Assembly (NCBI GenBank): GCA_011052215.1
Contig: DRJK01000127.1
Span: 652 to 64,651 of the forward strand
Source of the DNA: Gammaproteobacteria bacterium
GTDB lineage: Bacteria > Pseudomonadota > Gammaproteobacteria > JAADHQ01
Length of the DNA stretch: 64,000 nt
Direction: 5' to 3'
The notes beneath the pieces were generated by a model. The model saw nothing but the letters and a program-made list of their open reading frames with translations, had not been told where the DNA came from and did not search any database. The position numbers and the translations under genes were made by a program. This document shows, piece after piece, positions 1 through 64,000 of the stretch. Each line of letters opens with the position of its first letter. Positions within the stretch are counted from its first letter, which is position 1.

Positions 1-26
1 GACAGCTACGTTACAGGAATATCAAT

Positions 27-440
27 ATGAATATACTTATTACGGGTGCCAACCGGGGTCTGGGACTGGACTTTTGCCGATAATATCTGTTGCGCGGTGA
101 CCATGTCTGGGCATGTTACCGGTCAGATGAGGGCGGGCTGACTGACCTGGCATCATCTGGATTAACATGCCTGAAATGAGACGTATGCCATTATCCGGAA
201 ACTACCGAACTTGAACAACTGCCAGACAGGCTTGGTCTGGTTATCAATAACGCCGGGCTATACGGGCCTGTCAAGGCCGCGGGTCAATCGCTGGACAAGA
301 TCAGGCCGGAAGACATGATGAAGGTATTTGATACAAATTGTGTTGGCGCGCAGCGTGTCATCCAGTCAGTCAAAAACAGTGTCATCAAGGCACGGGGGAC
401 AATCGCCAATGTCAGTTCGCGTATGGGGTCTTCTTACGTA
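27..440 (+). pseudogene. Degraded SDR-family (short-chain dehydrogenase, CsgA/C-factor-like) oxidoreductase remnant
   Basis: ATG at 27 gives MNILITGANRGLGLDFCR (Rossmann TGxxxGxG) then an in-frame TAA at 81-83. The same frame from ~180 resumes with LGLVINNAGLYGP, MKVFDTNCVGAQRVIQ and IANVSSRMGS (NNAG and SSxxG SDR motifs). The middle is uninterpretable and the C-terminal catalytic half is missing. Confidence 0.45.
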
Positions 441-565
441 CTGTTTTGAGTTTATTCTTTCTGTGCTTGGCAGGTTTCGAGCCGAAGCGGATGCCTGCAT
501 TATGCAGGAATGAATCCGGATATCGGTAATAATGTAGATTGCGGGAGTACCTTCCAGGTATGATT

Positions 566-961
566 CTAGCAGTCCAGCAACTCTGTATCATCATCTGAAT
601 AGGCCGGTGAGCAGGCACACAGGATATGCAGGTCTTCAGAAACGGTGTTTTCAACACTGTGGGCATTCAATGGGGGAATCAGGACAGTATCTCCCGGTTC
701 AATATGAAAGGTTTTCATGCCCAGGGTTATGATACCTTGCCCGGATATCACATAATAGATTTCTTCTGATGAGCGATGTAAATGGAGTCCGGTTTTTGAA
801 CCGGCAGGAATGATGGCCTCGGCCAGGCTCTGATTTTTATTTCCATGATGCAGCGGGTGCATCAATTCCCGGACGGTGGAACCATCCTTGGTAACAAAAG
901 GTTTTATATCCCGGTATTTTGTTCGCATATTTTTTCCAGGTAATTTTACAGAACTTCGCAA
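566..961 (-). CDS. Cupin-domain protein (cupin_2 small barrel)
   Basis: 131 aa ORF. It has a His-rich metal-site motif (HPLHHG...H...E) and the G(D/Q)G...PPxxxH cupin pattern. The true start may be an internal Met. Confidence 0.55.
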   Translation of the reverse strand: MRSSVKLPGKNMRTKYRDIKPFVTKDGSTVRELMHPLHHGNKNQSLAEAIIPAGSKTGLHLHRSSEEIYYVISGQGIITLGMKTFHIEPGDTVLIPPLNAHSVENTVSEDLHILCACSPAYSDDDTELLDC

Positions 962-1083
962 TAACCAGCTGCCCGGGAATGACAGGGACTTCGGCTAATT
1001 GGCCACTACCCCCTGCCCCTCCTTAAATGAGAGCCTAGGAAGAAGGAACCTGAATAATGTCACTTTTCCAGTTAACATCTTCC

Positions 1084-1121
1084 AGAAAAAACAAAACCCG
1101 GTAGTGATTTCACGTACAGGG
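1084..1121 (-). terminator. Putative rho-independent terminator downstream of pnp
   Basis: On the minus strand, a CCCTGTA/TACCGGG imperfect stem with 11-nt loop is followed by TTTTGTTTTTTCT, 35-70 nt after the pnp stop. Confidence 0.4.
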
Positions 1122-1155
1122 TTTTGCGGATGTTACAAAATATGACTTCGGGGCT

Positions 1156-3234
1156 TTACACGGCCTTCATACTAAGGCGAATGCGACCCTGCTTGTCCAC
1201 TTCTAGTACCTTGACCTTGATCACATCACCCTCTGACAGCTTGTCGCTGACCTTTTCGACACGTTCTTCACAGATCTGTGAGATGTGTACCAGCCCGTCC
1301 TTGCCTGGCAGGATGTTAACAAAGGCCCCGAAGTCCATCAGCTTGGCAACCTTGCCTTCGTAGATTTTGCCTACCTCGACATCGGCCGTTATCAGTTCAA
1401 TGCGTGCACGGGCTTCTATACCGGCGGCTTCATCGACACAGGCCACCTTGATGACTCCATCGTCTGTGATATCAATGGTTGCACCCGTTTCCTCGGTGAT
1501 CTGGCGTATGGTTGCGCCACCCTTACCGATGACATCACGGATCTTGTCCGGGTTAATACTGAATGTAACGATACGCGGTGCATAGGCCGACATTTCTTCA
1601 CGGTGAGTATCGATAACCTTGCCCATCTCATCCAGAATATGCAGCCGTCCCTCTTTGGCCTGTTCCAGCGCCTGCTCCATGATTTCCCGTGTTATGCCCT
1701 GGATCTTGATATCCATCTGCAATGCATTAATACCATCACGGGTTCCGGCCACCTTGAAGTCCATATCGCCCAGGTGATCTTCGTCACCCAGAATATCGGT
1801 GAGGACGGCAAACTTGTCACCTTCCTTGATCAGGCCCATGGCAACACCGGCTACAGGCGCCTTGATCGGCACGCCGGCGTCCATCAGTGACAGGCTGGTT
1901 CCACATACCGATGCCATGGAACTGGAACCATTGGATTCGGTGATTTCAGAGACCACACGAATGGCATAGGGGAAATCTTCCATCGCAGGCATCACTGCCT
2001 GTATACCACGCTTGGCCAGGCGTCCATGACCTATTTCACGACGCTTGGGGCTTCCTACGAAACCGGTTTCACCGACACAGTAAGGGGGAAAGTTATAATG
2101 CAGCATGAAGCTTGAACGATAAGTACCGGTCAGGGCATCAACAATCTGTGCATCTTTTGTTGTACCCAGCGTTGTTACGACAATGGCCTGTGTTTCACCA
2201 CGTGTGAACAACGCCGATCCATGCGCCCTTGGAAGGACACCGGTGCGTACTGCGATCTTGCGAACGGTTTTGGTATCGCGACCATCGATTCTTGGTTTGC
2301 CTTCAATAATGCGATCACGAACAATTTTCTTTTCGAGTTTGCCAAATGCACCGATGACATCGGCCTCTGCAGGAGAGTCTTCTGCATCGCTAACCAGTTT
2401 TTCGACAACCGAGCTGCGAATCTCGTTGACCCTGTCGTAGCGTGCCATCTTTTCAGAAATCTGGTAGGCACCATCAAGGTCGGACTGACATGCATCGGCA
2501 GTCGCCTGCTCCAGCCCCTCGTTGCTTGCGGGTGCCTCCCAGGCCGCCGGGGTTACTCCCACTTCTGTGGCGAACTCGCCAATGGCTTTAATTGCGGTTT
2601 GCATTTGTTCCTGACCATACAGGACGGAACCCAGCATGACTTCTTCTGATAACCCTTTGGCTTCAGACTCGACCATCAGGATAGCAGTTTCTGTTCCTGC
2701 TACCATCAGATCCAGTTCAGATGTTTCCATCTCGGTCCGGGTCGGGTTCAGAATGTATTCCCCATCGACATATCCTACACGGGCAGCGCCCAGCGGCCCA
2801 TTGAATGGCAGGCCTGAGATAGCCATGGCAGCAGAGGCACCAATCAGGGACGGCACCTCTGTTTCCACTTCCTTGTTTAACGACATGACGGTACAAATAA
2901 CCTGAACTTCGTTTTTATAACCTTTTGGAAACAAGGGGCGAAGCGGACGATCTATCAGTCTTGATGTCAGTGTTTCCGCTTCACTCGGACGACCCTCCCT
3001 GCGGAAAAAACCACCGGGAATTTTACCGGCTGCATAGGTCTTTTCCTGGTAATTCACAGTTAGCGGAAAGAAATCACGATCGGGCATGGCCTCTTTCTGA
3101 CCAACCACTGTTACGAGGACGACGGTATCGTCCATGTTAACCATCACCGCAGCGGAGGCCTGCCTGGCTATTTCACTGGTTTCCAATACGACAGTATGTT
3201 TACCATACTGAAATTCTTTTTTTATAGGTGTCAC
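1156..3234 (-). CDS. pnp: Polynucleotide phosphorylase (PNPase)
   Basis: 692 aa. N-terminus [20 protein letters not shown] aligns to E. coli PNPase. It has two RNase PH domains, KH and a C-terminal S1 domain. It uses a GTG start with a GAAGGA RBS. Confidence 0.97.
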
Positions 3235-3251
3235 AGATTATTCCTTCACTT

Positions 3252-3271
3252 GTATCCGGCTCTCCGGATAC
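3252..3271 (-). promoter_or_regulatory. rpsO-pnp intergenic stem-loop (rpsO terminator / pnp leader hairpin)
   Basis: GTATCCGG-CTCT-CCGGATAC 8-bp stem with 4-nt loop, located between the rpsO stop (3292) and the pnp start (3234). It is positionally analogous to the RNase III/PNPase autoregulatory hairpin of E. coli. Confidence 0.4.
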
Positions 3272-3291
3272 CGATTATTTAATTTATTTGA

Positions 3292-3558
3292 TTATCGACG
3301 TAGACCCAGACGTTTAATCAGGTCCTGATAGCGCGCCTCATCTTTTTTCTTGACATAATCCAGCAATTTACGACGCTGGTTAATCATGCGCAATAAGCCA
3401 CGACGTGAATGATGATCGTGTTTATGATCATTAAAATGGGTCGTCAGTTTATTAATATTGCTTGTCAACAAGGCAACCTGGACTTCCGGGGAACCAGTAT
3501 CATTACTGGAAAGCCGGTAGCCTTCTACGACACTCGATTTCTCTTGTGCACTCAACAT
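3292..3558 (-). CDS. rpsO: 30S ribosomal protein S15
   Basis: 88 aa with a typical S15 sequence ([33 protein letters not shown]). Confidence 0.97.
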
Positions 3559-3844
3559 ACATATTCTCCTGATAGATCTTCTAAAGCCACTTACATCAAG
3601 CGGCGTATTTTACCTTTGGGGCACCCAAGTAACAAGCACTATTGGCAAAAAAATACCAATCAGATAAATAAGTTAGCTTGATCATCGACTTGATACGATC
3701 CCCTTCCCCGGGCTTATCCAGATTGGTGATTCTGACCTGTCCAGGCCACCCGGCCAGGCGCCTTGCGTATGCAACCATTCATAATGAACAGATTTCTTTT
3801 AAAGATATTTTTCAAGAGGTTATGCGCTTCTCTTAAGGCAATAT

Positions 3845-4765
3845 TTATGTATGAAACAGGCGCTTTGGTGCAACCTTGCCATCGTCAGAGATCTGGCCTA
3901 CGCCGATGAACTGCTGCTTCTCTGAATTATAAAGCCGCACCCATCCCCGGGTCGGTGCCCTGGGCACCTGCACGGGCTGTCCCTGCAACAGGTAATAAGC
4001 CATGTCGGCATTGAGCTGGACATCTGGCCAGTCCATCAGCGCGGAATCGATGGGTAGCAGCAAATCATCGAGCTGATGTTTATTCTCTGCCAGCATCGCT
4101 TCAAGTTGATCCAGCTTAACCATCTTCCCTGAGTCCTGAAATGGCCCAACGGTTAACCGCCGCAGCTCGACCACATGGGCCCCACAACCGAGTTTCTGAC
4201 CGATATCCTCAACCAGGGTACGTATATATGTTCCCTTTGAACATTTAACGTCCAGCTCCAGCAGCCCATCCTTGTAAGCTATCAGGACAAGCTCATGAAT
4301 ATGAATCGTGCGGGGCTCCCTGACAACTTCAATACCCTGCCGGGCCAGGTTATACAGGCGCTCACCTTGGTGTTTTAAGGCAGAAAACATCGGGGGAATT
4401 TGCTCAATGGTCCCCGTGAACCCCTGCAAGACCTCCATGATCATCCTTTCATCCAGTCCGGGTACCCCGGATTCACTGGTCACCTCACCTTCGGCATCAC
4501 CGGTATTGGTGGTCACCCCCAGGCGACCAACCAATTGATAACGCTTATCAGCTGTGAGCAGGAAATTGGATATCTTGGTTGCCTCACCAAAACAGATGGG
4601 CAGCATACCGGTAGCCAGTGGGTCCAGGCTGCCGGTATGCCCCGCTTTCTGGGCAAAGAATATTTTCTTGACCCTTTGCAAGGCCTGATTGGAACTTAAA
4701 CCCGGTGGTTTATCCAGCAGGAGAACACCGTTTACCGGGCGTCCCCGTTTACGTCTGTGCGCCAT
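3845..4765 (-). CDS. truB: tRNA pseudouridine-55 synthase
   Basis: 306 aa. GVLLLDKPxGxSS, HxGTLDPxAxGxLP catalytic Asp motif and a PUA-like C-terminus. Confidence 0.95.
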   Translation of the reverse strand: MAHRRKRGRPVNGVLLLDKPPGLSSNQALQRVKKIFFAQKAGHTGSLDPLATGMLPICFGEATKISNFLLTADKRYQLVGRLGVTTNTGDAEGEVTSESGVPGLDERMIMEVLQGFTGTIEQIPPMFSALKHQGERLYNLARQGIEVVREPRTIHIHELVLIAYKDGLLELDVKCSKGTYIRTLVEDIGQKLGCGAHVVELRRLTVGPFQDSGKMVKLDQLEAMLAENKHQLDDLLLPIDSALMDWPDVQLNADMAYYLLQGQPVQVPRAPTRGWVRLYNSEKQQFIGVGQISDDGKVAPKRLFHT

Positions 4766-4782
4766 AACTTTTAGCTTGTCAC

Positions 4783-5157
4783 CTATTCATCAGCTTGATG
4801 ATTTCTCCTGTCCGCAGACACGGCATCCTCTATCAGGCTTGTTAATCTGGATCCATTCTCTATAGAATCGTCATAGACAAAATGCAGGTGTGGTATATGA
4901 CGAATTGACAGTCTTTGCGCCAGTTCATGCTGCAAAAAACCGGCTGCACCCGACAGCACAGACAAGGTCGATTCCCTCTTGCCATCGTCCAGTGTAGTGA
5001 TATATACCTTCGCATGAGAAAGATCACGCGAAACCTTTACGGCATTAACCGATATCATGCCAACCCTTGGGTCCTTTAGCTGAGTGCGGATCAGGTCGGC
5101 AAGGTCACGTTGAATTTGCAGACCAATTCTGCGGGTTCGACTGAAATCTTTTGGCAT
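4783..5157 (-). CDS. rbfA: Ribosome-binding factor A
   Basis: 124 aa. RxxRIxxxIQRxLAxLI and a KH-like fold signature. Conserved position between infB and truB. Confidence 0.95.
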   Translation of the reverse strand: MPKDFSRTRRIGLQIQRDLADLIRTQLKDPRVGMISVNAVKVSRDLSHAKVYITTLDDGKRESTLSVLSGAAGFLQHELAQRLSIRHIPHLHFVYDDSIENGSRLTSLIEDAVSADRRNHQADE

Positions 5158-5219
5158 ATCCTGTACCGGAAATTATTATCTCTGTTCAGGTGTTACGTGA
5201 ATCAGATACGTTTTGCAGG

Positions 5220-7718
5220 TTACAGTTCACGCTTGACCTGTACCCGTTCAAAGACCTCGATCTGGTCTCCTGATTTGATGTCATTGTAATTCTTGACACC
5301 AATACCACATTCGACACCTGATTTAACTTCATTGGCCTCATCCTTGAATCGTCTGAGTGATTCCAGCTCGCCTTCATAAATTACAATGTCATCACGTAAT
5401 ACGCGTATCGGGCTATTACGCTTCACCACACCATCGATGACCAGACAGCCGGCTATTGCACCCAATGAAGATGAACTGAACACGTCACGAACTTCTGCAA
5501 GACCAATGATGTCTTCCTTGAATTCCGGTGCCAGCATTCCTGTCAGGGCTGCCTTGACCTCATCAATCAGATCATAAATAACGCTAAAGTAATGAAGGTC
5601 GATCCCCTCTTCCTCTATCATTCGTTTGGATGAAACATCTGCACGTACATTGAAACCGAAGACAACAGCACCCGATGCCATTGCAAGGTTGATATCCGAC
5701 TCATTGATACCACCCACTCCGGTGGCAACAATGTTGACTTTAACTTCATCAGTAGAAAGTTTTAATAATGAACCCGTAATTGCCTCAACCGAGCCTTGAA
5801 CATCTGCCTTGATCAGAACATTGAGCGTGCTGACTTTTCCGCTCTCCATGTTTGTAAACATGTTTTCCAGCTTGGCCTTTTGCTGATTAGCCAGCTTGGT
5901 TTCACGTGTTCTGATTTGCCTGAGGCTGGCAACCTCACGCGCCTTACGCTCATCCTTGATGGCAACGGCCTCGTCACCTGCATTGGGGGGGCCCGAAAGG
6001 CCGAGTACCTCAACTGGTATGGAAGGACCTGCCGAGTCTACCGGTTTCCCGTCTTCATTCAGTATTGCCCGAATTCGCCCATACTCATTACCTGCAACCA
6101 GTACATCGCCTTTACGCAAGGTTCCTTGCTGCACCAGGACTGTTGCAACCGGGCCGCGACCCTTGTCGAGTCTGGACTCAATAACAACGCCCTTTGCGCC
6201 GGCATCGACAGGGGCCTTCAGTTCCAGAACCTCTGACTGCAATAATATGGCTTCAAGCAAACTGTCAACACCTTCACCGGTATGCGCTGAAACATTAATA
6301 AACATGACGTCGCCACCCCAGTCTTCCGGCATCACATCTTCCTGTGATAACTCCTGTTTTACTCTATCAGGTTGTGCCTCTTCCTTGTCAATCTTGTTTA
6401 TGGCAATAATAATAGGGACACCACCTGCACGGGCATGCTGGATGGCTTCTTTTGTCTGTGGCATAACGCCGTCATCGGCCGCAACTACAATGATAACAAT
6501 GTCGGTTGATTTGGCGCCGCGTGCACGCATTGCCGTAAATGCGGCATGACCCGGCGTGTCCAGAAAAGTGATCATGCCTTTATCTGTATCAACGTGGTAA
6601 GCACCGATGTGTTGTGTTATTCCGCCTGCCTCACCAGAGGCAACACGGCTATTTCTGATATAATCCAGCAAGGATGTCTTGCCGTGGTCCACATGGCCCA
6701 TAATCGTCACAACGGGTGCACGCGGCTCAAGCGGGGCATCGGATTCTTCAACTGTTATAAGTTGTTCTTCAATGGCATCATCACTGATCAGCTTGACTGT
6801 ATGGCCCATTTCCTCAACGACTACGGTGGCTGTCTCCTGGTCCAGAACCTGATTTATCGTAACCATACTACCCAGATTCATCATGACCTTGATCACTTCT
6901 GCCGCCTTGACCGTCATTTTTTGTGCAAGCTCGGCAACTGTAATCGATTCGGGAATATTAACTTCATGAACAATGGGCGCCACCGGCCTTTCAAAACCAT
7001 GCTCCTGACTTGATGAGACCGTTACATTCCTGTTCTTGGGTTTTTTCTTGCGCCGACCACTTTTATTAAGCGACACATGTAATTCCTGGCGGCCGTAACG
7101 TGTCGACTTGTCATCCTTGCGCTTACCTTTTTTCTCAGGCTTTTTGTCACCCTTGCCACCCGCTTCTTCGGCTTTCATGGCGTTTTCCCTGGCCTTTTCC
7201 ATCTCCTGACGCAGCAATGCCTCTTCTTCTGCTTTTTTGCGTACCTCTTCTTCTTTGGCCTTGAGTTTCGCCTGCGCTTCTTCCTGTTGCCTGAACTCTT
7301 CCTTCTCTTTTTCTTTGGCTTCTTCTTCTGCCTTTAACCTGGCCTCTTCCTGCGCTTTAAGTTCGGCTTCTTCCTTTTTCTTGCGCTCTTCCTCCTCGAG
7401 GATATCCGAACGTTTGACGTATGTGCGCTTCTTGCGTACTTCTACATTAACTGTCTTGCTCTTGCCATGCGTACCTGTTACACGCAATTCACTTTGAGTC
7501 TTTCTTCGTAATGTAATCTTGCGCGGTCCTTCCCCGTCAGCACCCATATTTTTCCCATGACTGAGACGCAGATGATCCAGCAATTGCATCTTCTGCCGAT
7601 CTGTTATCAAGTCAGTATCATTGGAGAAATTCAATCCTGCTTCACCCAGTTGGGCCAGCATTTTTTCTGCTGGTACTCCAACGACTTCAGCAAACTGCTT
7701 GACTGTTACATCTGACAT
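5220..7718 (-). CDS. infB: Translation initiation factor IF-2
   Basis: 832 aa. It has a charged E/K/A-rich N-terminal repeat region, a GTPase G-domain ([21 protein letters not shown]) and C-terminal beta-barrel domains. Confidence 0.97.
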
Positions 7719-7736
7719 CTGGTTTTGCTCCGGTTA

Positions 7737-9236
7737 TTAACCTTGCTGATCTTCTTCAAACCAATGCGCCCTGGCGGCCATAATAAGCTCGCCCGCATTC
7801 TCATTACTCATCTCCTTGATTTCAACAAGCTCATCAACTGCCAACTCGGCCAAATCATCAAGAGTGGTAATTTTCTTGCCTGCCAGTACATATGCCAGAT
7901 CTTCTGTCATCCCTTCCAGATCCAGCAGTTCCTGTTCGGGTGTACTGTCCCCGATCTGCTCTTCATTGACTATGGCCCGGGTCAGAAGCACATCGCGTGC
8001 CCGACCTCGTAGTTCCTCTACTATGGCTTCATCAAATTCCTCAATTTCCAGCAACTCACTTGCCGGCACATAGGCAATCTCGTCAATTGAGGAAAAACCT
8101 TCCTGGGCGAGGATAACGGCTACTTCCTCGTCGACATCGAGTTGCTCCATAAACAGTTTTTGCACTACCTCATGCTCGCCTTCAGACTTTTCTTCCGCCT
8201 GGGACTCGCTCATGGCATTCAGAGTCCAGCCAGTCAGTTCACTGGCCAACTTCACATTCTGTCCCCCTCGACCTATTGCCTGTGATAATTGTTCATCACT
8301 CACGGCAATATCCATGCTTGAGGATTCTTCATCGACAACAATGGATACAACCTCGGCAGGCGACATTGCATTGATTACAAACTGGGCAGCATTCTCGTCC
8401 CATAAAATGATGTCAACGCGCTCACTGGACAATTCATTGGAAACTGTTTGCACACGTGACCCGCGCATACCCACACATGCTCCAATTGGATCAATTCTTG
8501 GATCATTGGATTTTACCGCAATTTTTGCCCGCAGGCCCGGGTCGCGAGATGCCCCCCGTATTTCGATCAGCCCCTGGCCCACTTCCGGCACCTCAAGCTT
8601 GAATAACTCAATCAGGAATTCAGACATGGTGCGACTGACAAACAGCTGCGGCCCCCTCGGTTCTGAGCGCACCTCATATAAATAACCACGTACGCGATCA
8701 CCGGAGCGCAATGCCTCTCTTGGAATCATCTGTTCACGTGGAATCATTGCCTCGACATTTCCACCCAGGTCGATATAAACGTTGCCACGCTCCATCCTTT
8801 TAACTATTCCACTGACCAGCTCTCCTATTCGGTCCTGGTAGGCATCGACAACCTGGGCACGCTCTGCTTCCCTGACCTTCTGGACAATAACCTGCTTGGC
8901 CGTCTGCGCAGCGATTCGCCCGAAATCTACCGAGTCCATGTCCTCTTCATAATAGTCATCAATATCCAGGTCCGCGTCATCGTATTGGGCCGCACTTAAA
9001 GTCATCTGACGTTGTGGAAATTCCATCTCATCATCATCCGCTATGACCTGCCATCGACGAAATGTTTCGTAATCTCCCGTACTGCGATCAATTTTAACCC
9101 TTGTTTCTATATCACCACCGTGTTTTTTCCTGGCGACAGACGCAAGTGCGGCTTCAATTGCCTCAAAGATAATATCTTTGGCAACGCCCTTTTCGTTAGA
9201 CACTGTATCAACAACCAATAATATCTCTTTATTCAT
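7737..9236 (-). CDS. nusA: Transcription termination/antitermination factor NusA
   Basis: MNKEILLVVDTVSNEKGV matches the NusA N-terminus, with S1, KH1/KH2 and two acidic C-terminal repeat domains. The ORF extends 7 codons upstream (to 9257); the start is chosen by homology. Confidence 0.95.
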   Translation of the reverse strand: MNKEILLVVDTVSNEKGVAKDIIFEAIEAALASVARKKHGGDIETRVKIDRSTGDYETFRRWQVIADDDEMEFPQRQMTLSAAQYDDADLDIDDYYEEDMDSVDFGRIAAQTAKQVIVQKVREAERAQVVDAYQDRIGELVSGIVKRMERGNVYIDLGGNVEAMIPREQMIPREALRSGDRVRGYLYEVRSEPRGPQLFVSRTMSEFLIELFKLEVPEVGQGLIEIRGASRDPGLRAKIAVKSNDPRIDPIGACVGMRGSRVQTVSNELSSERVDIILWDENAAQFVINAMSPAEVVSIVVDEESSSMDIAVSDEQLSQAIGRGGQNVKLASELTGWTLNAMSESQAEEKSEGEHEVVQKLFMEQLDVDEEVAVILAQEGFSSIDEIAYVPASELLEIEEFDEAIVEELRGRARDVLLTRAIVNEEQIGDSTPEQELLDLEGMTEDLAYVLAGKKITTLDDLAELAVDELVEIKEMSNENAGELIMAARAHWFEEDQQG

Positions 9237-9265
9237 CCCATCATTTCCTGCAACCAAGAACGTAA

Positions 9266-9721
9266 TTAAAATTCCGGTGCCAGTCTCGCCTGGTCAATAT
9301 TATCCAATGACAACCGAACCTCTTGCCCCTGCATATCAATAATAACTTCATTTCCCTGCCATCCTTGCAGAATACCCTTGTAATTCTTCCTGCCTTGCTG
9401 CGCCCTGACCAGCTTCACCTTTATGGATTGTCCGGCAAATCGCTCAAAATCACCCGGCTTGAATAACGGTCTATCCAGACCCGGTGAGGAAATTTCCAGA
9501 TTATAGTTTCCCGGCACCGGATCCTCTACATCAAGAACCCCACTCAGCTGATGACTGACAGCCTGGCAATCATCAAGCATAATTCCTTGATTTTTATCGA
9601 TATATACGCGCAGAACGCCTGACTTATCGTGCATCAGATGCTCGACCCCGACCAGCTCATAGCCCATCGATGTCACCACATCTTCAACGATGCGCTGTAT
9701 TTTTTCAGGCACCTGCCTCAT
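9266..9721 (-). CDS. rimP: Ribosome maturation factor RimP
   Basis: VxxxGYELVGVE...LRVYID...DDCxxVSHQLSxVLDVEDP...YNLEISSPGLDRPL matches RimP. Start trimmed to Met16 of the ORF (ORF runs to 9766). Confidence 0.9.
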   Translation of the reverse strand: MRQVPEKIQRIVEDVVTSMGYELVGVEHLMHDKSGVLRVYIDKNQGIMLDDCQAVSHQLSGVLDVEDPVPGNYNLEISSPGLDRPLFKPGDFERFAGQSIKVKLVRAQQGRKNYKGILQGWQGNEVIIDMQGQEVRLSLDNIDQARLAPEF

Positions 9722-10020
9722 ATATTTCGCCGCTGTAAAAACTAAAAGTGGGCCCTTAAGGCCCACTTATTATTACTCTTGGAAATTCCAAGACGGCATT
9801 ATACCTACTTAGCCTGATTTAGCCAATAGACTTATGAAAAATATACAGAATTATCACAATCGAAAGCCTGACAGAGACTGATTTTTAAAATGATCACACC
9901 GGCACCGGTGCTAGCGTTATGAAATATAGTATCTATTTGATTTTTATATTGTTATTAATTTTAAAAGCAAACAGACTTCAGGCACATTGTTCAGGAATCA
10001 CCGGGTTGACCAGCCCATGT

Positions 10021-10830
10021 TTATCTGGCAAAAGGATTTTTTACACTCTTCAATCTGGTCACCAGGCTGTTTTTTTTATTCATCTCCAGCTCGTCCTTCT
10101 CACGCTCCTCTGCCAGAAACAGCTCCTTTTGCCGCTCCATTCTTGCCTCCCGAACAAGCCTCTGGAAATATGCCTTCTCGACATTGGGTAAATCCATTTT
10201 CAGGAAACCGTTCTCCTTTCTGACTATATACTTGCCCAGCTCGTCCAGAAAAGTGTCATCAACCTGCTGTGGGTTGAGACAGGACTGCTGCCAGAGCAGG
10301 TCTTCATAATTCCTGATAGTCATGACAATACCCGAGGTTTCAAGCTCACCCTTGAATTCAAAGGATACCGGGACAACGGATTCAACAGTGATATCTGCAC
10401 CGATCACTTCGTTATTTCCACCGCGCTCCCTTTTACAGCCATAGCGTATTCCGGCTCGATCCATCTCCTCCATAAGTGCATGCAGTTTTTTCTTACCCTC
10501 TACTGAAAAAGTCAATTCCTCCCCGGATTCACACCTGAAGCTGAACTGGACTTTTTTCAGTACCTCCTTGCGCCCCTTTTCCATGTGATAACCTGTTTGT
10601 CTCAGGTCTGCCAGGGTGCCATAACCGGAAATATTGTAATCAACCCTGATATCCGGTTTCAGATAGTTAAGATGCAACTCAAGCTCCTTGAGGTAATTGT
10701 AGATCCTCTCGATTCTTGGATTGATTTCCTTGTCGTAGATTTCACGCAAGCGGTGAGCACTCTCTTTCTCAAGTTGCTCTTTCTTCCTTGCTACTTCCGA
10801 TGCCTGTCGCAGTTCATCTAATAGTGCCAT
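10021..10830 (-). CDS. Uncharacterized 269-aa protein with coiled-coil-like charged N- and C-terminal segments; no family recognized
   Basis: Long ORF with an RBS-like GGGACAGG upstream. Lys/Glu/Arg-rich heptad-like ends flank a central mixed alpha/beta region. It lies 105 bp downstream of, and co-oriented with, the RR-PP2C gene. Confidence 0.6.
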   Translation of the reverse strand: MALLDELRQASEVARKKEQLEKESAHRLREIYDKEINPRIERIYNYLKELELHLNYLKPDIRVDYNISGYGTLADLRQTGYHMEKGRKEVLKKVQFSFRCESGEELTFSVEGKKKLHALMEEMDRAGIRYGCKRERGGNNEVIGADITVESVVPVSFEFKGELETSGIVMTIRNYEDLLWQQSCLNPQQVDDTFLDELGKYIVRKENGFLKMDLPNVEKAYFQRLVREARMERQKELFLAEEREKDELEMNKKNSLVTRLKSVKNPFAR

Positions 10831-10935
10831 TACCTGTCCCTTTTAAACCTGACTGTATCCAGTAATTATCTGTTTACTAAAATTCATAATCAAAATATCA
10901 CTATTGCAAAAGAACTGAAATCCTTAAATCTTCAC

Positions 10936-12138
10936 TCAGCCACTTGCGCTGATCGTTTCCCCAGGTATCACATCAACCTGTTCCAGGTCGACAGATTCAC
11001 AGGTTAATTCCAGAAATGTAACATCATCATCCTGATCCAGTTCCTGCCTGAATGTATTCAGATTCAATAATACTTTCTCAAACCTGTCTCCGTCATTTCC
11101 AAGCAGAATCCCCCTGAGACGTTCCTCACCAAACCTTTCCCCGTCTTCCTTGCCAGCCTCAATCACGCCGTCACTGTAACAATAAAACTTGTCACCCTTT
11201 TCAACCTGTAAAATCTGTGTTGATGAATCAAATTCTTCATCCTTTACTATTCCAAGGGGTAAATGACTGGACTGAATAACACCTTTAAGGCCACCATCAC
11301 TATCCAACCAGTATGATCCGGGCATCCCGCCACTCCAGACTGCCAGTTGCTCGCCCGTTTTATCCAGTTCAAACAAGGTCGCGGCACAAAACATCCCGAT
11401 GGGCATGATGGATAACAATTGTCTGTTAATTTCATTTGCTATCATTGAAATCGGCAGCCCTTTCTGTGCCATCTTGAAAAAAATCATGACAACGGGTAAC
11501 GTTCCCATTGCAGCCCTCAGGCCATGCCCGGTAAAATCACCCAGTAGTCCAAATAACCCGCCTTCCGGCCCACGTTTTATCAGCAAGACATCACCATTAA
11601 AGGTTGACATGGGTGAAATATGGTATTTGATATAGGCAGGATCAAAATAGCTTTGCTTCAGCGCTTTATCAAAAAAATGCTCGATCATTTCTTTCTCAAG
11701 AATCAGGTCCTCGTTCTGAATCTCGAGTAATTTATTTTTCTCACTCAACTCCTGGCTGAGTTCCCGGATTCTTAAATGTGCATTGATTTTTGACTTCAGT
11801 ATGTCGATATTGACAGGCTTGTTTATGAAATCATCACCACCCGACTCCAGTGCCGTTGTCAGTGAATCCTCTACAGTCAGTGCCGTTACAAATATTATGG
11901 GCGTGTACTGCCATCCGGCTTTTTTCTTTATCCTTGTCGCCGCTTCATATCCATCCATCTCTGGCATATTGACGTCCATCAGAATCATGTCCGGATCGAC
12001 CTCGTCATATAGCCTGATCGCTTCCATACCATTTTCGGCTTCAGTTGTTATATAGCCGCAATTGGCAAGAGACCTGGCCAACATTTTCCGGTTGGCCAGG
12101 ACATCATCAACGATGAGAATATTTACTGGTTTATCCAT
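10936..12138 (-). CDS. Response regulator with C-terminal PP2C/SpoIIE-type Ser/Thr phosphatase domain (RsbU/RssB-like)
   Basis: N-terminal receiver domain (ILIVDDVxxNR...D...LMDVNMPEMDG...K) with the phosphoacceptor Asp. A coiled-coil linker follows. The SpoIIE-like domain retains its metal-binding Asp motifs (GDFTGHG, YSDGV, DDDVT). Confidence 0.85.
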   Translation of the reverse strand: MDKPVNILIVDDVLANRKMLARSLANCGYITTEAENGMEAIRLYDEVDPDMILMDVNMPEMDGYEAATRIKKKAGWQYTPIIFVTALTVEDSLTTALESGGDDFINKPVNIDILKSKINAHLRIRELSQELSEKNKLLEIQNEDLILEKEMIEHFFDKALKQSYFDPAYIKYHISPMSTFNGDVLLIKRGPEGGLFGLLGDFTGHGLRAAMGTLPVVMIFFKMAQKGLPISMIANEINRQLLSIMPIGMFCAATLFELDKTGEQLAVWSGGMPGSYWLDSDGGLKGVIQSSHLPLGIVKDEEFDSSTQILQVEKGDKFYCYSDGVIEAGKEDGERFGEERLRGILLGNDGDRFEKVLLNLNTFRQELDQDDDVTFLELTCESVDLEQVDVIPGETISASG

Positions 12139-12440
12139 AGGTTACTGACTCTTTCACCCTTGTCTGACTCAACAATTAAATACTTAATTGTATTACCCTA
12201 TTCGTATTGACGTTAACGGCAAAAAAGACAAAATCATTAGTAAAATTCATTGGATATTAATCCGGTTTAACATTATTTATGGCCTGGACCAATAAATTGA
12301 GAGGCGTAAAAAATGACCCTGGAAGGCTCCATTGGACAAGACTTGCGATTATCTTGATAAAGTACTTTCTGGCAAAGGCTACATCATAAGTAAGAATTCT
12401 GGTGGCGGGACAATACGCTTATTGAAAACGAATATGCATA

Positions 12441-12476
12441 CCATAAAAAAGACCGCGTTCTGGCAAGGATACGCGG
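12441..12476 (-). terminator. Rho-independent terminator downstream of tRNA-fMet
   Basis: On the minus strand, a CCGCGT...ACGCGG stem is followed by TCTTTTTTATGG, ~50 nt after the tRNA 3' end. The structure is symmetric, so it could act bidirectionally. Confidence 0.5.
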
Positions 12477-12526
12477 CCTTTTTGTGGCAATATTGAATAT
12501 GTTAATACATTCAATGCCTTCTGTAG

Positions 12527-12603
12527 TGGTAGCGGGGACAGGATTTGAACCTGTGACCTTCGGGTTATGAGCCCGACGAGCTGCCAGACTGCTCCACCCC
12601 GCA
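12527..12603 (-). tRNA. metY: Initiator tRNA-fMet (anticodon CAT)
   Basis: The reverse complement reads ...GCGGGGTGGAGCAGTCTGGCAGCTCGTCGGGCTCATAACCCGAAGGTCACAGGTTCAAATCCTGTCCCCGCTACCA. It is near-identical to E. coli tRNA-fMet, with three GC pairs in the anticodon stem and a 1:72 mismatch, both initiator hallmarks. Confidence 0.9.
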
Positions 12604-12664
12604 CTAGCAGCGCGAATTTTACAGTGCATTATGCTGTTTTACAAGACCATCCTGCATTTCTTGC

Positions 12665-12698
12665 AAAAAAAAACGGGCATCCCGGGATGCCCGTTTTG
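12665..12698. terminator. Bidirectional rho-independent terminator (perfect 22-nt palindromic hairpin flanked by A-run and T-run)
   Basis: AAAAAAAA-ACGGGCATCCCGGGATGCCCGT-TTTG, immediately downstream of the DsrE-like gene stop. Confidence 0.65.
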
Positions 12699-12720
12699 TC
12701 ACTATAAATTAAACCCTGAA

Positions 12721-13173
12721 TCAAGGTTTAATGTACAGGTAACCCTTCTGTTGCAGATCAGCAACTTCAGCAACACCTGACGGAACAATCTTGGCATTCA
12801 GGTTTATCTTGTTTTTGTTGATCTTCTTGCCACGGATGGTATTTGCACAGATTTCGAACTTGACACCACGGTTGGCCAGCTTCTGAATTTGCGCATCGAA
12901 GGCATGACCCTTCTTGTCTTTTGAACCATCAACCAATGCGAAGGCACCACTTGAGTGAGTGACAACGATGACTTCGATATTCTTGTCACCCAGGGCATTC
13001 AGGTGGTTTTTCACATTACGCAAGGCACCATATGCAGTCTGCAGATTATTTACATGGTAAACCACTTTTTGCTGGTTATAACCGTTTTTGGCTGGCTTCA
13101 GCTCTTGTCCACCACAACCAACGAGTGCAGTGCTTATAAGTGCCGCTGCAGCAATTGCTGTTAATTTATTCAT
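12721..13173 (-). CDS. Secreted lipoprotein, DsrE/DsrF-like family (tentative)
   Basis: 150 aa. Signal peptide plus lipobox (LISTALVGC). The remainder resembles the DsrE/TusD-like alpha/beta fold (VVYHVNN...IEVIVVTHSSG...GVKFEICANT...GYLYIKP). Strong AGGAGGAG RBS. Confidence 0.5.
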   Translation of the reverse strand: MNKLTAIAAAALISTALVGCGGQELKPAKNGYNQQKVVYHVNNLQTAYGALRNVKNHLNALGDKNIEVIVVTHSSGAFALVDGSKDKKGHAFDAQIQKLANRGVKFEICANTIRGKKINKNKINLNAKIVPSGVAEVADLQQKGYLYIKP

Positions 13174-13225
13174 ACTTGTTACTCCTCCTAGCAGGATATT
13201 TTTTTAATTTACACGCAACCTAGGT

Positions 13226-13241
13226 TGCAAGCTCTGTTCCA
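13226..13241 (-). promoter_or_regulatory. Sigma-54 (RpoN) -24/-12 promoter for the DsrE-like gene
   Basis: The minus strand reads TGGAAC-AGAGC-TTGCA, with exact GG/GC spacing matching the TGGCAC-N5-TTGCW consensus. It lies ~50-65 bp upstream of the ATG at 13173. Confidence 0.55.
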
Positions 13242-13386
13242 CATTAGCAAGTTTTTCTGAATATGTATAGATATCATGAACATAAAAAATTAAACATTAG
13301 TAAACCCTGTTTATCTATGTTGTTATTACAGTGCATATTGCATCTATCTTCAGGCCGTTTACAAAGAAACGTTGTAATATACAACC

Positions 13387-14751
13387 CTATTTTGTATCAC
13401 TGAAGCGTCGTAGTTTTCTCCACAATGTGGTCTTGTCTATTCCCAGAATACTGGCGGCCTTTGTTTTTTTCCCTCCCGATAATTCCAGTACATGCTCGAT
13501 ATACTTCTGCTCCAGTTTTTCAAGTGACGGAAACTCGTCTCGAGGAAATTGAATACCGGAATTGTTACTAAACACTTCCAGCTTCATACCCGCCTCCGGC
13601 CATGTCAGTATCGGTGTCTCTGACAGAATCACACATCTTTCCACGACATTGCGTAATTCACGAATATTTCCTGTCCAGTCTTCATTATAGAGGTGTTGCA
13701 TCGCGACAGAATCAAATCCTGTGACCTTTCTTTTATAACGTTTGGAAAATTCTTTCACGAAGTGTTCGACGAGTGACGGTATATCTTCACGTCGGTCATT
13801 CAACGAAGGTACATGTATATTAATTACATTCAATCGATGGTAAAAATCATGGCGAAATTCGCCTTTCTCAACCATGGCTTCAAGATCGCGATTACTGGCG
13901 GCAATAATGCGCATGTCAATGGGTACAGATACTGTGCTGCCTACACGTGTAATTGTCTGGCTTTCGATTGCACGCATGAGTTTCATCTGCATCGAATCTG
14001 TAATATTACATATCTCGTCAAGGAATAGTGTTCCCCCGCTTGCCTGCTCCATGAGCCCTTTTTTTCTCTGTGATGCGCCGGTGAAGGCTCCTTTCTCATG
14101 TCCGAATAGTTCGCTTTCAAGCAAGGTTTCTGTCAGGGCACCACAATCGATAACAATAAAAGGTGATTCCTTTCTTGGGCTGTAATCGTGCAGGGCACGT
14201 GCTACCAGTTCCTTGCCCGTTCCTGACTCGCCCGTAATAATAACATTACAACTGACTGTTGCGACCTTCTCTATGGTTGAGAACAGACTTTTCATAATGG
14301 GTGTGTCGCCAATCATGCCGAAACGGTTTCGGCATGTCTGAAGCTGTTTCTTCAGTATCTGGTTCTCCTCCTTTAAACGACGGGCATCGATGTTTCTGTC
14401 AATAATCAGTTTTAATTCCTCGAAGTCAAAAGGCTTTTTAATAAAGTCAGTTGCCCCCAGTTTCATGGCTTCGACTGCATTTTCGACAGATGAATAACCG
14501 GTCATCACCAATACCGGCAAATCCTTGTCAATCTCGCGTACTTTTGACAAAAGATCGAACCCACTCATTTCCGGCATTCGAAGGTCTGTAACCAGCAGAT
14601 CTCCGCCCGATGTCTCAAACTCCTTCAGACATTCCCCTGCTGACTGATAGACGCTGCAGTTATAACCTGCCTGCCCACAATTCCTTTGCATAATCGAGCA
14701 TGTAACTGAATCATCATCAACAAATAATATTTTTAAATCACCCCGTTGCAT
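13387..14751 (-). CDS. Sigma-54-dependent response regulator (NtrC family enhancer-binding protein)
   Basis: 454 aa. Receiver domain, AAA+ sigma54-interaction domain with GESGTGKE Walker A and a GAFTGA motif, and a C-terminal Fis-type HTH. Confidence 0.9.
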   Translation of the reverse strand: MQRGDLKILFVDDDSVTCSIMQRNCGQAGYNCSVYQSAGECLKEFETSGGDLLVTDLRMPEMSGFDLLSKVREIDKDLPVLVMTGYSSVENAVEAMKLGATDFIKKPFDFEELKLIIDRNIDARRLKEENQILKKQLQTCRNRFGMIGDTPIMKSLFSTIEKVATVSCNVIITGESGTGKELVARALHDYSPRKESPFIVIDCGALTETLLESELFGHEKGAFTGASQRKKGLMEQASGGTLFLDEICNITDSMQMKLMRAIESQTITRVGSTVSVPIDMRIIAASNRDLEAMVEKGEFRHDFYHRLNVINIHVPSLNDRREDIPSLVEHFVKEFSKRYKRKVTGFDSVAMQHLYNEDWTGNIRELRNVVERCVILSETPILTWPEAGMKLEVFSNNSGIQFPRDEFPSLEKLEQKYIEHVLELSGGKKTKAASILGIDKTTLWRKLRRFSDTK

Positions 14752-16690
14752 TTTTTACCTCAGGTGTTACATGTTCAATTTGTTCTTTTATTACGCCGGT
14801 TTTTGGCAGAATAATTACGACACGTGCACCACCTTCCGGCCTGTTCTCCAATGTAATAGAACCCCCGTGTTTATTGATAATTCCATAACTGACTGAAAGC
14901 CCGAGTCCGGTCCCACTGCCTTCCGGTTTGGTTGTAAAAAACGGACTGAACGCCCTGGCTATGTTCTCATTACTGACACCCTCTCCACTATCAATAATTT
15001 CCGCAACTATTTTTCCGTCAGATTGCCTGGCCTTCATGGTAATGGTTGATCCCGGGCCTGATGCATGTAATGCATTTACAAGTACATTCACCAGCACTTG
15101 CTGGAGTTGACCTGAGTCACCTTGCATGGTCAACGGGCTTTCAAGGTCCTTTATCAATTCGACTTCTGATGACTTCATTCGATGCTCAAAAACTGCCGCG
15201 GTATCCGACATTAATCGGGAGAAATCAAACTCTTCATATTTTGGTTTGTTCTCGCGAGCAAAGTTCAATACACCTTGTACGATTCTCGCACATCGCCGGC
15301 CTTCACTTTGTAAGGCGTTCAGGTCCTCTTTTATCTGTTTGCTGCTATCCGGAACATTCTGGTCGATCAGTGATGCGAGAGACATAATATTCATCAACGG
15401 ATTATTGATTTCATGACCTATGCCTGCAGCCATCTGACCTACTGCAGCAAGACGTTCAGACTGCCTTGCGGCAATTTCGGCCTTGATACGCTCATCCTGT
15501 GCCTTTTCAAGGGTTTTTGTCAGATAATTAAACGCCTTTCCTGCAAGTCCTATTTCATCGCGACGATTTTCACCATAATGTGAGCGCCGATCACCATCGG
15601 CATATTGTGTAATGATCTGTGCCAGATCGTGAACCGGCCTGGCCAAGCGTGAAGCCGCCCAGCGTGCAATAAACAAACCCACCAGAAAAACCAGTAGTAT
15701 CAGGGAAACTATCCAGTTTCTCAAACCCGAAATGGGTTCGAGTATGGCTTCCCTCGCCATTTCTATAACCAGTAACCATTTTGTATCCCTGTCCAGATAG
15801 GGTGAAAATTTATAATAATAAAATAATCTGTCGTTATCAGGCGTGACCATACCTGTTTTGCTACCACTGTTGATTTTTTTCCAGGCATCATCACCCAACT
15901 CGGTTGATAACCTGAAATTGGTGCCCAGTTGGTTGGCGAATCTTTTATTCTGGTCTTCGTGATAAAGGTAAATTCCGTCACGCTCTTTATCTTTGTTCAG
16001 TTCAACAATATATGCCTTACCCGGGTAACCCGCCAGTGCAGAATGCACGGCATCATCTACCCTTTTACCCCACATATTGACTATGAGTAGCCCAAAAGGA
16101 GATTCCAGTTCATCGCGTATGGCAAGGCTGTATCGAACCAGGGCCGGGCAGAAATCCACATCACCCAGGACCTTTCCCCTTTCAAAGTCTGATATGGAGA
16201 TATCTTCATCTGTTTTTTTGGCCCTGCGAAAAAATGATTTGTAGGCTATATCTTCAACATAGGACCTGCCACTGGCCAGCTTGTCTTTATACGGAATGAG
16301 CTTTCCTTCCTTGATTTTGACCAGCGTCTTGCCACTCATGTCGGTAAAACGGATCGCCTGAATACTGGGTACCGTGGCCTGATAATTAAGGAAGAAGGCC
16401 ATCAGCTCAATTGCCCTGTTTTCATACTGGGAGTCTTTGTCACTGCTGCTGACTACCGAGGCAAAATCACGGACCACTGGTACCTTGGCAAGTCCCCTTA
16501 CAATCGACTTCTGGTTGTCCATCAAGGTTGATATTTCCTTCGCCAGTTTGCTCAGCGTTTTGTTCATCTCCTTGCTGGTTCTGTCTTCCAGGTCACTTTC
16601 AATGTGACCAACAACACCAAACAACAGAATAAGCAATGGAACCATTGCCATAAGGCCGAGTACGAGGAAAAGTTTTTGACGCAGCTGCAT
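14738..16690 (-). CDS. Sensor histidine kinase with large periplasmic sensing domain
   Basis: 650 aa. Two TM helices bracket a ~280-aa periplasmic domain, followed by HAMP, HisKA (AAGIGHEINNPL) and HATPase_c (G-boxes). It overlaps the regulator gene by 14 nt, indicating an operon. Confidence 0.85.
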   Translation of the reverse strand: MQLRQKLFLVLGLMAMVPLLILLFGVVGHIESDLEDRTSKEMNKTLSKLAKEISTLMDNQKSIVRGLAKVPVVRDFASVVSSSDKDSQYENRAIELMAFFLNYQATVPSIQAIRFTDMSGKTLVKIKEGKLIPYKDKLASGRSYVEDIAYKSFFRRAKKTDEDISISDFERGKVLGDVDFCPALVRYSLAIRDELESPFGLLIVNMWGKRVDDAVHSALAGYPGKAYIVELNKDKERDGIYLYHEDQNKRFANQLGTNFRLSTELGDDAWKKINSGSKTGMVTPDNDRLFYYYKFSPYLDRDTKWLLVIEMAREAILEPISGLRNWIVSLILLVFLVGLFIARWAASRLARPVHDLAQIITQYADGDRRSHYGENRRDEIGLAGKAFNYLTKTLEKAQDERIKAEIAARQSERLAAVGQMAAGIGHEINNPLMNIMSLASLIDQNVPDSSKQIKEDLNALQSEGRRCARIVQGVLNFARENKPKYEEFDFSRLMSDTAAVFEHRMKSSEVELIKDLESPLTMQGDSGQLQQVLVNVLVNALHASGPGSTITMKARQSDGKIVAEIIDSGEGVSNENIARAFSPFFTTKPEGSGTGLGLSVSYGIINKHGGSITLENRPEGGARVVIILPKTGVIKEQIEHVTPEVKNATG

Positions 16691-16842
16691 AAAAAAATAC
16701 TAACATAGACTGCAAATTGCAGCACTAAATAAACTCGTAGCAAATTAACGTATTAGTGTTTACTTATTTATGATCGGAGATTGAGGTACATGCCCACGTG
16801 CAACGGGCGCGCGCGCAAGAACGTTCAGATGATCAGACCAGG

Positions 16843-18285
16843 CTACTGGATGACACTTTGGCAAATCGACATCAGGGCACCCGGATAGACTCCCAGGGCC
16901 AGCATCAGGATGCCGTTTGCGCTGATAACGACTTTCAGGTCTACATCCGGGGTAATCGCTGAATCATCTTCCGGTTTGTCAAAGTACATAATCTTGACAA
17001 GGCGAATGTAATAAAATGCACCCACAACCGAGAACAGCACGGCAGTAATAGCCAGCCATGTCATATCAGTATCGGCATTCAGTACGGCCTCGATAACCCA
17101 CAGCTTGGCAAAAAAACCAACGGTTGGCGGGACACCGGCCATGGAAAACATCAGCAACAACATCATAAAGGCATACCACTTGCTACGTTCATTCAGGCCC
17201 TTGAAGTCATCCAGGGTATCGGCCTCGAAGCCGGAGCGGCTTAACAGGATAATCATCCCGAAGGAACCGACCGACATCAGTGCATAAACCAGCACATAGA
17301 ACATTGAGGCCGAATAGCCGTCCGGCCGGGCCGAGATAATGCCCAGTAACAGGAATCCGACATGGGAGATGGTTGAATAGGCCAGCATACGCTTGATATT
17401 GGTCTGGGCAATGGCAACGATATTACCGATTGCCAGTGATAATACCGCAAGAATGGTTAGCATTTGCTGCCAGTCCGTGTGTAATGCCTCCATACCATCA
17501 ACGAGTATGCGCATAATGATGGCAAAAGCAGCAATCTTGGGGGCCGTACCAATGTATAATGTTACTGATGTCTGTGCGCCATGATAAATATCGGGTACCC
17601 ACATATGGAAGGGCACGGCACCCAGTTTGAACGCCAGGCCTACAACAATAAACACCAGCCCAAAGTCGAGTATGATATTACTGGTGCCATTTTTATTGAT
17701 ATAGGCTCCAATTTCCACGACATTCAGTGAGCCGGTAATGCCGTATATCATCGACATGCCGTACAACAACATACCGGAAGCGATCGCACCGAGTACGAAA
17801 TATTTCATCGCCGCCTCGGTTGATACCTCTGAATCCCGATTCAGGGCCACCATGGAATACAGGGATAATGACAGCAATTCCAGCCCCAGGTATACCGTCA
17901 GAAAACTATGTGCCGACACCATTATCATCATGCCCAGAACACCAAATAAGCCTAATGCGTAGTATTCGCCCTTGAACTGGCCCCGGGCACGCAAGTAGTC
18001 TCTTGAATACAGGAAGACGGTTGCCGTAATGACATAAATAAATATTTTCAGAATGTCGCCCATTGGATCCCTGATAAAGGACCCTGAAAAACCGGTAGTA
18101 CTGGGCGAGCCGATCTGGCTATAGGTAATAAGTACTGCACCGAGCAAGGTCAATTGTGCAAGCAAATAGGTAATGATCCGGTTTTTATCCTTCAGGAAGA
18201 GATCGATTATCAATACTGCACAGGTCATCCCGAGCACGAATATCTCAGGTAATGCGAGTTCCAGATTGGGCATATCAATGATCAT
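16843..18285 (-). CDS. nuoN: NADH-quinone oxidoreductase subunit N
   Basis: 480 aa polytopic antiporter-like subunit. Last gene of the nuo operon. Confidence 0.93.
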
Positions 18286-18324
18286 AATTATTAAACCTCA
18301 GTACACTTACCCACATTACTCACC

Positions 18325-19833
18325 CTATATTTTTGAAACCGAAACATGCTGTAACAAATGTTCAACCGTAGAATGCATGACCTCTGTCAATGGGCCGGGA
18401 TACAAGCCGAAAAACAGGACCGCAGAAGCCAGCAAGGCCATGATGACAAATTCACGGGCATTCATATCCTTCAGTTTGGCGACGTTGTCGTTTGCCACTT
18501 CACCATATAAAACACGCTTGACCATCCACAGGGTATAGGCCGCTCCAAGAATCAGGGTTGTTGCTGCCAGGAATGCGATCCAGAAGTTGGCCTTGAAACT
18601 ATCGAGGATCACCATGAATTCACCAACGAATCCCGAGGTTCCTGGCAACCCGGCATTTGCCATTGAAAAGAACACCATAAAGGCCGCAAACACGGGCATG
18701 GTATTTGCCACACCACCATAATCTGAAATATTCCGGGTATGCATACGATCGTAGAGAACACCAACACCGAGGAACATCGCCGCTGAAATAAATCCATGTG
18801 AAATCATCTGTACCAGGCCACCTTCCATGCCCAGTGCCGCATCCCTCCAGGAGCCGGTGTTATCAATAATACTGAACACCAGAAAGAAGCCAAGGGTTGC
18901 AAAACCCATATGTGCAATGGATGAATAGGCAATCAGTTTTTTCATGTCTTCCTGTGCCAGGGCTACAAAACCGATATAGACCACGGCGACCAGTGACATC
19001 AGGATAATAAGCCAGTCCAGCTCACTGCTGGCATCCGGGGTGATTGGCAGGCTGAAACGCAGAAAGCCGTAACCACCTATCTTCAGCATGATGGCCGCCA
19101 GAATGACGGAACCACCCGTGGGTGCCTCTACGTGTGCATCGGGTAACCATGTATGCACGGGCCACATGGGGACCTTTACTGCAAACGCCACCAGGAAGGC
19201 TGCGAAAATAAATATTTGCTCGGTCAGGCTTAACGGCAAGGTATGGAAACCCAGTATCGAGAAACTGCCGTCGGCCCTGATCGACAAATAAATTAATGCA
19301 ACCAGCATTAACACTGACCCCAGGAAGGTATACAGGAAAAACTTGATGGTTGCATAGACCCGGTTAGGCCCGCCCCAGACACCAATGATAAGAAACATCG
19401 GGATCAACATGGCTTCCCAGAAAACGTAGAATAAAATGGCATCGAGTGCCGAAAATACACCGATCATAACCCCTTCCATGATCAGGAAGGCAGCCATGTA
19501 TTGATCCGGTTTTTTCTTGATGACTTCCCATGCAGACAGGACGACCAGAATTGTTGTGAAGGCAGTCAAAATAATCAATGGCATGGAGATGCCATCTACA
19601 CCCAGCTGGTAGTTAATATTAAATGAAGGTATCCATGAATGTAATTCGGGAAACTGCATTGCCGCTGTGCTGGTATCAAACTTCGTATACAGCGGGATAC
19701 TTAAAATAAAAGTAAGCACCGAGACAATCAGTGAAATTAATCGTGCCCTTTTCTCCCCTGCAGCCAGAACAATCAGACCACCTATAATCGGTGTCCAGAT
19801 CAGTGTGCTTAATATGGGTAAATCAAATAACAT
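18325..19833 (-). CDS. nuoM: NADH-quinone oxidoreductase subunit M
   Basis: 502 aa antiporter-like membrane subunit. Confidence 0.95.
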   Translation of the reverse strand: MLFDLPILSTLIWTPIIGGLIVLAAGEKRARLISLIVSVLTFILSIPLYTKFDTSTAAMQFPELHSWIPSFNINYQLGVDGISMPLIILTAFTTILVVLSAWEVIKKKPDQYMAAFLIMEGVMIGVFSALDAILFYVFWEAMLIPMFLIIGVWGGPNRVYATIKFFLYTFLGSVLMLVALIYLSIRADGSFSILGFHTLPLSLTEQIFIFAAFLVAFAVKVPMWPVHTWLPDAHVEAPTGGSVILAAIMLKIGGYGFLRFSLPITPDASSELDWLIILMSLVAVVYIGFVALAQEDMKKLIAYSSIAHMGFATLGFFLVFSIIDNTGSWRDAALGMEGGLVQMISHGFISAAMFLGVGVLYDRMHTRNISDYGGVANTMPVFAAFMVFFSMANAGLPGTSGFVGEFMVILDSFKANFWIAFLAATTLILGAAYTLWMVKRVLYGEVANDNVAKLKDMNAREFVIMALLASAVLFFGLYPGPLTEVMHSTVEHLLQHVSVSKI

Positions 19834-21807
19834 CTAGCTTCCTTTACCGAAAACAAACCAGGTTAACAGCGATAACAGACCGATGATCATCGCGAAGGCA
19901 TAGTGGTATAGATAGCCTGTCTGGATCTGTCGGAGAATGCTGGAAAACCAGCCTATCGATCTGGCTGAACCATTTATAATCAGGCCATCGATCAGTTTAA
20001 CGTCGCCTGCTTGCCAGAAGATACGGCCGATCAGGCGACTACCCCCGGCAAAAACAATTTCATTGAAACGGTCGGCAAAATATTTGTTATCCAGTATCTT
20101 GTATATAAAGGCAAATTTATTCTGAAGCACGCCGGGGATATCCGGCCTTTTTATGTACAGGAACCAGGCAGTCAATACACCTGCTCCTGCAAGGTACACA
20201 GGAAAATCTGACAATGAATGTACGATCAGACCCCACCAGCTATGGAAATGATGGGCGACCTCCTCCGGTATCTGATGTGCCGCTGATACAGATATTGCAC
20301 TACCAAAGAAACCACCAAAGGCCATTTGGTCAACATAGATCGCACCGATGACAACCGATGGTATCGCCAGCGCGATCAGCGGCCAGGTCACCACAGGGGG
20401 GCATTCATGCAGATGCTCGCGCGTATAATCATCCATACGTCCCTTGCCATGAAATACCATGAAATACATGCGAAAACTGTACAGTGCAGTGATAAAGACG
20501 CCTGTCAGTACCGCGATATAGGCGAAGCCGGAACCCGGCAGACTCGAATGCTTGACGGCAGTGATAATTGCATCCTTGGAATAGAACCCGGCAAAACCCG
20601 GTGTACCGATCAATGCCAGAGAACCGATCAGGGATGTAATCCATGTGATTGGCATGTATTTTCTGAGCCCACCCATTTTGCGCATATCCTGCTCATGATG
20701 CATGGCGATAATGACCGAGCCGGCACCGAGAAATAACAACGCCTTGAAAAATGCATGGGTCATCAGATGGAAGACACCGGTTGCATAGGCCGACACACCC
20801 AGTGCAACGGTCATATAACCCAGTTGTGATAATGTCGAATAGGCGATGACACGTTTGATATCATTTTGCACCAGCCCCAGAAAACCCATGAACAGCGCCG
20901 TAATGGCACCGATGACAAGTACAAAACTCAGCGCCGTCTCCGACAGCTCAAACAACGGCGACATACGTGCCACCATAAAGATACCGGCTGTCACCATTGT
21001 GGCGGCATGGATCAATGCCGATATGGGGGTCGGGCCTTCCATGGAATCCGGCAACCATACATGTAATGGCACCTGGGCCGATTTGCCCATTGCACCGATG
21101 AACAACAGGATGCAGATAACCGTCGTCACCGACCAGGCGTATCCCGAGAATATCTCTATGGTCTGCCCGCTCAATCCGGGGGCCAGTTTGAACACCTCGG
21201 CATAATCCAGGCTGCCGGTATAGGTCAGTACTGCGGCGATACCTAACAGAAACCCGAAGTCACCGACACGGTTTACCAGAAAGGCCTTCAGGTTGGCATA
21301 AACGGCAGTGGGCTTCTTGAACCAGAACCCGATCAACAGGTAGGAAACCAGCCCGACTGCTTCCCAGCCAAAGAACAGTTGCAGGAAGTTGTTGGACATG
21401 ACCAGCATCAACATCGAAAAAGTAAACAAGGCGATATAGCTGAAAAAGCGCTGATAACCCGGGTCATCGTGCATATAGCCGATCGTATAGATGTGAACCA
21501 TCAGTGATACAAAGGTCACCACAATCAACATAACGGCAGTCAGCTTGTCGATCAGGAAACCCACCTGGAAATTTATGCCGTTACTGACCATCCAGGTATA
21601 GACTGTCCCGTTAAAAGGTTCAGCACCGTCAATGACAATGTGGTTAAAAACAACGAGTGATAACAGGAATGCAATTGCAACGCCTGAAATAGCGAACACA
21701 TGCGAGGCTGTTCTGCCAATCTTCCAACCAAACAGGCCCGCCACTATGGCTCCCAGCAATGGTGCCATCGGGATCGCAAGATAAATATTTTGCATATTCT
21801 CGGTCAC
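19834..21807 (-). CDS. nuoL: NADH-quinone oxidoreductase subunit L
   Basis: 657 aa antiporter-like subunit with a long C-terminal amphipathic helix extension. Confidence 0.95.
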   Translation of the reverse strand: MTENMQNIYLAIPMAPLLGAIVAGLFGWKIGRTASHVFAISGVAIAFLLSLVVFNHIVIDGAEPFNGTVYTWMVSNGINFQVGFLIDKLTAVMLIVVTFVSLMVHIYTIGYMHDDPGYQRFFSYIALFTFSMLMLVMSNNFLQLFFGWEAVGLVSYLLIGFWFKKPTAVYANLKAFLVNRVGDFGFLLGIAAVLTYTGSLDYAEVFKLAPGLSGQTIEIFSGYAWSVTTVICILLFIGAMGKSAQVPLHVWLPDSMEGPTPISALIHAATMVTAGIFMVARMSPLFELSETALSFVLVIGAITALFMGFLGLVQNDIKRVIAYSTLSQLGYMTVALGVSAYATGVFHLMTHAFFKALLFLGAGSVIIAMHHEQDMRKMGGLRKYMPITWITSLIGSLALIGTPGFAGFYSKDAIITAVKHSSLPGSGFAYIAVLTGVFITALYSFRMYFMVFHGKGRMDDYTREHLHECPPVVTWPLIALAIPSVVIGAIYVDQMAFGGFFGSAISVSAAHQIPEEVAHHFHSWWGLIVHSLSDFPVYLAGAGVLTAWFLYIKRPDIPGVLQNKFAFIYKILDNKYFADRFNEIVFAGGSRLIGRIFWQAGDVKLIDGLIINGSARSIGWFSSILRQIQTGYLYHYAFAMIIGLLSLLTWFVFGKGS

Positions 21808-21817
21808 GTCTCTAGCC

Positions 21818-22123
21818 CTAGCCCTTCATTGAATCCATGTCATCAACATTGATGGATTGTTTACTGCGATACAGAACAACGAGGATCGCCAGACCAATCG
21901 CTGCCTCGGCTGCTGCAACCGTTAATATAAAAAACACAAAAACCTGCCCGGCCACATCCTGAAGATAGGCGGAAAATGCCACAAAATTCATATTGACCGA
22001 GAGCAGCATCAACTCAATAGACATCAACAGAATAATGACATTTTTACGGTTAAGAAAAATTCCCGCCAACGAAAGACAAAACAGGATGGCTCCAAGTACA
22101 AGATAATCTGAAAGTGCAATCAT
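21818..22123 (-). CDS. nuoK: NADH-quinone oxidoreductase subunit K
   Basis: 101 aa, three TM helices, typical NuoK. Confidence 0.93.
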
Positions 22124-22725
22124 GACTGCTTTTCCTCCGCATCCATTTTCACTATGTGCAGGCGATCCGATTTTTTAACCAGAACCTGTTCTGAAGGGTT
22201 CTGCGATCGGGTATTGGGCCTTTTTCGCATTGTCAGCGCAATCGCGGCGACGATAGCCACTAAAAGAAGTACCGCAGCGATTTCAAATGAAAACAGGTAT
22301 TCTGTATACAGAACATTACCAATCGCTTCTGTATTACTGTAATCCACAGCCTTCCGGGCCGGTGCTGGAAACTTGTCCAGAGTGAAATTACCCGTGATGA
22401 CAATACCCATTTCCAGTACACTGATGAGTGCCACGGTAATACCGATCGGCAGGTATTTAATAAAACCTTCCCGCATCACATCCAGATTAATATTGAGCAT
22501 CATGACGACAAACAGGAACAGAACCATGACTGCACCGACATAAACCAGCACCAGGGTAATCGCCAGAAACTCTGCCTGTAACAGTATCCACAGGGCGGCA
22601 CTGGAAAAGAAACACAACACCAGATACAGGGCCGAATGGACAGGATTACGTGACGTAATCACTCTCAATGCAGCCAATACCAATATGGTGGCAAAGAGAT
22701 AAAATATAATTTTTTCAAGTGACAT
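22120..22725 (-). CDS. nuoJ: NADH-quinone oxidoreductase subunit J
   Basis: 201 aa membrane subunit. Operon position. Confidence 0.9.
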
Positions 22726-22737
22726 AACTTTTTCGTC

Positions 22738-23229
22738 CTACCGGTACGGTGCATCGGCAGCCCTGTCGGCTGCTATTTGTGCTTCCAGCCGGTCACCAGT
22801 CGCCAGTAATTTATCCTTGGTCATTATCTGTTCACCACATTCTTCAAAATGGTATTCAAAATGCCGGGTCTCGACAATAGCATCGACCGGACAGGCCTCT
22901 TCACAAAAACCGCAGAAAATACATTTAAACAAATCGATGTCATAACGGGTTGTTCTGCGAGACCCGTCTTCGCGTTCTGCCACATCAATCGTTATCGCCA
23001 GTGCGGGGCAAACAGCCTCACAAAGCTTGCAGGCAATACACCGTTCCTCGCCATTGGGATATCGACGTTGTGCATGTAGCCCCCGGAATCGAGGAGACAG
23101 CGGGGTTTTCTGTTCCGGGTACTGAATGGTGAATTTTTTCGAAAACAAATACCGCCCGGTCAGACGCATGCCTTTTAACAGCTCAATCATGAACAGACTA
23201 TGGAATGTGGTTTTTAATGTCCTGGCCAT
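22738..23229 (-). CDS. nuoI: NADH-quinone oxidoreductase subunit I (2x[4Fe-4S] ferredoxin-type)
   Basis: 163 aa. Two CxxCxxCxxxCP motifs. Confidence 0.95.
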
Positions 23230-23231
23230 AC

Positions 23232-24326
23232 TTATGTCCCTGCTCTCGTTGCTATTTTATTCAACAACAGATACGCAGCCACTATTCCAACTGTCCAAAC
23301 GCCCAGCGTGACATAGGAAACCCTGGCCGCGATAACAGCCCCCAGCACCAGTATCCAGATAATGGTGATCGGTATAAACACCTTCCAGCCCAGACGCATG
23401 ATCTGGTCATAACGGTATCGTGGAAAGGTGGCCCTGAACCAGAGAAAACAAAATGCGAAGAATGCGGCCTTGCTCAGGAACCAGATAATACTTGACTTGG
23501 CCAGGAAGGTATCTTCAAACCATGGAATACCCTGGAAAGGTGATAACCAACCCCCCATAAACATCAGGGCCGTCAATACTGAAATCAGAATAATATTTGC
23601 ATACTCCGCCAAAAAAAATACCGCGAAGGTCATGCCTGAATACTCAATATGAAAACCGGCAACAATCTCTGACTCACCTTCGGCAACATCGAATGGTGCA
23701 CGATTGGTTTCAGCAATGCCGGAAATAAAATAAACCAGAAAAAGCGGAAATAATGGCATCCAGTACCAGTGCCAGATACCACCTGATTGTTGCATGACTA
23801 TATCATGCAGGTTAATGCTGGAAGCGGCCATCAAAACACCGACCAGTGCAAAACCCATTGCAATTTCATAGGAAACAATCTGTGCCGCAGAACGCATGGC
23901 ACCCAGAAATGCATATTTTGAATTGGACGCCCAACCGGCAACAATTATTCCGTAAACACCCAGTGATGTCATAGCCAGTACATAAAGCAGACTGGCGTCA
24001 ATATTGGATAATACCAGACCTTCATCAAACGGTACTACAGCCCAGGCCGCCAGCGATGGTGCAATTGCAAGCATCGGCGCGATGACGAACAGGAATTTGT
24101 CGGCATTGGTTGGAATGACGATCTCTTTCATCATCAGTTTTAATGCATCTGCAATCGGCTGCAACCAGCCCTTGGGACCCACCCGGTTGGGACCCAGACG
24201 AACCTGCATATAACCGATCAGTTTTCGCTCGGCATAGGTCAGGTAGGCAACGCCCAGTAATAACGGTAACAGAATCGCAAATATCTTCAGAAGGACAAAC
24301 AGCAGATCAAGAATGAATTCAAGCAT
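23232..24326 (-). CDS. nuoH: NADH-quinone oxidoreductase subunit H
   Basis: 364 aa. ND1-like polytopic subunit. Confidence 0.95.
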
Positions 24327-24328
24327 GA

Positions 24329-26695
24329 TCAGTCGGCCTCCATTTCAAGGGAAGCAAACAGTGATGACAGATTTACACCGGCCGGTGTGCCTATAGGCAA
24401 CCATACGCAATCTTCCGGTATGCCATCATCGATAACGAGGGGCACACTCACCCTGTCACCACCCTGACTGACCAGTACCTTGTCTGCATCACCCAGGCCA
24501 AGTTTGTCTGCCAAACCGGAATGAATCCTGGCTCCCTGCTCGAGAGCATCATGCGTAGCCTGTAGTGCGGTGGCCCGCCTGACCACGCTGTCTTCATGGT
24601 AGATGGCTACTGCACCGATCCGTGTCAGCCCGGCCATGTCAACCGGCAACCTGACTTCATGATCACTGCCAACATGGTTATTCATTTCGACATCACCTAT
24701 GCGGGCCAATACCTCATCGCGTACTTCTTCTGAACTATTGAAATCAAATCCTTCCAGATCGAGCAGGTTACCCAATACCCGCAACACCTTCCAGGCGGGC
24801 CTGGATTCCCCCAGAGGTTTTGTTACACCCGTAAAACTCTGCCTTGTACCCTCTATATTAATAAAGGTACCTGATGTCTCTGACACAGGCGTTACAGGCA
24901 GAAGCACATTGGCATATTCCTTCATTGCATCACCAAGGTAGGCAGTCAGTGATACGACACAATCTGTTTTCTTCAGTGTTGAAACCGCGGTGGTGGCATC
25001 GGCCATGTCCAGCTCGGGCTCCACCCCCACCAGCAGACAGGCAGCCATGCCATTTTCCATCATGTCCATGGCGTGTCTGCCTTTCGAACGACTGGCTGTA
25101 CCACCTGCGTCACGATTCGGTAAAACACCCGACAGGCAGGCACCTGCGGTATTGGTTCCTTCAGTTAAATAACCCAGGGTAGCGCCTGTAGCCTGGGCGA
25201 TCACTCCTGCCAGACTTCGTATTTCTGCGAGATAGGGCATTAACTGGGCCTGCGAACCTATAATCACGGTTGCCGAATCTGCAGCCTTGAGATGCCCGGT
25301 GATGGCCAGTTGTGAATCACTACTGTCTACGTTCGCAAACAAGTGTTGTAAATTTCCCGGGATACTGCTTCCTGCTAAATCCATTGCCGATTTTGCTATA
25401 CCCGCCAGGGCGTGAATCATTTTTCCGGGAGAAACAATAATTTTTTCCTCGACATTCAAATTGCAGGCAAAATCACGTGAGTTGACAAACATTAACTTTG
25501 CACCACGCATGGATGCCTTACGCAGGCGGTGTGCTGCAATCGGTTGTTCCTTGCTTACATTCGAACCAATTAATAATGCTGCATCACAATTTTCAAGATC
25601 TGTTATTTTTTGACCCAGGCCAGGAAAAACAGGGGCATTATCCTGATCGCGGAAATCGATCTGCCTTAGTCTGTGATCGATATTACGGGTCTCTGTGCCA
25701 TCGGCGATCTGACGGGCAAGCGCCATTTCTTCCAGGGTTGAACTTGATGATACGAGAATACCCAGATCAGATCCGGCCGACTTGATCCCTTTGGCTGCGA
25801 TCTCAAGGGCGGTGTCCCAATCTGTTTCCTTCCATTCATCATTTATTCGAATCATCGGAACCTTTAGTCGCGAATCACTTCTCAAGCCTTCATAACTGAA
25901 TCGATCCCTGTCTGATAACCAGCATTCATTTATGTTTTCGTTATCCCGTGGCCCGACACGAGTCACTTCACCGCGGAATGTGTGTATCGATATATTTGAA
26001 CCCATACAATCGTGTGCCGCTATCGAAGGACTTTGCACCAGCTCCCACGCCCTTGCTGAAAATCGGGAGGGTTTGGCTGTCAGGGCACCAACCGGACACA
26101 GGTCGATTATGTTCCCGGACATTTCCGAGTCAACGGCCTGTTCTATATAAGTACCTATACGGGTATGTTCGCCTCGCCCGGTGGCGCCCATTTCACGCAC
26201 ACCCGCCAGCTCCTGACCAAAACGGACACAACGTGTGCAATGAATGCAGCGCGTCATATCGGTTGCAATCAGGGGTCCGAGGTTTTTATCCGGAACGACA
26301 CGTTTGTCTTCAGAAAATCGGGAGATGTCACCCCCGTAACCCATGGCTACATCCTGCAACTCACATTCACCACCCTGATCACAAATCGGACAATCCAGCG
26401 GATGATTAATTAGCAGAAATTCCATTGTGGCTTTTTGTGCGGCGATGGCTCTGGGTGACTTTGTAAAGACCTTCATGCCATCCATGACCGGCGTTGCACA
26501 GGCGGGTAATGGTTTAGGGGCCTTTTCAACCTCAACCAGACACATACGACAGTTGGCGGCCACTGACAGTTTATTGTGATAGCAAAAACGCGGAATACGT
26601 ATGCCCGCTTTATCGGCTACTGCAATAAGCATCTCCCCGGGATTTGCCTTCAGGGAAGTGCCATCGATTTCGATATTTAACTTGTCGTCACTCAT
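24329..26695 (-). CDS. nuoG: NADH-quinone oxidoreductase subunit G (75 kDa Fe-S subunit)
   Basis: 788 aa. N-terminal 2Fe-2S and 4Fe-4S cysteine clusters, plus a molybdopterin-oxidoreductase-like domain. Confidence 0.95.
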
Positions 26696-26842
26696 TCATT
26701 TAACCTGTCATTCTGGAATCATCAGTTGGACGGCATGGCTGGCACTCACCCGACAAGGTGGACTGCGGTGCAGTAAAAAGTTACTTAATTCCAAAATGTT
26801 AAGCTCCTGTCATAGCGGTCAACTGATGAATCCAGGATCATA

Positions 26843-28129
26843 CTATGAAAAAGACTTCTTCATAGCGACCATGCATTTTTTGTGTTCAATGTGATATTCA
26901 AACTCTTCGCGATAATTCTTTAAAAAACTCTGCACTGGCATGGCGGCAGCATCGCCCAGGGCGCATATAGTGTGTCCGCCAATCTGTCCTGCTACCCGAA
27001 CCAGATTATCCAGGTCTTCAGGACGACCCTGGCCATGTTCAATGCGATGTACCATGCGCGACAACCAGCCTGTGCCTTCACGGCAAGGGGTGCACTGACC
27101 ACACGACTCGTTGTAATAAAAATGAGAAAGATTAGACAGAACCCTGACCATGCAGGTATGTTCATCCATCACGATGACCGCACCTGAACCCAGCATGGAA
27201 CCAGCCGCAGTAATGGAATCATAATCCATATCCACATCCATCATGACATCACCAGGCAATACGGGAACGGATGATCCGCCGGGAATAACCGCCTTGAGTT
27301 TATGACCATTGCGTACACCCCCTGCCATTTCAAGCAGTTTTGAAAATGGTGTGCCCATGGGTACCTCAAAGTTACCCGGATTATTGACATGGCCCGAAAC
27401 ACAGAACAGCTTGGAACCACCGTTGTTCGGTTTGCCCAGATCCAGAAACCATTGCCCTCCATTTCTCAGAATTTCAGGCACAGACGCCAACGATTCAGTA
27501 TTATTGATGGTTGTCGGTTTGCCGTACAAACCAAAACCTGCCGGGAATGGTGGCTTGAAGCGGGGCTGGCCTTTTTTGCCTTCAATGGATTCAAGTAATG
27601 CCGTTTCTTCACCACAAATATAGGCGCCGGCACCGAGGTGACTATGCAATTGAAAATCGAAGCCGGACCCAAAGATATTGTCGCCGAGCAGGCCCTCATG
27701 CCGGGCTTCCTCGATGGCCGCCTCAAACCGTTCAAAAGGCTCCCGGAATTCGCCGCGAATATAATTATAACCCACACTGGCACCGATACAGTAACCGGCA
27801 ATAATCATCCCTTCAATCAACTGGTGCGGGTTGTAACGTAGTATATCCCTGTCCTTGCAGGTGCCCGGCTCACCCTCGTCTGAATTGCAAACGATGTATT
27901 TCTGGCCCGGTGCATTCCTGGGCATAAAACTCCACTTGAGACCGGTTGGGAACCCTGCACCACCACGGCCACGCAAGGCCGACATCTTGAGTTCTTCAAT
28001 AATATCTTCGGCAGAAATTTTTTCTGTCAGAATTTTCTTCAGTACTTCATAACCACCGCTAAGCCTGTAGGCATCCATCCGCCATGGCTTATCCAGGTGT
28101 TCATTTCTGAAGCAAACTTCGTTGGCCAT
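26843..28129 (-). CDS. nuoF: NADH-quinone oxidoreductase subunit F (FMN/NADH-binding)
   Basis: 428 aa. [13 protein letters not shown] FMN/NADH motifs and a C-terminal 4Fe-4S cysteine cluster. Confidence 0.96.
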
Positions 28130-28131
28130 AA

Positions 28132-28635
28132 TTATTCCAGCTCTGCCAGTATCTTGTCTATTCTTTCCGGCGTCAGTTTTTCGTAATACTGATTACCGAT
28201 CATCATCGCAGGTGCACCGACACAGGCACCCAGACACTCGACTTCTTTTATGGAAAATTTACCGTCAACGGTGACTTCACCCAACTTGACGCCGAGCCTC
28301 TCCTGAAGATGCTCAAGTATCTCTACGGAACCATTTAACAGGCAGGAAATACTGTTGCAAACACATATCTTGTGTCGACCGACCGGTTTGTGCTCATACA
28401 TGGAATAAAAAGTTGCCACTTCATAAACTGCTATGCGTGGCATTTCCAGATATTCTGCAACGGCGTTCATCAACTGGGTATCAAGAAAACCCTTATTGTC
28501 ATCCTGAACAATACGCAATGCGGCCATCACAGCGGATTGCTTCTTATCGGCTGGATATTTGACAATCCAGTGATCAATTTCGCCCCGCACTTGCTGGCTT
28601 AAAATATCGAGCAATGATTCCCTGGCCTGTGTCAT
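28132..28635 (-). CDS. nuoE: NADH-quinone oxidoreductase subunit E (2Fe-2S)
   Basis: 167 aa. Thioredoxin-like 2Fe-2S cysteines (CxxxxC...CxxxC). Confidence 0.94.
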
Positions 28636-29888
28636 TAGCGATCGATCTCCCCAAATACAATATCCTGGGTTCCGATGACTGTAACCACGTCTGCCAGCAT
28701 ATGCCCGCGAACCATTTCATCCAGTGACGCCAGATGTGCAAAGCCGGGTGCGCGGATCTTGAGTCTGTAGGGTTTGTTCGCGCCATCTGAAATCATATAA
28801 ATTCCAAATTCACCCTTCGGATGTTCGATGCCAACATAGGCCTCACCTTCCGGAATACAATAACCTTCCGTAAAATGTTTGAAATGATGGATCAATGATT
28901 CCATGTTTCCCTTCATGGCCTCACGACGTGGTGGAGTGATCTTGTTATCTTGCAGCAACACAGGGCCGGGGTTAACGCGCAACCAGTCTATGCACTGCCT
29001 GATAATTCGGTTGGACTGACGCATCTCTTCCATACGAACCAGGTAACGATCATAAGAGTCACCGTTGGTACCAACGGGAATATCAAAATCCATTTGATCA
29101 TAGACTTCATATGGCTGTTTCTTGCGCAAATCCCACTCTATGCCTGAACCCCTCAGCATGGGGCCTGAAAAACCCAGTTGCATGGCACGCTCAGGACTGA
29201 CCACGCCGATACCCACTGTCCGTTGCTTCCAGATCCGGTTGTCTGTCAACAGGGTTTCATACTCATCTACATAAACCGGGAATCGATTGGTGAAATCCTC
29301 GAGAAAATCCAGCATGGAACCACCACGGTTGCCATTCAGCCGTACTGTTTCCTTTTCACTACGCCATTTGGTCGTTTCAAATCGAGGCATGCTGTCAGGC
29401 AAATCACGGTTGACACCACCCGGACGATAGTAGGTCGCATGCAGCCGCGCCCCGGATACTGCCTCATAGACATCCATCAGGTCTTCGCGCTCACGGAAGG
29501 CATACAGGAACATGGTCATGGCACCAACGTCCAGGGCATGTGCCCCTATCCACAACAGGTGGTTAAGGATACGGGTGATTTCATCGAACATGACACGGAT
29601 ATACTGCGCTCGTATCGGCACATCGACGCCCAATAATTTTTCGATCGCCAAAACATAACTGTGTTCGTTACACATCATCGAAACATAGTCGAGACGATCC
29701 ATGTAACCGATACTCTGGTTATAGGGTTTGCTTTCGGCCAGTTTTTCGGTGGCACGATGTAACAGGCCGATATGCGGGTCTGCCCGCTCAATCACCTCAC
29801 CGTTCATCTCCAGAATCAGGCGCAGTACGCCGTGTGCGGCCGGATGCTGTGGCCCGAAATTCAATGTCATATTACGCAATTCAGGCAT
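28635..29888 (-). CDS. nuoD: NADH-quinone oxidoreductase subunit D (49 kDa)
   Basis: [24 protein letters not shown]... is the canonical NuoD N-terminus. The ORF extends a further 27 codons upstream (to 29969), overlapping nuoC. Start chosen by homology, giving an 8-nt overlap with nuoC. Confidence 0.93.
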
Positions 29889-30588
29889 CGGTTGGCTCCT
29901 CTCCAGCCTGACCACTTTCATAGCGATGATCCTTGCGAATAACACGCGGAACCAGCACGCGTGGCTCAATGCTGACCGGCTGATAGATTACCCGTCTTTT
30001 TTCTGCGTCATAGCGCATTTCCACATGACCGGTCAATGGATAGTCTTTACGGAACGGATGGCCGATAAAACCGTAATCAGAAAGAATTCGACGCAGATCG
30101 GGATGACCTTCAAAGACGATACCATAAAGGTCGAATGCCTCACGCTCAAACCAGTCAACACCATTCCATATTGAATGTACGGAGTCAATAATTGGAAAGT
30201 CACTGCTTTGCGGATATGCCCTGACACGCAGACGTTGATTATTGGTAATAGACAACAGGTGATAAACAACGGCAAACCGGGGTTTGTCCGGGTTTTTATT
30301 ATTTTGAAATGTATTTTCACTTTCCTTGATGACGCCCCGGGTAAAGCCGGTGTCGGTAGCAATATCGGTTTCCCATTCCGTGAAGCCGTATGCAGAATAG
30401 TCTACGCCACACAGGTCCATTAATACTTCAAACCTGAATTCCGGATCGTTCCTGAGTACCATGCAAACATCTGTAATGTCGGTTGCCAAAACCTCGATCG
30501 TGACTTCCGCCTTGTCAACCACACAACTGGTCAAGGTATCTGAAAACCTTTCTTTCAGTTTTGCTGCCAATGTTTGCGAGTCTGCCAT
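29881..30588 (-). CDS. nuoC: NADH-quinone oxidoreductase subunit C (30 kDa), unfused
   Basis: 235 aa NuoC-like. It is separate from nuoD, unlike the fused E. coli NuoCD. Confidence 0.93.
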
Positions 30589-30608
30589 TTATATTAGCTC
30601 TTTAACTG

Positions 30609-31088
30609 TTATGTTCGCGCAATCGTATTGGTGCGCTTGATCTTGTTCTGCAACTGGATAATTCCGTACAACAGGGCCTCTGCGGTGGGCGGGCAGCCGG
30701 GTACATAGATATCGACCGGAACAATACGGTCGCAGCCGCGGACTACTGAATAGGAGTAATGATAATAGCCCCCACCATTGGCGCAGGAACCCATCGAGAT
30801 TACCCAGCGTGGTTCCGGCATTTGATCATAAACCTTGCGCAGTGCCGGGGCCATTTTGTTGGTCAGGGTCCCCGCAACAATCATGACATCCGATTGTCTT
30901 GGACTGGGACGGAACAGAATACCAAACCGGTCGATATCATATCGAGACGCACCGGCCTGCATCATTTCAACTGCACAACAGGCAAGTCCGAATGTCATGG
31001 GCCACATGGAACCGGTACGTGCCCAATTGATCAGCTTGTCGGCCGATGTAGTGACAAAACCTTTTTCCAGGATTCCCTCTATTCCCAT
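30609..31088 (-). CDS. nuoB: NADH-quinone oxidoreductase subunit B (20 kDa, N2 cluster)
   Basis: 159 aa. CCxxE...C...CP 4Fe-4S ligands. Confidence 0.95.
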
Positions 31089-31435
31089 TCAAGGGCCCCC
31101 TTCTTCCACTCATATATAAAGGCTATTATCAGTATTCCAAGGAAAACACTCATGGCAATATAGCCATACCAGCCAAGTTTGTGGAGCACAACGGCCCATG
31201 GAAACATGAATGCTATCTCCAGGTCGAACAGGATAAACAGGATGGCTACCAGGTAAAAACGGATATCAAATGTCCCACGGGAATCTTCAAATGCCTCGAA
31301 ACCGCACTCGTAAGGTGAGAGTTTTTCACTATTAGGTTTATGGGGAGCCATAATGGCGCCCACCATAACAGGGCCTATACCAAACAGGATTCCTATACCG
31401 ATAAAAACCAGAATTGGCAGGTAGTTCTCCAGCAT
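31079..31435 (-). CDS. nuoA: NADH-quinone oxidoreductase subunit A
   Basis: 118 aa, three TM helices. First gene of the operon. Confidence 0.93.
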
Positions 31436-31691
31436 AAGCAGATATTACTCCTCCAGTATCCTGAATATGGATTAATTCCGATTCAGGTGGTTTTTATTTT
31501 TTCTGGATCGAACCGTCCAGATATTGATTTATGCGAAGAATTCTAGGCTACTTTAACAACTTGTGTCAAGTCTGGTGTTTTTACTATTTTTAATATATTC
31601 AATAAGTTATCACATTATTAGGGGCATAAAAAAATGGTATGCTGATGCAACCGTTGTTTATGAAGATTTTATTGAAAATCTTGTCAGATTT

Positions 31692-31776
31692 GGTGCCGAT
31701 GGCCGGAGTCGAACCGGCACAGCTTACGCTACCACCCCCTCAAGATGGCGTGTCTACCAATTCCACCACATCGGCT
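31692..31776 (-). tRNA. leuU: tRNA-Leu (anticodon GAG), class II with long variable arm
   Basis: The reverse complement reads GCCGATGTGGTGGAATTGGTAGACACGCCATCTTGAGGGGGTGGTAGCGTAAGCTGTGCCGGTTCGACTCCGGCCATCGGCACCA (85 nt). Its position after secG matches E. coli secG-leuU. Confidence 0.9.
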
Positions 31777-31780
31777 GTAT

Positions 31781-32227
31781 TTACTCGTCTTTCCCGTGCC
31801 GGCCTGAAGCAGGTACCCTGGATCCGGCCGGTTGTGCAGTCTTTTTGACTGCTGTCGGCTTCGGTACATCGGCTACAGACTGTTTTTCTGCGGTCGGAAC
31901 TGAGGGAATATCCGTAGCCGGTTTGGGTGTTTCTTTTATTGCCAGCGGTGCCTTGGTCTTTGTTGTGTATTTTTCAACCAGACCCTGTTCCTGACTTTGT
32001 CTGTAAGCCAGAACAGTCAGTGTCATGCTGACGGCAAAAAATAGTGTGGCAAGGATACCGGTTGTCCTGCTCAGAAATGAGGCGGATCCACTGGCACCAA
32101 ATACCGTTGCCGAGGAACCACTACCAAATGCTGCACCTGCATCTGCACCCTTGCCATGTTGCAGCAAGATCAGTGCAATCAGGGAAATTGAAATCAATAC
32201 CTGTATTACCAACAAAACATTTTGCAT
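31781..32227 (-). CDS. secG: Preprotein translocase subunit SecG (with Pro/Ala-rich C-terminal extension)
   Basis: The N-terminal 110 aa is typical SecG (two TM helices, Gly-rich GAxxGAAFGSGSS loop). A ~40-aa P/A/K-rich tail is extra. The stop lies 5 nt before the tRNA-Leu 5' end. Confidence 0.85.
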   Translation of the reverse strand: MQNVLLVIQVLISISLIALILLQHGKGADAGAAFGSGSSATVFGASGSASFLSRTTGILATLFFAVSMTLTVLAYRQSQEQGLVEKYTTKTKAPLAIKETPKPATDIPSVPTAEKQSVADVPKPTAVKKTAQPAGSRVPASGRHGKDE

Positions 32228-32240
32228 TTAATTCACCCGT

Positions 32241-32993
32241 TTAATCCGCTGCCTGGCAGATTGCCAGAAAGCCTTCTGCCTGTAATGCAGCACCGCCGAT
32301 CAGGCCGCCGTCGATATCCGGCATGCCGAAGAGTTCCTTTGCATTGGAGCCGTTAACACTGCCACCATACTGGATCACCAGATTTTCCGCGATTGTAGCA
32401 TTCAGTGCAGACATCTTGCCACGAATAAACCGGTGAACCTCCTGCGCCTGTTCAGGTGAGGCCGTTTTGCCTGTGCCAATGGCCCAGACCGGCTCGTATG
32501 CAATAACAGCATCGGCAAATGCGTCAATACCTTCGAGATTGATCACCGCATCCAGCTGTCTGCCAACAACCTGTTCGGTAATACCACCTTCTCTTTCTTC
32601 CAGCAACTCTCCCACACATAAAATAGGCTTTAAACCGTTGCGGCGTGCCGCTGCAAAACGGGCTGCAACCATGTCATCCGATTCACCATACAGGCTCCTG
32701 CGTTCTGAATGACCAACAATGGCATAGCTACATCCAAATTCGTTCAGCATGGACCCTGATATCTCACCAGTGTAGGCCCCGCTGTCCTGTTCACAAATAT
32801 TTTGCGATCCAATTGCAATCCTTGAGCCTTCAACCAGTGCTGCAACTTCCGGAATAAAGATGGCAGGTGGGCAGACAGCGACCCCGGCCTGACTGACAGA
32901 ATCCATGCCTGCCTTGATTCCACCAATCAGCCCCCTGATACTGTCCAGCGACCCATTTAATTTCCAGTTTCCGGCTACCAGCTTTGTGCGCAT
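32241..32993 (-). CDS. tpiA: Triosephosphate isomerase
   Basis: 250 aa. AGNWKxN, the catalytic His/Glu region (GHSERR) and GGSV/GGA phosphate-binding motifs. Confidence 0.95.
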   Translation of the reverse strand: MRTKLVAGNWKLNGSLDSIRGLIGGIKAGMDSVSQAGVAVCPPAIFIPEVAALVEGSRIAIGSQNICEQDSGAYTGEISGSMLNEFGCSYAIVGHSERRSLYGESDDMVAARFAAARRNGLKPILCVGELLEEREGGITEQVVGRQLDAVINLEGIDAFADAVIAYEPVWAIGTGKTASPEQAQEVHRFIRGKMSALNATIAENLVIQYGGSVNGSNAKELFGMPDIDGGLIGGAALQAEGFLAICQAAD

Positions 32994-33112
32994 CTTACTG
33001 TCTCCAACATCGATAATCCCGCCATTAAAAATGACGGCAAGCTTACCGGTAATTGCCTAAGAAATCAATTATTTGATCGTTAGAGAGAGGTCGTTTGCAG
33101 GAAAATCAGGGG

Positions 33113-34453
33113 CTATCCGGAAGTAACCTTCTCAACAACCCGGGCCAGCTTACGTGCCAGCATGTCAACCTGTTCCGGCTCACGGCCCTCCACCATTACC
33201 CGCACAAGGGGCTCGGTACCGGACAGCCGGAGCAATACCCTGCCATTATCGCCCAATTCTGCCTCTACCTCCTTGACCGCACTATTGATTTTATCATCAG
33301 AGGCCGGGTCTATTCGCCTGGACATGGCTACGTTGATCAGTGTCTGCGGAAACTTGGTCATGCCGGATTTTAATTCATACAGGGTTTTTCCACTGCCTCT
33401 CATCGCTGCCAGAACCTGCAACGCCGAAATGGTGCCATCTCCTGTACTGATACAATCGAGACAGATAATATGGCCGGAACCTTCCCCGCCGATATTCGAT
33501 TCAGTGGACTTCAATAATTCCATGACATAGCGATCACCCACCTTGCTGCGATGAAATTCAACGCCTTCTTCACGCAACGCGATTTCCATTCCGAGGTTGG
33601 TCATTAATGTGCCGACCACACCCCCTTTCAAGGCCTTTCTGCGAACCCGGTCCATGGCTATGATAAACAGGATTTCATCACCATCCACAATTTCACCCTT
33701 TTCATCGACCATGATCAGTCGATCGCCATCACCATCCAGTCCTATGCCGACATCCGCACCCTGACTCAAGACCATTTCACGCATGGCCTCCGGTTTGGTC
33801 GAGCCCACATCCTGATTGATATTCAACCCATCAGGCTGGACGCCAATTGTAGTAACCCTGGCACCAATCTCGTCAAAAACATTAGGTGCCACCTGATAGG
33901 TTGCCCCATGTGCACAGTCAACAATGATATGCATTCCTTTCAGGCTAACACTGGAAGGAATCGTGCTTTTGCAGAACTCGATATAACGACCGCGCGCATC
34001 ATCCATGCGTTCGGCCTTGCCAAGCTGGTCAGAAGATACTGTTGTCATCGGTTCTTCCAGCATTTCTTCAATCATGAGCTCAACATCGTCCGCTAACTTC
34101 ATTCCATCAGCCGAGAAAAACTTGACACCATTATCATAAAACGGGTTATGTGAGGCACTGATAACGATGCCGGCATCGGCATGCAAGGTTCGGGTAAGGT
34201 AGGCAATGGCAGGCGTCGGGATGGGGCCAAGCAACAATATGTCAACACCGGCAGCAGACAGTCCCGCCTCCAGCGCAGATTCAAACATGTATCCGGAAAT
34301 ACGGGTATCCTTGCCAATAACAACCTTGCCATGGCCCCCGCGAGACAGTACCTTGCCCACAGCCCAGCCCAGTTTGAGCATAAAATCCGGCGTTATAGGG
34401 TGTTCACCCACCTTGCCCCGTACACCGTCTGTTCCAAAATACTTTTTCTTCAC
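33113..34453 (-). CDS. glmM: Phosphoglucosamine mutase
   Basis: 446 aa. FGTDGVRG N-terminus and the SASHNP active-site serine loop. Confidence 0.95.
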
Positions 34454-34487
34454 ACGTTAACCCCCTGCTTGCAATAAAGATAATATC

Positions 34488-35321
34488 TTAATCCGCGTCC
34501 CTTATTGCTGAAAAAATTCTGACTGCATCTACGGTTTCATCAACATCATGAACCCTGAGTATGGACACCCCTGCCGACAGGGCAAAACATGCCATTGTCA
34601 TACTGCCTGCCAGCCTTTGATCAACTTCTTTATCAAGAATAGCACCAATCATGCTCTTGCGTGACAGCCCTGCAAGCACAGGCACATCAAACTTTCCAAA
34701 CTCCGCAAGGTGTTTTAGTAATGACAGATTTTGTTGCAGTGTTTTACCAAAACCAAAACCAGGATCTACCAACAGCTTTTCCCTGCCCAGCCCGGCTTCA
34801 ATACAATGCCTGATCCTGTCCTGGAGAAAAAAATAAACATCTTCCACAACGTTTTTGTAACCGGGATTTTTCTGCATTGTCCCGGGCGTACCCTGCATAT
34901 GCATCAGGCATACCGGGACATTTAAATCTGCTGCTGTCTGTAATGCATGTTCTTTTTTTAATGCATAGACATCATTTATCATGCCTGCCCCCGCCTCAAC
35001 TGCATGTCGCATTATTTCCGCCTTGCTTGTGTCGACACATATAACCGCAGGTAAATCACGTTGCCTGAGCTTTTCTATGACCGGTATGACACGCCTTGTT
35101 TCTTCATCAAGCGAAACAGGCTGTGCCCCCGGCCTGGTCGACTCGCCGCCGATATCAACAAACATCGCGCCTGCTTCAACCATTTTTTCCGCATGATTGA
35201 CAGCAATATCCGGATCAACAAAACGCCCGCCATCAGAAAAAGAGTCCGGGGTAACGTTCAGAACGCCCATCACCTGCGGAGATGAAATATCCACTTTAAT
35301 ACCGGCACAGTCCAGTTGCAT
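34488..35321 (-). CDS. folP: Dihydropteroate synthase
   Basis: 277 aa. GxLNVTPDSFSDGG pterin-binding domain motif. Confidence 0.92.
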   Translation of the reverse strand: MQLDCAGIKVDISSPQVMGVLNVTPDSFSDGGRFVDPDIAVNHAEKMVEAGAMFVDIGGESTRPGAQPVSLDEETRRVIPVIEKLRQRDLPAVICVDTSKAEIMRHAVEAGAGMINDVYALKKEHALQTAADLNVPVCLMHMQGTPGTMQKNPGYKNVVEDVYFFLQDRIRHCIEAGLGREKLLVDPGFGFGKTLQQNLSLLKHLAEFGKFDVPVLAGLSRKSMIGAILDKEVDQRLAGSMTMACFALSAGVSILRVHDVDETVDAVRIFSAIRDAD

Positions 35322-35398
35322 TTTGTATTAACCAACCATGATAAAACAAATAAAAAAGCCGGTAGCAAAGCTACCGGCCTGCAATAATTATTTAATTA

Positions 35399-37330
35399 TT
35401 AATGTTCATTGGCTGCACCGCCAATGGAATGGCCCTTGTCAGTGCTGTCTTTTTCGTGACTTTTGGTTTTCTGTCCGTCGCTGTGGGTTTTATCTGAATC
35501 ATTCCAGTCCTCGGGTGGTTTTGGTGGTTTACCGTCCATTATATCTTTGATCTGATCCGAATCGATTGTTTCGTATTTCATCAGGGCTCCGGCCATGGCA
35601 TGCAGGATATCCATGTGCTCATTCAGAACTTTTTCTGAACGCCTGTAGTTGGTATCAACAATGGTACGAATTTCTTCATCAATATCATGTGCCGTTTCAT
35701 CTGAAATATTTTTATGCTGGGTAACGGAATGACCCAGGAAAACCTCACCATCCTCTTCGCCATAAGACAACGGACCCAGTTTTTCAGATAGTCCCCATTT
35801 GGTTACCATGCTACGCGCAAGCTCGGTTGCACGCTGAATATCATTTTGCGCACCGGTGGTAACAAAATCCTGCCCGAATATAAGTTCTTCTGCAATACGA
35901 CCACCGAACAGGCTGGATATCTGGCTATTTAACCTCTGTTTGCTATAACTGTAACGGTCTCCTTCGGGGAGGAACATGGTAATACCCAGCGCCCTGCCTC
36001 TTGGAATAATGGTCACCTTATATACAGGGTCATGTGAAGGCACACTCAGACCAACAATGGCATGACCCGCCTCGTGATAGGCCGTCAGTTTCTTTTCGTC
36101 CTCACTCATGACCATGGACTTGCGTTCTGCACCCATCATGATCTTGTCTTTTGCATTTTCAAAATCATCGTGTTCTACGAGACGTTTGTTGGCACGGGCC
36201 GCAAACAATGCCGCCTCATTTACAAGGTTGGCCAGATCTGCACCCGAAAAACCCGGTGTCCCCCTTGCAATCAGTGCGGGCTTTACATCATCGGCCAAAG
36301 GCACCTTGCGCATATGAACCTTGAGTATTTGCTCGCGTCCACGAACATCCGGTAATGGCACGACAACCTGGCGGTCGAAGCGACCGGGGCGCAGTAATGC
36401 AGGATCCAGCACATCAGGGCGGTTGGTCGCAGCAATCACGATAACGCCTTCATTGCCCTCAAAACCATCCATCTCAACCAGTAACTGATTCAGTGTCTGT
36501 TCACGCTCATCGTGCCCGCCTCCCAGGCCGGCACCACGGTGGCGTCCCACGGCATCAATCTCGTCGATAAAGATGATGCAGGGTGCGTGTTTCTTGGCCT
36601 GCTCAAACATATCGCGCACACGTGAAGCACCAACACCGACAAACATCTCGACGAAATCCGAGCCGGATATCGTAAAGAACGGCACCTTTGCTTCACCGGC
36701 AATGGCCCTGGCCAGCAACGTTTTACCCGTTCCCGGCGAACCCACCATCAAAACACCACTTGGAATCTTGCCACCCAGTTTCTGGAATTTGCCGGGGTCA
36801 CGTAGAAACTCGACCAGTTCGGCCACCTCTTCCTTGGCCTCCTCGACACCGGCGACATCATTGAAATTGATCTTGACCTGATCTTCACTCAGCATACGTG
36901 CCTTGCTCTTGCCAAAGGACATGGCACCACGGCCACCGCCGCCGCCCTGCATCTGGCGCATAAAGAAAATCCAGACTCCTATAAGGAGTAGCATCGGGAA
37001 CCATGAAATAAATATTTGTGACCACAGGGATGGGCGCTCGGGTGGGGTGGCCTCTATATTGACTTTATGATCAAACAAGTCCTTGTAGAGCCCTTTTTCA
37101 TCTCCGTTTGGGTAATAGGTGAGAAACTGTTGCCCGTCTGTATACTCGCCCTTGATGGCTCTGCCGGTAACGACAACCTTGCGGACACGCTCTCCGCGTA
37201 CCTGCTCAAGAAACTGTGAGTAAGTGGGTTTCTGGTAATTCGCGGTTGTCGGTCCGAACTGGTTAAAGACAGACATAAGAATGATGGCGATCACCACCCA
37301 CAGAATTATGTTTTTTGCCATATCACTCAA
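35399..37330 (-). CDS. ftsH: ATP-dependent zinc metalloprotease FtsH
   Basis: 643 aa. N-terminal TM and periplasmic domain, AAA+ domain (GPPGTGKT Walker A, SRH) and HEAGH zinc site. Confidence 0.97.
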
Positions 37331-37393
37331 TATAAAATCCTCATATAAACAATAGATTGTCGTCCATTCACCACAGTTTTGCCATTAAACATA

Positions 37394-38026
37394 CTACACT
37401 TCGAAACCTCTGGCCAGAATATAAATCTCATTGCTGCGGGGTCGTGAGGCCCGTGGTTTTCTGAATGTTACCTTATTAAATTGTGTCCTGACATCTTTTT
37501 CAAGTTCACTGTAACCTTCACCCTGAAATGCCTTGATCAGCATATCACCGTTTTTTTTCAGTATCTGTCTGGAAAGATCCAGGGCCAGCTCACACAGGTA
37601 CACAGACCTGGGCTGATCCACGGCGCTCTGACCACTGATATTGGGGGCCATATCCGAAATTACAAGGTCTACAGGGCAATTTTGCAATAATTTCAATAAC
37701 TTATCGAACACTTCTTGTTCCCGAAAATCACCCTGAATCAGTTCTACACCCTGTATCGGCTCAATCGGAAGGATGTCCAGCCCTATCATCCGACCTTTTT
37801 TCCCCAGAATTCTACTTCCGTACTGACACCAGCCCCCCGGTGCAGCGCCCAGATCCACGACCACCATACCCGGCTTGAGGATGGAGCCTTTTTTCTGGAT
37901 TTCATCCAGCTTGTAGACCGCACGTGAACGGTATCCTTCTTTTTGTGCACGCAAGACATACTCATCATCAAAATGCTCTTTCATCCAGCGCTGGCTACTC
38001 TTGCTACGTTTCATCCGCCGGAACAT
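37394..38026 (-). CDS. rlmE: 23S rRNA (uridine2552-2'-O)-methyltransferase RlmE/FtsJ
   Basis: 210 aa. SxxWxxEHFxDxYV...RSRAxxKLxEI N-terminus and an SAM-binding [11 protein letters not shown] motif. Confidence 0.93.
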
Positions 38027-38289
38027 CCACTATCGCTTTAACCACCCGGCGCGTCCTGACTATCAACCACAACGTGGATACAAATCCAAAGCCGGCCAGA
38101 TACAGAATCTGGATGAAAATTCCCTCGACCAGATAGGAAACAAGCAGCCATACGGGCACCGACAGAAACAGGATGATGGCGAGATCCAGTTTGACCGCGT
38201 TTAATGGGCTCGCAGGAACTGTCACGCCCGCCTGGTTGCGTGATAGACTTCCATTTTTCCTGGATTTGTCTTGCCTGGTTGAAATAGTC

Positions 38290-38577
38290 ATGATTACTGA
38301 AAAACAAAAACGTTTTTTACGCTCCCGTGCACATTCATTAAAACCGGTTGTCACCGCCGGTAATGCCGGCATCACTGCGGGTGTACTCAATGAAATTAAT
38401 CTCACCCTGTCCCGTCATGAGCTGATCAAGGTAAGGATCAGCGGTGCAGACCGGGTTGGGTTAAAAAGCATGACCGAACAAATCTGTAAGGAAACCAATG
38501 CCTCTGCTGTTCAGATCATTGGTCATATCGTCATCCTCTACCGGCCCGCTGATAAACCGGTTATTCAACTTCCCTGA
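38290..38577 (+). CDS. yhbY: RNA-binding protein YhbY (CRS1/YhbY CRM domain)
   Basis: MITEKQKRFLRSRAHSLKPVVTAGNAGIT...GHIVILYR matches YhbY. Divergent from rlmE as in E. coli. The ORF has a 39-codon upstream extension that is not used. Confidence 0.85.
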   Translation: MITEKQKRFLRSRAHSLKPVVTAGNAGITAGVLNEINLTLSRHELIKVRISGADRVGLKSMTEQICKETNASAVQIIGHIVILYRPADKPVIQLP

Positions 38578-39029
38578 ACAGGTGATCGCAGTCCGAAAAT
38601 CACCAACCCCAGGCCCAGCAGACTGTTAACAAGATACAGTATGGATGAAATACCGTGCAGGTGCCCGAATTCTGCCACCGCCTGACTACCTTCAACCAGA
38701 CCGGTCTGTTTCAACGCTGACATCATGGGTTGTAATACAAGCTGGCCTGTAAGGATCAATGCGATCATGCCAAGCAATACCCAGTGTCGAGGGTGACCGA
38801 ATTTTCCGGCAGGCCGAATAAAAACAAGACTGGCAAACAGGGCAAGACCGCTAATCAGGCCGATGTAAGCGGTGACTGTAAACACCTGCCCGGCAACCAT
38901 GCCTGCCATTTTTCGGTCGAGTGACTGAAACAGGATCGGCACCACCACGTAACCGGCAAACCACATTCCTCCTACCCACAAGGTTAACAGGATTTTTTCC
39001 AGTTGTATCTGAATGTTCTTTTTCAACAA
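38565..39029 (-). CDS. Small integral membrane protein, DUF4149-like (tentative)
   Basis: 154 aa with four predicted TM helices. It is inserted between greA and yhbY. Confidence 0.5.
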   Translation of the reverse strand: MLKKNIQIQLEKILLTLWVGGMWFAGYVVVPILFQSLDRKMAGMVAGQVFTVTAYIGLISGLALFASLVFIRPAGKFGHPRHWVLLGMIALILTGQLVLQPMMSALKQTGLVEGSQAVAEFGHLHGISSILYLVNSLLGLGLVIFGLRSPVQGS

Positions 39030-39506
39030 TTATTCGTGGCGGACTTCCACGATTTCCAGTTCCCGGTCACCGGCGGGTACCTTGGCTGTAACCACGTCAC
39101 CTTCCATTTTACTTATCAGGGCCCGGGCAATAGGCGAACCCACGGATATAAGCCCCTGCTTGATATCGGCCTCGTCTTCACCCACTATTTTATAGGTCAA
39201 CTCCTCCCCGGTATCTTCGTCTGCAAGCAAGACCGTTACACCGAAAATGACTTTACCTGTATGTGGAATCTGTGTGATATCAATGATCTGCGCATTAGAA
39301 AGCTTACCGTCGAAGTCAGAAATACGGGCCTCTATGAATCCCTGCTCCTCACGGGCAGCATGATATTCTGCATTCTCTTTCAGGTCTCCATGCGCCCTGG
39401 CCTCTGCGATCGCGGCTATAACGCGTGGCCTGTCTTCATTTTTGAGTTTTTTTAATTCCTCACGCATGGCGTCCGCGCCGTGTCTGGTTAACGGGACCTT
39501 ACTCAT
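39030..39506 (-). CDS. greA: Transcription elongation factor GreA
   Basis: 158 aa. N-terminal coiled-coil (LTxxGxxxLxxEL...L) and a C-terminal FKBP-like domain. Confidence 0.95.
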
Positions 39507-42500
39507 GAACGAACCTCCTTATGTAACTCCTGAAGAACATGCACTGTTTCATCACCAGACTGTTGCAAGGCCAGACAAGTTGCCCTGGCACCCGCCACGG
39601 TTGTCGTGTAGGCCACCTTGTGCTGCAAGGCCGCACCCCTGATTGTATACGAATCTGCTATGGACTGTTTTCCTTCTGTGGTATTTATAATCAGGTTGAT
39701 TTCATCATTCTTGATTGCGTCAACTATATGTGGACGCCCCTCACCTACCTTGTTGACCGGCTCGACCTTGATGCCCGCATCATCAATCACTTTTGCCGTA
39801 CCACTTGTTGCAACAATCTCGAAACCAAGATCACTCAACTGTCTTGCAATCCCGGCAACTTCACCTCTGTCACTTTCACGCACGCTGACAAAGGCACGTC
39901 CCTTCACAGGCAGCTCTGCTCCGGCACCTGACTGCGCCTTGCCAAAGGCTTCACCAAAGGTCTTGCCAATGCCCATCACCTCACCGGTTGATTTCATCTC
40001 CGGTCCCAATAATGGATCGACACCCGGAAATTTCACAAACGGGAAAACGGCTTCCTTCACAGAAAAATAGGGTGGTATCACTTCCTTCCCGATTCCCTGC
40101 TCTTTCAGACCTTTACCCACCATACATCGTGCTGCAACCTTGGCAAGTGAAACACCGGTAGCCTTGGATACAAAAGGCACCGTTCTGGATGCGCGCGGAT
40201 TGACTTCGATAATATAGACCCTGCCATCCTGTATCGCAAACTGCGCATTCATCAAACCAACAACCTTGAGACTGTGCGCCATTGCCGTCATCTGTTCACG
40301 CAGGATGTCCTGAATTTCAGCACCAAGGGTATAGGGGGGTAATGAGCAGGCTGAATCCCCTGAATGCACACCGGCCTGTTCAATGTGTTCCATAATGCCA
40401 CCAATCAGGACATCCTTGCCATCACAAATAGCATCGACATCCACTTCAACCGCATTATCAAGGAAATGATCCAGCAGCACGGGTGATTCATTCGAAACCT
40501 GCACGGCCTCTCGCATGTATCGCTCCAGGTCATCCTCACCATATACAATCTCCATGGCACGGCCACCCAGCACGTAGGAAGGCCTGACCACCAGAGGATA
40601 GCCTACTTCACGCGCAAGTTCGATTGCCTCTTTTTCAGTGCGGGCAGTCCTGTTTGTAGGCTGCAACAGATCCAGCTCTTCAACCATTTTCTGAAAACGT
40701 TCACGATCCTCTGCCAGGTCGATGGAATCCGGGGTTGTACCTATAACAGGTGCGCCGGCAGCCTCCAGTGCACGGGCCAGTTTTAACGGTGTCTGGCCAC
40801 CATACTGAACAATAACACCCTCGGGTTTTTCCTTGTCAATGATTTCAAGCACATCTTCAAGCGTGAGGGGTTCAAAGTACAAACGATCCGAGGTGTCATA
40901 ATCCGTTGACACCGTCTCCGGGTTACAATTGACCATGATTGTCTCATAGCCATCCTCGCGCAGGGCCAGTGCTGCATGCACACAACAGTAATCGAACTCG
41001 ATACCCTGACCAATGCGGTTAGGCCCACCCCCCAGAACAACTATCTTTTTCCGTTGTGTGGGTTCTGCCTCGCATTCTTCCTCGTAGGTTGAATACAGAT
41101 AAGCCGTACTGGAAGCAAACTCGGCTGCACAGGTATCGACCCGCTTGTAAACAGGGTGGATACCAAGCTTATGCCTGGTTCCCCTGACCTCACTTTCAGT
41201 CTTGTTCAATAATGTTGCCAGGCGACTGTCGGCAAACCCCTTGCGTTTCAGGTAATAGAGACGATCCCTTTCAAGTGTGATGTTACCCTGCTTCCTGATC
41301 TCGGATTCCAGACTGACCAGTTCTTCAATCTGAACCAGAAACCAGGGATCGATTCTGGTCAAGTCAAAAATCTGTTCCACCGTCATACCAAAACGCATGG
41401 CATCCGCTACATACCAGAGCCGTTCTGCACTGGGCACCTGCAGTTCCCGCTGTAATACGGATTTCGTTTTGGCATCATTCAGATCAAGTATTTCATTAAA
41501 CCCGTCAGCACCTATCTCCAGTCCTCGCAGTGCCTTTTGCAGGGACTCCTGAAAGGTTCGGCCGATTGCCATAACCTCTCCCACCGATTTCATCTGGGTT
41601 GTCAGGCGCGGGTCGGCTTTCGGGAATTTCTCGAAGGTAAATCGTGGTATTTTTGTAACCACATAGTCAATACTGGGTTCAAACGAGGCCGGTGTTTCCC
41701 CGCCTGTTATTTCATTTTTCAGTTCATCCAGCGTATAACCAACGGCCAGCTTGGCGGCCACCTTGGCGATCGGAAAACCGGTTGCCTTTGATGCCAGCGC
41801 AGATGAACGCGATACACGCGGGTTCATCTCGATAATAATCATGCGACCGTTTTCAGGATTGATCGCAAACTGTACATTCGAGCCACCTGTTTCAACCCCG
41901 ATTTCACGCAAAACCGCCAGCGAGGCATTACGCATAATCTGGTATTCCTTGTCTGTCAGGGTCTGCGCAGGTGCAACCGTGATAGAGTCACCGGTGTGTA
42001 TACCCATCGGATCCAGGTTTTCGATCGAGCAAATAATGATGCAGTTGTCGTTACGATCGCGAACCACTTCCATTTCGTACTCTTTCCAGCCGGCAACGGA
42101 TTCCTCGATCAACAATTCATTTGTTGGCGACAGATCAAGCCCCCTTTCGCAAATCTCAATGAACTCTTCAGGATTGTAGGCAATGCCTCCACCACTCCCC
42201 CCCATTGTGAATGAGGGACGGATAACAGCGGGAAAACCGATATCTGCCTGTACCCTGTGTGCGTCTTCCATATTATGTGCTATCGCCGAGCGAGGCATAT
42301 CGAGCCCGATCTTTAGCATCGCCTGTCTGAACAAATCACGATCCTCGGCCTTGTCGATCGCCTTTTTATCGGCACCGATCATGTCTATATTATATTTTTC
42401 CAGGATGCCCTCACGATCCAGATCCAGCGCACAATTCAGTGCAGTCTGCCCACCCATGGTGGGTAACAGTACATCGGGGCGCTCCTTTTCAATGATACGC

Positions 42501-42724
42501 GCAACCGTTTTCCAGTTGACCGGTTCGATATAAACAACATCGGCTGTTTCCGGGTCCGTCATAATTGTGGCCGGGTTGGAATTAACCAGAATGACCTTGT
42601 AGCCTTCTTCGCGAAGGGACTTGCATGCCTGCGCACCGGAGTAATCAAACTCACATGCCTGACCGATGACAATCGGCCCGGCGCCGAGTATCAGGATACT
42701 TTTAATGTCTGTTCTTTTTGGCAT
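39503..42724 (-). CDS. carB: Carbamoyl-phosphate synthase large subunit
   Basis: 1073 aa. Duplicated ATP-grasp halves and a C-terminal MGS-like domain. Confidence 0.97.
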
Positions 42725-42729
42725 AATGG

Positions 42730-43878
42730 TTACTTGTTTTTGTGAGCTTCAATCAAGTCAATAAAGTGATCAAACAACGGTGCCACATCATGTGGTCCCG
42801 GGCTGGCCTCGGGGTGCCCCTGAAAACTGAATGCAGGAATGTCGGTACGATGCACCCCCTGCAAGGAACCATCGAACAATGAGCGGTGGGTCGCCTGCAA
42901 GTTATCGGGCAGGGTTTGTTCATCGACTGCAAATCCATGGTTCTGGCTGCTGATCATGACCGTTCCTGTTTCAATATCCTGTACCGGATGATTGGCACCA
43001 TGGTGACCAAATTTCATCTTGACTGTTTTCGCTCCACAGGCCAGTGATAACAACTGATGCCCCAGACAAATGCCAAATACCGGAATTCCACTATTCATCA
43101 GCTCCTGGATGGCACGAATGGCATAATCACATGGTTCCGGGTCACCCGGGCCATTCGACAGGAAAATACCATCAGGATTCAGGGCAAGCACTTCGCTGGC
43201 CGGCATCTGTGCCGGTACGACCTGTACCTGGCAACCCCGGTCCACCAGCATACGCAGGATGTTACGTTTTACACCATAATCAAAGGCAACCACCTTGTGG
43301 GTCAGTTTTTCATCAATCGGATGTAGCGCTTCTGGCATGCCGTTTTGCAGGGTCCAGGTACCCTGAACCCATTCATAAGGGGCGCGGGTCGTCACCTCTT
43401 TTGCCAGATCCATGCCTTTCAGGCCGGGGAACGCCCGGGCTGATTCAATGGCGGCATCGGCATCGATATGATCCCCGGCCACGATACAGCCACCCTGGGC
43501 ACCTTTTTCGCGCAGAATTCGGGTCAAACGCCGGGTATCAATGTCACAAATACCTATGACATTGTTTTTCTTCAAATATTTTTCCAGTGACAATTGATTG
43601 CGCCAGCTACTGGCCAGCAGGGGCACATCCCGAACCACCAGCCCGCTGGATACGATAGTGGATGATTCTTCATCGTCGTCATTGGTACCGACATTGCCGA
43701 TATGCGGGCAGGTCAATGTCACGATTTGTTTACAGTAGGAAGGATCGGTCAGGATTTCCTGATAGCCGGTCAGGGCGGTATTAAAGACCACCTCTCCCGT
43801 CGTTTGACCATCAATACCAATGGATTGCCCCCGGAACAGGCTTCCATCTTCAAGGACCAGTAAAGCTGGCTTTCGCAA
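42730..43878 (-). CDS. carA: Carbamoyl-phosphate synthase small subunit (glutamine amidotransferase)
   Basis: 382 aa. GATase class I Cys-His-Glu triad (GICLGHQ). TTG start with an AGGAGA RBS. Confidence 0.95.
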
Positions 43879-43905
43879 CAGAATCTCCTAAAAAAACTGG
43901 CACGC

Positions 43906-43936
43906 ACAAAAAAGGAGGTACCCGACAGGTGCCTCC
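43906..43936 (-). terminator. Putative rho-independent terminator after dapB, immediately upstream of carA
   Basis: On the minus strand, GGAGGCACCTGTCGGGTACCTCC (8-bp stem including one GU pair) is followed by TTTTTTGTG. It lies ~30 nt upstream of the carA RBS. Confidence 0.45.
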
Positions 43937-44029
43937 CGCTTCAACATCGGCCATCCGGCCAAGGTGCAGGTGGCTTATTTTACTGAATTCCACCTCAGGA
44001 TTAAAGACCGATTCGGGTTAAATCCCGAT

Positions 44030-44845
<816 letters not shown>

Positions 44846-44858
44846 TTAAATAATTATA

Positions 44859-45089
44859 CTGCTGTCACGTTAACCTGTAACAAGTATAGTTGAAACGTAA
44901 ACGGCAAGTCGGTTTTGAGCTAAACAGGGCATTGCGGACATGAAACCGGCATAGCCAGATCAAGACACGCAAAAGATGCCATCCCTGGCCGCTCGGCCGC
45001 CGCATCCCTGCGGCAGACGGTCTTTATCTGGCTATGCCGGTTTCATGTCCTCACATTGATGCTCGCTGCAAAAGTTAACGGGACAGCAG
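44859..45089. repeat. Intergenic repeat element copy A (full length, MITE-like, with 16-bp terminal inverted repeats and a perfect 25-bp internal stem)
   Basis: Termini CTGCTGTCACGTTAAC / GTTAACGGGACAGCAG. The internal arms 44936-44960 and 45006-45030 are perfect reverse complements. Its reverse complement aligns along most of its length with the copies at 53007-53115 and 59047-59243. Confidence 0.6.
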
Positions 45090-45193
45090 TGAAATAATTA
45101 CTGGAAGCCGGCCAGACTCCTGATACTACAATACAGCAATGTATGATGATAATAAATGGAGTGGGTCGATTTGAGCCAGACCTGCGTCCAGAA

Positions 45194-46333
45194 TCAGAAT
45201 TTCATGCCATCGAAAAACTTCTTCACCCCGTTCATCCATGAATGTGAGCGAGGGCTGTGTTTGTTACTGCCCGCTATCAGGCTTTGATCAAATTCTCTCA
45301 ATATATCTTTTTGCGCAGCTGACAGACTAACCGGTGTTTCCACAACAACCCGGCACATCAGGTCGCCAACGGCACCACCGCGTACCGGTTTAACGCCCTT
45401 TCCTCTGAGCCTGAACATCTTGCCACTCTGTGTTTCATGCGGAATCTTGAGCTTGACCTTGCCACCCAGGGTCGGGACTTCCAGCTCACCACCCAGTACG
45501 GCGGTAACAAAACTGATTGGCATTTCACAATAGAGATTGCTGTCTTCCCGATGGAAGATATTGTGCTCACGCACATGGGTTTCAACATATAAATCACCTG
45601 AAGGGCCGCCAAACTCACCCGCCTCGCCCTCGCCGGACAAGCGAATGCGATCACCGGTATCAACACCGGCCGGAACCTTGACTGACAGGGTCCGGGTTTG
45701 TTTCACTCTCCCCTGCCCATGACACTTCCCGCAGGGATCGGTGATTATTTTGCCTGTGCCCTTGCAGCGCGGACAAGTCTGCTGTACCGAAAAGAACCCC
45801 TGCTGCATTCGTACCTGTCCCTGTCCACCGCAGGTTGTGCAACTGCTTGCGCTGGTTCCTTTCCTGGCCCCACTGCCCTCACATTCACCACAAGTCACCA
45901 TAACCGGAACCCGGATCTTGACGGTCGTACCGGCTACCGCTTCTTCAAGATCCAGATCAAGCTTGTAACGTAAGTCTGCACCACGATAGGCACGCTGACC
46001 GCCGCCGCTACCACCAAAAATATCGCTGAACACGTCGCCAAAAATATCACTGAAGTTACCACTACCACCAAAACCACCCGCTCCGGCACCTGCACCCATG
46101 GATGGATCCACGCCTGCATGGCCGAACTGGTCATAGGCCGCACGTTTCTGGCCGTTGGACAGGATGTCATAGGCCTCCTTGGCCTCCTTGAATTTCTCCT
46201 CTGCCTCGTCCTTGTTTTCCTGGTTTCGATCCGGGTGACATTTCATCGCCAGTCGTTTGAAGGCCTTTTTCAGATCGGCGTCACTGACATTTTTTTCAAC
46301 ACCCAGTATTGTGTAGTAATCACGTTTTGACAT
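45194..46333 (-). CDS. dnaJ: Chaperone DnaJ
   Basis: 379 aa. J-domain with HPD, a Gly/Phe-rich region and four CxxCxGxG zinc-finger repeats. Confidence 0.97.
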
Positions 46334-46434
46334 ATTAAAATCGCTTTAAATTCTTATTCTCCCGACACGCAGATGGCAGTTTACAGGTTCCCCTGCAAAC
46401 TGCCACTGACTTTTACCTCTATTGTGAGAAGCTA

Positions 46435-48366
46435 TTACTTGTCGTCTTTAACTTCTTCAAACTCGGCATCGACAACATCTTCAGCAGAACCTGCATCTGC
46501 TCCCTGTGCCTCAGCACCTGCTTCCTGCGCCTGACCCTGCTCTGCGGCCTGTGCTGCATAGGCCCTTTCTGCCAGCTTGCCCGACTTTTCAGCCAGTGTC
46601 TTTGTTTTGGCTTCCATGTCATCCTTGTTTTCACCCTTGATAGCTTCCTGCAGTTCCTTGATGGCCGCTTCGATGGATTCCTTTTCACCCTCTTCCATCT
46701 GATCGGCATATTCTGTCATTGACTTATTGGTCGCATGAATCAGGTTATCCGCCTGGTTCCGGACATCAACCAGCTCATGAAATTTCTTGTCCTCATCGGC
46801 ATGTGCCTCTGCATCCTTGACCATGCGTTCGACTTCATCATCCGACAGCCCACTGGAGGCCTTGATAACAATCGATTGTTCTTTGCCACTGGCCTTGTCC
46901 TTGGCATGTACATTGAGAATACCATTGGCATCGATATCAAATGACACATCGATCTGCGGCACCCCGCGTGGCGCAGGTGGAATATCGGCCAGGTCGAAAC
47001 GACCCAGTGACTTGTTCCCTGTGGCTTGCTCACGCTCACCTTGCAGTACATGTACCGTGACGGCCGTCTGGTTATCATCGGCAGTCGAGAACACCTGATT
47101 GGCCTTGGTCGGAATGGTGGTGTTCTTCTCAATCAACTTGGTCATGACACCACCCATGGTTTCGATACCCAGTGACAGGGGTGTTACGTCAAGCAGCAGA
47201 ACATCTTTCACCTCACCACCCAGTACACCACCCTGGATAGATGCGCCCACTGCAACGGCCTCATCCGGGTTAACGTCCTTGCGGGGTTCCTTGCCAAAGA
47301 AGTCCTGTACCGCTTGCTGAACCATCGGCATACGGATCTGGCCGCCCACCATAATGACATCATCGATTTCAGATGTACTCAGACCGGCATCAGCCATTGC
47401 CTGCTTGCAGGGGTCGAGCGACCTTTTGACCAGTTCCTCGACCAGTGATTCCAGCTTGGCGCGGGTGATCTTGATGTTCATGTGTTTTGGACCGGATGCA
47501 TCGGCCGTAATAAACGGCAGATTGACATCGGTCTGCTGTGCAGATGACAGCTCGATCTTCGCTTTTTCAGCCGCTTCCTTCAGGCGTTGCAGGGCCATCG
47601 GGTCGTTGGACAGGTCAACACCCTGGTCCTTCTTGAATTCCTCTATCAGGTAATCGATCAGACGCTGGTCAAAATCCTCACCACCCAGAAAGGTGTCACC
47701 ATTGGTTGACAGTACCTCAATCTGGTGTTCACCATCGATCTCGGCAATCTCAATGATGGATATATCAAACGTTCCACCACCCAGATCATAGACGGCCAGC
47801 TTGCGGTCGCCCTCTTTCTTGTCCATACCGAAGGCCAGTGCCGCAGCAGTTGGCTCGTTGATTATACGTTTGACATCAAGCCCGGCAATCTTGCCCGCAT
47901 CCTTGGTCGCCTGGCGCTGTGAATCATTGAAGTAGGCCGGTACGGTAATAACCGCTTCCGTTACCTCTTCACCGAGGTAATCTTCAGCTGTTTTTTTCAT
48001 TTTCTGCAGGACACGTGCAGAAATTTCCGGGGCGGCCATTTTTTTACCATGGACCTCCACCCAGGCATCACCATTTTCTGCCTTGATAATCTTGTAAGGG
48101 ACCAGGTTGATGTCTTTCTGTACTTCCTTGTCATCAAATTTGCGCCCGATCAACCGTTTGACCGCATACAGGGTATTTTCAGGATTGGTAACCGCCTGTC
48201 GCTTTGCTGACTGGCCTACCAACACCTCATCTTCACCGACAAAGGCCACGACAGAAGGGGTAGTACGGTCACCTTCACTATTTTCTATAACCTTTGCAGA
48301 ACCCCCCTCCATGACTGCAACGCATGAATTAGTCGTTCCAAGGTCGATGCCGATAATTTTACCCAT
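46435..48366 (-). CDS. dnaK: Chaperone DnaK (Hsp70)
   Basis: 643 aa. [22 protein letters not shown] and a C-terminal EEVKDDK-like tail. Confidence 0.98.
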
Positions 48367-48433
48367 GATATAAAACCTCCACTAATCAATAACTTGTAAA
48401 TTGTTTTTTAAATTTATTCTGTATTACCTCAAA

Positions 48434-48461
48434 AGATGGGGCTTTTATCCTGTTTTTCAAG
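48434..48461 (-). promoter_or_regulatory. Sigma-32 (RpoH) heat-shock promoter upstream of dnaK
   Basis: The minus strand reads CTTGAAA-N13-CCCCATCT, matching the sigma32 -35/-10 consensus (CTTGAAA...CCCCATnT). It lies ~70 nt upstream of the dnaK ATG. Confidence 0.6.
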
Positions 48462-48474
48462 CCTTTTCATCAAT

Positions 48475-49059
48475 TTAACTTTCTTTTTGCTGTGATGTGG
48501 CCTTGGCCACCACTACCATGGCCGGCCTGATCAGGCGACCATTGAGCAGGTAACCCTTCTGGAACACATTCATAACGGTATTCGGTTCTGTATCTGAAGT
48601 TTCCAGCATCGACATGGCCTGATGCAGTTCCGGGTCGAATACCTCACCCTCAGGATTGATTTCCTCCAGATTAAATTTTTCCATGGCATCCGACATCATT
48701 TTTAACGTCAGATCCATACCTTCGCGAATCTTCTCCATCTCCACGCCTTCATCCTGCGCTGCCGAGGAACCCATCGCGAGGCTGTCCCACACGGGGAGCA
48801 GTTCCCGTATGAATTTCTCCAGCCCGAATTTGTGGGCATTTTCCAGGTCACGGCTATGCCGTTTTTTGAGGTTTTCCAGTTCGGCCCGGGTTCTCAGCAA
48901 GTCATTCCAGTGCGAGTCCGCCTTGTTGCGTGCATCTTCCAGTAGTAGATGAATATCTTCATCAGGCTCCTCCTGCTCACCTTCCAGCTCAATACTCTCA
49001 TCCTCTTCAAGCTTTCCCTCTTCATTGAGTTCAGCCTGTTTTTCATTATCAGACATCAA
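48475..49059 (-). CDS. grpE: Nucleotide exchange factor GrpE
   Basis: 194 aa. Acidic N-terminus, long helix and a C-terminal beta domain (GYxLxxRLLRPAMVxV). Confidence 0.93.
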   Translation of the reverse strand: MMSDNEKQAELNEEGKLEEDESIELEGEQEEPDEDIHLLLEDARNKADSHWNDLLRTRAELENLKKRHSRDLENAHKFGLEKFIRELLPVWDSLAMGSSAAQDEGVEMEKIREGMDLTLKMMSDAMEKFNLEEINPEGEVFDPELHQAMSMLETSDTEPNTVMNVFQKGYLLNGRLIRPAMVVVAKATSQQKES

Positions 49060-49135
49060 ATTTCTCCAATACCTTAAAGTAATTTATTAAGTCATGTCAG
49101 GATGGTATCCTGATTGTTATCCTTTTAAATAAGGC

Positions 49136-50191
49136 TTATCCCCTGGAATTCAAGACTGCCCCCAGTACTTTTGCAGTCACATCCACTATCGGAATGACAC
49201 GATCATACTGCATACGCGTCGGACCGATGACACCCAGAACCCCCATTGGCTTGCCACCGATCGAATAGGATGATGTCACCACGCTACACTCATCAAAAAT
49301 CCGGTATCCGGACTCGTCACCAATAAAAATCTGCACGCCTTCAGTATTGACACAATGATCAAGCAAGTTGAGTATTTCCTGTTTCTGATTAAAGGCATCA
49401 AACAGCAGACGCAGTTTATCTACATTGGTAAGCCTGTCTGTCCCCATCAGATTTGATTGTCCTGCCAGGATATAGTCTTCCTCATGTGATTGAGGGCCAA
49501 ACAGGCTTTGGGCCATATCAATCGCAACGTTCATCAGCCTGTTCATGCCATCACGATCATCCTGCATCTGGCTCAACAACTGTTCACGCACATGCATAAT
49601 ATCCATACCCGAAAACTGTTCATTAAAATAATTTGACAGCAGGCGTAATTCATCAATATTGAATTCACGATGAACATTCAGGATCCGGTTCTGCACTTCT
49701 TCATCATTGGTGACCAGGATGGCCAGAACCCTTCTGTCCGAGAGTGGAATGAATTCAATCTGGCGTAATGTAATCTTTTGCACCTTGGGCAAGGTGACAA
49801 TACCGGCCAGTTTCGTCACCCCCGACAAAAACTCTGACACACTCACGGCCAGCTCATGGGTGTTCAGATCATCCTGTAATTGTGACTGTAATTCATCCAG
49901 TAATTTTTTTTGGCCAACAGGATGTGACTCAACCAGACTGTCAACGAAAAAACGATAACCCTGTATCGTCGGTACCCTGCCTGCCGAGGTATGGGGTGAC
50001 TCAATAAATCCCAAATCCTCCAGTTCATGCATGATATTCCTGACCGTGGCAGGGCTGACATCCATCTGGGCGGTTTTGGCCAGGGTCTTGGAACCGACCG
50101 GTAGCCCTTCTGATATATAGTGGCTCACCAGCACTTTCAGCAAATGCTGTGCCCTGTCGTTTAACTCTTTGTCGGCTTTTTTCTTTGGCAT
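49136..50191 (-). CDS. hrcA: Heat-inducible transcription repressor HrcA
   Basis: 351 aa. N-terminal winged helix (LxxRxxxLLKxLVxxYIxxGxPVGSKTL) and the overall HrcA architecture. Confidence 0.9.
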   Translation of the reverse strand: MPKKKADKELNDRAQHLLKVLVSHYISEGLPVGSKTLAKTAQMDVSPATVRNIMHELEDLGFIESPHTSAGRVPTIQGYRFFVDSLVESHPVGQKKLLDELQSQLQDDLNTHELAVSVSEFLSGVTKLAGIVTLPKVQKITLRQIEFIPLSDRRVLAILVTNDEEVQNRILNVHREFNIDELRLLSNYFNEQFSGMDIMHVREQLLSQMQDDRDGMNRLMNVAIDMAQSLFGPQSHEEDYILAGQSNLMGTDRLTNVDKLRLLFDAFNQKQEILNLLDHCVNTEGVQIFIGDESGYRIFDECSVVTSSYSIGGKPMGVLGVIGPTRMQYDRVIPIVDVTAKVLGAVLNSRG

Positions 50192-50231
50192 ACCTGAAAA
50201 ATCTAATGAAAACTGTTATATAAACCAGGTT

Positions 50232-50258
50232 TTAGCACTCACCCTGTCAGAGTGCTAG
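50232..50258. promoter_or_regulatory. CIRCE operator (HrcA binding site) upstream of hrcA
   Basis: TTAGCACTC-N9-GAGTGCTAG matches the CIRCE consensus TTAGCACTC-N9-GAGTGCTAA at 17/18 positions. It lies 40 bp upstream of the hrcA start. Confidence 0.8.
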
Positions 50259-50362
50259 GATATTAGCCTTATTCAGGGTATAAATAAAGAATGATGTAAC
50301 AATTTTCCACTTTGCTGGCATTCATCGACATGCTAACTTTGCAAAAACAAACTATTGAAAAC

Positions 50363-51241
50363 ATGAGTCGCAAATTTAAAACCATAGGGATCATCGGGAA
50401 AACAGCCGATCCAGGCACCGATCAGGCCATCCACAGAATCAGCAATCACCTGCAGCAACAGGGTATTGCCGTACTAGTTGACGAAACGGCAGCAAAAAAT
50501 ATCCCCGATATAGACATTAAAACTGCCAGCAGGGATATTCTTGGTGAAAAATGTGACCTGATTATCGTTGTCGGCGGCGATGGCACCATGCTTGGCGCAG
50601 CACTCACATTTTGTGACCATGCGGTGCCGCTCGTTGGTGTCAATCTGGGTCGCCTGGGTTTCCTCGTTGATATTTCACCATCAGATGCCGAAGAAAAAAT
50701 TGATGAAATCCTCAATGGCGAATACCAGATGGAAGAAAGATCTCTATTGAATGCAACCGTTATCCGCGATGGAAAAGAAATAATACAAGGTAGTGCCCTG
50801 AACGATATCGTTGTCCACAAATGGGACGTTGCCCATATGATAGAGACGAATACCTACATTGACGATCATTTTGTTCATAAACATCGGTCAGATGGAATCA
50901 TTACATCGACACCAACCGGATCCACCGCATATGCACTGTCGGGAGGCGGGCCTATTATCCACCCCGGGCTGGAGTCATTTGTTATTGTCCCTATCTGCCC
51001 ACACACCTTGAGTAACCGCCCCATTGCCGTCAAATCCAGCAGCAAGGTCAGGATAGTGCTAAGTGAAACCAGCAGAAACAAGGGGCAGGTTACCTGTGAC
51101 GGCAGGTTATTACATGAACTGGAGCTGGGCGATGAGGTTCTCATTGAAACCAGGTCAACAAAACTGCATTTACTGCACCCCAAAGGTTACGATTATTATC
51201 AAATACTGCGAGCCAAGTTACACTGGGCTGAACACCCCTGA
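50363..51241 (+). CDS. nadK: NAD kinase
   Basis: GGDGT motif (VGGDGTMLGAA) and an NE/D short motif. Start set at MSRKFKTIGIIGK. The ORF carries a 17-codon upstream extension (from 50312). Confidence 0.9.
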   Translation: MSRKFKTIGIIGKTADPGTDQAIHRISNHLQQQGIAVLVDETAAKNIPDIDIKTASRDILGEKCDLIIVVGGDGTMLGAALTFCDHAVPLVGVNLGRLGFLVDISPSDAEEKIDEILNGEYQMEERSLLNATVIRDGKEIIQGSALNDIVVHKWDVAHMIETNTYIDDHFVHKHRSDGIITSTPTGSTAYALSGGGPIIHPGLESFVIVPICPHTLSNRPIAVKSSSKVRIVLSETSRNKGQVTCDGRLLHELELGDEVLIETRSTKLHLLHPKGYDYYQILRAKLHWAEHP

Positions 51242-51262
51242 ACTGCCTGACAGGCTGCAAAG

Positions 51263-52975
51263 ATGCTGACACACATTCATATACGTGATTTTGCAATCGT
51301 TGAAGAACTCTCACTGGACTTCCAGGACGGCATGAGTGTATTAACCGGAGAAACCGGCGCTGGAAAATCCATTTTACTCGATGCCCTTAACCTGGCGCTG
51401 GGTGACAGGGCAGACACCGGCAATATCCGCTATGGTGCTGACCGTGCAGAAATCAGTGTTACATTCCTGATCGACAAAAATTCTTCTGCGATGAACTGGT
51501 TAAATGAACAATCACTTGACCAGGGTGACGAATGCCTGATACGGCGCGTCATCAGTAATGAAGGTCGCTCAAAGGGTTTTATTAATGGTTGCCCTGCACC
51601 CATGCAATCCCTCAGGGAACTGGGTGAAATACTGGTCGATATTCACGGACAACATGAACATCAGTCGCTTCTTAAAACAGATATCCAGCGACAACTACTG
51701 GATGAATATGCCGGCAGCCAGGGTATTTTGCAGGAACTGAAAAACCTCTACAGGTTATGGAGTGCCAAGACCGGGCAACTGGATTCCCTCAAGCAAACCG
51801 CCAGTGATCGTCAATCACGCATGGATCTGCTCAACTACCAGGTCGGGGAGCTCGATAAACTTGCACTGGAAGAATCGGAATTGCCAGAACTGGCAGAAGA
51901 GCAAGGACGACTGGCCAACGCTGAAAGATTACGAAGTACCGCCATGCAGTATTTGTATGAACTTTATGAATCAGAACAAAACAGTGTTCATCAGTCTCTT
52001 AGTCATGCAATCCGTTCACTTGAGGAGATATCCGCACTGGATCCAACATTAAAAAATATTGTTGAAATGCTCAACAGTGCCGCTGTACAGATTCAGGAAT
52101 CCAGCAGTGAACTGCAAAACTATATTGATAATATCGCCCTGGACCCGGACAGGCTGGATCAGGTAGATGAAAGGCTTGGCTTAATCCATGATCTTTCCCG
52201 AAAACACAATGTCATACCGGAACAGTTGTCAAATCTGCATCAGAATCTGGAGAATGAATTAACAATACTGGGTCAGGCAAATGATGATCTGGGATCACTT
52301 GCAAAGGAACTTGAAGAACTGGCGCTGCAATATCAGGCGCGGGCCACTCAGCTTACCAAACTACGACAAAAAGCAGCGGCAGTATTGAATAAAACCGTTA
52401 CCGAAACCATTCGTAAACTTGGTATGCCGTCAATAGAGTTTGAAATTGCGTTCAACCACACCGATTCTGCAAAGCCTGGAATCAATGGAAATGAGGCTAT
52501 CGAATTCATGATCAGCCCCAACCCGGGGCAACCACAAAAACCTTTGCGCAAGATAGCCTCGGGAGGAGAGTTGTCACGCATCAGTCTGGCCATCCAGACT
52601 ATCCTGGCAGACTCAACTCATATACCTACACTTATATATGACGAAGTTGACACCGGTATTGGTGGCCCGACAGCCGAAGTCGTTGGTAAAAAATTACGTC
52701 ACCTGGGAAATAACCGTCAGGTTTTATGCGTTACTCACCTGGCCCAGGTCGCTGCCCAGGCTCATCAGCACTTGATGGTTTCCAAACAGTCAGATCAACA
52801 ATCTACAACATCAACAGTGACCATCCTGTCTGGCGAACAACGAATTGAAGAAACAGCACGCATGCTGGGTGGCCTGGACATTACAGAACAAGGCCTCTCG
52901 CATGCAAAAGAGATGATCGAACATGCCCAGAAGGAACAGAAAAAACCAGCCCGATCTTCACGCAAGTGCGTATAA
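51263..52975 (+). CDS. recN: DNA repair protein RecN
   Basis: 570 aa. N-terminal Walker A (GETGAGKS), long coiled-coil and a C-terminal signature/Walker B (LSGGE...IYDEVD). Confidence 0.94.
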   Translation: MLTHIHIRDFAIVEELSLDFQDGMSVLTGETGAGKSILLDALNLALGDRADTGNIRYGADRAEISVTFLIDKNSSAMNWLNEQSLDQGDECLIRRVISNEGRSKGFINGCPAPMQSLRELGEILVDIHGQHEHQSLLKTDIQRQLLDEYAGSQGILQELKNLYRLWSAKTGQLDSLKQTASDRQSRMDLLNYQVGELDKLALEESELPELAEEQGRLANAERLRSTAMQYLYELYESEQNSVHQSLSHAIRSLEEISALDPTLKNIVEMLNSAAVQIQESSSELQNYIDNIALDPDRLDQVDERLGLIHDLSRKHNVIPEQLSNLHQNLENELTILGQANDDLGSLAKELEELALQYQARATQLTKLRQKAAAVLNKTVTETIRKLGMPSIEFEIAFNHTDSAKPGINGNEAIEFMISPNPGQPQKPLRKIASGGELSRISLAIQTILADSTHIPTLIYDEVDTGIGGPTAEVVGKKLRHLGNNRQVLCVTHLAQVAAQAHQHLMVSKQSDQQSTTSTVTILSGEQRIEETARMLGGLDITEQGLSHAKEMIEHAQKEQKKPARSSRKCV

Positions 52976-53006
52976 AAATCACTAAAAAATATCATGCCCG
53001 GGATCA

Positions 53007-53115
53007 TTGCTGTCCCGTTAACTTTATGAAGCACATAACAATGTGAGGACATGGAATCGGTAAGACTGATCAAGACCGTCTGCCGCACGGACGCGGCAGC
53101 CGAGCCGCAACGGAT
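53007..53115. repeat. Intergenic repeat element copy B (truncated half-copy with one terminal repeat)
   Basis: TTGCTGTCCCGTTAAC terminus followed by the shared core GTGAGGACATGGAATCGGTAAGACTGATCAAGACCGTCTGCCGCACGGACGCGGCAGCCGAGCCGC. It ends mid-element. Confidence 0.5.
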
Positions 53116-53269
53116 GCGAAGAAAAATATTATTGTGTTTAGAAAGTTTTGCGTTCTTTATCTGCCATGAAATTTCATTTCATGGCCAACATACTGAAACC
53201 CTGCGTCTTCTGTACCAGATCTGATTAATTAACCATGACGATCACACATGATACATCCACCCAATCATT

Positions 53270-54181
53270 TTACTGAACAAATGCCTTTCGATTAATGCTC
53301 TCGACATTTTTTGCTATATAGGCGGGAACAATAAAATAAAAATCAGATTGGTCTGATTTAATAACCACCTGATCATCCTGTTTGTAGAATTCAAACCGAT
53401 AGGAGTTGTCACCCGATTTCAACGTGAACATGTAGGCAGGCTTGCTGTTTGTTAGTTTCATGACGAGTTCGATACCTGCTACGCCGACAACCTGAACATG
53501 TATCAGATAATTAACAAGCCTCTCTATTTCCGTTTGATCAAGTTTTTCTTTCTCTCCCCTGTCTGCAAGCAGCCACTTATCTTCTTGTTTATTTAGCACA
53601 AAATCACTACCTGTAATTTGATTAACCGGCATTTTTGGCTTTAGCAGACCCTTGTCAAACCACTCCTGCGCAGTTGCAGGCGCCAGATGCAAGCCAAACT
53701 GTACGCTGTAAATTGATGCATCACCGGCTTTTCTCACATACTGCTTTTTATAACCGGGTGATTTTCCCAGATACAAATCTGCAACTTGCTGGCCATTGGA
53801 AAACAGGGTAATCCGTCGTTTGTAATTATTTTCTGCCACCTGAAAGCGTTCAGAAGCCTCTGCTGTTTTGGCAACCGGCCATTTCGCATACAGTTTTTTC
53901 AGTGACGCGATAAATACAGACCAGGTTCCCGTATTAACAGGTAAATTATAATAGCCAGGCAATACCCAACCCTGCCCGTTTCCGGTTAATTCAACCTTAT
54001 TGCTACCATCATCAATTATAATCTTTTCAAGTCGGGTATCACCCAGGGAGGTCAGCGTCACATTTCCACGGGAGTTCCCGGTATTGCCAAGATTTGACGA
54101 CAGCAAGAATATTGCCAGTACGATCTGCGCCAACAAAATAACTGAAAGTATTTTGATATTACCGGGCATTACAATGCCCAC
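53270..54181 (-). CDS. DUF4340-like protein (periplasmic, N-terminal membrane anchor), typical partner of GldG-type ABC systems
   Basis: 303 aa with an N-terminal TM helix. Positioned immediately after the GldG-like gene, the usual context of DUF4340 proteins. The family call is from pattern memory, not a search. Confidence 0.5.
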   Translation of the reverse strand: MGIVMPGNIKILSVILLAQIVLAIFLLSSNLGNTGNSRGNVTLTSLGDTRLEKIIIDDGSNKVELTGNGQGWVLPGYYNLPVNTGTWSVFIASLKKLYAKWPVAKTAEASERFQVAENNYKRRITLFSNGQQVADLYLGKSPGYKKQYVRKAGDASIYSVQFGLHLAPATAQEWFDKGLLKPKMPVNQITGSDFVLNKQEDKWLLADRGEKEKLDQTEIERLVNYLIHVQVVGVAGIELVMKLTNSKPAYMFTLKSGDNSYRFEFYKQDDQVVIKSDQSDFYFIVPAYIAKNVESINRKAFVQ

Positions 54182-57071
54182 TATCCAGTTTATTCTGATA
54201 GAATTTCCTTTTACGGCCCGATATCAACCGCCTTGCCAATACAATAATTACGATGCCAAGTATTGCTATCGCGTAATTTATGTATTCCCACATCACCTGC
54301 TCGCTCTTCTTCATCGGGGGAATGGTCTGATTAAAGTTTCCACGTGAACGAATTGTCAGCAAACCCCTGTCTTCCAATGACCAGTCAATGGCATTGGCAA
54401 GCAACTGGAATGAATTGCGATATGAAGTTCCCCTGGCCGATGTAATCATACTGACGGTCTCGTCTTCAATAAACTCGTTTGATGAAAACAGGATAATCCT
54501 GGCATTTTCGGGTGATCGATTTATTACACCGCTGATGACCTCATCTTTCTTCCCGCCATCCCCGCTTTTGTTTTTTCCCGGCGACTCATCTTTCTTAACG
54601 GCAGCTTCAACCAGAAAGGGTGATTGTTTATCTGCATAAAAAGAATTGAACTGGCCTTCAATGATTACTCCTAACAACTTACTTCCCTGATCTTTACCTG
54701 GTGGGAAAGGCTTTTTCCCATCCTGTCTTATTCTTGGCATGATATTCAGTGAGGATGCGGTCCATGCCTTGTCCGAACTGGTCAGCAAGGGAGTGATTTT
54801 TCTACCCTTGTTCAGGTTTTCATCCAGCTTGATCGGCGATGCCCATGTCATGGTCAGTTGATCAAGCCCTGAAGTAATAATGTTTTCTTTATTAAGACCA
54901 TTGCGTATATCAATGAAATAGGGGTAATCCAGCATCCTGATTTCCTGAAAGCTGAACCCCCTTACATTGCGCGTCACCGGCACCGGAAATGCGGCATTAA
55001 CCGGGTCCATCACGAATGACTCTGTAATATCAATACCGATATTTTCAAGCCATCCGGCAAGCCCGGATTTTTGCCGGCTTGCTATCAGTTTTTGCCGTTT
55101 TATCTCGGCAGAAAAGGGTGATGTAGCTATAACCATGGTTCCACCCTGCATAACAAACTGGTCGATAGCAAACACTTCCCTGTCTGATAAATCTTTTGGT
55201 GCAATTACCAGCAACAGGTCAATGTCTGAAGGGACAACCGATTTTTTCAGGTCCAGGTTTTCAAGCGTCAGGTTGGTAGATAAACTTGTCTTGAGTTTCC
55301 TGAATGTCGCACCTCCCATCCCCAGTTGGGCCAAATATGGATTCGATGCCGGGGTGACCACACCTGCTTTTTTCAGGAACCCGCTTGCAAAGCGTTTCAA
55401 CCCTGCTTCAAGCCCCCGGCGAAATTCATCAATCTTGTAATCAGAGGGTAATGGTATTTGTATTTTTTGTCGCTTGCCAGACAAGACTACATAAAAGTAA
55501 AAGGTTTGTTTATCAAGTAAACTGGCCGACATGGACTTGAATCCATAACGCTTGTATATCGTGTCTGCCATTCTCCCGTCATTGGCCTCCGGCTCTACAA
55601 ACTCATAACGGAATTTACCGTTGGCCTTCTGCTTATATTGTTCAAATAATTTCCCGACATCTGATTTAAGCTTTTTTAAAATACCTGGCAGGCGCTGGTC
55701 GGATGAAATATAGGCAGTGACCGTCAGCTCCTCAGGGAGACGGCTAAACAAATCCCCTCCTGACTGGTATGCATATGAAACCTTCTTGATGGCCCGGGTG
55801 ATATCATATTCCGGATTTCGCAGACGTACATCAAGGTCTGTTTCTGACCTTGCCTTGATCTCTATCAAATCACGAAATCCCAGCACCTCATATTGATCAC
55901 CATATTCAATCAGTATATTAAAATAGGAATTTACCAGCGAGGCCTGGTACTTATCAGTGATTTGTAATGGAACCGGCTTGATACCATAACGCTTGTTTGC
56001 CTCGTCTTCCATTTCAGGATTTTGTTGTGGATCAACAAACTCAACGCGCACTGTTCCCCTGCCCACAACTCCGTATTCCTTTAACATATCCTTGATCCTC
56101 GGAACAAGCGGTGCCAGTAACGGGTGCGTTTTGGCACTGAAATAACCCCGTATCAGTATGGGCTCCTGTAGCCGGGATAAATAATCCCGGCTGGTATCTG
56201 ACAGGCTGTACATTTGCCCCCTTGTTACATCCAGGCGTAAATAATTTAATGGATAAAGCCACAGGTTGGCCATGACCAGATTCACGACCAGCAAAGCAGT
56301 CACCATCCATTTCCTTGCATGCATTTTTTTATTGCTATTTTTGGCCCAACGTTGCCTTTCAAGCGTGTAGGAGTTGAGCACGATAAATAATGCAGCAATA
56401 CTGACGTAATAATAAAGATCCCTGAAATCAATAATGCCACGCTCAATGGATTCAAAACGGGAACCGGAGCCCAGTAACCTCAACCACTCACCTGCGTGGT
56501 TGCCGAAAAACCCTGTAAACAAGGGTGAACCCACCAGATTAAACAGCCCGCAAATAAGGACAGTAATAATAAGGCTGACTATCTGGCTGTCGCTTCTTGC
56601 ACTGACGTACAGCCCGATGCTCAGGTAGGCTGCCCCCAGTAAAATTGCTGCCAGATAGGCTGCTAAAACAGGCCCCCAGTCAAGGTCTGAAATAATCGAG
56701 ACAGTTATCGGTACGGGCAGGGTTAACAATAGCGCCAGAATCAGCAGTATCAGGCAGGCATAAAATTTTCCCAATACAAAATGTGAGGTGCGAACCGGTA
56801 ATGTACTGACAAACTCTATTGTTCCTGACCTGTGTTCTTCACTCCACATGCGCATGGTCAATGCTGCTGAAAGAAATACCAGCATAACCGGCATCCATCG
56901 AAACAGCGGCCTGACATCGGCAATATTACGAGCAAAAAATGTCTCAACCCAGAAAAACAAGTACAACATAACCAGAACAAAGCTACCCAGAAACAGATAA
57001 GCCATAGGGGACGAGAAAAACTGTGTCAGCTCCTTGCCTGCAATACGCCGAACATCACGATCAAACAACAT
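54159..57071 (-). CDS. Fused ABC-2 family permease (GldF-like) and GldG-like auxiliary domain protein
   Basis: 970 aa. The N-terminal ~240 aa has 6 TM helices of ABC-2 type. This is followed by a large extracytoplasmic domain bracketed by TM helices, the last near the C-terminus (GldG / ABC_transp_aux architecture). Confidence 0.7.
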   Translation of the reverse strand: MLFDRDVRRIAGKELTQFFSSPMAYLFLGSFVLVMLYLFFWVETFFARNIADVRPLFRWMPVMLVFLSAALTMRMWSEEHRSGTIEFVSTLPVRTSHFVLGKFYACLILLILALLLTLPVPITVSIISDLDWGPVLAAYLAAILLGAAYLSIGLYVSARSDSQIVSLIITVLICGLFNLVGSPLFTGFFGNHAGEWLRLLGSGSRFESIERGIIDFRDLYYYVSIAALFIVLNSYTLERQRWAKNSNKKMHARKWMVTALLVVNLVMANLWLYPLNYLRLDVTRGQMYSLSDTSRDYLSRLQEPILIRGYFSAKTHPLLAPLVPRIKDMLKEYGVVGRGTVRVEFVDPQQNPEMEDEANKRYGIKPVPLQITDKYQASLVNSYFNILIEYGDQYEVLGFRDLIEIKARSETDLDVRLRNPEYDITRAIKKVSYAYQSGGDLFSRLPEELTVTAYISSDQRLPGILKKLKSDVGKLFEQYKQKANGKFRYEFVEPEANDGRMADTIYKRYGFKSMSASLLDKQTFYFYVVLSGKRQKIQIPLPSDYKIDEFRRGLEAGLKRFASGFLKKAGVVTPASNPYLAQLGMGGATFRKLKTSLSTNLTLENLDLKKSVVPSDIDLLLVIAPKDLSDREVFAIDQFVMQGGTMVIATSPFSAEIKRQKLIASRQKSGLAGWLENIGIDITESFVMDPVNAAFPVPVTRNVRGFSFQEIRMLDYPYFIDIRNGLNKENIITSGLDQLTMTWASPIKLDENLNKGRKITPLLTSSDKAWTASSLNIMPRIRQDGKKPFPPGKDQGSKLLGVIIEGQFNSFYADKQSPFLVEAAVKKDESPGKNKSGDGGKKDEVISGVINRSPENARIILFSSNEFIEDETVSMITSARGTSYRNSFQLLANAIDWSLEDRGLLTIRSRGNFNQTIPPMKKSEQVMWEYINYAIAILGIVIIVLARRLISGRKRKFYQNKLDSGHCNAR

Positions 57072-58026
57072 CCACTTGCTCCCCGGCCATATTCACTTCC
57101 CTGAAAACTGATTCTATATCATGCCTTTCAGGATATATGCAAAAAAGTCTGAAATTATGTTTCAGCAGCATGGTGGAAATTTCAGATATAGCTTGCCGGA
57201 TATCCATGTCATCCGACATTTCTACAATAAACGCCTTGTCCCTCTTTCCATTACCATCCTGAGCTATTGAAACCACACCATTTAACTGATCTGTCACTTG
57301 CCGTAATTCTGTCAGCCCGGCATTGGTTTCCAGTATTATTCGCCGGCTTTCGCCCAGAACATCCAGCATTTCATTTACGGCAACTTCTCCATTGCGCAGC
57401 ATAATAACCCTGTCACAAATCGCTTCGACTTCCTGCATTATATGTGTTGATAGAATAATGGTTGCTGATTCTGATGATTCGCGAATCAACTTCCTCATGT
57501 GCATGGTCTGGGTCGGATCAAGTCCATTGGTTGGCTCATCCAGTATCAGCACCTTAGGTTGATGGATAATCGCCTGGGCAACACCAACACGCTGCCTGAA
57601 ACCCCGCGACAAAGTAGAAATCGGCTGCATTGCCTTTTCAAGGAGCCCGGTTTTTTTCATCGCCTCCAGAACAGCGTTCATAATTGTTGATTCATCAATA
57701 CCACGCAGACTGGCCACATATTCCAGATAGTCTGCAACAATCATCTCAGGATAAAGAGGTAAATTTTCCGGAAGATAACCAATCAGGGATTTAACAGCTT
57801 GCTGCTGCTTGACAATATCAAGCCCATTGATTGTGATCGTGCCGGCACTCGGCTCGAGGTAACCCGTCAGCATTTTCATAATGGTTGTCTTGCCCGCACC
57901 GTTGTGCCCGAGCAAACCAACCACTTCGCCTTGTGGTATTTTAAAAGAGACCCGATCGACCGCAGTAAAACTTCCATAACACCGACTTAGTAGGTCAACC
58001 TTAATCATTAGCGCACCTTTGTACAC
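57061..58026 (-). CDS. ABC transporter ATP-binding protein (GldA-like) with C-terminal extension
   Basis: Walker A GHNGAGKTT, an ABC signature LSRGFRQR and Walker B ILDEPT. It overlaps the permease start by 11 nt. Confidence 0.88.
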   Translation of the reverse strand: MYKGALMIKVDLLSRCYGSFTAVDRVSFKIPQGEVVGLLGHNGAGKTTIMKMLTGYLEPSAGTITINGLDIVKQQQAVKSLIGYLPENLPLYPEMIVADYLEYVASLRGIDESTIMNAVLEAMKKTGLLEKAMQPISTLSRGFRQRVGVAQAIIHQPKVLILDEPTNGLDPTQTMHMRKLIRESSESATIILSTHIMQEVEAICDRVIMLRNGEVAVNEMLDVLGESRRIILETNAGLTELRQVTDQLNGVVSIAQDGNGKRDKAFIVEMSDDMDIRQAISEISTMLLKHNFRLFCIYPERHDIESVFREVNMAGEQVDVV

Positions 58027-58060
58027 ACCATATTAATAAAAAGACAGTCAGATGCACGGC

Positions 58061-58489
58061 TTATTTTGTCTTATTTTCACCTATCCGACAATCCTGACAG
58101 ATACCATAAATATATAAACTGTGATCGGTCATCTCATAGCCCGCTTTCTCTGCTATTTCATACTGCAGTTTTTCTATTGTATCGTCAATAAATTCATCTA
58201 CCCTGCCGCACATCACACATACGATGTGGTCATGATGCCCGCCCTGGTTCATCTCGAAGACCGAATGGCCACTGTCGAAATGGTGACGCGTAACAAGCCC
58301 GGCTGTTTCAAACTGGGTCAATACCCGATAGACTGTCGCCAGCCCGATTTCTTCACCTGTCTCAAGTAACAGCTTATATACATCTTCTGCGCTGAAATGA
58401 CCATTTTCATTGTTCTCAAGTACTTCAAGAATCTTGACGCGGGGCAAAGTGACCTTCAGGCCGGCCTTTCTGATATCATGCGATTCCAA
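58061..58489 (-). CDS. fur: Ferric uptake regulator (Fur family)
   Basis: 142 aa. Winged-helix N-terminus (LKVTLPRVKILEVL), an HHDH metal site and CxxC motifs. Confidence 0.9.
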   Translation of the reverse strand: MESHDIRKAGLKVTLPRVKILEVLENNENGHFSAEDVYKLLLETGEEIGLATVYRVLTQFETAGLVTRHHFDSGHSVFEMNQGGHHDHIVCVMCGRVDEFIDDTIEKLQYEIAEKAGYEMTDHSLYIYGICQDCRIGENKTK

Positions 58490-58572
58490 TTTGTCTGTAT
58501 TCCTGTGTGGTCAGCCGTCAGGGCTTGGGTTATTATTCACTTTCCAGATTAAATAGACGTACAAAAATCTAA

Positions 58573-59040
58573 ATGAAAAAGATTCTTATTCTTATTATAA
58601 ATATAACATTCCTTGTTGTCACCGGATGTTCAAGATTCATTCCTGCCTACAAAATTGACGTACAGCAGGGCAACATCCTGCTTAAGGAGGATGTTGACCA
58701 GATTCGCCCTGGTATGGACCAGAAAAAAGTCAGTTATATCCTGGGTACACCCGCTATCAAAGACCCTTTTCATCCTCATCGATGGGACTATATCTATACC
58801 CTGAAAAAAGGTAATGGAAAATATGAGGAAAAGAATATAACCGTTTATTTTGAAAAGAATAAACTGGTTCGCACAGAGGGCAGTGTACGTCCGGACCCGA
58901 CAACAGCAAAAAGCCCTGACAAGTACAAAAAAAGCGCCGTCATGACCGTTAATCCCGTTATCAGGGAAAAACCGGGATGGTTAAAAAGAATCTGGATCAG
59001 TTTTTTTGGCAGTGAAGAAGATCTTGAGTCGCTGGACTAG
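58573..59040 (+). CDS. bamE: Outer membrane protein assembly factor BamE (SmpA/OmlA lipoprotein)
   Basis: 155 aa. Lipobox (VVTGCS), a VQQGN...QIRPGMDQKKVxxILGTP BamE core and an extended C-terminus. Confidence 0.85.
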   Translation: MKKILILIINITFLVVTGCSRFIPAYKIDVQQGNILLKEDVDQIRPGMDQKKVSYILGTPAIKDPFHPHRWDYIYTLKKGNGKYEEKNITVYFEKNKLVRTEGSVRPDPTTAKSPDKYKKSAVMTVNPVIREKPGWLKRIWISFFGSEEDLESLD

Positions 59041-59046
59041 TGCTCT

Positions 59047-59243
59047 ATCAAGGTGAGGACATGGAATCGGTAAGCCTGATCACGACCGTCTGCCGCACGG
59101 ACGCGGCAGCCGAGCCGCCATGGATGGCATGCTTTGCGTGTCTTGATCCGGCCTGCCGGTTTCATGTCCGGATTGCGGGTTAGCCCAAACGCACTTGCCG
59201 CTTACATTTCAGCTACATTCGTCATGGGTTAACGGGACGGCAG
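59047..59243. repeat. Intergenic repeat element copy C (lacks left terminal repeat; internal stem degenerate)
   Basis: It aligns along most of its length with the reverse complement of copy A (GTGAGGACATGG...GCGGCAGCCGAGCCGCCATGGATGGCATGCTTTGCGTGTCTTGATC...GCCGGTTTCATGTCC...GTTAACGGGACGGCAG). Confidence 0.6.
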
Positions 59244-59260
59244 TGAATTTGTGTATTGAA

Positions 59261-59590
59261 TCAGGAGGATGGACTTTTTTCAGCCGACCCCTTGGTCATC
59301 ACCTTGCCTTCTGCTGCACGCTTGCGTCTAACCTCTTTGGGGTCGGCAATCAGCGGCCGGTATATCTCAACCCTGTCGCCCTCATTCAACACCCTGTCTT
59401 GCTTGCACAGCTTTCCAAAAATACCTACCTTGTTGATCGTACCCAGATTAATTTCGGGGTATCGTTCCAGGATTCCGGATTCCCGAATTGCCTCGCCCGC
59501 AGTTGTTCCCTCAGCAACTTTTATTGACAATATTTGCTGGTCATTTAGCAAGGCATAAGCAACCTCGACTCTGATTTTATTCTTTCCCAT
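59261..59590 (-). CDS. ratB: RnfH-family ubiquitin-like protein (YfjF/RatB, UPF0125)
   Basis: KIRVEVAYAL...GDRVEIYRPLIADPKEVRRKRA is closely similar to E. coli YfjF. Start trimmed to Met17 of the ORF. Confidence 0.85.
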   Translation of the reverse strand: MGKNKIRVEVAYALLNDQQILSIKVAEGTTAGEAIRESGILERYPEINLGTINKVGIFGKLCKQDRVLNEGDRVEIYRPLIADPKEVRRKRAAEGKVMTKGSAEKSPSS

Positions 59591-60014
59591 ATATTTTATC
59601 GGCCCTGTTACAAAAGACATCAACCAGGCTATTGGCAACCTGGCTAAACAACGGTGCCGTGATCAGCCCTACCATGCGGCTTTTAAATTCAAAATCCAGA
59701 TCAAATGATATCTTGCACGCGTTTTCCCTTAATGGCTCAAAACTCCAAAACCCTTCAAGGTGATGAAATGGCCCTTCTACCAGCTTCATTTCGATCATCT
59801 TAGCCGGCATCAGCCGGTTATGTGTTGTAAATTCCTTATGTATTGATCCCTTTCTCAATACCAGGCTGGCGGTCACTTCATCCCTGCCTCGTTCCCGGAC
59901 AATAGCAGACTGACACCACTGCAAAAATTCAGGGTAGGCCTCTATATCGTCTACCAGTGCAAACATTTGCTGTGCACTATAGGGTGTTAGCGCATGTCTG
60001 TGAATTGTAGTCAC
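59577..60014 (-). CDS. ratA: Ribosome-association toxin RatA (SRPBCC/COQ10-like)
   Basis: 145 aa. ALVPYSAEQMFxLVxDxxxYPxFLxxC...GPFxxLxGxWxFxPL matches E. coli YfjG/RatA. Confidence 0.85.
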   Translation of the reverse strand: MTTIHRHALTPYSAQQMFALVDDIEAYPEFLQWCQSAIVRERGRDEVTASLVLRKGSIHKEFTTHNRLMPAKMIEMKLVEGPFHHLEGFWSFEPLRENACKISFDLDFEFKSRMVGLITAPLFSQVANSLVDVFCNRADKIYGKE

Positions 60015-60028
60015 CTTGACTCCAGAAA

Positions 60029-61540
60029 TTACATTACAGGCTGATAGACAAGATACTTATATATCCACTCAATCAGTCCGGATACGAATATGACAAAGAC
60101 CAGTGCTGGAGCGATATAACGTACCAGAGCTTGCCAGATTTTATAATACAAATCATTTTTTAAATTCAGTTCATCCCTGGAATTTTGTGGACTCATTATC
60201 CACCCTGCAAAGATAGCGATCAAGAAACCGCCAACAGGTAACATAACAAGAGTTACAACACTGTCTATTATCTGAAACCCGGTAAGGTCAAAAATCTGGT
60301 GGCTCAGTTCAATATCAGGAATGTCCAGAAAGCCTGCCAATACATAAAATATTCTCCTGAGTGTTACCCCCGATTCTGAAAATACGCTGATAATACCCAC
60401 CAGCCAACATGCTATACCAGCCCAGGCCGTTGCCTGCACCCGGGTCATGCCACGCCTCTCAACCAGCCAGATAACTGTCGGTTCAATCAATGCTATTGCT
60501 GAAGTCAGTGCCGCAAAAAACAGTAAAAGAAAAAAAGCCGTACCCATCAGGCTGCCAAAATACATCGAACCAAAAGCGATAGGCAGGGTAGTAAACACCA
60601 GCCCGGGGCCCTGTGATGCCGACAACCCGTACGTGAAGACAATCGGGAAAATTGCCAGACCAGCCACGATTGCAACCAGTGTATCAGCAAAGGCTATGCT
60701 CATTGCTACCTTGGCAATGGATACCTCACGTTTTAGATAGGAACCAAAAATCATCATGGCACCTACCCCCAGACTCAATGTAAAAAAGGCATGTCCCATT
60801 GCTGTCAATATTCCTTTAAAAGTAAACCGGTAGGAACCGTTTGAGTCAAGGATGTAGATCCCGGCTTCATTCCTGGCAAAGAGCAGTTTTTTAAAATCAA
60901 TATCAAACATATAACTGGCGCCATTAACAAAGGACCCGGTGTATGCAGTATAAGCGACCAGAATGAGCAACAAACCCAGGAGAGCTGGAATCAGGATCTT
61001 CACTGTCTTCTCCAGACCGTGCTTTACTCCCCTGCTGACAACCAGACAAGTTATCACCATAAATACGGTATGCCACGCCAGCAGTGCTTCCGGGTTATCG
61101 CGAAAGGTATTGTAAATACTCTTTACACCGTCTGCACTTTGATTGGTAAATGTCCCCGATGCAGCACGGACTGCATAGGCAATAACTTCACCACCGACAA
61201 CACTGTAATAGGAGAGAATTAAAAAACCTGAGATGGATACCATGCCACCCAACCATGCCCAACGCCGGCTTTTCTGGTCTTCAGAGGCAATGATATAAAA
61301 CGAATTATATGGGCTTTGCCGACCACGTCGGCCCAGCATGACCTCGGACATAAAAATAGGGAGGCCGATGAGTACAACAAAAAGGAGATAGGTCAGTACG
61401 AAGGCACCCCCGCCATTCTGTCCTACCACATAGGGGAACTTCCATATATTACCCAGCCCGACAACAGCACCTGTTGCTGCCAGAAAAAAAGTGAGACTGC
61501 CAGACCACTCACCTTGATGGGAAACTCTTTCACTCGTCAT
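60029..61540 (-). CDS. Sodium-dependent transporter, NSS (SNF) family
   Basis: 503 aa, ~12 TM helices, with the GLGNIWKFPY signature in TM1. Confidence 0.85.
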   Translation of the reverse strand: MTSERVSHQGEWSGSLTFFLAATGAVVGLGNIWKFPYVVGQNGGGAFVLTYLLFVVLIGLPIFMSEVMLGRRGRQSPYNSFYIIASEDQKSRRWAWLGGMVSISGFLILSYYSVVGGEVIAYAVRAASGTFTNQSADGVKSIYNTFRDNPEALLAWHTVFMVITCLVVSRGVKHGLEKTVKILIPALLGLLLILVAYTAYTGSFVNGASYMFDIDFKKLLFARNEAGIYILDSNGSYRFTFKGILTAMGHAFFTLSLGVGAMMIFGSYLKREVSIAKVAMSIAFADTLVAIVAGLAIFPIVFTYGLSASQGPGLVFTTLPIAFGSMYFGSLMGTAFFLLLFFAALTSAIALIEPTVIWLVERRGMTRVQATAWAGIACWLVGIISVFSESGVTLRRIFYVLAGFLDIPDIELSHQIFDLTGFQIIDSVVTLVMLPVGGFLIAIFAGWIMSPQNSRDELNLKNDLYYKIWQALVRYIAPALVFVIFVSGLIEWIYKYLVYQPVM

Positions 61541-61591
61541 AGTTGGCTCATTAATTATTTATTTATTGTATGCCAATAGTGGGTCAGGGTG

Positions 61592-63139
61592 TTATCCGCT
61601 ACTGCGACCTACTTCTCGATCCAGCTCGCCTGTCCTGAGTCTGAACAGGTATTCAGCCAGCCCTTCTCTCACTTTTCCATGCAATAAATACAACCCGATA
61701 AAATTCGGGAGCGCCATCCCTAACAGCAACAGATCACTGAATTCCAGAATGTTGCTGGCACTGGTGACAGAACCGATCACAACAAAAATAACAAAAATAA
61801 TTCTGAATGCCATGGAAGACTTTTCGCCAAACAGATATGTCCAGCAACGTTCACCATAATATGACCATGCAATCATGGTGGAATACGCAAACAACACCAC
61901 CGAGACAGAAAGAATGACCGGGAACCATGAAATCACGGTACCAAAGGCATAGGCTGTCAGTGCCGCACCTTCATTGCCTTTAACAAGCTCTGCCGTTTCC
62001 GGCATATCATATACACCAGTGATAATGATGACCAGTGCCGTCATCGTACAAATCACAACGGTATCGATAAAGGGTTCCATCAAGGCAACGATTCCCTGGC
62101 GTACCGGATATTTAACCCTGGCTGTTGCGTGTGCGATAGCGGCTGAACCGATACCAGCCTCACTGGAAAATGCCGCTCTCTTGAAACCCTGCACCAACAC
62201 CCCGATTAATCCGCCCAAACCGGCAGCAGGCGTAAAGGCCCCGTTGAAAATTTTATCGATTGCATCAGGTACATTTGCCGCGTTGGTAATAATGATCCAC
62301 AAACAGGCCAACAGATAAATCAACACCATAGCGGGCACAATGGCCTCGGCAGTACGAGCAATGCGCCGGATGCCGCCTATAATAACAACACCCACCATGA
62401 AACTCATAATGAGACCGAATACCCAGGGTTGTTCTGCAAATAGCGGGATCTGTTGCTTGACCGCCGTTAATGCCTGACTCACCTGGAAGGCATTGCCGCC
62501 ACCCAGTGAGGCACCAATGGCCAGAAAACTAAAGAGAATGGCCAGTATTTTCCCGGTCCTTGCCATACCCTTTTCAGCAAAACCACGGGAAAGGTACTCC
62601 ATCGCCCCACCCATAATATGGCCATCTGGTCGTACTTCACGGTACATTTGCGAAAGTGTCGCTTCGGTAAATTTGGACGTCATCCCCAACAGGCCGGCGA
62701 TGATCATCCAGAAGGTTGCACCTGGTCCCCCGACGGTAATGGCTATCGCCACACCGGCAATATTGCCAAGCCCGACGGTAGCGGACAATGCCGTGGTCAA
62801 TGCCTGGAAGGAAGTCACTTCACCCTCGGCACCGGGCACCTGATACTTACCGCGTAATATAAGGTAGGCATGCCTGAACATTTTCAGGTTCACAAAACCC
62901 ATACGAACCGTAAGAAAAATAGCACCAACTACCAGCCAGGCGACGATGAACGGCATATCAGGCTCACCTGGATACACATCATAGAAAAATACAGTAGCCA
63001 GATAGCCGTTGATCGTCCCGAATAAATCATTCAGGGTACGGACGGCCTCACTCTGCTCTGCTGCATATATAAAGAATGGAACAACCAATAACAGGAAAAA
63101 AACCAGGAACGAAGACGCCCTTCTCATATTTTTGTGCAT
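61592..63139 (-). CDS. Alanine/glycine:cation symporter (AGCS family) amino-acid carrier
   Basis: 515 aa polytopic protein. TALSATVGLGNIAGVAIAITxGGPGAxFWMW signature. Confidence 0.85.
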   Translation of the reverse strand: MHKNMRRASSFLVFFLLLVVPFFIYAAEQSEAVRTLNDLFGTINGYLATVFFYDVYPGEPDMPFIVAWLVVGAIFLTVRMGFVNLKMFRHAYLILRGKYQVPGAEGEVTSFQALTTALSATVGLGNIAGVAIAITVGGPGATFWMIIAGLLGMTSKFTEATLSQMYREVRPDGHIMGGAMEYLSRGFAEKGMARTGKILAILFSFLAIGASLGGGNAFQVSQALTAVKQQIPLFAEQPWVFGLIMSFMVGVVIIGGIRRIARTAEAIVPAMVLIYLLACLWIIITNAANVPDAIDKIFNGAFTPAAGLGGLIGVLVQGFKRAAFSSEAGIGSAAIAHATARVKYPVRQGIVALMEPFIDTVVICTMTALVIIITGVYDMPETAELVKGNEGAALTAYAFGTVISWFPVILSVSVVLFAYSTMIAWSYYGERCWTYLFGEKSSMAFRIIFVIFVVIGSVTSASNILEFSDLLLLGMALPNFIGLYLLHGKVREGLAEYLFRLRTGELDREVGRSSG

Positions 63140-63303
63140 TTCACACTCTCACGGTCACATAATTGTCCAAACGCCTGGTTTACTGCCTGCTCGCTTTTGT
63201 AGATTGTAAATACCCTATCATAATCATACGTATACGTCATTCTGCTTTATCCACATGACACAGAAGTAGTTCATAATCTTGTGATAAACGGTATAATTTC
63301 CGG

Positions 63304-63786
63304 ATGGCCACGAAAAAAAACAAAAAGACCGGCAAACCGTCCAGCACGATAACACTGAATAAAAAGGCCAAATTTGACTATTTTATTGAGGATCGATTCG
63401 AGGCAGGCCTTTCCCTGCAAGGCTGGGAAGTCAAAAGCCTGCGCGAAGGAAGGGTACAACTGCCCGAGAGCTATGTATTCGTCAAGCATGGAGAGGCCTT
63501 TATTTCCGGGATGACGATCACACCACTATCAACGGCTGCTGCCTATACAAAACCTGAACCAACCCGGATTCGTAAACTGCTTCTGCACCGAAAGGAAATC
63601 GACAAGCTGATGGGGGCCGTAGACCGCAAGGGCTACACCCTGGTTGCACTGGCCATGTACTGGAGCAGGGGCAAGGCCAAACTCGAAATTGGCCTGGGTA
63701 AAGGTAAAAAGGATTACGATAAACGAGCCGTGAAAAAAGACCGGGATTGGCAACGCCAGAAACAACGAATCATGAAACACGGATAA
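63304..63786 (+). CDS. smpB: SsrA-binding protein SmpB
   Basis: 160 aa. NKKAxFDYxIEDxxEAGLxLxGxEVKSLR...KLLLHRKEI...GYTLVxLxMYW is diagnostic for SmpB. Confidence 0.95.
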
Positions 63787-63932
63787 AAGGTACAAGTACA
63801 AAATCGCGAGCATGGCTCGCTCCTACCCTTTAATCTTATACCTTTCCCCTTTTACCTTCCCACCAAAGGTAATCATCTATCAACTCATCTTTACTTGAAA
63901 CATTGTCTTTCAACCCCCATACTTATAGACAT

Positions 63933-64000
63933 GGGGGCGACCTGGCTTCGACGCGGGTTGCGAAACCTGATGTGCATGTAGAGGGACAGATTACCTCTCA
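63933..64000 (+). ncRNA. ssrA: tmRNA (SsrA), 5' portion only (continues beyond window)
   Basis: GGGGGCGACCTGGCTTCGACGCGGGTTGCGAAACC...GTGCATG...GAGGG parallels the E. coli ssrA 5' end (acceptor stem, PK1 region). It sits immediately downstream of smpB. Confidence 0.8.

What the first reader, a model, noticed from the sequence alone, without database searches (positions are those of the whole stretch)
10021..12138. Response-regulator/PP2C phosphatase plus unknown coiled-coil protein inserted into the conserved metY-rimP-nusA-infB locus
In E. coli and most gammaproteobacteria, initiator tRNA-fMet (metY) lies directly upstream of rimP-nusA-infB. Here two co-oriented genes sit between them.

- The first is a 400-aa receiver + coiled-coil linker + SpoIIE/PP2C phosphatase. 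It resembles RssB/RsbU but keeps all metal-binding Asp motifs, so it looks catalytically active.
- The second is a 269-aa protein with charged coiled-coil ends, which I cannot place in any family.

No STAS-domain antagonist or RsbW-type kinase, the usual partner-switch substrates, is present. The 269-aa protein is therefore a candidate novel phospho-substrate or adaptor of the phosphatase. That would be a two-gene signalling module of undescribed composition, embedded in a translation-factor operon.
Basis: partly seen in the sequence, partly recalled or inferred. Interest (0 to 1): 0.6.

Follow-up and report, generated by a model that had tools for sequence, protein, structure and literature searches.

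The report
Orphan phosphatase regulator beside unannotated scaffold gene
Two real genes do sit between the initiator tRNA and rimP, but they are neighbours only in one narrow lineage: one is an ordinary response-regulator phosphatase separated from its usual partner, and the other belongs to a widespread, unannotated protein family that elsewhere is fused to phospho-threonine- and c-di-GMP-sensing domains.

Summary
On the minus strand the order is tRNA-fMet, a 400-aa REC+SpoIIE/PP2C protein, a 269-aa protein, then rimP-nusA-infB.

**The phosphatase.**
- It has a complete receiver domain and all metal-binding Asp motifs.
- It is not RssB by NCBIfam cut-offs.
- Its relatives (52-60% identity) are HsbR-like. 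Of the best 120, 105 carry a C-terminal RsbW-type kinase domain. In two of the three relatives' contexts examined, a STAS gene lies immediately upstream.
- The window protein lacks the kinase domain. No STAS gene occurs anywhere in the 64 kb.

**The 269-aa protein.**
- It has no Pfam, NCBIfam or PDB relative.
- It belongs to a family of at least 554 clusters (at 50% identity). The members whose source is named come from uncultured Gammaproteobacteria.
- The model shows an alpha/beta sandwich between long helices, followed by a basic amphipathic tail.

**Is it a two-gene module?** Adjacency to the phosphatase holds only in relatives at least 78% identical.
- At 54-55% identity the gene sits upstream of rimP-nusA with no phosphatase.
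- In eight other loci it follows dnaJ.

A conserved module is therefore not supported.

**Link to signalling.** The family domain is fused to FHA in ten family representatives, to a Hanks kinase in one, and to a FimW-like PilZ module in seven. A general link to signalling is therefore plausible.

rimP has its own conserved promoter and leader.

The parts
12527..12603 (-). Initiator tRNA-Met (CAU), metY-like
   Evidence: ARAGORN; Rfam tRNA, 64 bits; 94% column identity to E. coli metY, GGG/CCC anticodon stem, 1:72 mismatch.
12616..12644 (-). Promoter-like site upstream of the tRNA (TTGTAA-17-TAAAAT)
   Evidence: Consensus scan. This is a prediction only.
12445..12478 (-). Terminator-like hairpin plus T-run just downstream of the tRNA (GGCCGCGT, 12-nt loop, ACGCGGTC, TTTTTT)
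   Evidence: Read directly from the sequence. The scan did not list it because the loop is longer than 8 nt.
10936..12138 (-). 400-aa response-regulator phosphatase: REC (about 7-118), helical linker (about 120-165), SpoIIE/PP2C (about 192-379). It is HsbR-like but lacks the C-terminal RsbW-type kinase domain.
   Evidence: Pfam; motif positions; relatives and their architecture; 100% identical to a protein annotated as a fused response regulator/phosphatase from an uncultured gammaproteobacterial genome (P0160).
10021..10830 (-). 269-aa member of an unannotated protein family. Model elements: helix 2-57, roughly 10-stranded sheet with helices 113-126 and 192-202, flexible 205-217, helix 218-263, basic amphipathic tail.
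   Evidence: 554 clusters; alignment; AF2 pLDDT 87, pTM 0.71; no solved homologue; tail analysis.
9798..9826 (-). rimP operon promoter-like site (TTGGCT-17-TATAAT), conserved in relatives
   Evidence: Scan. Conserved in window, L004, L026 and L027, while the sequence further upstream is not.
9746..9768 (-). GC-rich hairpin plus T-run in the rimP leader, about 25 nt before the rimP ATG (attenuator-like)
   Evidence: Scan; stem invariant and loop variable across four lineages; no match to Rfam RF01770.
9266..9721 (-). rimP (151 aa from the ATG at 9721), followed by nusA 7737-9257 and infB 5220-7718
   Evidence: Pfam RimP_N and RimP C-terminal domain; ORF lists.

Best explanation
The locus holds two functionally independent genes that became neighbours only in one narrow lineage. 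The variable stretch lies between the initiator tRNA and the rimP operon's own promoter.

**Gene 1: the phosphatase.**
- It is an orphan, kinase-less member of the HsbR-like clade of receiver-PP2C response regulators.
- Inferred mechanism: a histidine kinase or Hpt protein encoded elsewhere phosphorylates Asp55. This activates the Mn/Mg-dependent SpoIIE-type phosphatase through the helical linker.
- The phosphatase then removes the phosphate from a phospho-Ser on a STAS-domain anti-sigma antagonist encoded elsewhere in the genome. That is a classical partner switch.

**Gene 2: the 269-aa protein.**
- It belongs to a large, unannotated protein family found in uncultured Gammaproteobacteria.
- Inferred mechanism: it is a peripheral-membrane scaffold. 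An alpha/beta-sandwich head sits on a helical stalk and is anchored by a basic amphipathic C-terminal tail.
- It would dock signalling domains. In other genomes those domains are covalently attached: FHA, a Hanks kinase, or a FimW-like PilZ c-di-GMP module.

**Shown:** the domain content, the family's size, the fusions, the gene contexts and the conserved rimP promoter and leader.
**Inferred:** enzymatic activity, membrane binding, the scaffold role, and the existence of a STAS partner elsewhere.
For: **The phosphatase has a known kind of partner.**
- Its relatives at 52-60% identity are REC+SpoIIE proteins. Of the best 120, 105 are at least 540 aa and carry an RsbW-like C-terminal domain; 14 are 410 aa or shorter and lack it.
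- One relative carries a source label naming it the HptB-dependent secretion and biofilm response regulator.
- In L014/L015 and in L017 a 101-aa STAS gene overlaps the start of the phosphatase gene. These loci sit within a cluster of hybrid histidine kinase, RR-HD-GYP and MCP genes.
- The window holds none of these genes.
- The HsbR/HsbA mechanism is described in PMC5085249.

**The pairing is recent.**
- A PP2C neighbour occurs only in L004 (96%) and L018 (78%).
- L026 and L027 (54-55%) have the family gene followed by rimP-nusA, with no PP2C and no tRNA in the DNA held upstream (about 6 kb in L027, about 1.7 kb in L026).
- Eight loci have dnaJ immediately upstream of the family gene. Other contexts are ccmH/pgi, LysR/ABC-F and pqiA.
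- An all-against-all comparison of neighbours across the first 13 loci found no conserved neighbour.

**The family is a modular signalling domain.**
- All eight roughly 360-aa members scanned with Pfam carry FHA. A custom FHA profile finds it in 10 of 159 family representatives.
- A separate FHA gene lies immediately upstream in L032 and L034.
- P0153 is a Hanks kinase fused to this domain, and it keeps the tail.

**The tail.** The 116 stand-alone members have a median net charge of +4 over the last 22 residues, with GLFxRLKK-like motifs resembling the MinD membrane-targeting sequence.

**rimP has its own signals.** Its promoter and leader are conserved.
Against: - The two genes are co-oriented, 105 bp apart, and stay together down to 78% identity. 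Co-transcription and some functional coupling in this lineage cannot be excluded.
- FHA and kinase fusions make a phospho-regulated role for the family plausible, and a PP2C next door would fit that.
- No STAS gene was seen, but only 64 kb of the genome is available.
- The promoter-like sites are barely above shuffled expectation: 11 found against 6.4 +/- 2.3.
Confidence: 0.6

Rival explanations
1. One reading: the 269-aa protein is the substrate, adaptor or localisation partner of the adjacent REC-PP2C phosphatase. In this lineage they would form a new two-gene module that replaces the lost STAS/kinase arrangement.
For: - The genes are co-oriented, 105 bp apart, and the pair is kept in L004 (96%) and L018 (78%).
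- The phosphatase lacks the kinase domain, and no STAS gene is nearby.
- The family is tied to phospho-threonine signalling by FHA and kinase fusions.
Against: - The pairing is absent at 54-55% identity, where the gene still precedes rimP. It is also absent from about 35 other family loci.
- No Ser/Thr column is conserved across the family. The commonest conserved Ser (the DS motif, 74% of sequences) is GR in the window's clade.
- SpoIIE-type phosphatases of this clade have STAS substrates (PMC5085249).
- FHA domains read phospho-Thr made by Hanks kinases, which are usually opposed by a different PP2C subfamily (general knowledge).
- A 14-nt motif shared upstream of both genes is at chance level and is not conserved in L018.
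Confidence: 0.12
2. The 269-aa protein is functionally tied to the rimP-nusA-infB operon, in ribosome maturation or in transcription-translation coupling, rather than to signalling.
For: The gene lies directly upstream of rimP-nusA in every lineage of its clade for which flanks are available, from 54% to 100% identity (window, L004, L026, L027). This is the most persistent neighbourhood of the window's own clade.
Against: - More distant members lie between dnaJ and dapB or in unrelated contexts.
- A conserved promoter separates the gene from rimP.
- All fusion partners are signalling domains (FHA, kinase, PilZ); none is a ribosome or RNA domain.
Confidence: 0.07
3. The 400-aa protein is the organism's RssB orthologue, an adaptor that delivers RpoS to ClpXP.
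For: It has the same REC plus PP2C-like architecture. The P. aeruginosa response-regulator structure 3eq2, which I take from memory to be RssB (PA2798), is the only PDB entry that aligns beyond the receiver, over residues 6-327.
Against: - The NCBIfam RssB equivalogs match only the receiver, at 64.9 bits against cut-offs of 329 (E. coli type) and 700 (Pseudomonas type).
- The closest relatives have the HsbR-type architecture with STAS neighbours.
- The catalytic Asp motifs are intact, whereas E. coli RssB's domain is degenerate (general knowledge).
Confidence: 0.04

Closest known systems
HsbR (PA3346) of the Pseudomonas HptB-HsbR-HsbA partner-switch pathway
   Same: It has an N-terminal receiver followed by a SpoIIE/PP2C phosphatase with intact metal sites. 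Relatives at 52-60% identity have the full REC-PP2C-RsbW-kinase architecture, and one carries a source label naming it the HptB-dependent response regulator. Two of the three relatives' contexts examined have a STAS (HsbA-like) gene immediately upstream.
   Different: The window protein stops after the PP2C domain, so it has no kinase domain. There is no STAS gene, and the hybrid-kinase, RR-HD-GYP and MCP genes of the relatives' clusters are absent from the 64 kb. An Hpt gene was not specifically searched for. Direct comparison with PA3346 itself was not possible with these tools.
RsbU / RsbP / SpoIIE family of PP2C partner-switch phosphatases
   Same: Pfam SpoIIE domain at 4.2e-35. It aligns with B. 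subtilis SpoIIE across the metal-binding motifs.
   Different: The regulatory input is a receiver domain, not an RsbT-binding, PAS or membrane domain. The substrate is unknown.
FimW (PA4958), a PilZ-type c-di-GMP effector that moves to the cell poles and stimulates type IV pili (PMC10212136, PMC12564702)
   Same: Seven long relatives of the 269-aa family carry, after the shared domain, a module recorded as Pfam FimW_N and ending in a PilZ-fold domain with RxxxR and [D/N]xSxxG motifs.
   Different: The window protein has only the shared N-terminal domain, with no FimW_N and no PilZ. None of the stand-alone members has a FimW_N hit on record. The shared domain is therefore probably an extra module, not part of canonical FimW (inference).
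E. coli metY-rimP-nusA-infB operon
   Same: An initiator tRNA lies upstream of rimP-nusA-infB-rbfA-truB, all in the same orientation.
   Different: The tRNA and rimP are 2.8 kb apart instead of 207 bp, and two genes lie between them. The Rfam rimP leader RF01770 scores 102 bits in E. coli but is absent here. rimP has its own conserved promoter and hairpin leader.
MinD / FtsA-type C-terminal amphipathic membrane-targeting sequences
   Same: Most stand-alone family members end in a short basic amphipathic motif, for example KKGFLGGLFKGK or GLFKRLFSRN.
   Different: In the window protein the motif is weaker (SLVTRLKSVKNPFAR). Membrane binding is untested. In FHA-fused forms the motif is internal, lying just before the FHA domain.

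Membership tests
HsbR-type response regulator (REC-PP2C-RsbW kinase) | Receiver domain with a phospho-acceptor Asp and the conserved T and K residues | tested here: met
   Response_reg 4.9e-27; D11, D12, D55, T85, K107.
HsbR-type response regulator (REC-PP2C-RsbW kinase) | SpoIIE/PP2C domain with the metal-binding Asp motifs | tested here: met
   SpoIIE 4.2e-35; D183, D201, D323, D370-372; the last three motifs align with those of SpoIIE.
HsbR-type response regulator (REC-PP2C-RsbW kinase) | C-terminal RsbW-like (HATPase_c_2) kinase domain | tested here: not met
   The protein ends at residue 400. tblastn with a relative's kinase domain finds nothing in the window. Of 120 relatives, 105 have the domain and 14, including this one, do not.
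HsbR-type response regulator (REC-PP2C-RsbW kinase) | Adjacent STAS (HsbA-like) substrate gene | tested here: not met
   No STAS match anywhere in the 64 kb. It is present immediately upstream in L014/L015 and L017. The rest of the genome could not be examined.
HsbR-type response regulator (REC-PP2C-RsbW kinase) | Phosphatase activity on phospho-STAS that is controlled by receiver phosphorylation | not testable with these tools
   This needs biochemistry.
RssB | Score above the NCBIfam equivalog cut-off (NF007969 or NF045505) | tested here: not met
   64.9 bits, receiver only, against cut-offs of 329 and 700.
E. coli-type metY-rimP-nusA-infB operon | tRNA-fMet immediately upstream of rimP, with the RF01770 leader between them | tested here: not met
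   The gap is 2.8 kb and holds two genes. There is no RF01770 match at the rimP leader. The E. coli control scores 102 bits.
FimW-like c-di-GMP effectors | FimW_N region plus a C-terminal PilZ domain with RxxxR and [D/N]xSxxG | tested here: not met
   The 269-aa protein ends after the shared domain. A profile of the long forms' C-terminal module finds nothing in the window. The module is present only in long relatives.
Unannotated 269-aa family (stand-alone form) | Full-length homology, including the conserved MGLLDELR N-terminus, HLNY, Q78, Y81, C100, invariant N174 and R204 | tested here: met
   phmmer E-values from 1e-62 down to 1e-18 against about 150 listed representatives over residues 1 to about 250; alignment A1.
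Substrate of a Ser/Thr phosphatase | A conserved phosphorylatable Ser/Thr | tested here: inconclusive
   No Ser/Thr column reaches 75% in the family. The three partly conserved ones (74%, 63%, 65%) are R87, S166 and P215 in the window protein.

The most novel reading that the evidence does not exclude
The 269-aa protein represents an undescribed membrane-associated scaffold domain of Gammaproteobacteria that connects phospho-threonine signalling (FHA, Hanks kinase) with c-di-GMP signalling (FimW-like PilZ effectors). In the window's lineage an orphan, kinase-less HsbR-like phosphatase has been recruited next to it as a new input or output. That would be a partner switch that has traded its STAS substrate for this scaffold.
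Probability: 0.1. Interest if true: 0.6.

Novelty: new member of a known kind. Interest (0 to 1): 0.3.

Why it matters
As a claimed new two-gene signalling module, the finding does not hold up, so it is not a new kind of system.

Two things remain useful.
- The 269-aa protein flags a sizeable family: at least 554 clusters at 50% identity, with no Pfam or NCBIfam model and no solved homologue. Its repeated fusions to FHA, a Ser/Thr kinase and a FimW-like PilZ module make it a reasonable candidate for a localisation or scaffold domain in surface-sensing and phospho-signalling pathways. It merits a family definition and one localisation experiment.
- In this lineage the rimP-nusA-infB operon has been uncoupled from the initiator tRNA. 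It carries its own conserved promoter and hairpin leader, which differs from the Rfam rimP leader.

Tried and rejected
**No family or structural assignment for the 269-aa protein**
- Pfam, NCBIfam, PADLOC and a PDB sequence search gave no assignment.
- The afdb50 structure library was not available.

**Searches that returned little**
- The word-indexed protein search found only 7-11 relatives. The exhaustive search was needed to see the family.
- The first genome scan, with the 62-sequence alignment, failed for lack of a conserved stretch. A smaller alignment worked.

**Ideas tested and dropped**
- A mobile-element origin next to the tRNA: no repeat of the tRNA 3' end and no flanking repeats. 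GC content is only slightly lower than in the flanks.
- A 14-nt motif shared upstream of both genes: it is at chance level and is not conserved in L018.
- Remnants of a STAS gene or a kinase domain in the intergenic DNA: none.
- A second family copy or remnant between dnaJ and dapB in the window: none.

**Not available**
The position of FimW_N within the long forms is therefore inferred, not measured.
Full report
**1. The observation**

On the minus strand the window carries, in order:
- tRNA-Met(CAU), 12527-12603
- a 400-aa ORF, 10936-12138
- a 269-aa ORF, 10021-10830
- rimP, 9266-9721
- nusA, 7737-9257
- infB, 5220-7718

The tRNA is an initiator type. It is 94% identical by column to E. coli metY. 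It has the GGG/CCC anticodon stem and an unpaired 1:72 position, U/U here. In E. coli MG1655, metY ends 207 bp before rimP, and the Rfam rimP leader RF01770 lies between them at 102 bits. In the window the distance is about 2.8 kb.

**2. The 400-aa protein**

Pfam finds Response_reg (4.9e-27, residues 7-118) and SpoIIE (4.2e-35, residues 192-379).
- The receiver has D11, D12, D55, T85 and K107.
- The phosphatase has D183, D201 (LGDFTGHG), D323 (YSDG) and D370-372. Alignment with B. subtilis SpoIIE structures places the last three motifs on its SDGMGNG, SDG and DD motifs.

At sequence level the enzyme looks competent. Activity itself is an inference.

It is not RssB by NCBIfam. Only the receiver matches, at 64.9 bits, against cut-offs of 329 and 700.

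A protein search returns an identical protein annotated as a fused response regulator/phosphatase from an uncultured gammaproteobacterial genome. The next hits are 52-60% identical.
- Of the best 120 relatives, 105 are at least 540 aa and carry a C-terminal domain homologous to an RsbW-type kinase.
- Fourteen, including this one, are 410 aa or shorter and lack that domain.
- One relative is labelled by its source as the HptB-dependent secretion and biofilm response regulator, that is, HsbR.

Three relatives' gene contexts were examined.
- In L014/L015 and in L017, a 101-aa STAS gene overlaps the start of the phosphatase gene. The cluster also contains a hybrid histidine kinase, an RR-HD-GYP protein and an MCP-signal protein.
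- L016 has no STAS gene.

tblastn with those STAS, kinase-domain, MCP and HD-GYP proteins finds none of them in the 64 kb.

The protein is best described as an orphan, kinase-less HsbR-like phosphatase. In Pseudomonas, phosphorylated HptB switches HsbR from kinase to phosphatase acting on the STAS protein HsbA, which then changes partners (PMC5085249).

**3. The 269-aa protein**

It has no Pfam family above threshold, no NCBIfam or PADLOC family, and no PDB sequence match. The word-indexed search found only 7 relatives. The exhaustive profile-free search found far more: 554 clusters at E <= 1e-3 and 333 at E <= 1e-10.

Most members are stand-alone proteins of 240-300 aa. Where a source names them, they are "hypothetical" or "FHA domain-containing". 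They come from uncultured Gammaproteobacteria, including Chromatiales, Thiogranum and Halieaceae.

The alignment shows several conserved features:
- a conserved N-terminus starting at Met1 (MGLLDELR)
- HLNY, Q78, Y81, C100
- an invariant N174
- FLDxLGxYILR

The AF2 model is confident, at pLDDT 87 and pTM 0.71. In order it has:
- a long N-terminal helix
- a roughly ten-stranded antiparallel sheet with two short helices
- a flexible linker
- a long charged C-terminal helix

Stand-alone members end in a short basic amphipathic motif such as GLFKRLFSRN or KKGFLGGLFKGK. The median net charge over the last 22 residues is +4. This resembles MinD-type membrane-targeting sequences. Membrane binding is an inference.

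**4. Are the two genes a module?**

I collected about 40 loci that encode family members and searched their ORFs for the window's phosphatase, rimP and nusA, and for STAS, kinase and FHA.

A PP2C neighbour exists only in L004 (96% identical) and L018 (both genes 78% identical).

The next relatives are L026 (54%) and L027 (55%, on a 126-kb contig). They have the family gene directly upstream of rimP-nusA, but no phosphatase or tRNA in the DNA held upstream (about 1.7 kb in L026, about 6 kb in L027). Their upstream genes are a HlyD-family gene and a PAAR-domain ORF with small unknown ORFs.

In eight further loci the family gene follows dnaK-dnaJ. In five of them dapB-carA comes next. Other contexts are ccmH/pgi, LysR/ABC-F, pqiA, gshA and motAB. 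An all-against-all comparison of neighbours across the first 13 loci found no conserved partner.

The older association of this clade is with rimP, not with the phosphatase.

**5. Is it embedded in the operon?**

The roughly 120 nt before the rimP ATG are conserved among window, L004, L026 and L027, whereas the rest of the spacer is not. The conserved part contains:
- TTGGCT-17-TATAAT (9826-9798)
- a small hairpin
- a GC-rich hairpin with a T-run (9768-9746), whose stem is invariant and whose loop varies

It does not match RF01770. A hairpin plus T-run also follows the tRNA, and promoter-like sites precede each of the two genes.

The promoter-like sites are predictions, and their count is only about two standard deviations above shuffled sequence. 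Even so, the conserved rimP promoter and leader show that the two genes lie upstream of the operon's control region, not inside it.

There is no sign of a mobile element. The tRNA 3' end is not repeated, there are no flanking repeats, and GC is only slightly lower than in the flanks.

**6. What the family does elsewhere**

- **FHA fusions.** All eight members of about 360 aa that were scanned with Pfam carry an FHA domain, seven at the C-terminus and one at the N-terminus. A custom FHA profile finds it in 10 of 159 family representatives.
- **FHA neighbours.** In L032 and L034 a separate 191-aa FHA protein is encoded immediately upstream.
- **Kinase fusion.** P0153 is a Hanks-type Ser/Thr kinase followed by this domain, and it keeps the amphipathic tail.
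- **Long forms.** Seven members of 507-935 aa carry a conserved C-terminal module of about 580 aa.
  - For P0015 this module is on record as Pfam FimW_N.
  - It contains invariant RxxxR and [D/N]FSTGG motifs.
  - Pfam PilZ matches it only weakly, at E = 0.004.
- **What FimW is.** It is a P. aeruginosa c-di-GMP effector that moves to the poles and stimulates type IV pili (PMC10212136, PMC12564702).
- **Other long members.** They have disordered, proline- and alanine-rich tails.

The shared domain therefore behaves as a module attached to phospho-threonine- and c-di-GMP-reading domains. No Ser/Thr is conserved across the family, and the partly conserved positions are R87, S166 and P215 in the window protein. 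A role as a phospho-substrate has no direct support.

**7. Verdict**

My best explanation, at a confidence of about 0.6, has three parts:
- An orphan HsbR-like phosphatase whose STAS partner is probably encoded elsewhere.
- A stand-alone member of an unannotated, probably membrane-associated, scaffold family.
- A recent juxtaposition of the two in a variable stretch between the tRNA and the rimP promoter.

The rival that they work together in this lineage keeps about 0.12. The reasons are that the pair is co-oriented and kept to 78% identity, and that the family is tied to phospho-signalling.

The finding is real as an observation. As a proposed new module it is ordinary to mildly interesting. 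The family itself is worth defining.

Noticed in passing
window 9721-9840 (minus strand); L004 1640-1790; L026 2640-2760; L027 6960-7080: The rimP leader is conserved across four lineages: TTGGCT-17-TATAAT, a small hairpin, then a GC hairpin with a T-run about 25 nt before the ATG. It does not match the Rfam gammaproteobacterial rimP leader RF01770, which scores 102 bits in the E. coli control. It may be a different NusA-autoregulation attenuator.
   Followed up: partly
L031, L037-L041, L044, L050: In eight metagenome loci the 269-aa family gene, in short or long form, lies immediately after dnaK-dnaJ. In five of them it lies before dapB-carA. In the window the same dnaJ-dapB spacer (44834-45193) is empty.
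   Followed up: yes
L032 5364-5939 and L034 5378-5953: A stand-alone 191-aa FHA-domain protein is encoded immediately upstream of, and co-oriented with, the family gene. This is the split version of the FHA fusions.
   Followed up: partly
[not shown]
   Followed up: yes
window 12527-12603: The initiator tRNA has U1 and U72 instead of the C1/A72 of E. coli. The 1:72 mismatch typical of bacterial initiators is kept, but with different bases.
   Followed up: no
window 12668-12763 (minus strand): A weak, sub-threshold match to Rfam RF01770 (24 bits against a gathering score of 47; E = 0.75). It overlaps the terminator hairpin of the DsrE-like gene upstream of the tRNA and is probably chance.
   Followed up: no
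window 12721-16690 (minus strand): Three genes sit between the nuo operon and the initiator tRNA: a DsrE-like lipoprotein, an NtrC-type sigma-54 response regulator, and a Cache-HAMP histidine kinase. In E. coli this neighbourhood holds argG and yhbX instead. The kinase overlaps the NtrC-type regulator and is probably its cognate, not that of the phosphatase.
   Followed up: no
L027 277-5780: Upstream of the family gene in the 55%-identical relative lies a PAAR-domain ORF, a pentapeptide-repeat ORF, and several small ORFs of unknown function. This looks like a type VI effector/immunity islet. It shows that the region upstream of the family gene is variable.
   Followed up: no
P0085, P0138, P0073, P0053, P0149, P0151, P0139: In the FHA-fused forms the basic amphipathic motif is retained just before the FHA domain. 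It always contains a Ser or Thr, in the pattern R-[IF]-x-[ST]-[LM]-F. This could be a phospho-site, or simply conservation within one clade.
   Followed up: no

Follow-up and report, generated by a model that had tools for sequence, protein, structure and literature searches.

DsrEFH and TusBCD are cytoplasmic sulfur-relay complexes, in which Cys78 of DsrE and TusD carries a persulfide. Sigma54-dependent two-component control of sox genes is already known from TspS/TspR of Acidithiobacillus caldus (PMC6335251), and the two-component system SulRS of Sulfurimonas hydrogeniphila senses thiosulfate and activates sox genes (PMC12936845). For the Thiohalomonadales symbionts of lucinid clams a soxYZ locus was reported (PMC11237559); as far as its accessible parts go, this publication gives the gene neighbourhood only, with no mention of 'DsrE' and no description of a promoter or binding site. 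The locus presented here probably represents a sigma54-driven three-gene signalling module that most likely serves periplasmic sulfur oxidation, with a DsrE-like protein as sulfur carrier beside SoxYZ.

Results and Discussion

The module was found in a stretch of 64,000 nt (the window), where it spans positions 12670-16721 including terminator and kinase-upstream palindrome. It lies entirely on the minus strand, as an earlier note on this DNA had described for four of its elements. All elements listed below were located at the coordinates given, and about 75 related gammaproteobacterial loci share them. The gene order nuoN, dCache sensor kinase, REC-AAA+(GAFTGA)-HTH_8 regulator and secreted DsrE-fold protein is kept in 76 of 80 loci. 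The loci come from many gammaproteobacterial lineages, which according to record titles include Thiohalomonadales, Thioalkalispiraceae, Sulfuriflexus, Thiohalophilus, Sedimenticola, Woeseiaceae, Granulosicoccaceae and Ectothiorhodospiraceae. With a sequence identity of 65-91% in the mature region the DsrE-like protein is the best conserved of the trio, followed by the regulator (55-80%) and the kinase (48-73%).

The sensor histidine kinase (650 aa, 14738..16690, minus strand) exhibits the arrangement TM1, periplasmic double-Cache domain, TM2, HAMP, HisKA and HATPase_c. Pfam matches were obtained for dCache_1 (residues 35-309, with 37.7 bits under the 45-bit Pfam cut-off), HAMP, HisKA and HATPase_c. 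Hydrophobic segments at residues ~7-29 and ~325-346 flank a periplasmic domain of ~295 aa, close to the ~280 aa proposed earlier. The AlphaFold model of residues 30-326 (pLDDT 84.1) adopts a double-Cache fold. In Foldseek it is closest to 3lid_A, the extracellular part of kinase vpHK1S-Z8 (E 3e-12); dCache domains from chemoreceptors, DctB and KinD come next.

The regulator gene (13387..14751, minus strand) overlaps the kinase stop by 14 nt and encodes an NtrC-class response regulator, i.e. a sigma54 enhancer-binding protein, of 454 aa. The assignment, already made in the earlier note along with a GAFTGA motif, is supported by Pfam and NCBIfam: Response_reg, Sigma54_activat (226.7 bits), AAA_lid_14 and HTH_8 are matched, and receiver aspartate D56 in REC, GAFTGA in AAA+ and the Fis-type HTH_8 can be read in the sequence. 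The top NCBIfam models are AtoC, NtrC and ZraR, each scoring under its cut-off. With 421 bits for the regulator against ZraR and 146 bits for the kinase against ZraS, and with a matching architecture of kinase, sigma54 regulator and small periplasmic target, the locus could be taken for a ZraPSR-type envelope or metal stress response. The DsrE-like protein would then bind metal via His/Cys and the sulfur association would reflect the phylogeny of the carriers. However, the scores are far under the equivalog cut-offs (760 for ZraR, 479 for ZraS), AtoC/AtoS and NtrC models score equal or higher, and the target is not ZraP-like. Together with the soxYZ genes of relatives that carry the same palindrome and promoter, this makes such a stress response an unlikely reading of the locus.

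Upstream of the DsrE-like gene a -24/-12 promoter, TGGAACAGAGCTTGCA, is present at 13226..13241 (minus strand), with TGGAAC and TTGCA separated by AGAGC, GG at 13240-13239 and GC at 13228-13227. It ends 52 nt before the DsrE-like ATG, and transcription is predicted to start near 13215. TGGNAC-N5-TTGCW has this single match in 64 kb, compared to 0.5 expected by chance. Of 77 homologous intergenic regions in relatives, 61 have TGGAAY-N5-TTGCW at 42-105 nt before the DsrE-like start codon, so that the RpoN promoter claimed in the earlier note is conserved well beyond the window. The strong ribosome-binding site of that note can likewise be read directly: a Shine-Dalgarno AGGAGG at 13184..13189 (minus strand), 10 nt before the ATG. 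Downstream of the gene an intrinsic terminator (12670..12697, minus strand) consists of a 12-pair GC-rich stem followed by T9, pointing to a monocistronic DsrE-like gene. Between regulator and DsrE-like gene neither a sigma70-like promoter was predicted nor a terminator found; read-through from the regulator gene could thus add sigma54-independent expression.

Promoter and regulator co-evolve in the compared sequences, loss of GAFTGA coinciding with loss of the promoter. The GAFTGA loop is degenerate (HGVNDA or NAFSGA) in the full-length regulators of 11 loci, which form two groups. In all 11 the -24/-12 promoter of the DsrE-like gene is missing, and so is that of soxY in the soxY-bearing loci of both groups (10/10). 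Where GAFTGA or GSFTGA is present, in comparison, the promoter has been kept in 60 of 64 loci; in the four exceptions (L018, L025, L034, L055) GAFTGA is present and no -24/-12 element could be recognised.

Two palindromes further upstream are candidate activating sites. The proximal one, TGCAATATGCA (13332..13342, minus strand, candidate site 2), has the form TGCA-N3-TGCA and is located 101 nt ahead of where the -24 element begins. An exact TGCA-N3-TGCA occurs in 70 of 77 homologous intergenic regions, where the surrounding sequence has diverged beyond recognition: each of the eight core positions carries 2.0 bits, the flanks 0-0.4 bits. Its distances to the promoter fall into four groups of 84-89, 97-102, 108-112 and 116-123 nt. 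The distal palindrome, TTGTATATTACAA (13372..13384, minus strand, candidate site 1), has the core TGTA-N3-TACA and begins 3 nt past the regulator stop codon. It is less widespread than the proximal one; in relatives TGYA-N3-TRCA typically reads GGTGTAAATTACAC and overlaps the regulator stop codon. The spacing between both sites is 31-33 nt in 26 loci (given elsewhere in the analysis as ~26 loci overall) and 22-23 nt in two. In the window they are 41 bp apart centre to centre, ~100 and ~140 bp upstream of the promoter, in line with the inverted repeats that had been noted ~40 bp apart and 90-145 bp upstream of the -24 element.

A third palindrome, TGCAAATTGCA, was found at 16711..16721 (minus strand), 21-31 nt upstream of the kinase start codon. 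At 25-36 nt before this codon, mostly near 32 nt, TGYA-N3-TRCA occurs in 60 of 65 related loci, all listed cases being TGCA-N3-TGCA, and is placed either after a TATAAT-like -10 element or before a TGnTAGCAT-like one. It is a probable autoregulatory operator of the kinase-regulator operon.

Could promoter and palindromes be chance occurrences? Kinase and regulator would then control genes far from here, and the DsrE-like gene would be transcribed on its own or through read-through. The promoter statistics given above, five copies of TGCA-N3-TGCA in 64 kb compared to 2.2 expected, and the missing terminator behind the regulator gene leave room for it, and from the window alone the palindromes are weak evidence. 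Four of the five copies lie inside the 4-kb module, however, and across loci the density is 0.51 per kb in the module vs 0.083 per kb in the flanks. Both elements hold fixed positions in dozens of loci despite fully diverged intergenic sequence, which is far more than chance would give, and the joint loss of GAFTGA and promoter argues in the same direction. The orphan paralogues L020 and L076, which have no adjoining kinase-regulator pair and serve as negative control, carry neither palindrome nor promoter. A coincidence of this kind is hence very improbable.

In most relatives a soxYZ operon adjoins the DsrE-like gene and is preceded by the same palindrome and by a -24/-12 promoter of its own. 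Of 47 distinct regions upstream of soxY, 46 contain TGCA-N3-TGCA; a -24/-12 promoter of the strict pattern follows 74-78 nt downstream in 30 of them, and several further regions show near-variants by eye, e.g. TGGCAT-N5-CTGCT. The most likely role of the regulon is therefore the oxidation of reduced sulfur in the periplasm. The earlier note had suggested envelope sulfur handling from the DsrE fold, and the adjoining soxYZ provides independent, circumstantial support for such a Sox-linked periplasmic role. No soxYZ occurs in the whole 64-kb window, so that the sulfur link of this organism is drawn from orthology with the relatives. The carriers all belong to related sulfur-oxidising lineages, and shared ancestry may account for part of the association.

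The target gene (12721..13173, minus strand) encodes a secreted protein of 150 aa with a Pfam DsrE score of 45.4 bits (cut-off 22.7). Profile searches against the PDB gave 1l1s (MTH1491, E 7e-12) and 2pd2 (ST0148, E 1e-9). The AlphaFold model (pLDDT 88.8) was matched by Foldseek to 1l1s, 2pd2 and 8uja with TM 0.91-0.96, then to YchN, DsrEFH and TusBCD. Profile and predicted fold thus confirm the proposed DsrE assignment, more precisely a fold of the MTH1491/ST0148 type. Orthologues are 63-91% identical, and Cys109 in the motif ICANTIRG is kept in 134 of 138 representative homologues. Its equation with the active-site Cys78 of TusD/DsrE is based on the fold match and a short, statistically insignificant profile alignment. 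H40, H57, H73 and C109 are each retained by 92-134 of the 138 homologues. The histidines could alternatively mean a metal or other ligand site, as a ZraPSR-type response would have it, but in MTH1491, an archaeal homologue by structure, neither H57 nor H73 is conserved.

With the lipobox L17-V18-G19-C20 (LVGC, Cys20) the window protein is a predicted lipoprotein, as had been claimed. Among 71 distinct orthologue N-termini all carry a signal peptide and only 25 a lipobox; export is accordingly the conserved trait, not lipid anchoring. The view that a secreted DsrE-fold protein is exceptional does not hold for this subfamily: most of the closest 150 representative clusters have a signal peptide or membrane anchor, so that secretion alone is not unusual.

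Within the same wiring, the DsrE-like protein might act in the periplasm as a co-sensor or as a feedback modulator of the kinase instead of carrying sulfur: induced by the system, it would bind the Cache domain or the signal itself. Precedents are ZraP for ZraSR, CpxP for CpxAR and QseG for QseEF. The trio stays together where soxYZ is missing, in the window and its closest relatives L001-L018, and its best conserved member is the DsrE-like protein. More than 1000 zf-HC2 anti-sigma factors carry the same domain as their extracytoplasmic portion, which shows that it is able to serve as a sensor module. The genes for such an anti-sigma factor and an ECF sigma factor lie, in Betaproteobacteria, divergent from a free 149-aa DsrE-like gene, whose product is 47% identical to the window protein. 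A contact with the kinase is purely hypothetical, however, and co-regulation with soxYZ agrees at least as well with a protein that works together with the Sox carrier. The cysteine at the usual DsrE catalytic position suits sulfur chemistry. We consider a co-sensor possible but doubtful; both roles are mutually compatible.

Taking the sulfur-carrier reading as a basis, the double-Cache domain would sense a periplasmic signal, with thiosulfate, polysulfide, sulfide or another reduced sulfur compound as the most likely candidates, and the kinase would phosphorylate the regulator. The latter, which we infer to be the binder of the palindromes, would occupy the TGCA-N3-TGCA core and the TGTA-N3-TACA variant 41 bp upstream and drive open-complex formation by sigma54-RNA polymerase at the -24/-12 promoter. 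A monocistronic mRNA with strong ribosome-binding site would yield the exported, here lipid-anchored, DsrE-fold protein, which most likely uses its conserved cysteine to carry or pass on sulfane sulfur, alongside SoxYZ. Probably the regulator also binds the third palindrome over the promoter region of its own operon, resulting in autoregulation. The wiring from kinase via sigma54 activator, paired upstream sites and -24/-12 promoter to the secreted DsrE-like gene, first proposed from the window, is strongly supported by comparison of the loci: synteny (76/80), promoter (61/77), palindrome (70/77) and the co-loss of GAFTGA and promoter.

Comparison with Described Systems

TspS/TspR resembles the module in its membrane kinase with an extracytoplasmic Cache-type sensor, its NtrC-class regulator, its location next to sox genes, and its action on genes of periplasmic sulfur oxidation via an upstream palindrome and a sigma54 promoter; thiosulfate has been proposed as the signal. 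By description, TspS has a single Cache domain (sCache_3_2), whereas the window kinase has a double Cache of ~295 aa. The TspR site TGTCCCAAATGGGACA was not found in the module, whose site is TGCA-N3-TGCA. TspR targets soxXYZA-hyp-soxB, in contrast to a stand-alone secreted DsrE-like gene here and additionally only soxYZ in relatives, and its host belongs to a different bacterial class. SulRS is of the OmpR/EnvZ type, sigma70-dependent and acts via direct-repeat sites, a mechanism unrelated to that of the module (PMC12936845).

Similar to ZraS/ZraR/ZraP of Enterobacteria, the module combines a periplasm-sensing kinase, a sigma54 regulator, a neighbouring gene for a small periplasmic protein as main target and, probably, autoregulation. 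ZraP is all-helical and zinc-binding, whereas the target here has the alpha/beta fold of DsrE with a conserved cysteine; the genes of ZraPSR are divergent, those of the window co-directional. DsrEFH and TusBCD share the fold (Foldseek TM 0.68-0.71 to 2hy5_A and 2d1p_A), and the conserved cysteine of the window protein follows the third beta-strand, at the position of Cys78 in TusD/DsrE. Unlike them, the window protein is exported as a single protein, and no DsrF/H or TusB/C partners are encoded nearby. Its sequence similarity to TusD is insignificant, the closest proteins being the uncharacterised single-chain MTH1491 and ST0148. Judged from the accessible parts of the report, the soxYZ locus of the lucinid-clam symbionts (PMC11237559) is very probably the same module as in loci such as L031 and L036. 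Overall, the module seems to be a so far undescribed circuit that controls extracytoplasmic sulfur oxidation.

Results and Discussion

All genes of the module and its surroundings are read from the minus strand. Downstream of nuoN (16843–18285) follow a histidine kinase gene (650 aa, 14738–16690), a response regulator gene (454 aa, 13387–14751) that overlaps the end of the kinase gene by 14 nt, an intergenic region of 213 nt, and a reading frame of 150 aa assigned to Pfam DsrE (12721–13173), in the following termed the DsrE-like gene. Behind it lie an intrinsic terminator (12697–12670), tRNA-Met (12527–12603), two more genes, and then rimP, nusA and infB. The two genes between tRNA-Met and rimP encode a REC-PP2C (SpoIIE-type phosphatase) response regulator (10936–12138) and a 269-aa protein (10021–10830) for which searches of Pfam and NCBIfam gave no match. 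Both are found at the same place only in contigs that carry the identical protein and in one other locus, and since their neighbourhood with the module is not conserved elsewhere they were rejected as parts of the system.

Very close homologues of the DsrE-like protein (63–91% identical) bear no annotation more specific than "DsrE family protein". Scanning one genome per species gave 80 loci, all gammaproteobacterial, many of them named, for instance, Thiohalomonadales, Thioalkalispiraceae, Sulfuriflexus, Thiohalophilus, Sedimenticola, Woeseiaceae, Granulosicoccaceae and Ectothiorhodospiraceae. The order kinase, regulator, DsrE-like gene is kept in 76 of them, usually directly after nuoN; two of the exceptions are cut by the contig end (L043, L071) and two are orphan paralogues in unrelated contexts (L020, L076). 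Identities to the proteins of the window amount to 65–91% for the mature DsrE-like protein, 55–80% for the regulator and 48–73% for the kinase.

Pfam analysis of the kinase revealed HAMP, HisKA and HATPase_c domains as well as a match to HK_sensor_dom_bact, and dCache_1 scored 37.7 bits, below its cut-off of 45 bits. The periplasmic domain of about 295 aa is flanked by two hydrophobic segments, and its model (pLDDT 84.1) exhibits a double-Cache fold. In fold it comes closest to the extracellular domain of the Vibrio kinase vpHK1S-Z8 (3lid, E 3e-12); the sensor domains of chemoreceptors, DctB and KinD rank next. A homologue search with this domain returned 18 mostly partial proteins, which was sufficient for the model and uninformative on distribution. 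The regulator combines, as in the NtrC class, a receiver domain (Response_reg, 94.9 bits, residues 8–117) bearing the phospho-acceptor aspartate D56 in the context LLVTDLRMP, a sigma54-interacting AAA+ domain (Sigma54_activat PF00158, 226.7 bits, and AAA_lid_14) with the GAFTGA loop within ELFGHEKGAFTGA, and a C-terminal Fis-type HTH_8 (47.8 bits) as the predicted DNA-binding domain. The best NCBIfam models, AtoC, NtrC and ZraR, all remain far below their cut-offs.

For the DsrE-like protein, the fold proposed in the earlier note was confirmed by profile search and by structure prediction. Pfam DsrE (PF02635) scores 45.4 bits compared to a cut-off of 22.7, and a profile built from 29 orthologues matched MTH1491 (1l1s, E 7.4e-12) and ST0148 (2pd2) in the PDB. 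The AlphaFold model (pLDDT 88.8) matches 1l1s, 2pd2 and 8uja with Foldseek TM scores, by target, of 0.91–0.96; more distant fold matches are YchN, DsrEFH and TusBCD. The lipoprotein character claimed in the same note is borne out at the level of a pattern match: the N-terminus MNKLTAIAAAALISTALVGC contains L17-V18-G19-C20, which fits [LVI][ASTVI][GAS]C, and the protein is thus a predicted lipoprotein. Each of the 71 distinct N-termini among the orthologues includes a signal peptide, 25 with a lipobox and 46 of the SPase-I type. A search of 1.84 billion representative proteins yielded 1998 family members at E <= 1e-3. Among the best 150 of these, 125 are full-length; 84 of the 125 N-termini are signal-peptide-like and 23 others are longer and contain a hydrophobic segment, so that export is the rule in this subfamily. 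The premise of the earlier note that DsrE-fold proteins are normally cytoplasmic does not hold here.

Cys109, part of the motif ICANTIRG, is located at the end of the third beta-strand. In the 138 aligned sequences of the best 150 of 1998, Cys109 is conserved in 134, H40 in 125, H57 in 120 and H73 in 92, so that all three histidines are conserved along with the cysteine in the exported subfamily. In MTH1491, conservation does not extend to H57 and H73. Judged from this conservation, H40, H57, H73 and C109 may form a metal or ligand site. N111 and T112 are listed with these four as noteworthy residues. Alignment of the family profile with E. coli TusD by hhalign gave one 15-residue segment at a probability of 0.5%, which is not significant; it pairs GVKFEICAN with GVALNICVA and thereby places Cys109 on the persulfide Cys78, a residue-level link that is suggestive only. 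According to a literature search for COG1416 and for DsrE as periplasmic, lipoprotein or soxYZ-linked, nothing on an exported DsrE-like protein was found. Several of the matches for DsrE were DsRed artefacts, and SaoD, a DsrE-like protein from a selenoprotein preprint, was rejected as a relative because it belongs to a different CxxC family.

The upstream region of the DsrE-like gene contains the two palindromes and the promoter that the earlier note had described. The proximal palindrome TGCA-N3-TGCA and the distal one with a TGTA-N3-TACA core were recovered exactly at 13332–13342 and 13372–13384, and the −24/−12 element TGGAACAGAGCTTGCA at 13241–13226 on the minus strand; a Shine–Dalgarno sequence AGGAGG stands 10 nt before the ATG. 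Taken by itself, the window gives modest statistics, with one occurrence of the promoter pattern versus 0.5 expected per 64 kb and five copies of TGCA-N3-TGCA versus 2.2 expected, four of them inside the 4-kb module. Among 77 intergenic regions of the related loci, TGGAAY-N5-TTGCW was found in 61, at 42–105 nt upstream of the DsrE-like start codon, and the exact proximal palindrome in 70, typically 26–28 nt past the regulator stop codon. All eight positions of its core are invariant, with 2.0 bits each, and the flanks reach 0–0.4 bits, showing that the proximal element was kept while the surrounding DNA diverged. By sequence comparison, the conserved palindromes lie at the distance expected for upstream activating sites and are candidate sites of the regulator.

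Distances from the proximal palindrome to the −24 element fall into four groups of 84–89, 97–102, 108–112 and 116–123 nt, spaced about 11 bp apart, with none between. A Rayleigh test scored all periods from 10 to 13 bp similarly and does not discriminate because one mode dominates, so that the groups are reported without statistical proof; they are compatible with a helix-face constraint. The distal palindrome recurs as TGYA-N3-TRCA, often as GGTGTAAATTACAC overlapping the regulator stop codon. It is separated from the proximal one by 31–33 nt in 26 loci, by 22–23 nt in two and by 41 nt in the window, that is, in steps of about one helical turn. The spacer between palindromes and promoter consists of 70–85% A+T, and a scan of both strands there for the IHF consensus WATCAA-N4-TTR gave no match. 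Two loci have longer spacers behind the regulator (L022, 1576 nt; L017, 408 nt) and still hold the palindrome about 99–111 nt upstream of the −24 element, which indicates that the promoter-proximal unit moves as a block.

The same palindrome marks two further positions. In front of the kinase gene, TGCAAATTGCA is located at 16711–16721, 21–31 nt upstream of the start codon, and 60 of 65 loci show a match 25–36 nt before it, either right after a TATAAT-like hexamer or right before a TGnTAGCAT-like one. This would be the position of an autoregulatory operator, and autoregulation is probable. Outside the window's own group, many loci possess a degenerate GGCA-N3-TGCA at −16 to −5 of the kinase gene and a second full palindrome 100–140 nt upstream. 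A Shine–Dalgarno sequence is not visible in the nuoN–kinase intergenic region (16691–16842, especially 16691–16721), and in the window's group of loci the TGnTAGCAT-like −10 element is only about 7–10 nt away from the ATG, suggesting that the kinase mRNA of this group may be leaderless.

In the relatives, a further cluster of palindromes lies about 1.5 kb past the start of the DsrE-like gene. There, about 48 loci have a soxY–soxZ operon adjoining the module; most of these operons are convergent, and those of one group are co-directional. Exact TGCA-N3-TGCA occurs in 46 of 47 distinct soxY upstream regions and is followed 74–78 nt downstream by a strict TGGTAY-N5-TTGCW promoter in 30 of the 47; near-variants, for example TGGCAT-N5-CTGCT, were seen by eye in several more. 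Overall, the module contains 0.51 palindromes per kb, compared to 0.083 per kb for the flanks. The operon is placed about 0.5–1.6 kb downstream of the DsrE-like gene within L019–L080 (e.g. L023:7591–8565), and an extra TTGCA half-site lies 15–18 nt further upstream of the soxY palindrome. The window and its nearest relatives (L001–L018) have no soxYZ at the module locus, and neither soxY nor soxZ was found in the 64 kb of the window. Two more exact copies of the palindrome are situated in the coding sequences of the DsrE-like protein (13033–13043) and the kinase (16037–16047). Binned palindrome positions in the relatives show no corresponding cluster, and these copies are probably due to chance.

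A connection between regulator and promoters emerges from loci in which the GAFTGA loop is degenerate. There are two separate groups, one reading HGVNDA (L033, L041, L042, L046, L066) and one reading NAFSGA or a variant (L059, L061–L064, L080). In all 11 of these loci the −24/−12 element before the DsrE-like gene is absent, and the soxY-bearing loci of both groups lack it before soxY, too; TGCA-N3-TGCA is retained. By contrast, where the loop reads GAFTGA or GSFTGA, the promoter is present in 60 of 64 loci, and the orphan paralogues L020 and L076 possess neither palindrome nor promoter. Short of an experiment, this co-loss, together with the orphan paralogues, is as strong evidence as can be obtained that the regulator would drive the DsrE-like and soxY promoters. 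The joint loss of GAFTGA and −24/−12 represents a natural experiment in promoter switching: in the degenerate-loop groups an enhancer-binding protein appears to have changed promoter class and kept its palindrome. In one of the groups a TGTATATAAT-like −10 element immediately precedes the ribosome-binding site.

From these comparisons, a circuit that runs from the kinase via the regulator and its paired sites to the sigma54 promoter of the DsrE-like gene, with probable autoregulation and with soxYZ as co-target in the relatives, is very probable. That it serves periplasmic sulfur oxidation is reasonably likely, considering the co-regulation of soxYZ and the lifestyles of the carriers. More tentatively, we infer that the DsrE-like protein might use Cys109 to carry sulfane sulfur, acting together with SoxYZ.

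A parallel arrangement is found in other members of the family. About twenty of the best 150 of 1998 representatives combine in one protein a zf-HC2 anti-sigma domain, a membrane segment and a DsrE-like domain, and more than 1000 zf-HC2/DsrE-like fusion proteins exist. Two of them, on four betaproteobacterial contigs (L084:4859–6699, L085, L086, L087:4803–6708), each follow an ECF sigma factor gene, and three of these contigs also have a free DsrE-like gene (148–149 aa) divergent from the fusion. One such free protein shares 47% identity with that of the window. Neighbours in these contigs include an SBP_bac_11 binding protein, a cytochrome c, a Glu-Cys ligase and a DsbH-like thioredoxin. The sigma54 two-component and the ECF/anti-sigma cases together show that the pairing of a dedicated envelope-signal regulator with an exported DsrE-like protein arose on two different regulatory chassis. 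Because DsrE-like domains exist as anti-sigma fusions, the main rival explanation, in which the DsrE-like protein would act as co-sensor or as feedback modulator in the manner of ZraP, CpxP or QseG, is credible; it is, however, compatible with a role as sulfur carrier.

In the most far-reaching reading, exported DsrE-like proteins would constitute a large overlooked class of extracytoplasmic sulfane-sulfur carriers or sensors, here accepting or donating SoxY-bound sulfur and repeatedly placed under dedicated envelope-signal regulators, namely sigma54 two-component systems in Gammaproteobacteria and ECF sigma factors with DsrE-like-sensor anti-sigma proteins in Betaproteobacteria. We regard this as speculative and rather unlikely. 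If true, sulfur transfer with SoxY by the DsrE-like protein would fill a gap in the model of Sox systems without SoxCD, for which the handling of sulfane sulfur is stated to be largely unclear (PMC9959259). In any case the module links an uncharacterised exported DsrE-fold family to SoxYZ and makes its protein a candidate for this step.

Woeseiaceae, Thiohalomonadales, Sedimenticola relatives and similar bacteria are dominant sulfur oxidisers in marine sediments, vents and symbioses. In the literature searched, no regulation of Sox genes is described for such groups. The module offers a predicted, testable circuit for these abundant organisms, in which the sensor, the activator and the promoters are specified along with a recognition core of 11 bp and three target positions.

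Comparison with Known Systems

Among described systems, TspS/TspR of Acidithiobacillus caldus comes closest; it is the sigma54 two-component system of the sox-II cluster (PMC6335251, PMC12194929). The sensor TspS is reported to contain a single Cache domain, sCache_3_2 (PMC12194929), whereas the kinase of the module has a double Cache. Site and target set differ as well: the upstream activating site of TspR, TGTCCCAAATGGGACA (PMC6335251, PMC12194929), allowing up to 2 mismatches, has no match in the module and 3 elsewhere in the window versus 2.7 expected. Adjacency to sox genes, with palindrome and promoter, is a feature of the approximately 48 related loci and not of the window itself. ZraSR can be distinguished by its equivalog models, since both proteins of the module fall below the cut-offs (regulator versus ZraR, 421 bits with a cut-off of 760; kinase versus ZraS, 145.8 bits with a cut-off of 479). 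SulRS of Sulfurimonas belongs to the OmpR type (PMC12936845). A 2024 paper on lucinid symbionts briefly mentions "sigma-54 and histidine kinase" regulators at the soxYZ locus of Thiohalomonadales; in a text search of this paper, DsrE did not appear (PMC11237559). In contrast to DsrEFH and TusBCD, no paralogous subunit is encoded alongside, as neither the module nor its flanks contain a second DsrE-like reading frame corresponding to a DsrF/H or TusB/C partner. Finally, DsrEFH and TusBCD are cytoplasmic, whereas the 71 distinct orthologue N-termini of the module protein all carry a signal peptide.

Follow-up and report, generated by a model that had tools for sequence, protein, structure and literature searches.

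Repeat copies at three intergenic loci

The window analysed here is a stretch of 64,000 nucleotides from a Gammaproteobacteria bacterium (contig DRJK01000127.1), and it contains three intergenic copies of a repeat, termed A, B and C, which lie between dnaJ and dapB, between recN and a DUF4340 gene, and between bamE and ratB, respectively. These neighbours had been named in an earlier note made from the sequence alone, and they agree with Pfam matches for DnaJ, RecN, DUF4340, BamE and RnfH/RatB, with DapB likewise confirmed. Alignment and pattern counts confirm the three near-identical intergenic copies in either orientation that the note had described, with limits shifted by at most 2 bp (Table 1). 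Moreover, each copy is located just 3' of a gene, as had also been observed, at 101 nt past the end of dnaJ for copy A, 30 nt past the recN stop codon for copy B and 7 nt past the bamE stop codon for copy C.

Copy A is the complete one and has an orientation opposite to that of copies B and C in a three-way alignment; its strand in Table 1 is the GGA-loop side with the 5' arm, as aligned to the other two. The previous description of B and C as incomplete, with one terminus missing in each, is correct. Copy B holds the 5' terminus, the 5' arm of the stem, the first small hairpin and part of the second, inside which lies its breakpoint, the 3' half being gone. Copy C is devoid of the first ~28 nt, including the 5' terminus. 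A repeat search of the window gave a similarity of 93% over 81 nt for B and C, and of 86% over 80 nt, inverted, for A and C. Furthermore, the window contains the 24-nt core GACCGTCTGCCGCASGGAYGCGGC three times, against an expectation of 0.00 in 100 shuffles, and the 18-nt terminus CACTGCTGTCCCGTTAAC occurs four times with up to 2 mismatches, with an expectation of 0.00 in the shuffled window.

Table 1. Positions of the repeat copies and their parts in the window
Feature	Position	Strand	Description
Copy A	44857..45091	-	Complete MITE, 235 bp; from alignment to B and C, and termini
Target-site duplication, left	44848..44856	.	AAATAATTA, same 9-mer at 45092-45100
Target-site duplication, right	45092..45100	.	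AAATAATTA
Terminal inverted repeat, dapB side of copy A	44857..44874	+	TACTGCTGTCACGTTAAC, 2 mismatches to consensus
Terminal inverted repeat, dnaJ side of copy A	45074..45091	-	CACTGCTGTCCCGTTAAC, perfect
Candidate outward promoter	44853..44881	-	GTTACA-17-TATAAT at the MITE/target junction, 10/12 consensus matches
Long hairpin of copy A	44935..45048	-	~27-bp stem with three-way junction; from covariance model
Conserved core of copy A	44964..45022	-	59 nt, two hairpins with C-A-N-GGA-N-G loops
24-nt core in copy A	44999..45022	-	GACCGTCTGCCGCASGGAYGCGGC
Copy B	53005..53116	+	3'-truncated MITE
5' terminus of copy B	53005..53022	+	18-nt terminus
24-nt core in copy B	53074..53097	+	GACCGTCTGCCGCASGGAYGCGGC
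Copy C	59047..59245	+	5'-truncated MITE
Hairpin of copy C	59058..59171		
Core of copy C	59084..59142		
24-nt core in copy C	59084..59107	+	GACCGTCTGCCGCASGGAYGCGGC
3' terminus of copy C	59228..59245	-	18-nt terminus

Ends, target-site duplications and dispersal

The ends of the MITE are the 18-bp inverted repeats CACTGCTGTCCCGTTAAC and GTTAACGGGACAGCAGTG, which are perfect in many copies. The terminal inverted repeats first reported for copy A are thus present, with a length of 18 bp, outer CA included, instead of the 16 bp then given. On both sides of copy A lies the same 9-mer, AAATAATTA, as a perfect direct repeat. The element measures 223-236 bp across copies, is non-coding and is not accompanied by a transposase of its own in the window.

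With regard to its distribution, a scan for the core pattern in one genome per species returned at least 57 stretches with the exact core, which among the matches listed belong to Thiohalobacter, two hydrothermal-vent MAGs, Thioalkalispiraceae, Thiohalomonadales and others. Every pair of termini in the listed genome loci is 223-236 bp apart, and at least 12 of 20 full copies from other genomes are flanked by clean 9-bp duplications, each of them different; 234-bp copies with clean 9-bp duplications are also present in other genomes. Copy A could be aligned over its full length with 15 copies from other genomes. Additionally, a metagenome scan with the exact 18-mer terminus returned at least 120 stretches, many of which are also flanked by 9-bp duplications. 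In viral contigs, neither the core, nor the terminus, nor a 42-nt insert that is described below was found.

A locus from a near-identical strain (L062), whose DapB is 99% identical to that of the window, has a dnaJ-dapB spacer without copy A. This empty site has diverged around the insertion point, where the unchanged pre-insertion 9-mer was not seen. Short-read contigs of the same organism stop 82 bp upstream of dapB, at the repeat. The MITE both breaks short-read assemblies at these loci and marks strain-level polymorphism. Further copies in many genomes and metagenomes, target-site duplications of 9 bp at copy A and elsewhere, and insertion polymorphism, for all of which the earlier note had proposed to look, are accordingly in place. 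That the three similarities are a local segmental duplication or chance without any dispersed family, as they would be if no further copies existed, is ruled out: the window shows just three copies, two of them truncated, but the shuffle expectation is 0.00 for core and terminus alike, and contigs and genomes with no relation to each other contain dozens of copies, every one of which has a 9-bp duplication of its own.

An IS4-family partner and the proposed mode of transposition

Insertion sequences of 1.18-1.27 kb with identical 18-bp ends were found in metagenomes (L102, L111, L083, L098, L097 and L116). The one at L102 (874-2147) has 1274 bp, identical 18-bp ends and an intact 383-aa ORF, and the one at L111 (2669-3939) has the same ends together with a 9-bp duplication, AAACAAACT. 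The partner transposase matches the Pfam families DDE_Tnp_1, its catalytic domain, with 106.4 bits and DUF4372, at the N-terminus, with 94.9 bits, and it scores 264.8 bits against the NCBIfam model NF033592 of the IS4 family, for which the cutoff is 115. Among named elements, the closest to it are ISAbe18-like, with ~51% identity. By tblastn, at least 15 other metagenome loci contain homologues with 64-78% identity; the window and the genome loci gave none, in keeping with the earlier statement that the window is devoid of a transposase. Similarly, no insertion sequence with the MITE ends, allowing for up to 5 mismatches, was present among the 57 listed genome loci, the metagenome scan being the only one to return it. 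The cognate transposase with matching terminal inverted repeats, for which a search had been suggested, is thus represented by an IS4-family insertion sequence with identical ends.

The sequence common to the insertion sequence and the MITE is limited to the 18-bp ends and ~10 nt at one end, and for this reason the MITE is not a simple internal deletion of the insertion sequence. Moreover, identical ends bound many other MITEs in the metagenomes, of 129-282 bp, with clean 9-bp duplications and unrelated interiors, and the window element is therefore a single variant, defined by its cargo, within a larger superfamily of IS4-type MITEs. The hairpin model matched only 11 times in the 80 loci searched.

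Taken from sequence comparison, the repeats are very probably a MITE, that is, a non-autonomous IS4-type element mobilised in trans by cut-and-paste. The earlier claim that the repeat forms a family of dispersed, non-autonomous MITEs bounded by terminal inverted repeats is upheld by the copies elsewhere, the duplications, the empty site and the partner insertion sequence. An IS4-family DDE transposase would be supplied in trans by the 1.27-kb insertion sequence with the same ends, and each insertion would duplicate 9 bp of the target. The ends would be generic, so that the same inverted repeats could mobilise MITEs with quite different interiors. Copy A would represent a recent, intact insertion between dnaJ and dapB, and copies B and C would be decayed copies downstream of recN and bamE, respectively. 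Transposition may still be ongoing in the source genome.

The partner resembles IS4-family elements in its DDE_Tnp_1 domain, N-terminal DUF4372, terminal inverted repeats and 9-bp duplication, but is only ~51% identical to the nearest named element, and the window holds only the non-autonomous derivative. The window element also resembles described bacterial MITEs that derive from DDE insertion sequences, such as Correia/NEMIS, RUP with IS630-Spn1, Nezha and ERIC/YPAL, which are small and non-coding, carry terminal inverted repeats, generate a duplication of fixed length, are intergenic and often located just 3' of genes, and form a long hairpin once transcribed (PMC2229807). These are moved in trans by a transposase that recognises common ends, as proposed for the window element (PMC2229807). 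Unlike many of them, however, it has an IS4-family partner and a 9-bp duplication instead of the typical TA, it has essentially the 18-bp ends in common with its partner, and the same ends enclose several unrelated interiors. Its interior is, furthermore, a conserved three-way junction that is invertible and also occurs outside the MITE. The MITE itself is ordinary, and the conserved, invertible twin-GGA cargo is its less ordinary part.

Structure and conservation of the cargo

The centre of the MITE is a 59-nt three-way junction, borne by the tip of a long stem. The core of copy A reads GACCG-U-CUGCCGC[AGGGAU]GCGGCGG-C-CGAGC-GGCC[AGGGAU]GGC...GCGUGUC, and the core consensus is GACCG-U-[CUGCCGC AGGGAU GCGGCAG]-U-CGAGC-N-[NNC ANGGAN GNN]-UUCAC-N-GC-GU-GUC. 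The stem below the three-way junction varies from about 25 to 36 bp across copies, copy A having ~27 bp. The covariance model R1 scored 110.5 bits (E 6e-24) at copy A, 35 bits at copy B and 89.3 bits at copy C, and the fold of the whole of copy A has a predicted energy of -114.8 kcal/mol with a z of -9.3. RNAalifold predicted 43 pairs on 46 copies, with compensated changes in 29 of them. A covariance model built from the copies retrieved a further ~25 that do not have the exact search pattern, and in these the stem of the first hairpin covaries while the loops are unchanged.

A set of 38 diverse cores was assembled to include copies fetched via the terminus, which avoids the ascertainment bias of the core scan. 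In this set, 92.3% of cells are paired, compared with 70% in shuffles and 31-56% with slid partners, and changes on both sides were seen in 23 of the 26 pairs. The first hairpin is 98% paired, with compensation in 8 of its 9 pairs. Both loops read C-A-N-G-G-A-N-G in all 38 copies, with variation at the N positions only, and their spacing is 23 nt in 36 of them. The GGA strand presents 27 G-U pairs, compared with 9 A-C mismatches. Among the full-length MITE copies, the core varies less than any other segment, the arms included. Pure selfish drift does not predict such conservation of the core, which hints at a function.

Template switching at quasi-palindromes can generate long stems that are perfect. 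Because the same process can also leave a pattern of compensated changes, such changes in the long stem are now regarded as ambiguous evidence for selection on RNA. The case for constraint therefore relies on the pair of small hairpins and on the invariant loops that they present.

The module outside the MITE

Copies without MITE ends were found in Bacterioplanoides, Exilibacterium, Halieaceae, Oleiphilaceae, Pseudomonadales MAGs and others. Each combines an inner stem typical of its lineage with a unique and usually perfect outer stem, and the copies are often arranged in inverted pairs or in tandem arrays, the latter with 3-4 units in three loci (L025, L029 and L030). The module predates the MITE and has a wider distribution, and most likely it was either captured by the MITE or inserted into it. 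The earlier note, which dealt with the repeat as a whole, had overlooked this separately conserved structured centre found well outside the MITE family.

No match to Rfam was detected at the window repeats at gathering thresholds, and a search of copy A at E values up to 10 returned only noise, with no match to Ysr224. For a copy devoid of terminal inverted repeats (L033), the Rfam family RF02770 (Ysr224) gave 20.3 bits on the opposite strand, its gathering score being 70. Ysr224, a candidate sRNA of Yersinia pseudotuberculosis, was first seen by RNA-seq as a 53-nt feature in the secA-mutT interval, and it is multi-copy in Yersinia. The opposite strand of its consensus bears the twin-hairpin core, as hairpin[AGGGAU]-CUCGAGC-CUACAUGGAUGUA, and its multi-copy nature is also like that of the module. 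Ysr224 nevertheless differs in the outer stem and by an extra segment, and Rfam models the other strand. The module resembles Ysr224 only weakly. The Ysr224 consensus had no match in 5,426 E. coli genomes. The sequence and structure of the cargo are conserved from the source MAG, which is uncultured and, going by its accession series, probably of hydrothermal-vent origin, to Bacterioplanoides, Exilibacterium, Halieaceae and, more distantly, Yersinia; whatever its role, the multi-copy Yersinia 'sRNA' Ysr224 would gain a concrete identity from this weak, sub-threshold likeness.

The orientation of the module is not fixed. Of 16 full MITE copies, two (L031 and L043) have the core turned round with respect to the arms, and in the orthologous pepP-ubiH spacer the GGA strand is sense in two Bacterioplanoides genomes and inverted in a third. 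The same spacer in a related strain has 73 nt and only an 11-bp hairpin that resembles the outer stem, and it has 7-9 nt in two more distant relatives; in Bacterioplanoides it has what the 73-nt spacer has, plus ~92 nt more. Relative to the flanking genes, no orientation bias was found in co-directional spacers, with 14 sense and 14 antisense copies, as counted from crude ORF calls of low reliability where loci are GC-rich. Such free orientation weakens those models that need the GGA strand in mRNA and fits with an inversion brought about by the stem arms, through either recombination or template switching between them.

A putative CsrA/RsmA site in the cargo

Judged by their sequence, the two cargo loops resemble sites bound by the regulator CsrA, and their pattern fits the CsrA/RsmA recognition consensus exactly. 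The SELEX consensus of CsrA is RUACARGGAUGU, with the GGA within a hairpin loop (PMC4347634), and many of the second hairpins read UACAGGGAUGU, which matches it. A hairpin in the GGA orientation could therefore bind a CsrA/RsmA dimer. It is possible, though unlikely, that the element is primarily a functional RNA in which, once the GGA strand is transcribed, two optimal CsrA/RsmA hairpins clamp one dimer, with the MITE merely as a vehicle. The copies would then be dispersed CsrA decoys, or they would put the upstream mRNA under Csr control. Several features described above would be accounted for in this manner, namely the loops conserved in 38 of 38 diverse copies on covarying stems, the 23-nt spacing in 36 of them, the excess of G-U over A-C, 27 to 9, on the GGA strand, the position of the core as the best-conserved part of the MITE and the tandem arrays of 3-4 units.

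The freedom of orientation argues against such a primary role, since copies are as often antisense as sense (14 each, on crude ORF calls), two of the 16 full MITE copies carry the core the other way round and the pepP-ubiH copy is antisense in one of three Bacterioplanoides genomes. Ysr224, the sole homologue with RNA-seq support, is also modelled by Rfam on the opposite strand. Furthermore, there is no match to the CsrB or Rsm families of Rfam, and a GacA/UvrY box (TGTAAG-N6-CTTACA) was found near none of the copies. A weak CsrA homologue is encoded on one Thiohalobacter contig and does not adjoin a copy. In the literature, no prior description of CsrA combined with MITEs or repetitive elements was found.

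Compared with the Csr/Rsm RNAs (CsrB/C and RsmX/Y/Z), the module has in common the GGA in short hairpin loops and the conserved CA...G, and its two sites are predicted to be suitably spaced for one dimer. It differs from these decoys in having two sites only per unit, in the lack of a GacA/UvrY box, a terminator or an Rfam match, and in being dispersed mobile DNA in both orientations as opposed to a dedicated sRNA gene. If the cargo binds CsrA, mobile elements would be a route to spread or to titrate global post-transcriptional control. Otherwise, the invariant loops, into which other small modules have also been inserted, would point to a protein or a transposition mechanism that reads hairpin loops.

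The core as a possible mobile unit of its own

Another explanation, likewise possible though unlikely, is that the core is a ~90-nt mobile unit that inserts into the single-stranded apical loops of hairpins, moved for instance by a single-strand transposase (HUH/Y1, REP/RAYT-like), and that the MITE is one of its hosts. This explanation and CsrA/RsmA binding are compatible with each other and with the MITE assignment. Copies without terminal inverted repeats, which occur in several gammaproteobacterial groups and combine a family-specific inner stem with an outer stem that is unique, are in line with insertion into loops, as is the pepP-ubiH series of 7-9 nt, 73 nt with an 11-bp hairpin, and then ~92 nt more, although loss of the palindrome centre would explain the 73-nt spacer equally well. 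A 42-nt insert is located exactly inside a GGA loop in two unrelated genomes, in the second loop at L016 and in the first at L012, and a ~50-nt insert is likewise located exactly inside a GGA loop at L144 and L077. Such nested examples are, however, only a handful, and the quasi-palindrome template switching mentioned above can yield the perfect long stems. With an approximate query sequence, and thus as a weak negative, no Y1/IS200-like transposase gene was found in any fetched locus.

The first hairpin follows a CGTC tetranucleotide, a feature also of the CGTC-tagged REPs, for which a transposase is not known (PMC3733652). The module resembles these and REP/BIME elements in the short GC-rich hairpin after CGTC, the intergenic location, the frequent inverted pairs and the lack of a known dedicated transposase (PMC3733652). 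The published CGTC REP families have 8-9-bp stems that start with A-T pairs and 4-5-nt loops (PMC3733652), dimensions from which the stems and loops of the module depart; neither these dimensions nor the conserved loops fit the four described families, which were set aside on the grounds of dimensions. In contrast to REP/BIME, the window element has inverted-repeat ends and target-site duplications, and its conserved part is the asymmetric centre rather than the arms. As for membership in the REP/RAYT (REPIN) class, whose 20-40-bp palindromes are tagged by GTAG or CGTC, lack target-site duplications and are associated with a Y1 (RAYT) transposase, 9-bp duplications are present and the stem and loop dimensions differ despite the CGTC. 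The alternative of a REP/ERIC-like or RAYT-associated repeat, which the earlier note had left standing next to a MITE, is disfavoured by the presence of target-site duplications and by the lack of a Y1 transposase in the fetched loci.

A further proposal, itself improbable, combines these elements: the twin-GGA three-way junction would be an unrecognised small module, spread by IS4-type MITEs and by its own insertion into loops, capable of flipping and acting as a dual CsrA/RsmA site. Were this to hold, the module would flip by recombination between the stem arms and would present a high-affinity dual CsrA/RsmA site on the host transcript in one orientation only, amounting to a dispersed, heritable and reversible wiring into the Csr/Rsm network, or to its titration.

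Effects on neighbouring genes

When transcribed through, the hairpin of the MITE might affect the flanking mRNA via RNase III or exonuclease effects. It had been suggested that the copies serve the host as intrinsic terminators or as stabilisers of mRNA 3' ends, and this seems rather improbable. The location of all three copies just 3' of a gene, the very stable hairpins (-114.8 kcal/mol and a z of -9.3 for copy A) and the 18 convergent against 10 divergent spacers across loci, again from crude ORF calls, would be consistent with it. A 3'-end location is nevertheless expected for any MITE under purifying selection against insertions in promoters. No U-tract follows the large hairpin in copies A and C, which counts against the suggested terminator. 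In copy B, a small hairpin is followed by a T-rich tail, but this candidate is weak and half of it is flanking sequence. In addition, a strong terminator would be harmful at copy A, which lies 23 nt upstream of the dapB start codon.

With regard to dapB, whose start codon lies at 44833, the candidate promoter at the junction of the MITE and its target faces this gene, and its -10 box is perfected by a mutation in the terminal base of the inverted repeat. On the sequence of this junction, copy A more plausibly supplies a promoter for dapB than a terminator, and it may have rewired dapB transcription.

Polymorphism at copy A and in the dnaJ-dapB spacer

Facing dapB, the junction between copy A, the complete MITE of this spacer, and its target carries the promoter-like sequence GTTACA-17-TATAAT, a candidate promoter judged from sequence, whose -10 box is completed via a G-to-A change of the inverted repeat's last base. 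Three Logan contigs of the same organism (L002-L004), from independent short-read assemblies, all have their first position inside the MITE, 82 bp upstream of dapB; as all three terminate within it, the repeat breaks assemblies. The strain without copy A (L062) carries an insertion of about 85 nt immediately 3' of the dnaJ stop codon that is missing from the window, which is a second polymorphism of this spacer, beside the presence or absence of copy A.

Features at copy A and at related loci (L-numbers, loci fetched from other genomes, metagenomes or assemblies)
Feature	Location	Strand	Remark
Candidate promoter	window 44853-44881	minus	spans MITE/target junction of copy A
Insertion of ~85 nt	L062:1968-2055
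42-nt insert	L016:634-789	+	directly 3' of GGGA within GGA loop
42-nt insert	L012:540-694	-	directly 3' of GGGA within GGA loop
~50-nt module	L144:10830-10990; L077:2607-2871; L115:2832-3090		in or beside GGA loops
Tandem arrays of hairpin units	L025:89-674; L029:971-1556; L030:4666-5335		L025, L029: Pseudomonadales MAG 6NakV-03
Adjacent inverted copies	L051:5035-5147; L051:5265-5377		Halieaceae chromosome
MITEs with other palindromic cargo	L066, L071, L072, L076, L080, L082, L103, L110, L138, L140, L142, L145
pepP-ubiH spacers compared	L026:3375-3541; L189:2815-2979 (= L035); L033; L186:2815-2887; L187; L188		orthologous

Modularity of the hairpin unit and of the MITE cargo

At the orthologous pepP-ubiH spacer, sister Bacterioplanoides genomes carry the hairpin core in opposite orientations. 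An 11-bp hairpin is all that 'Thalassolituus' sp. HI0120 shows at this place, and in Thalassolituus marinus and Venatoribacter the spacer measures 7-9 nt. MITEs with identical 18-bp ends and 9-bp duplications contain other palindromic cargo at 12 loci, for example GTCATTCCGGA...TCCGGAATGAC and CCCTCTCCCT.AGGGAGAGGG, and the motif GAGACATGA recurs where arm meets hairpin.

The hairpin units also occur in arrays, with three diverged units in tandem and one inverted unit, at periods of ~154 and ~200 nt, yielding 6-8 consecutive GGA loops. These arrays adjoin a phosphopantetheinyl-transferase-like gene, and neither a GacA box, sought as a sign of a Csr/Rsm sRNA gene, nor a terminator was seen at the three loci. 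The Halieaceae pair is conserved outside the stem (CTGAAGCGAAGC ... GCGCAA), yet the stems are completely different.

A near-identical 42-nt insert, (C/G)AAGGUGAGACCG-N5-CGGUCGAGA.G.UG.CCUGGG.CA, is shared by two unrelated genomes, where it interrupts the second hairpin (L016) or the first (L012), and looks like a tiny element targeting GGA loops. A second recurring module, GACCGCC-A.GGA.-GGUGGAA.UGCA followed by a hairpin and UGCC, brings its own C-A-N-GGA-N-G hairpin.
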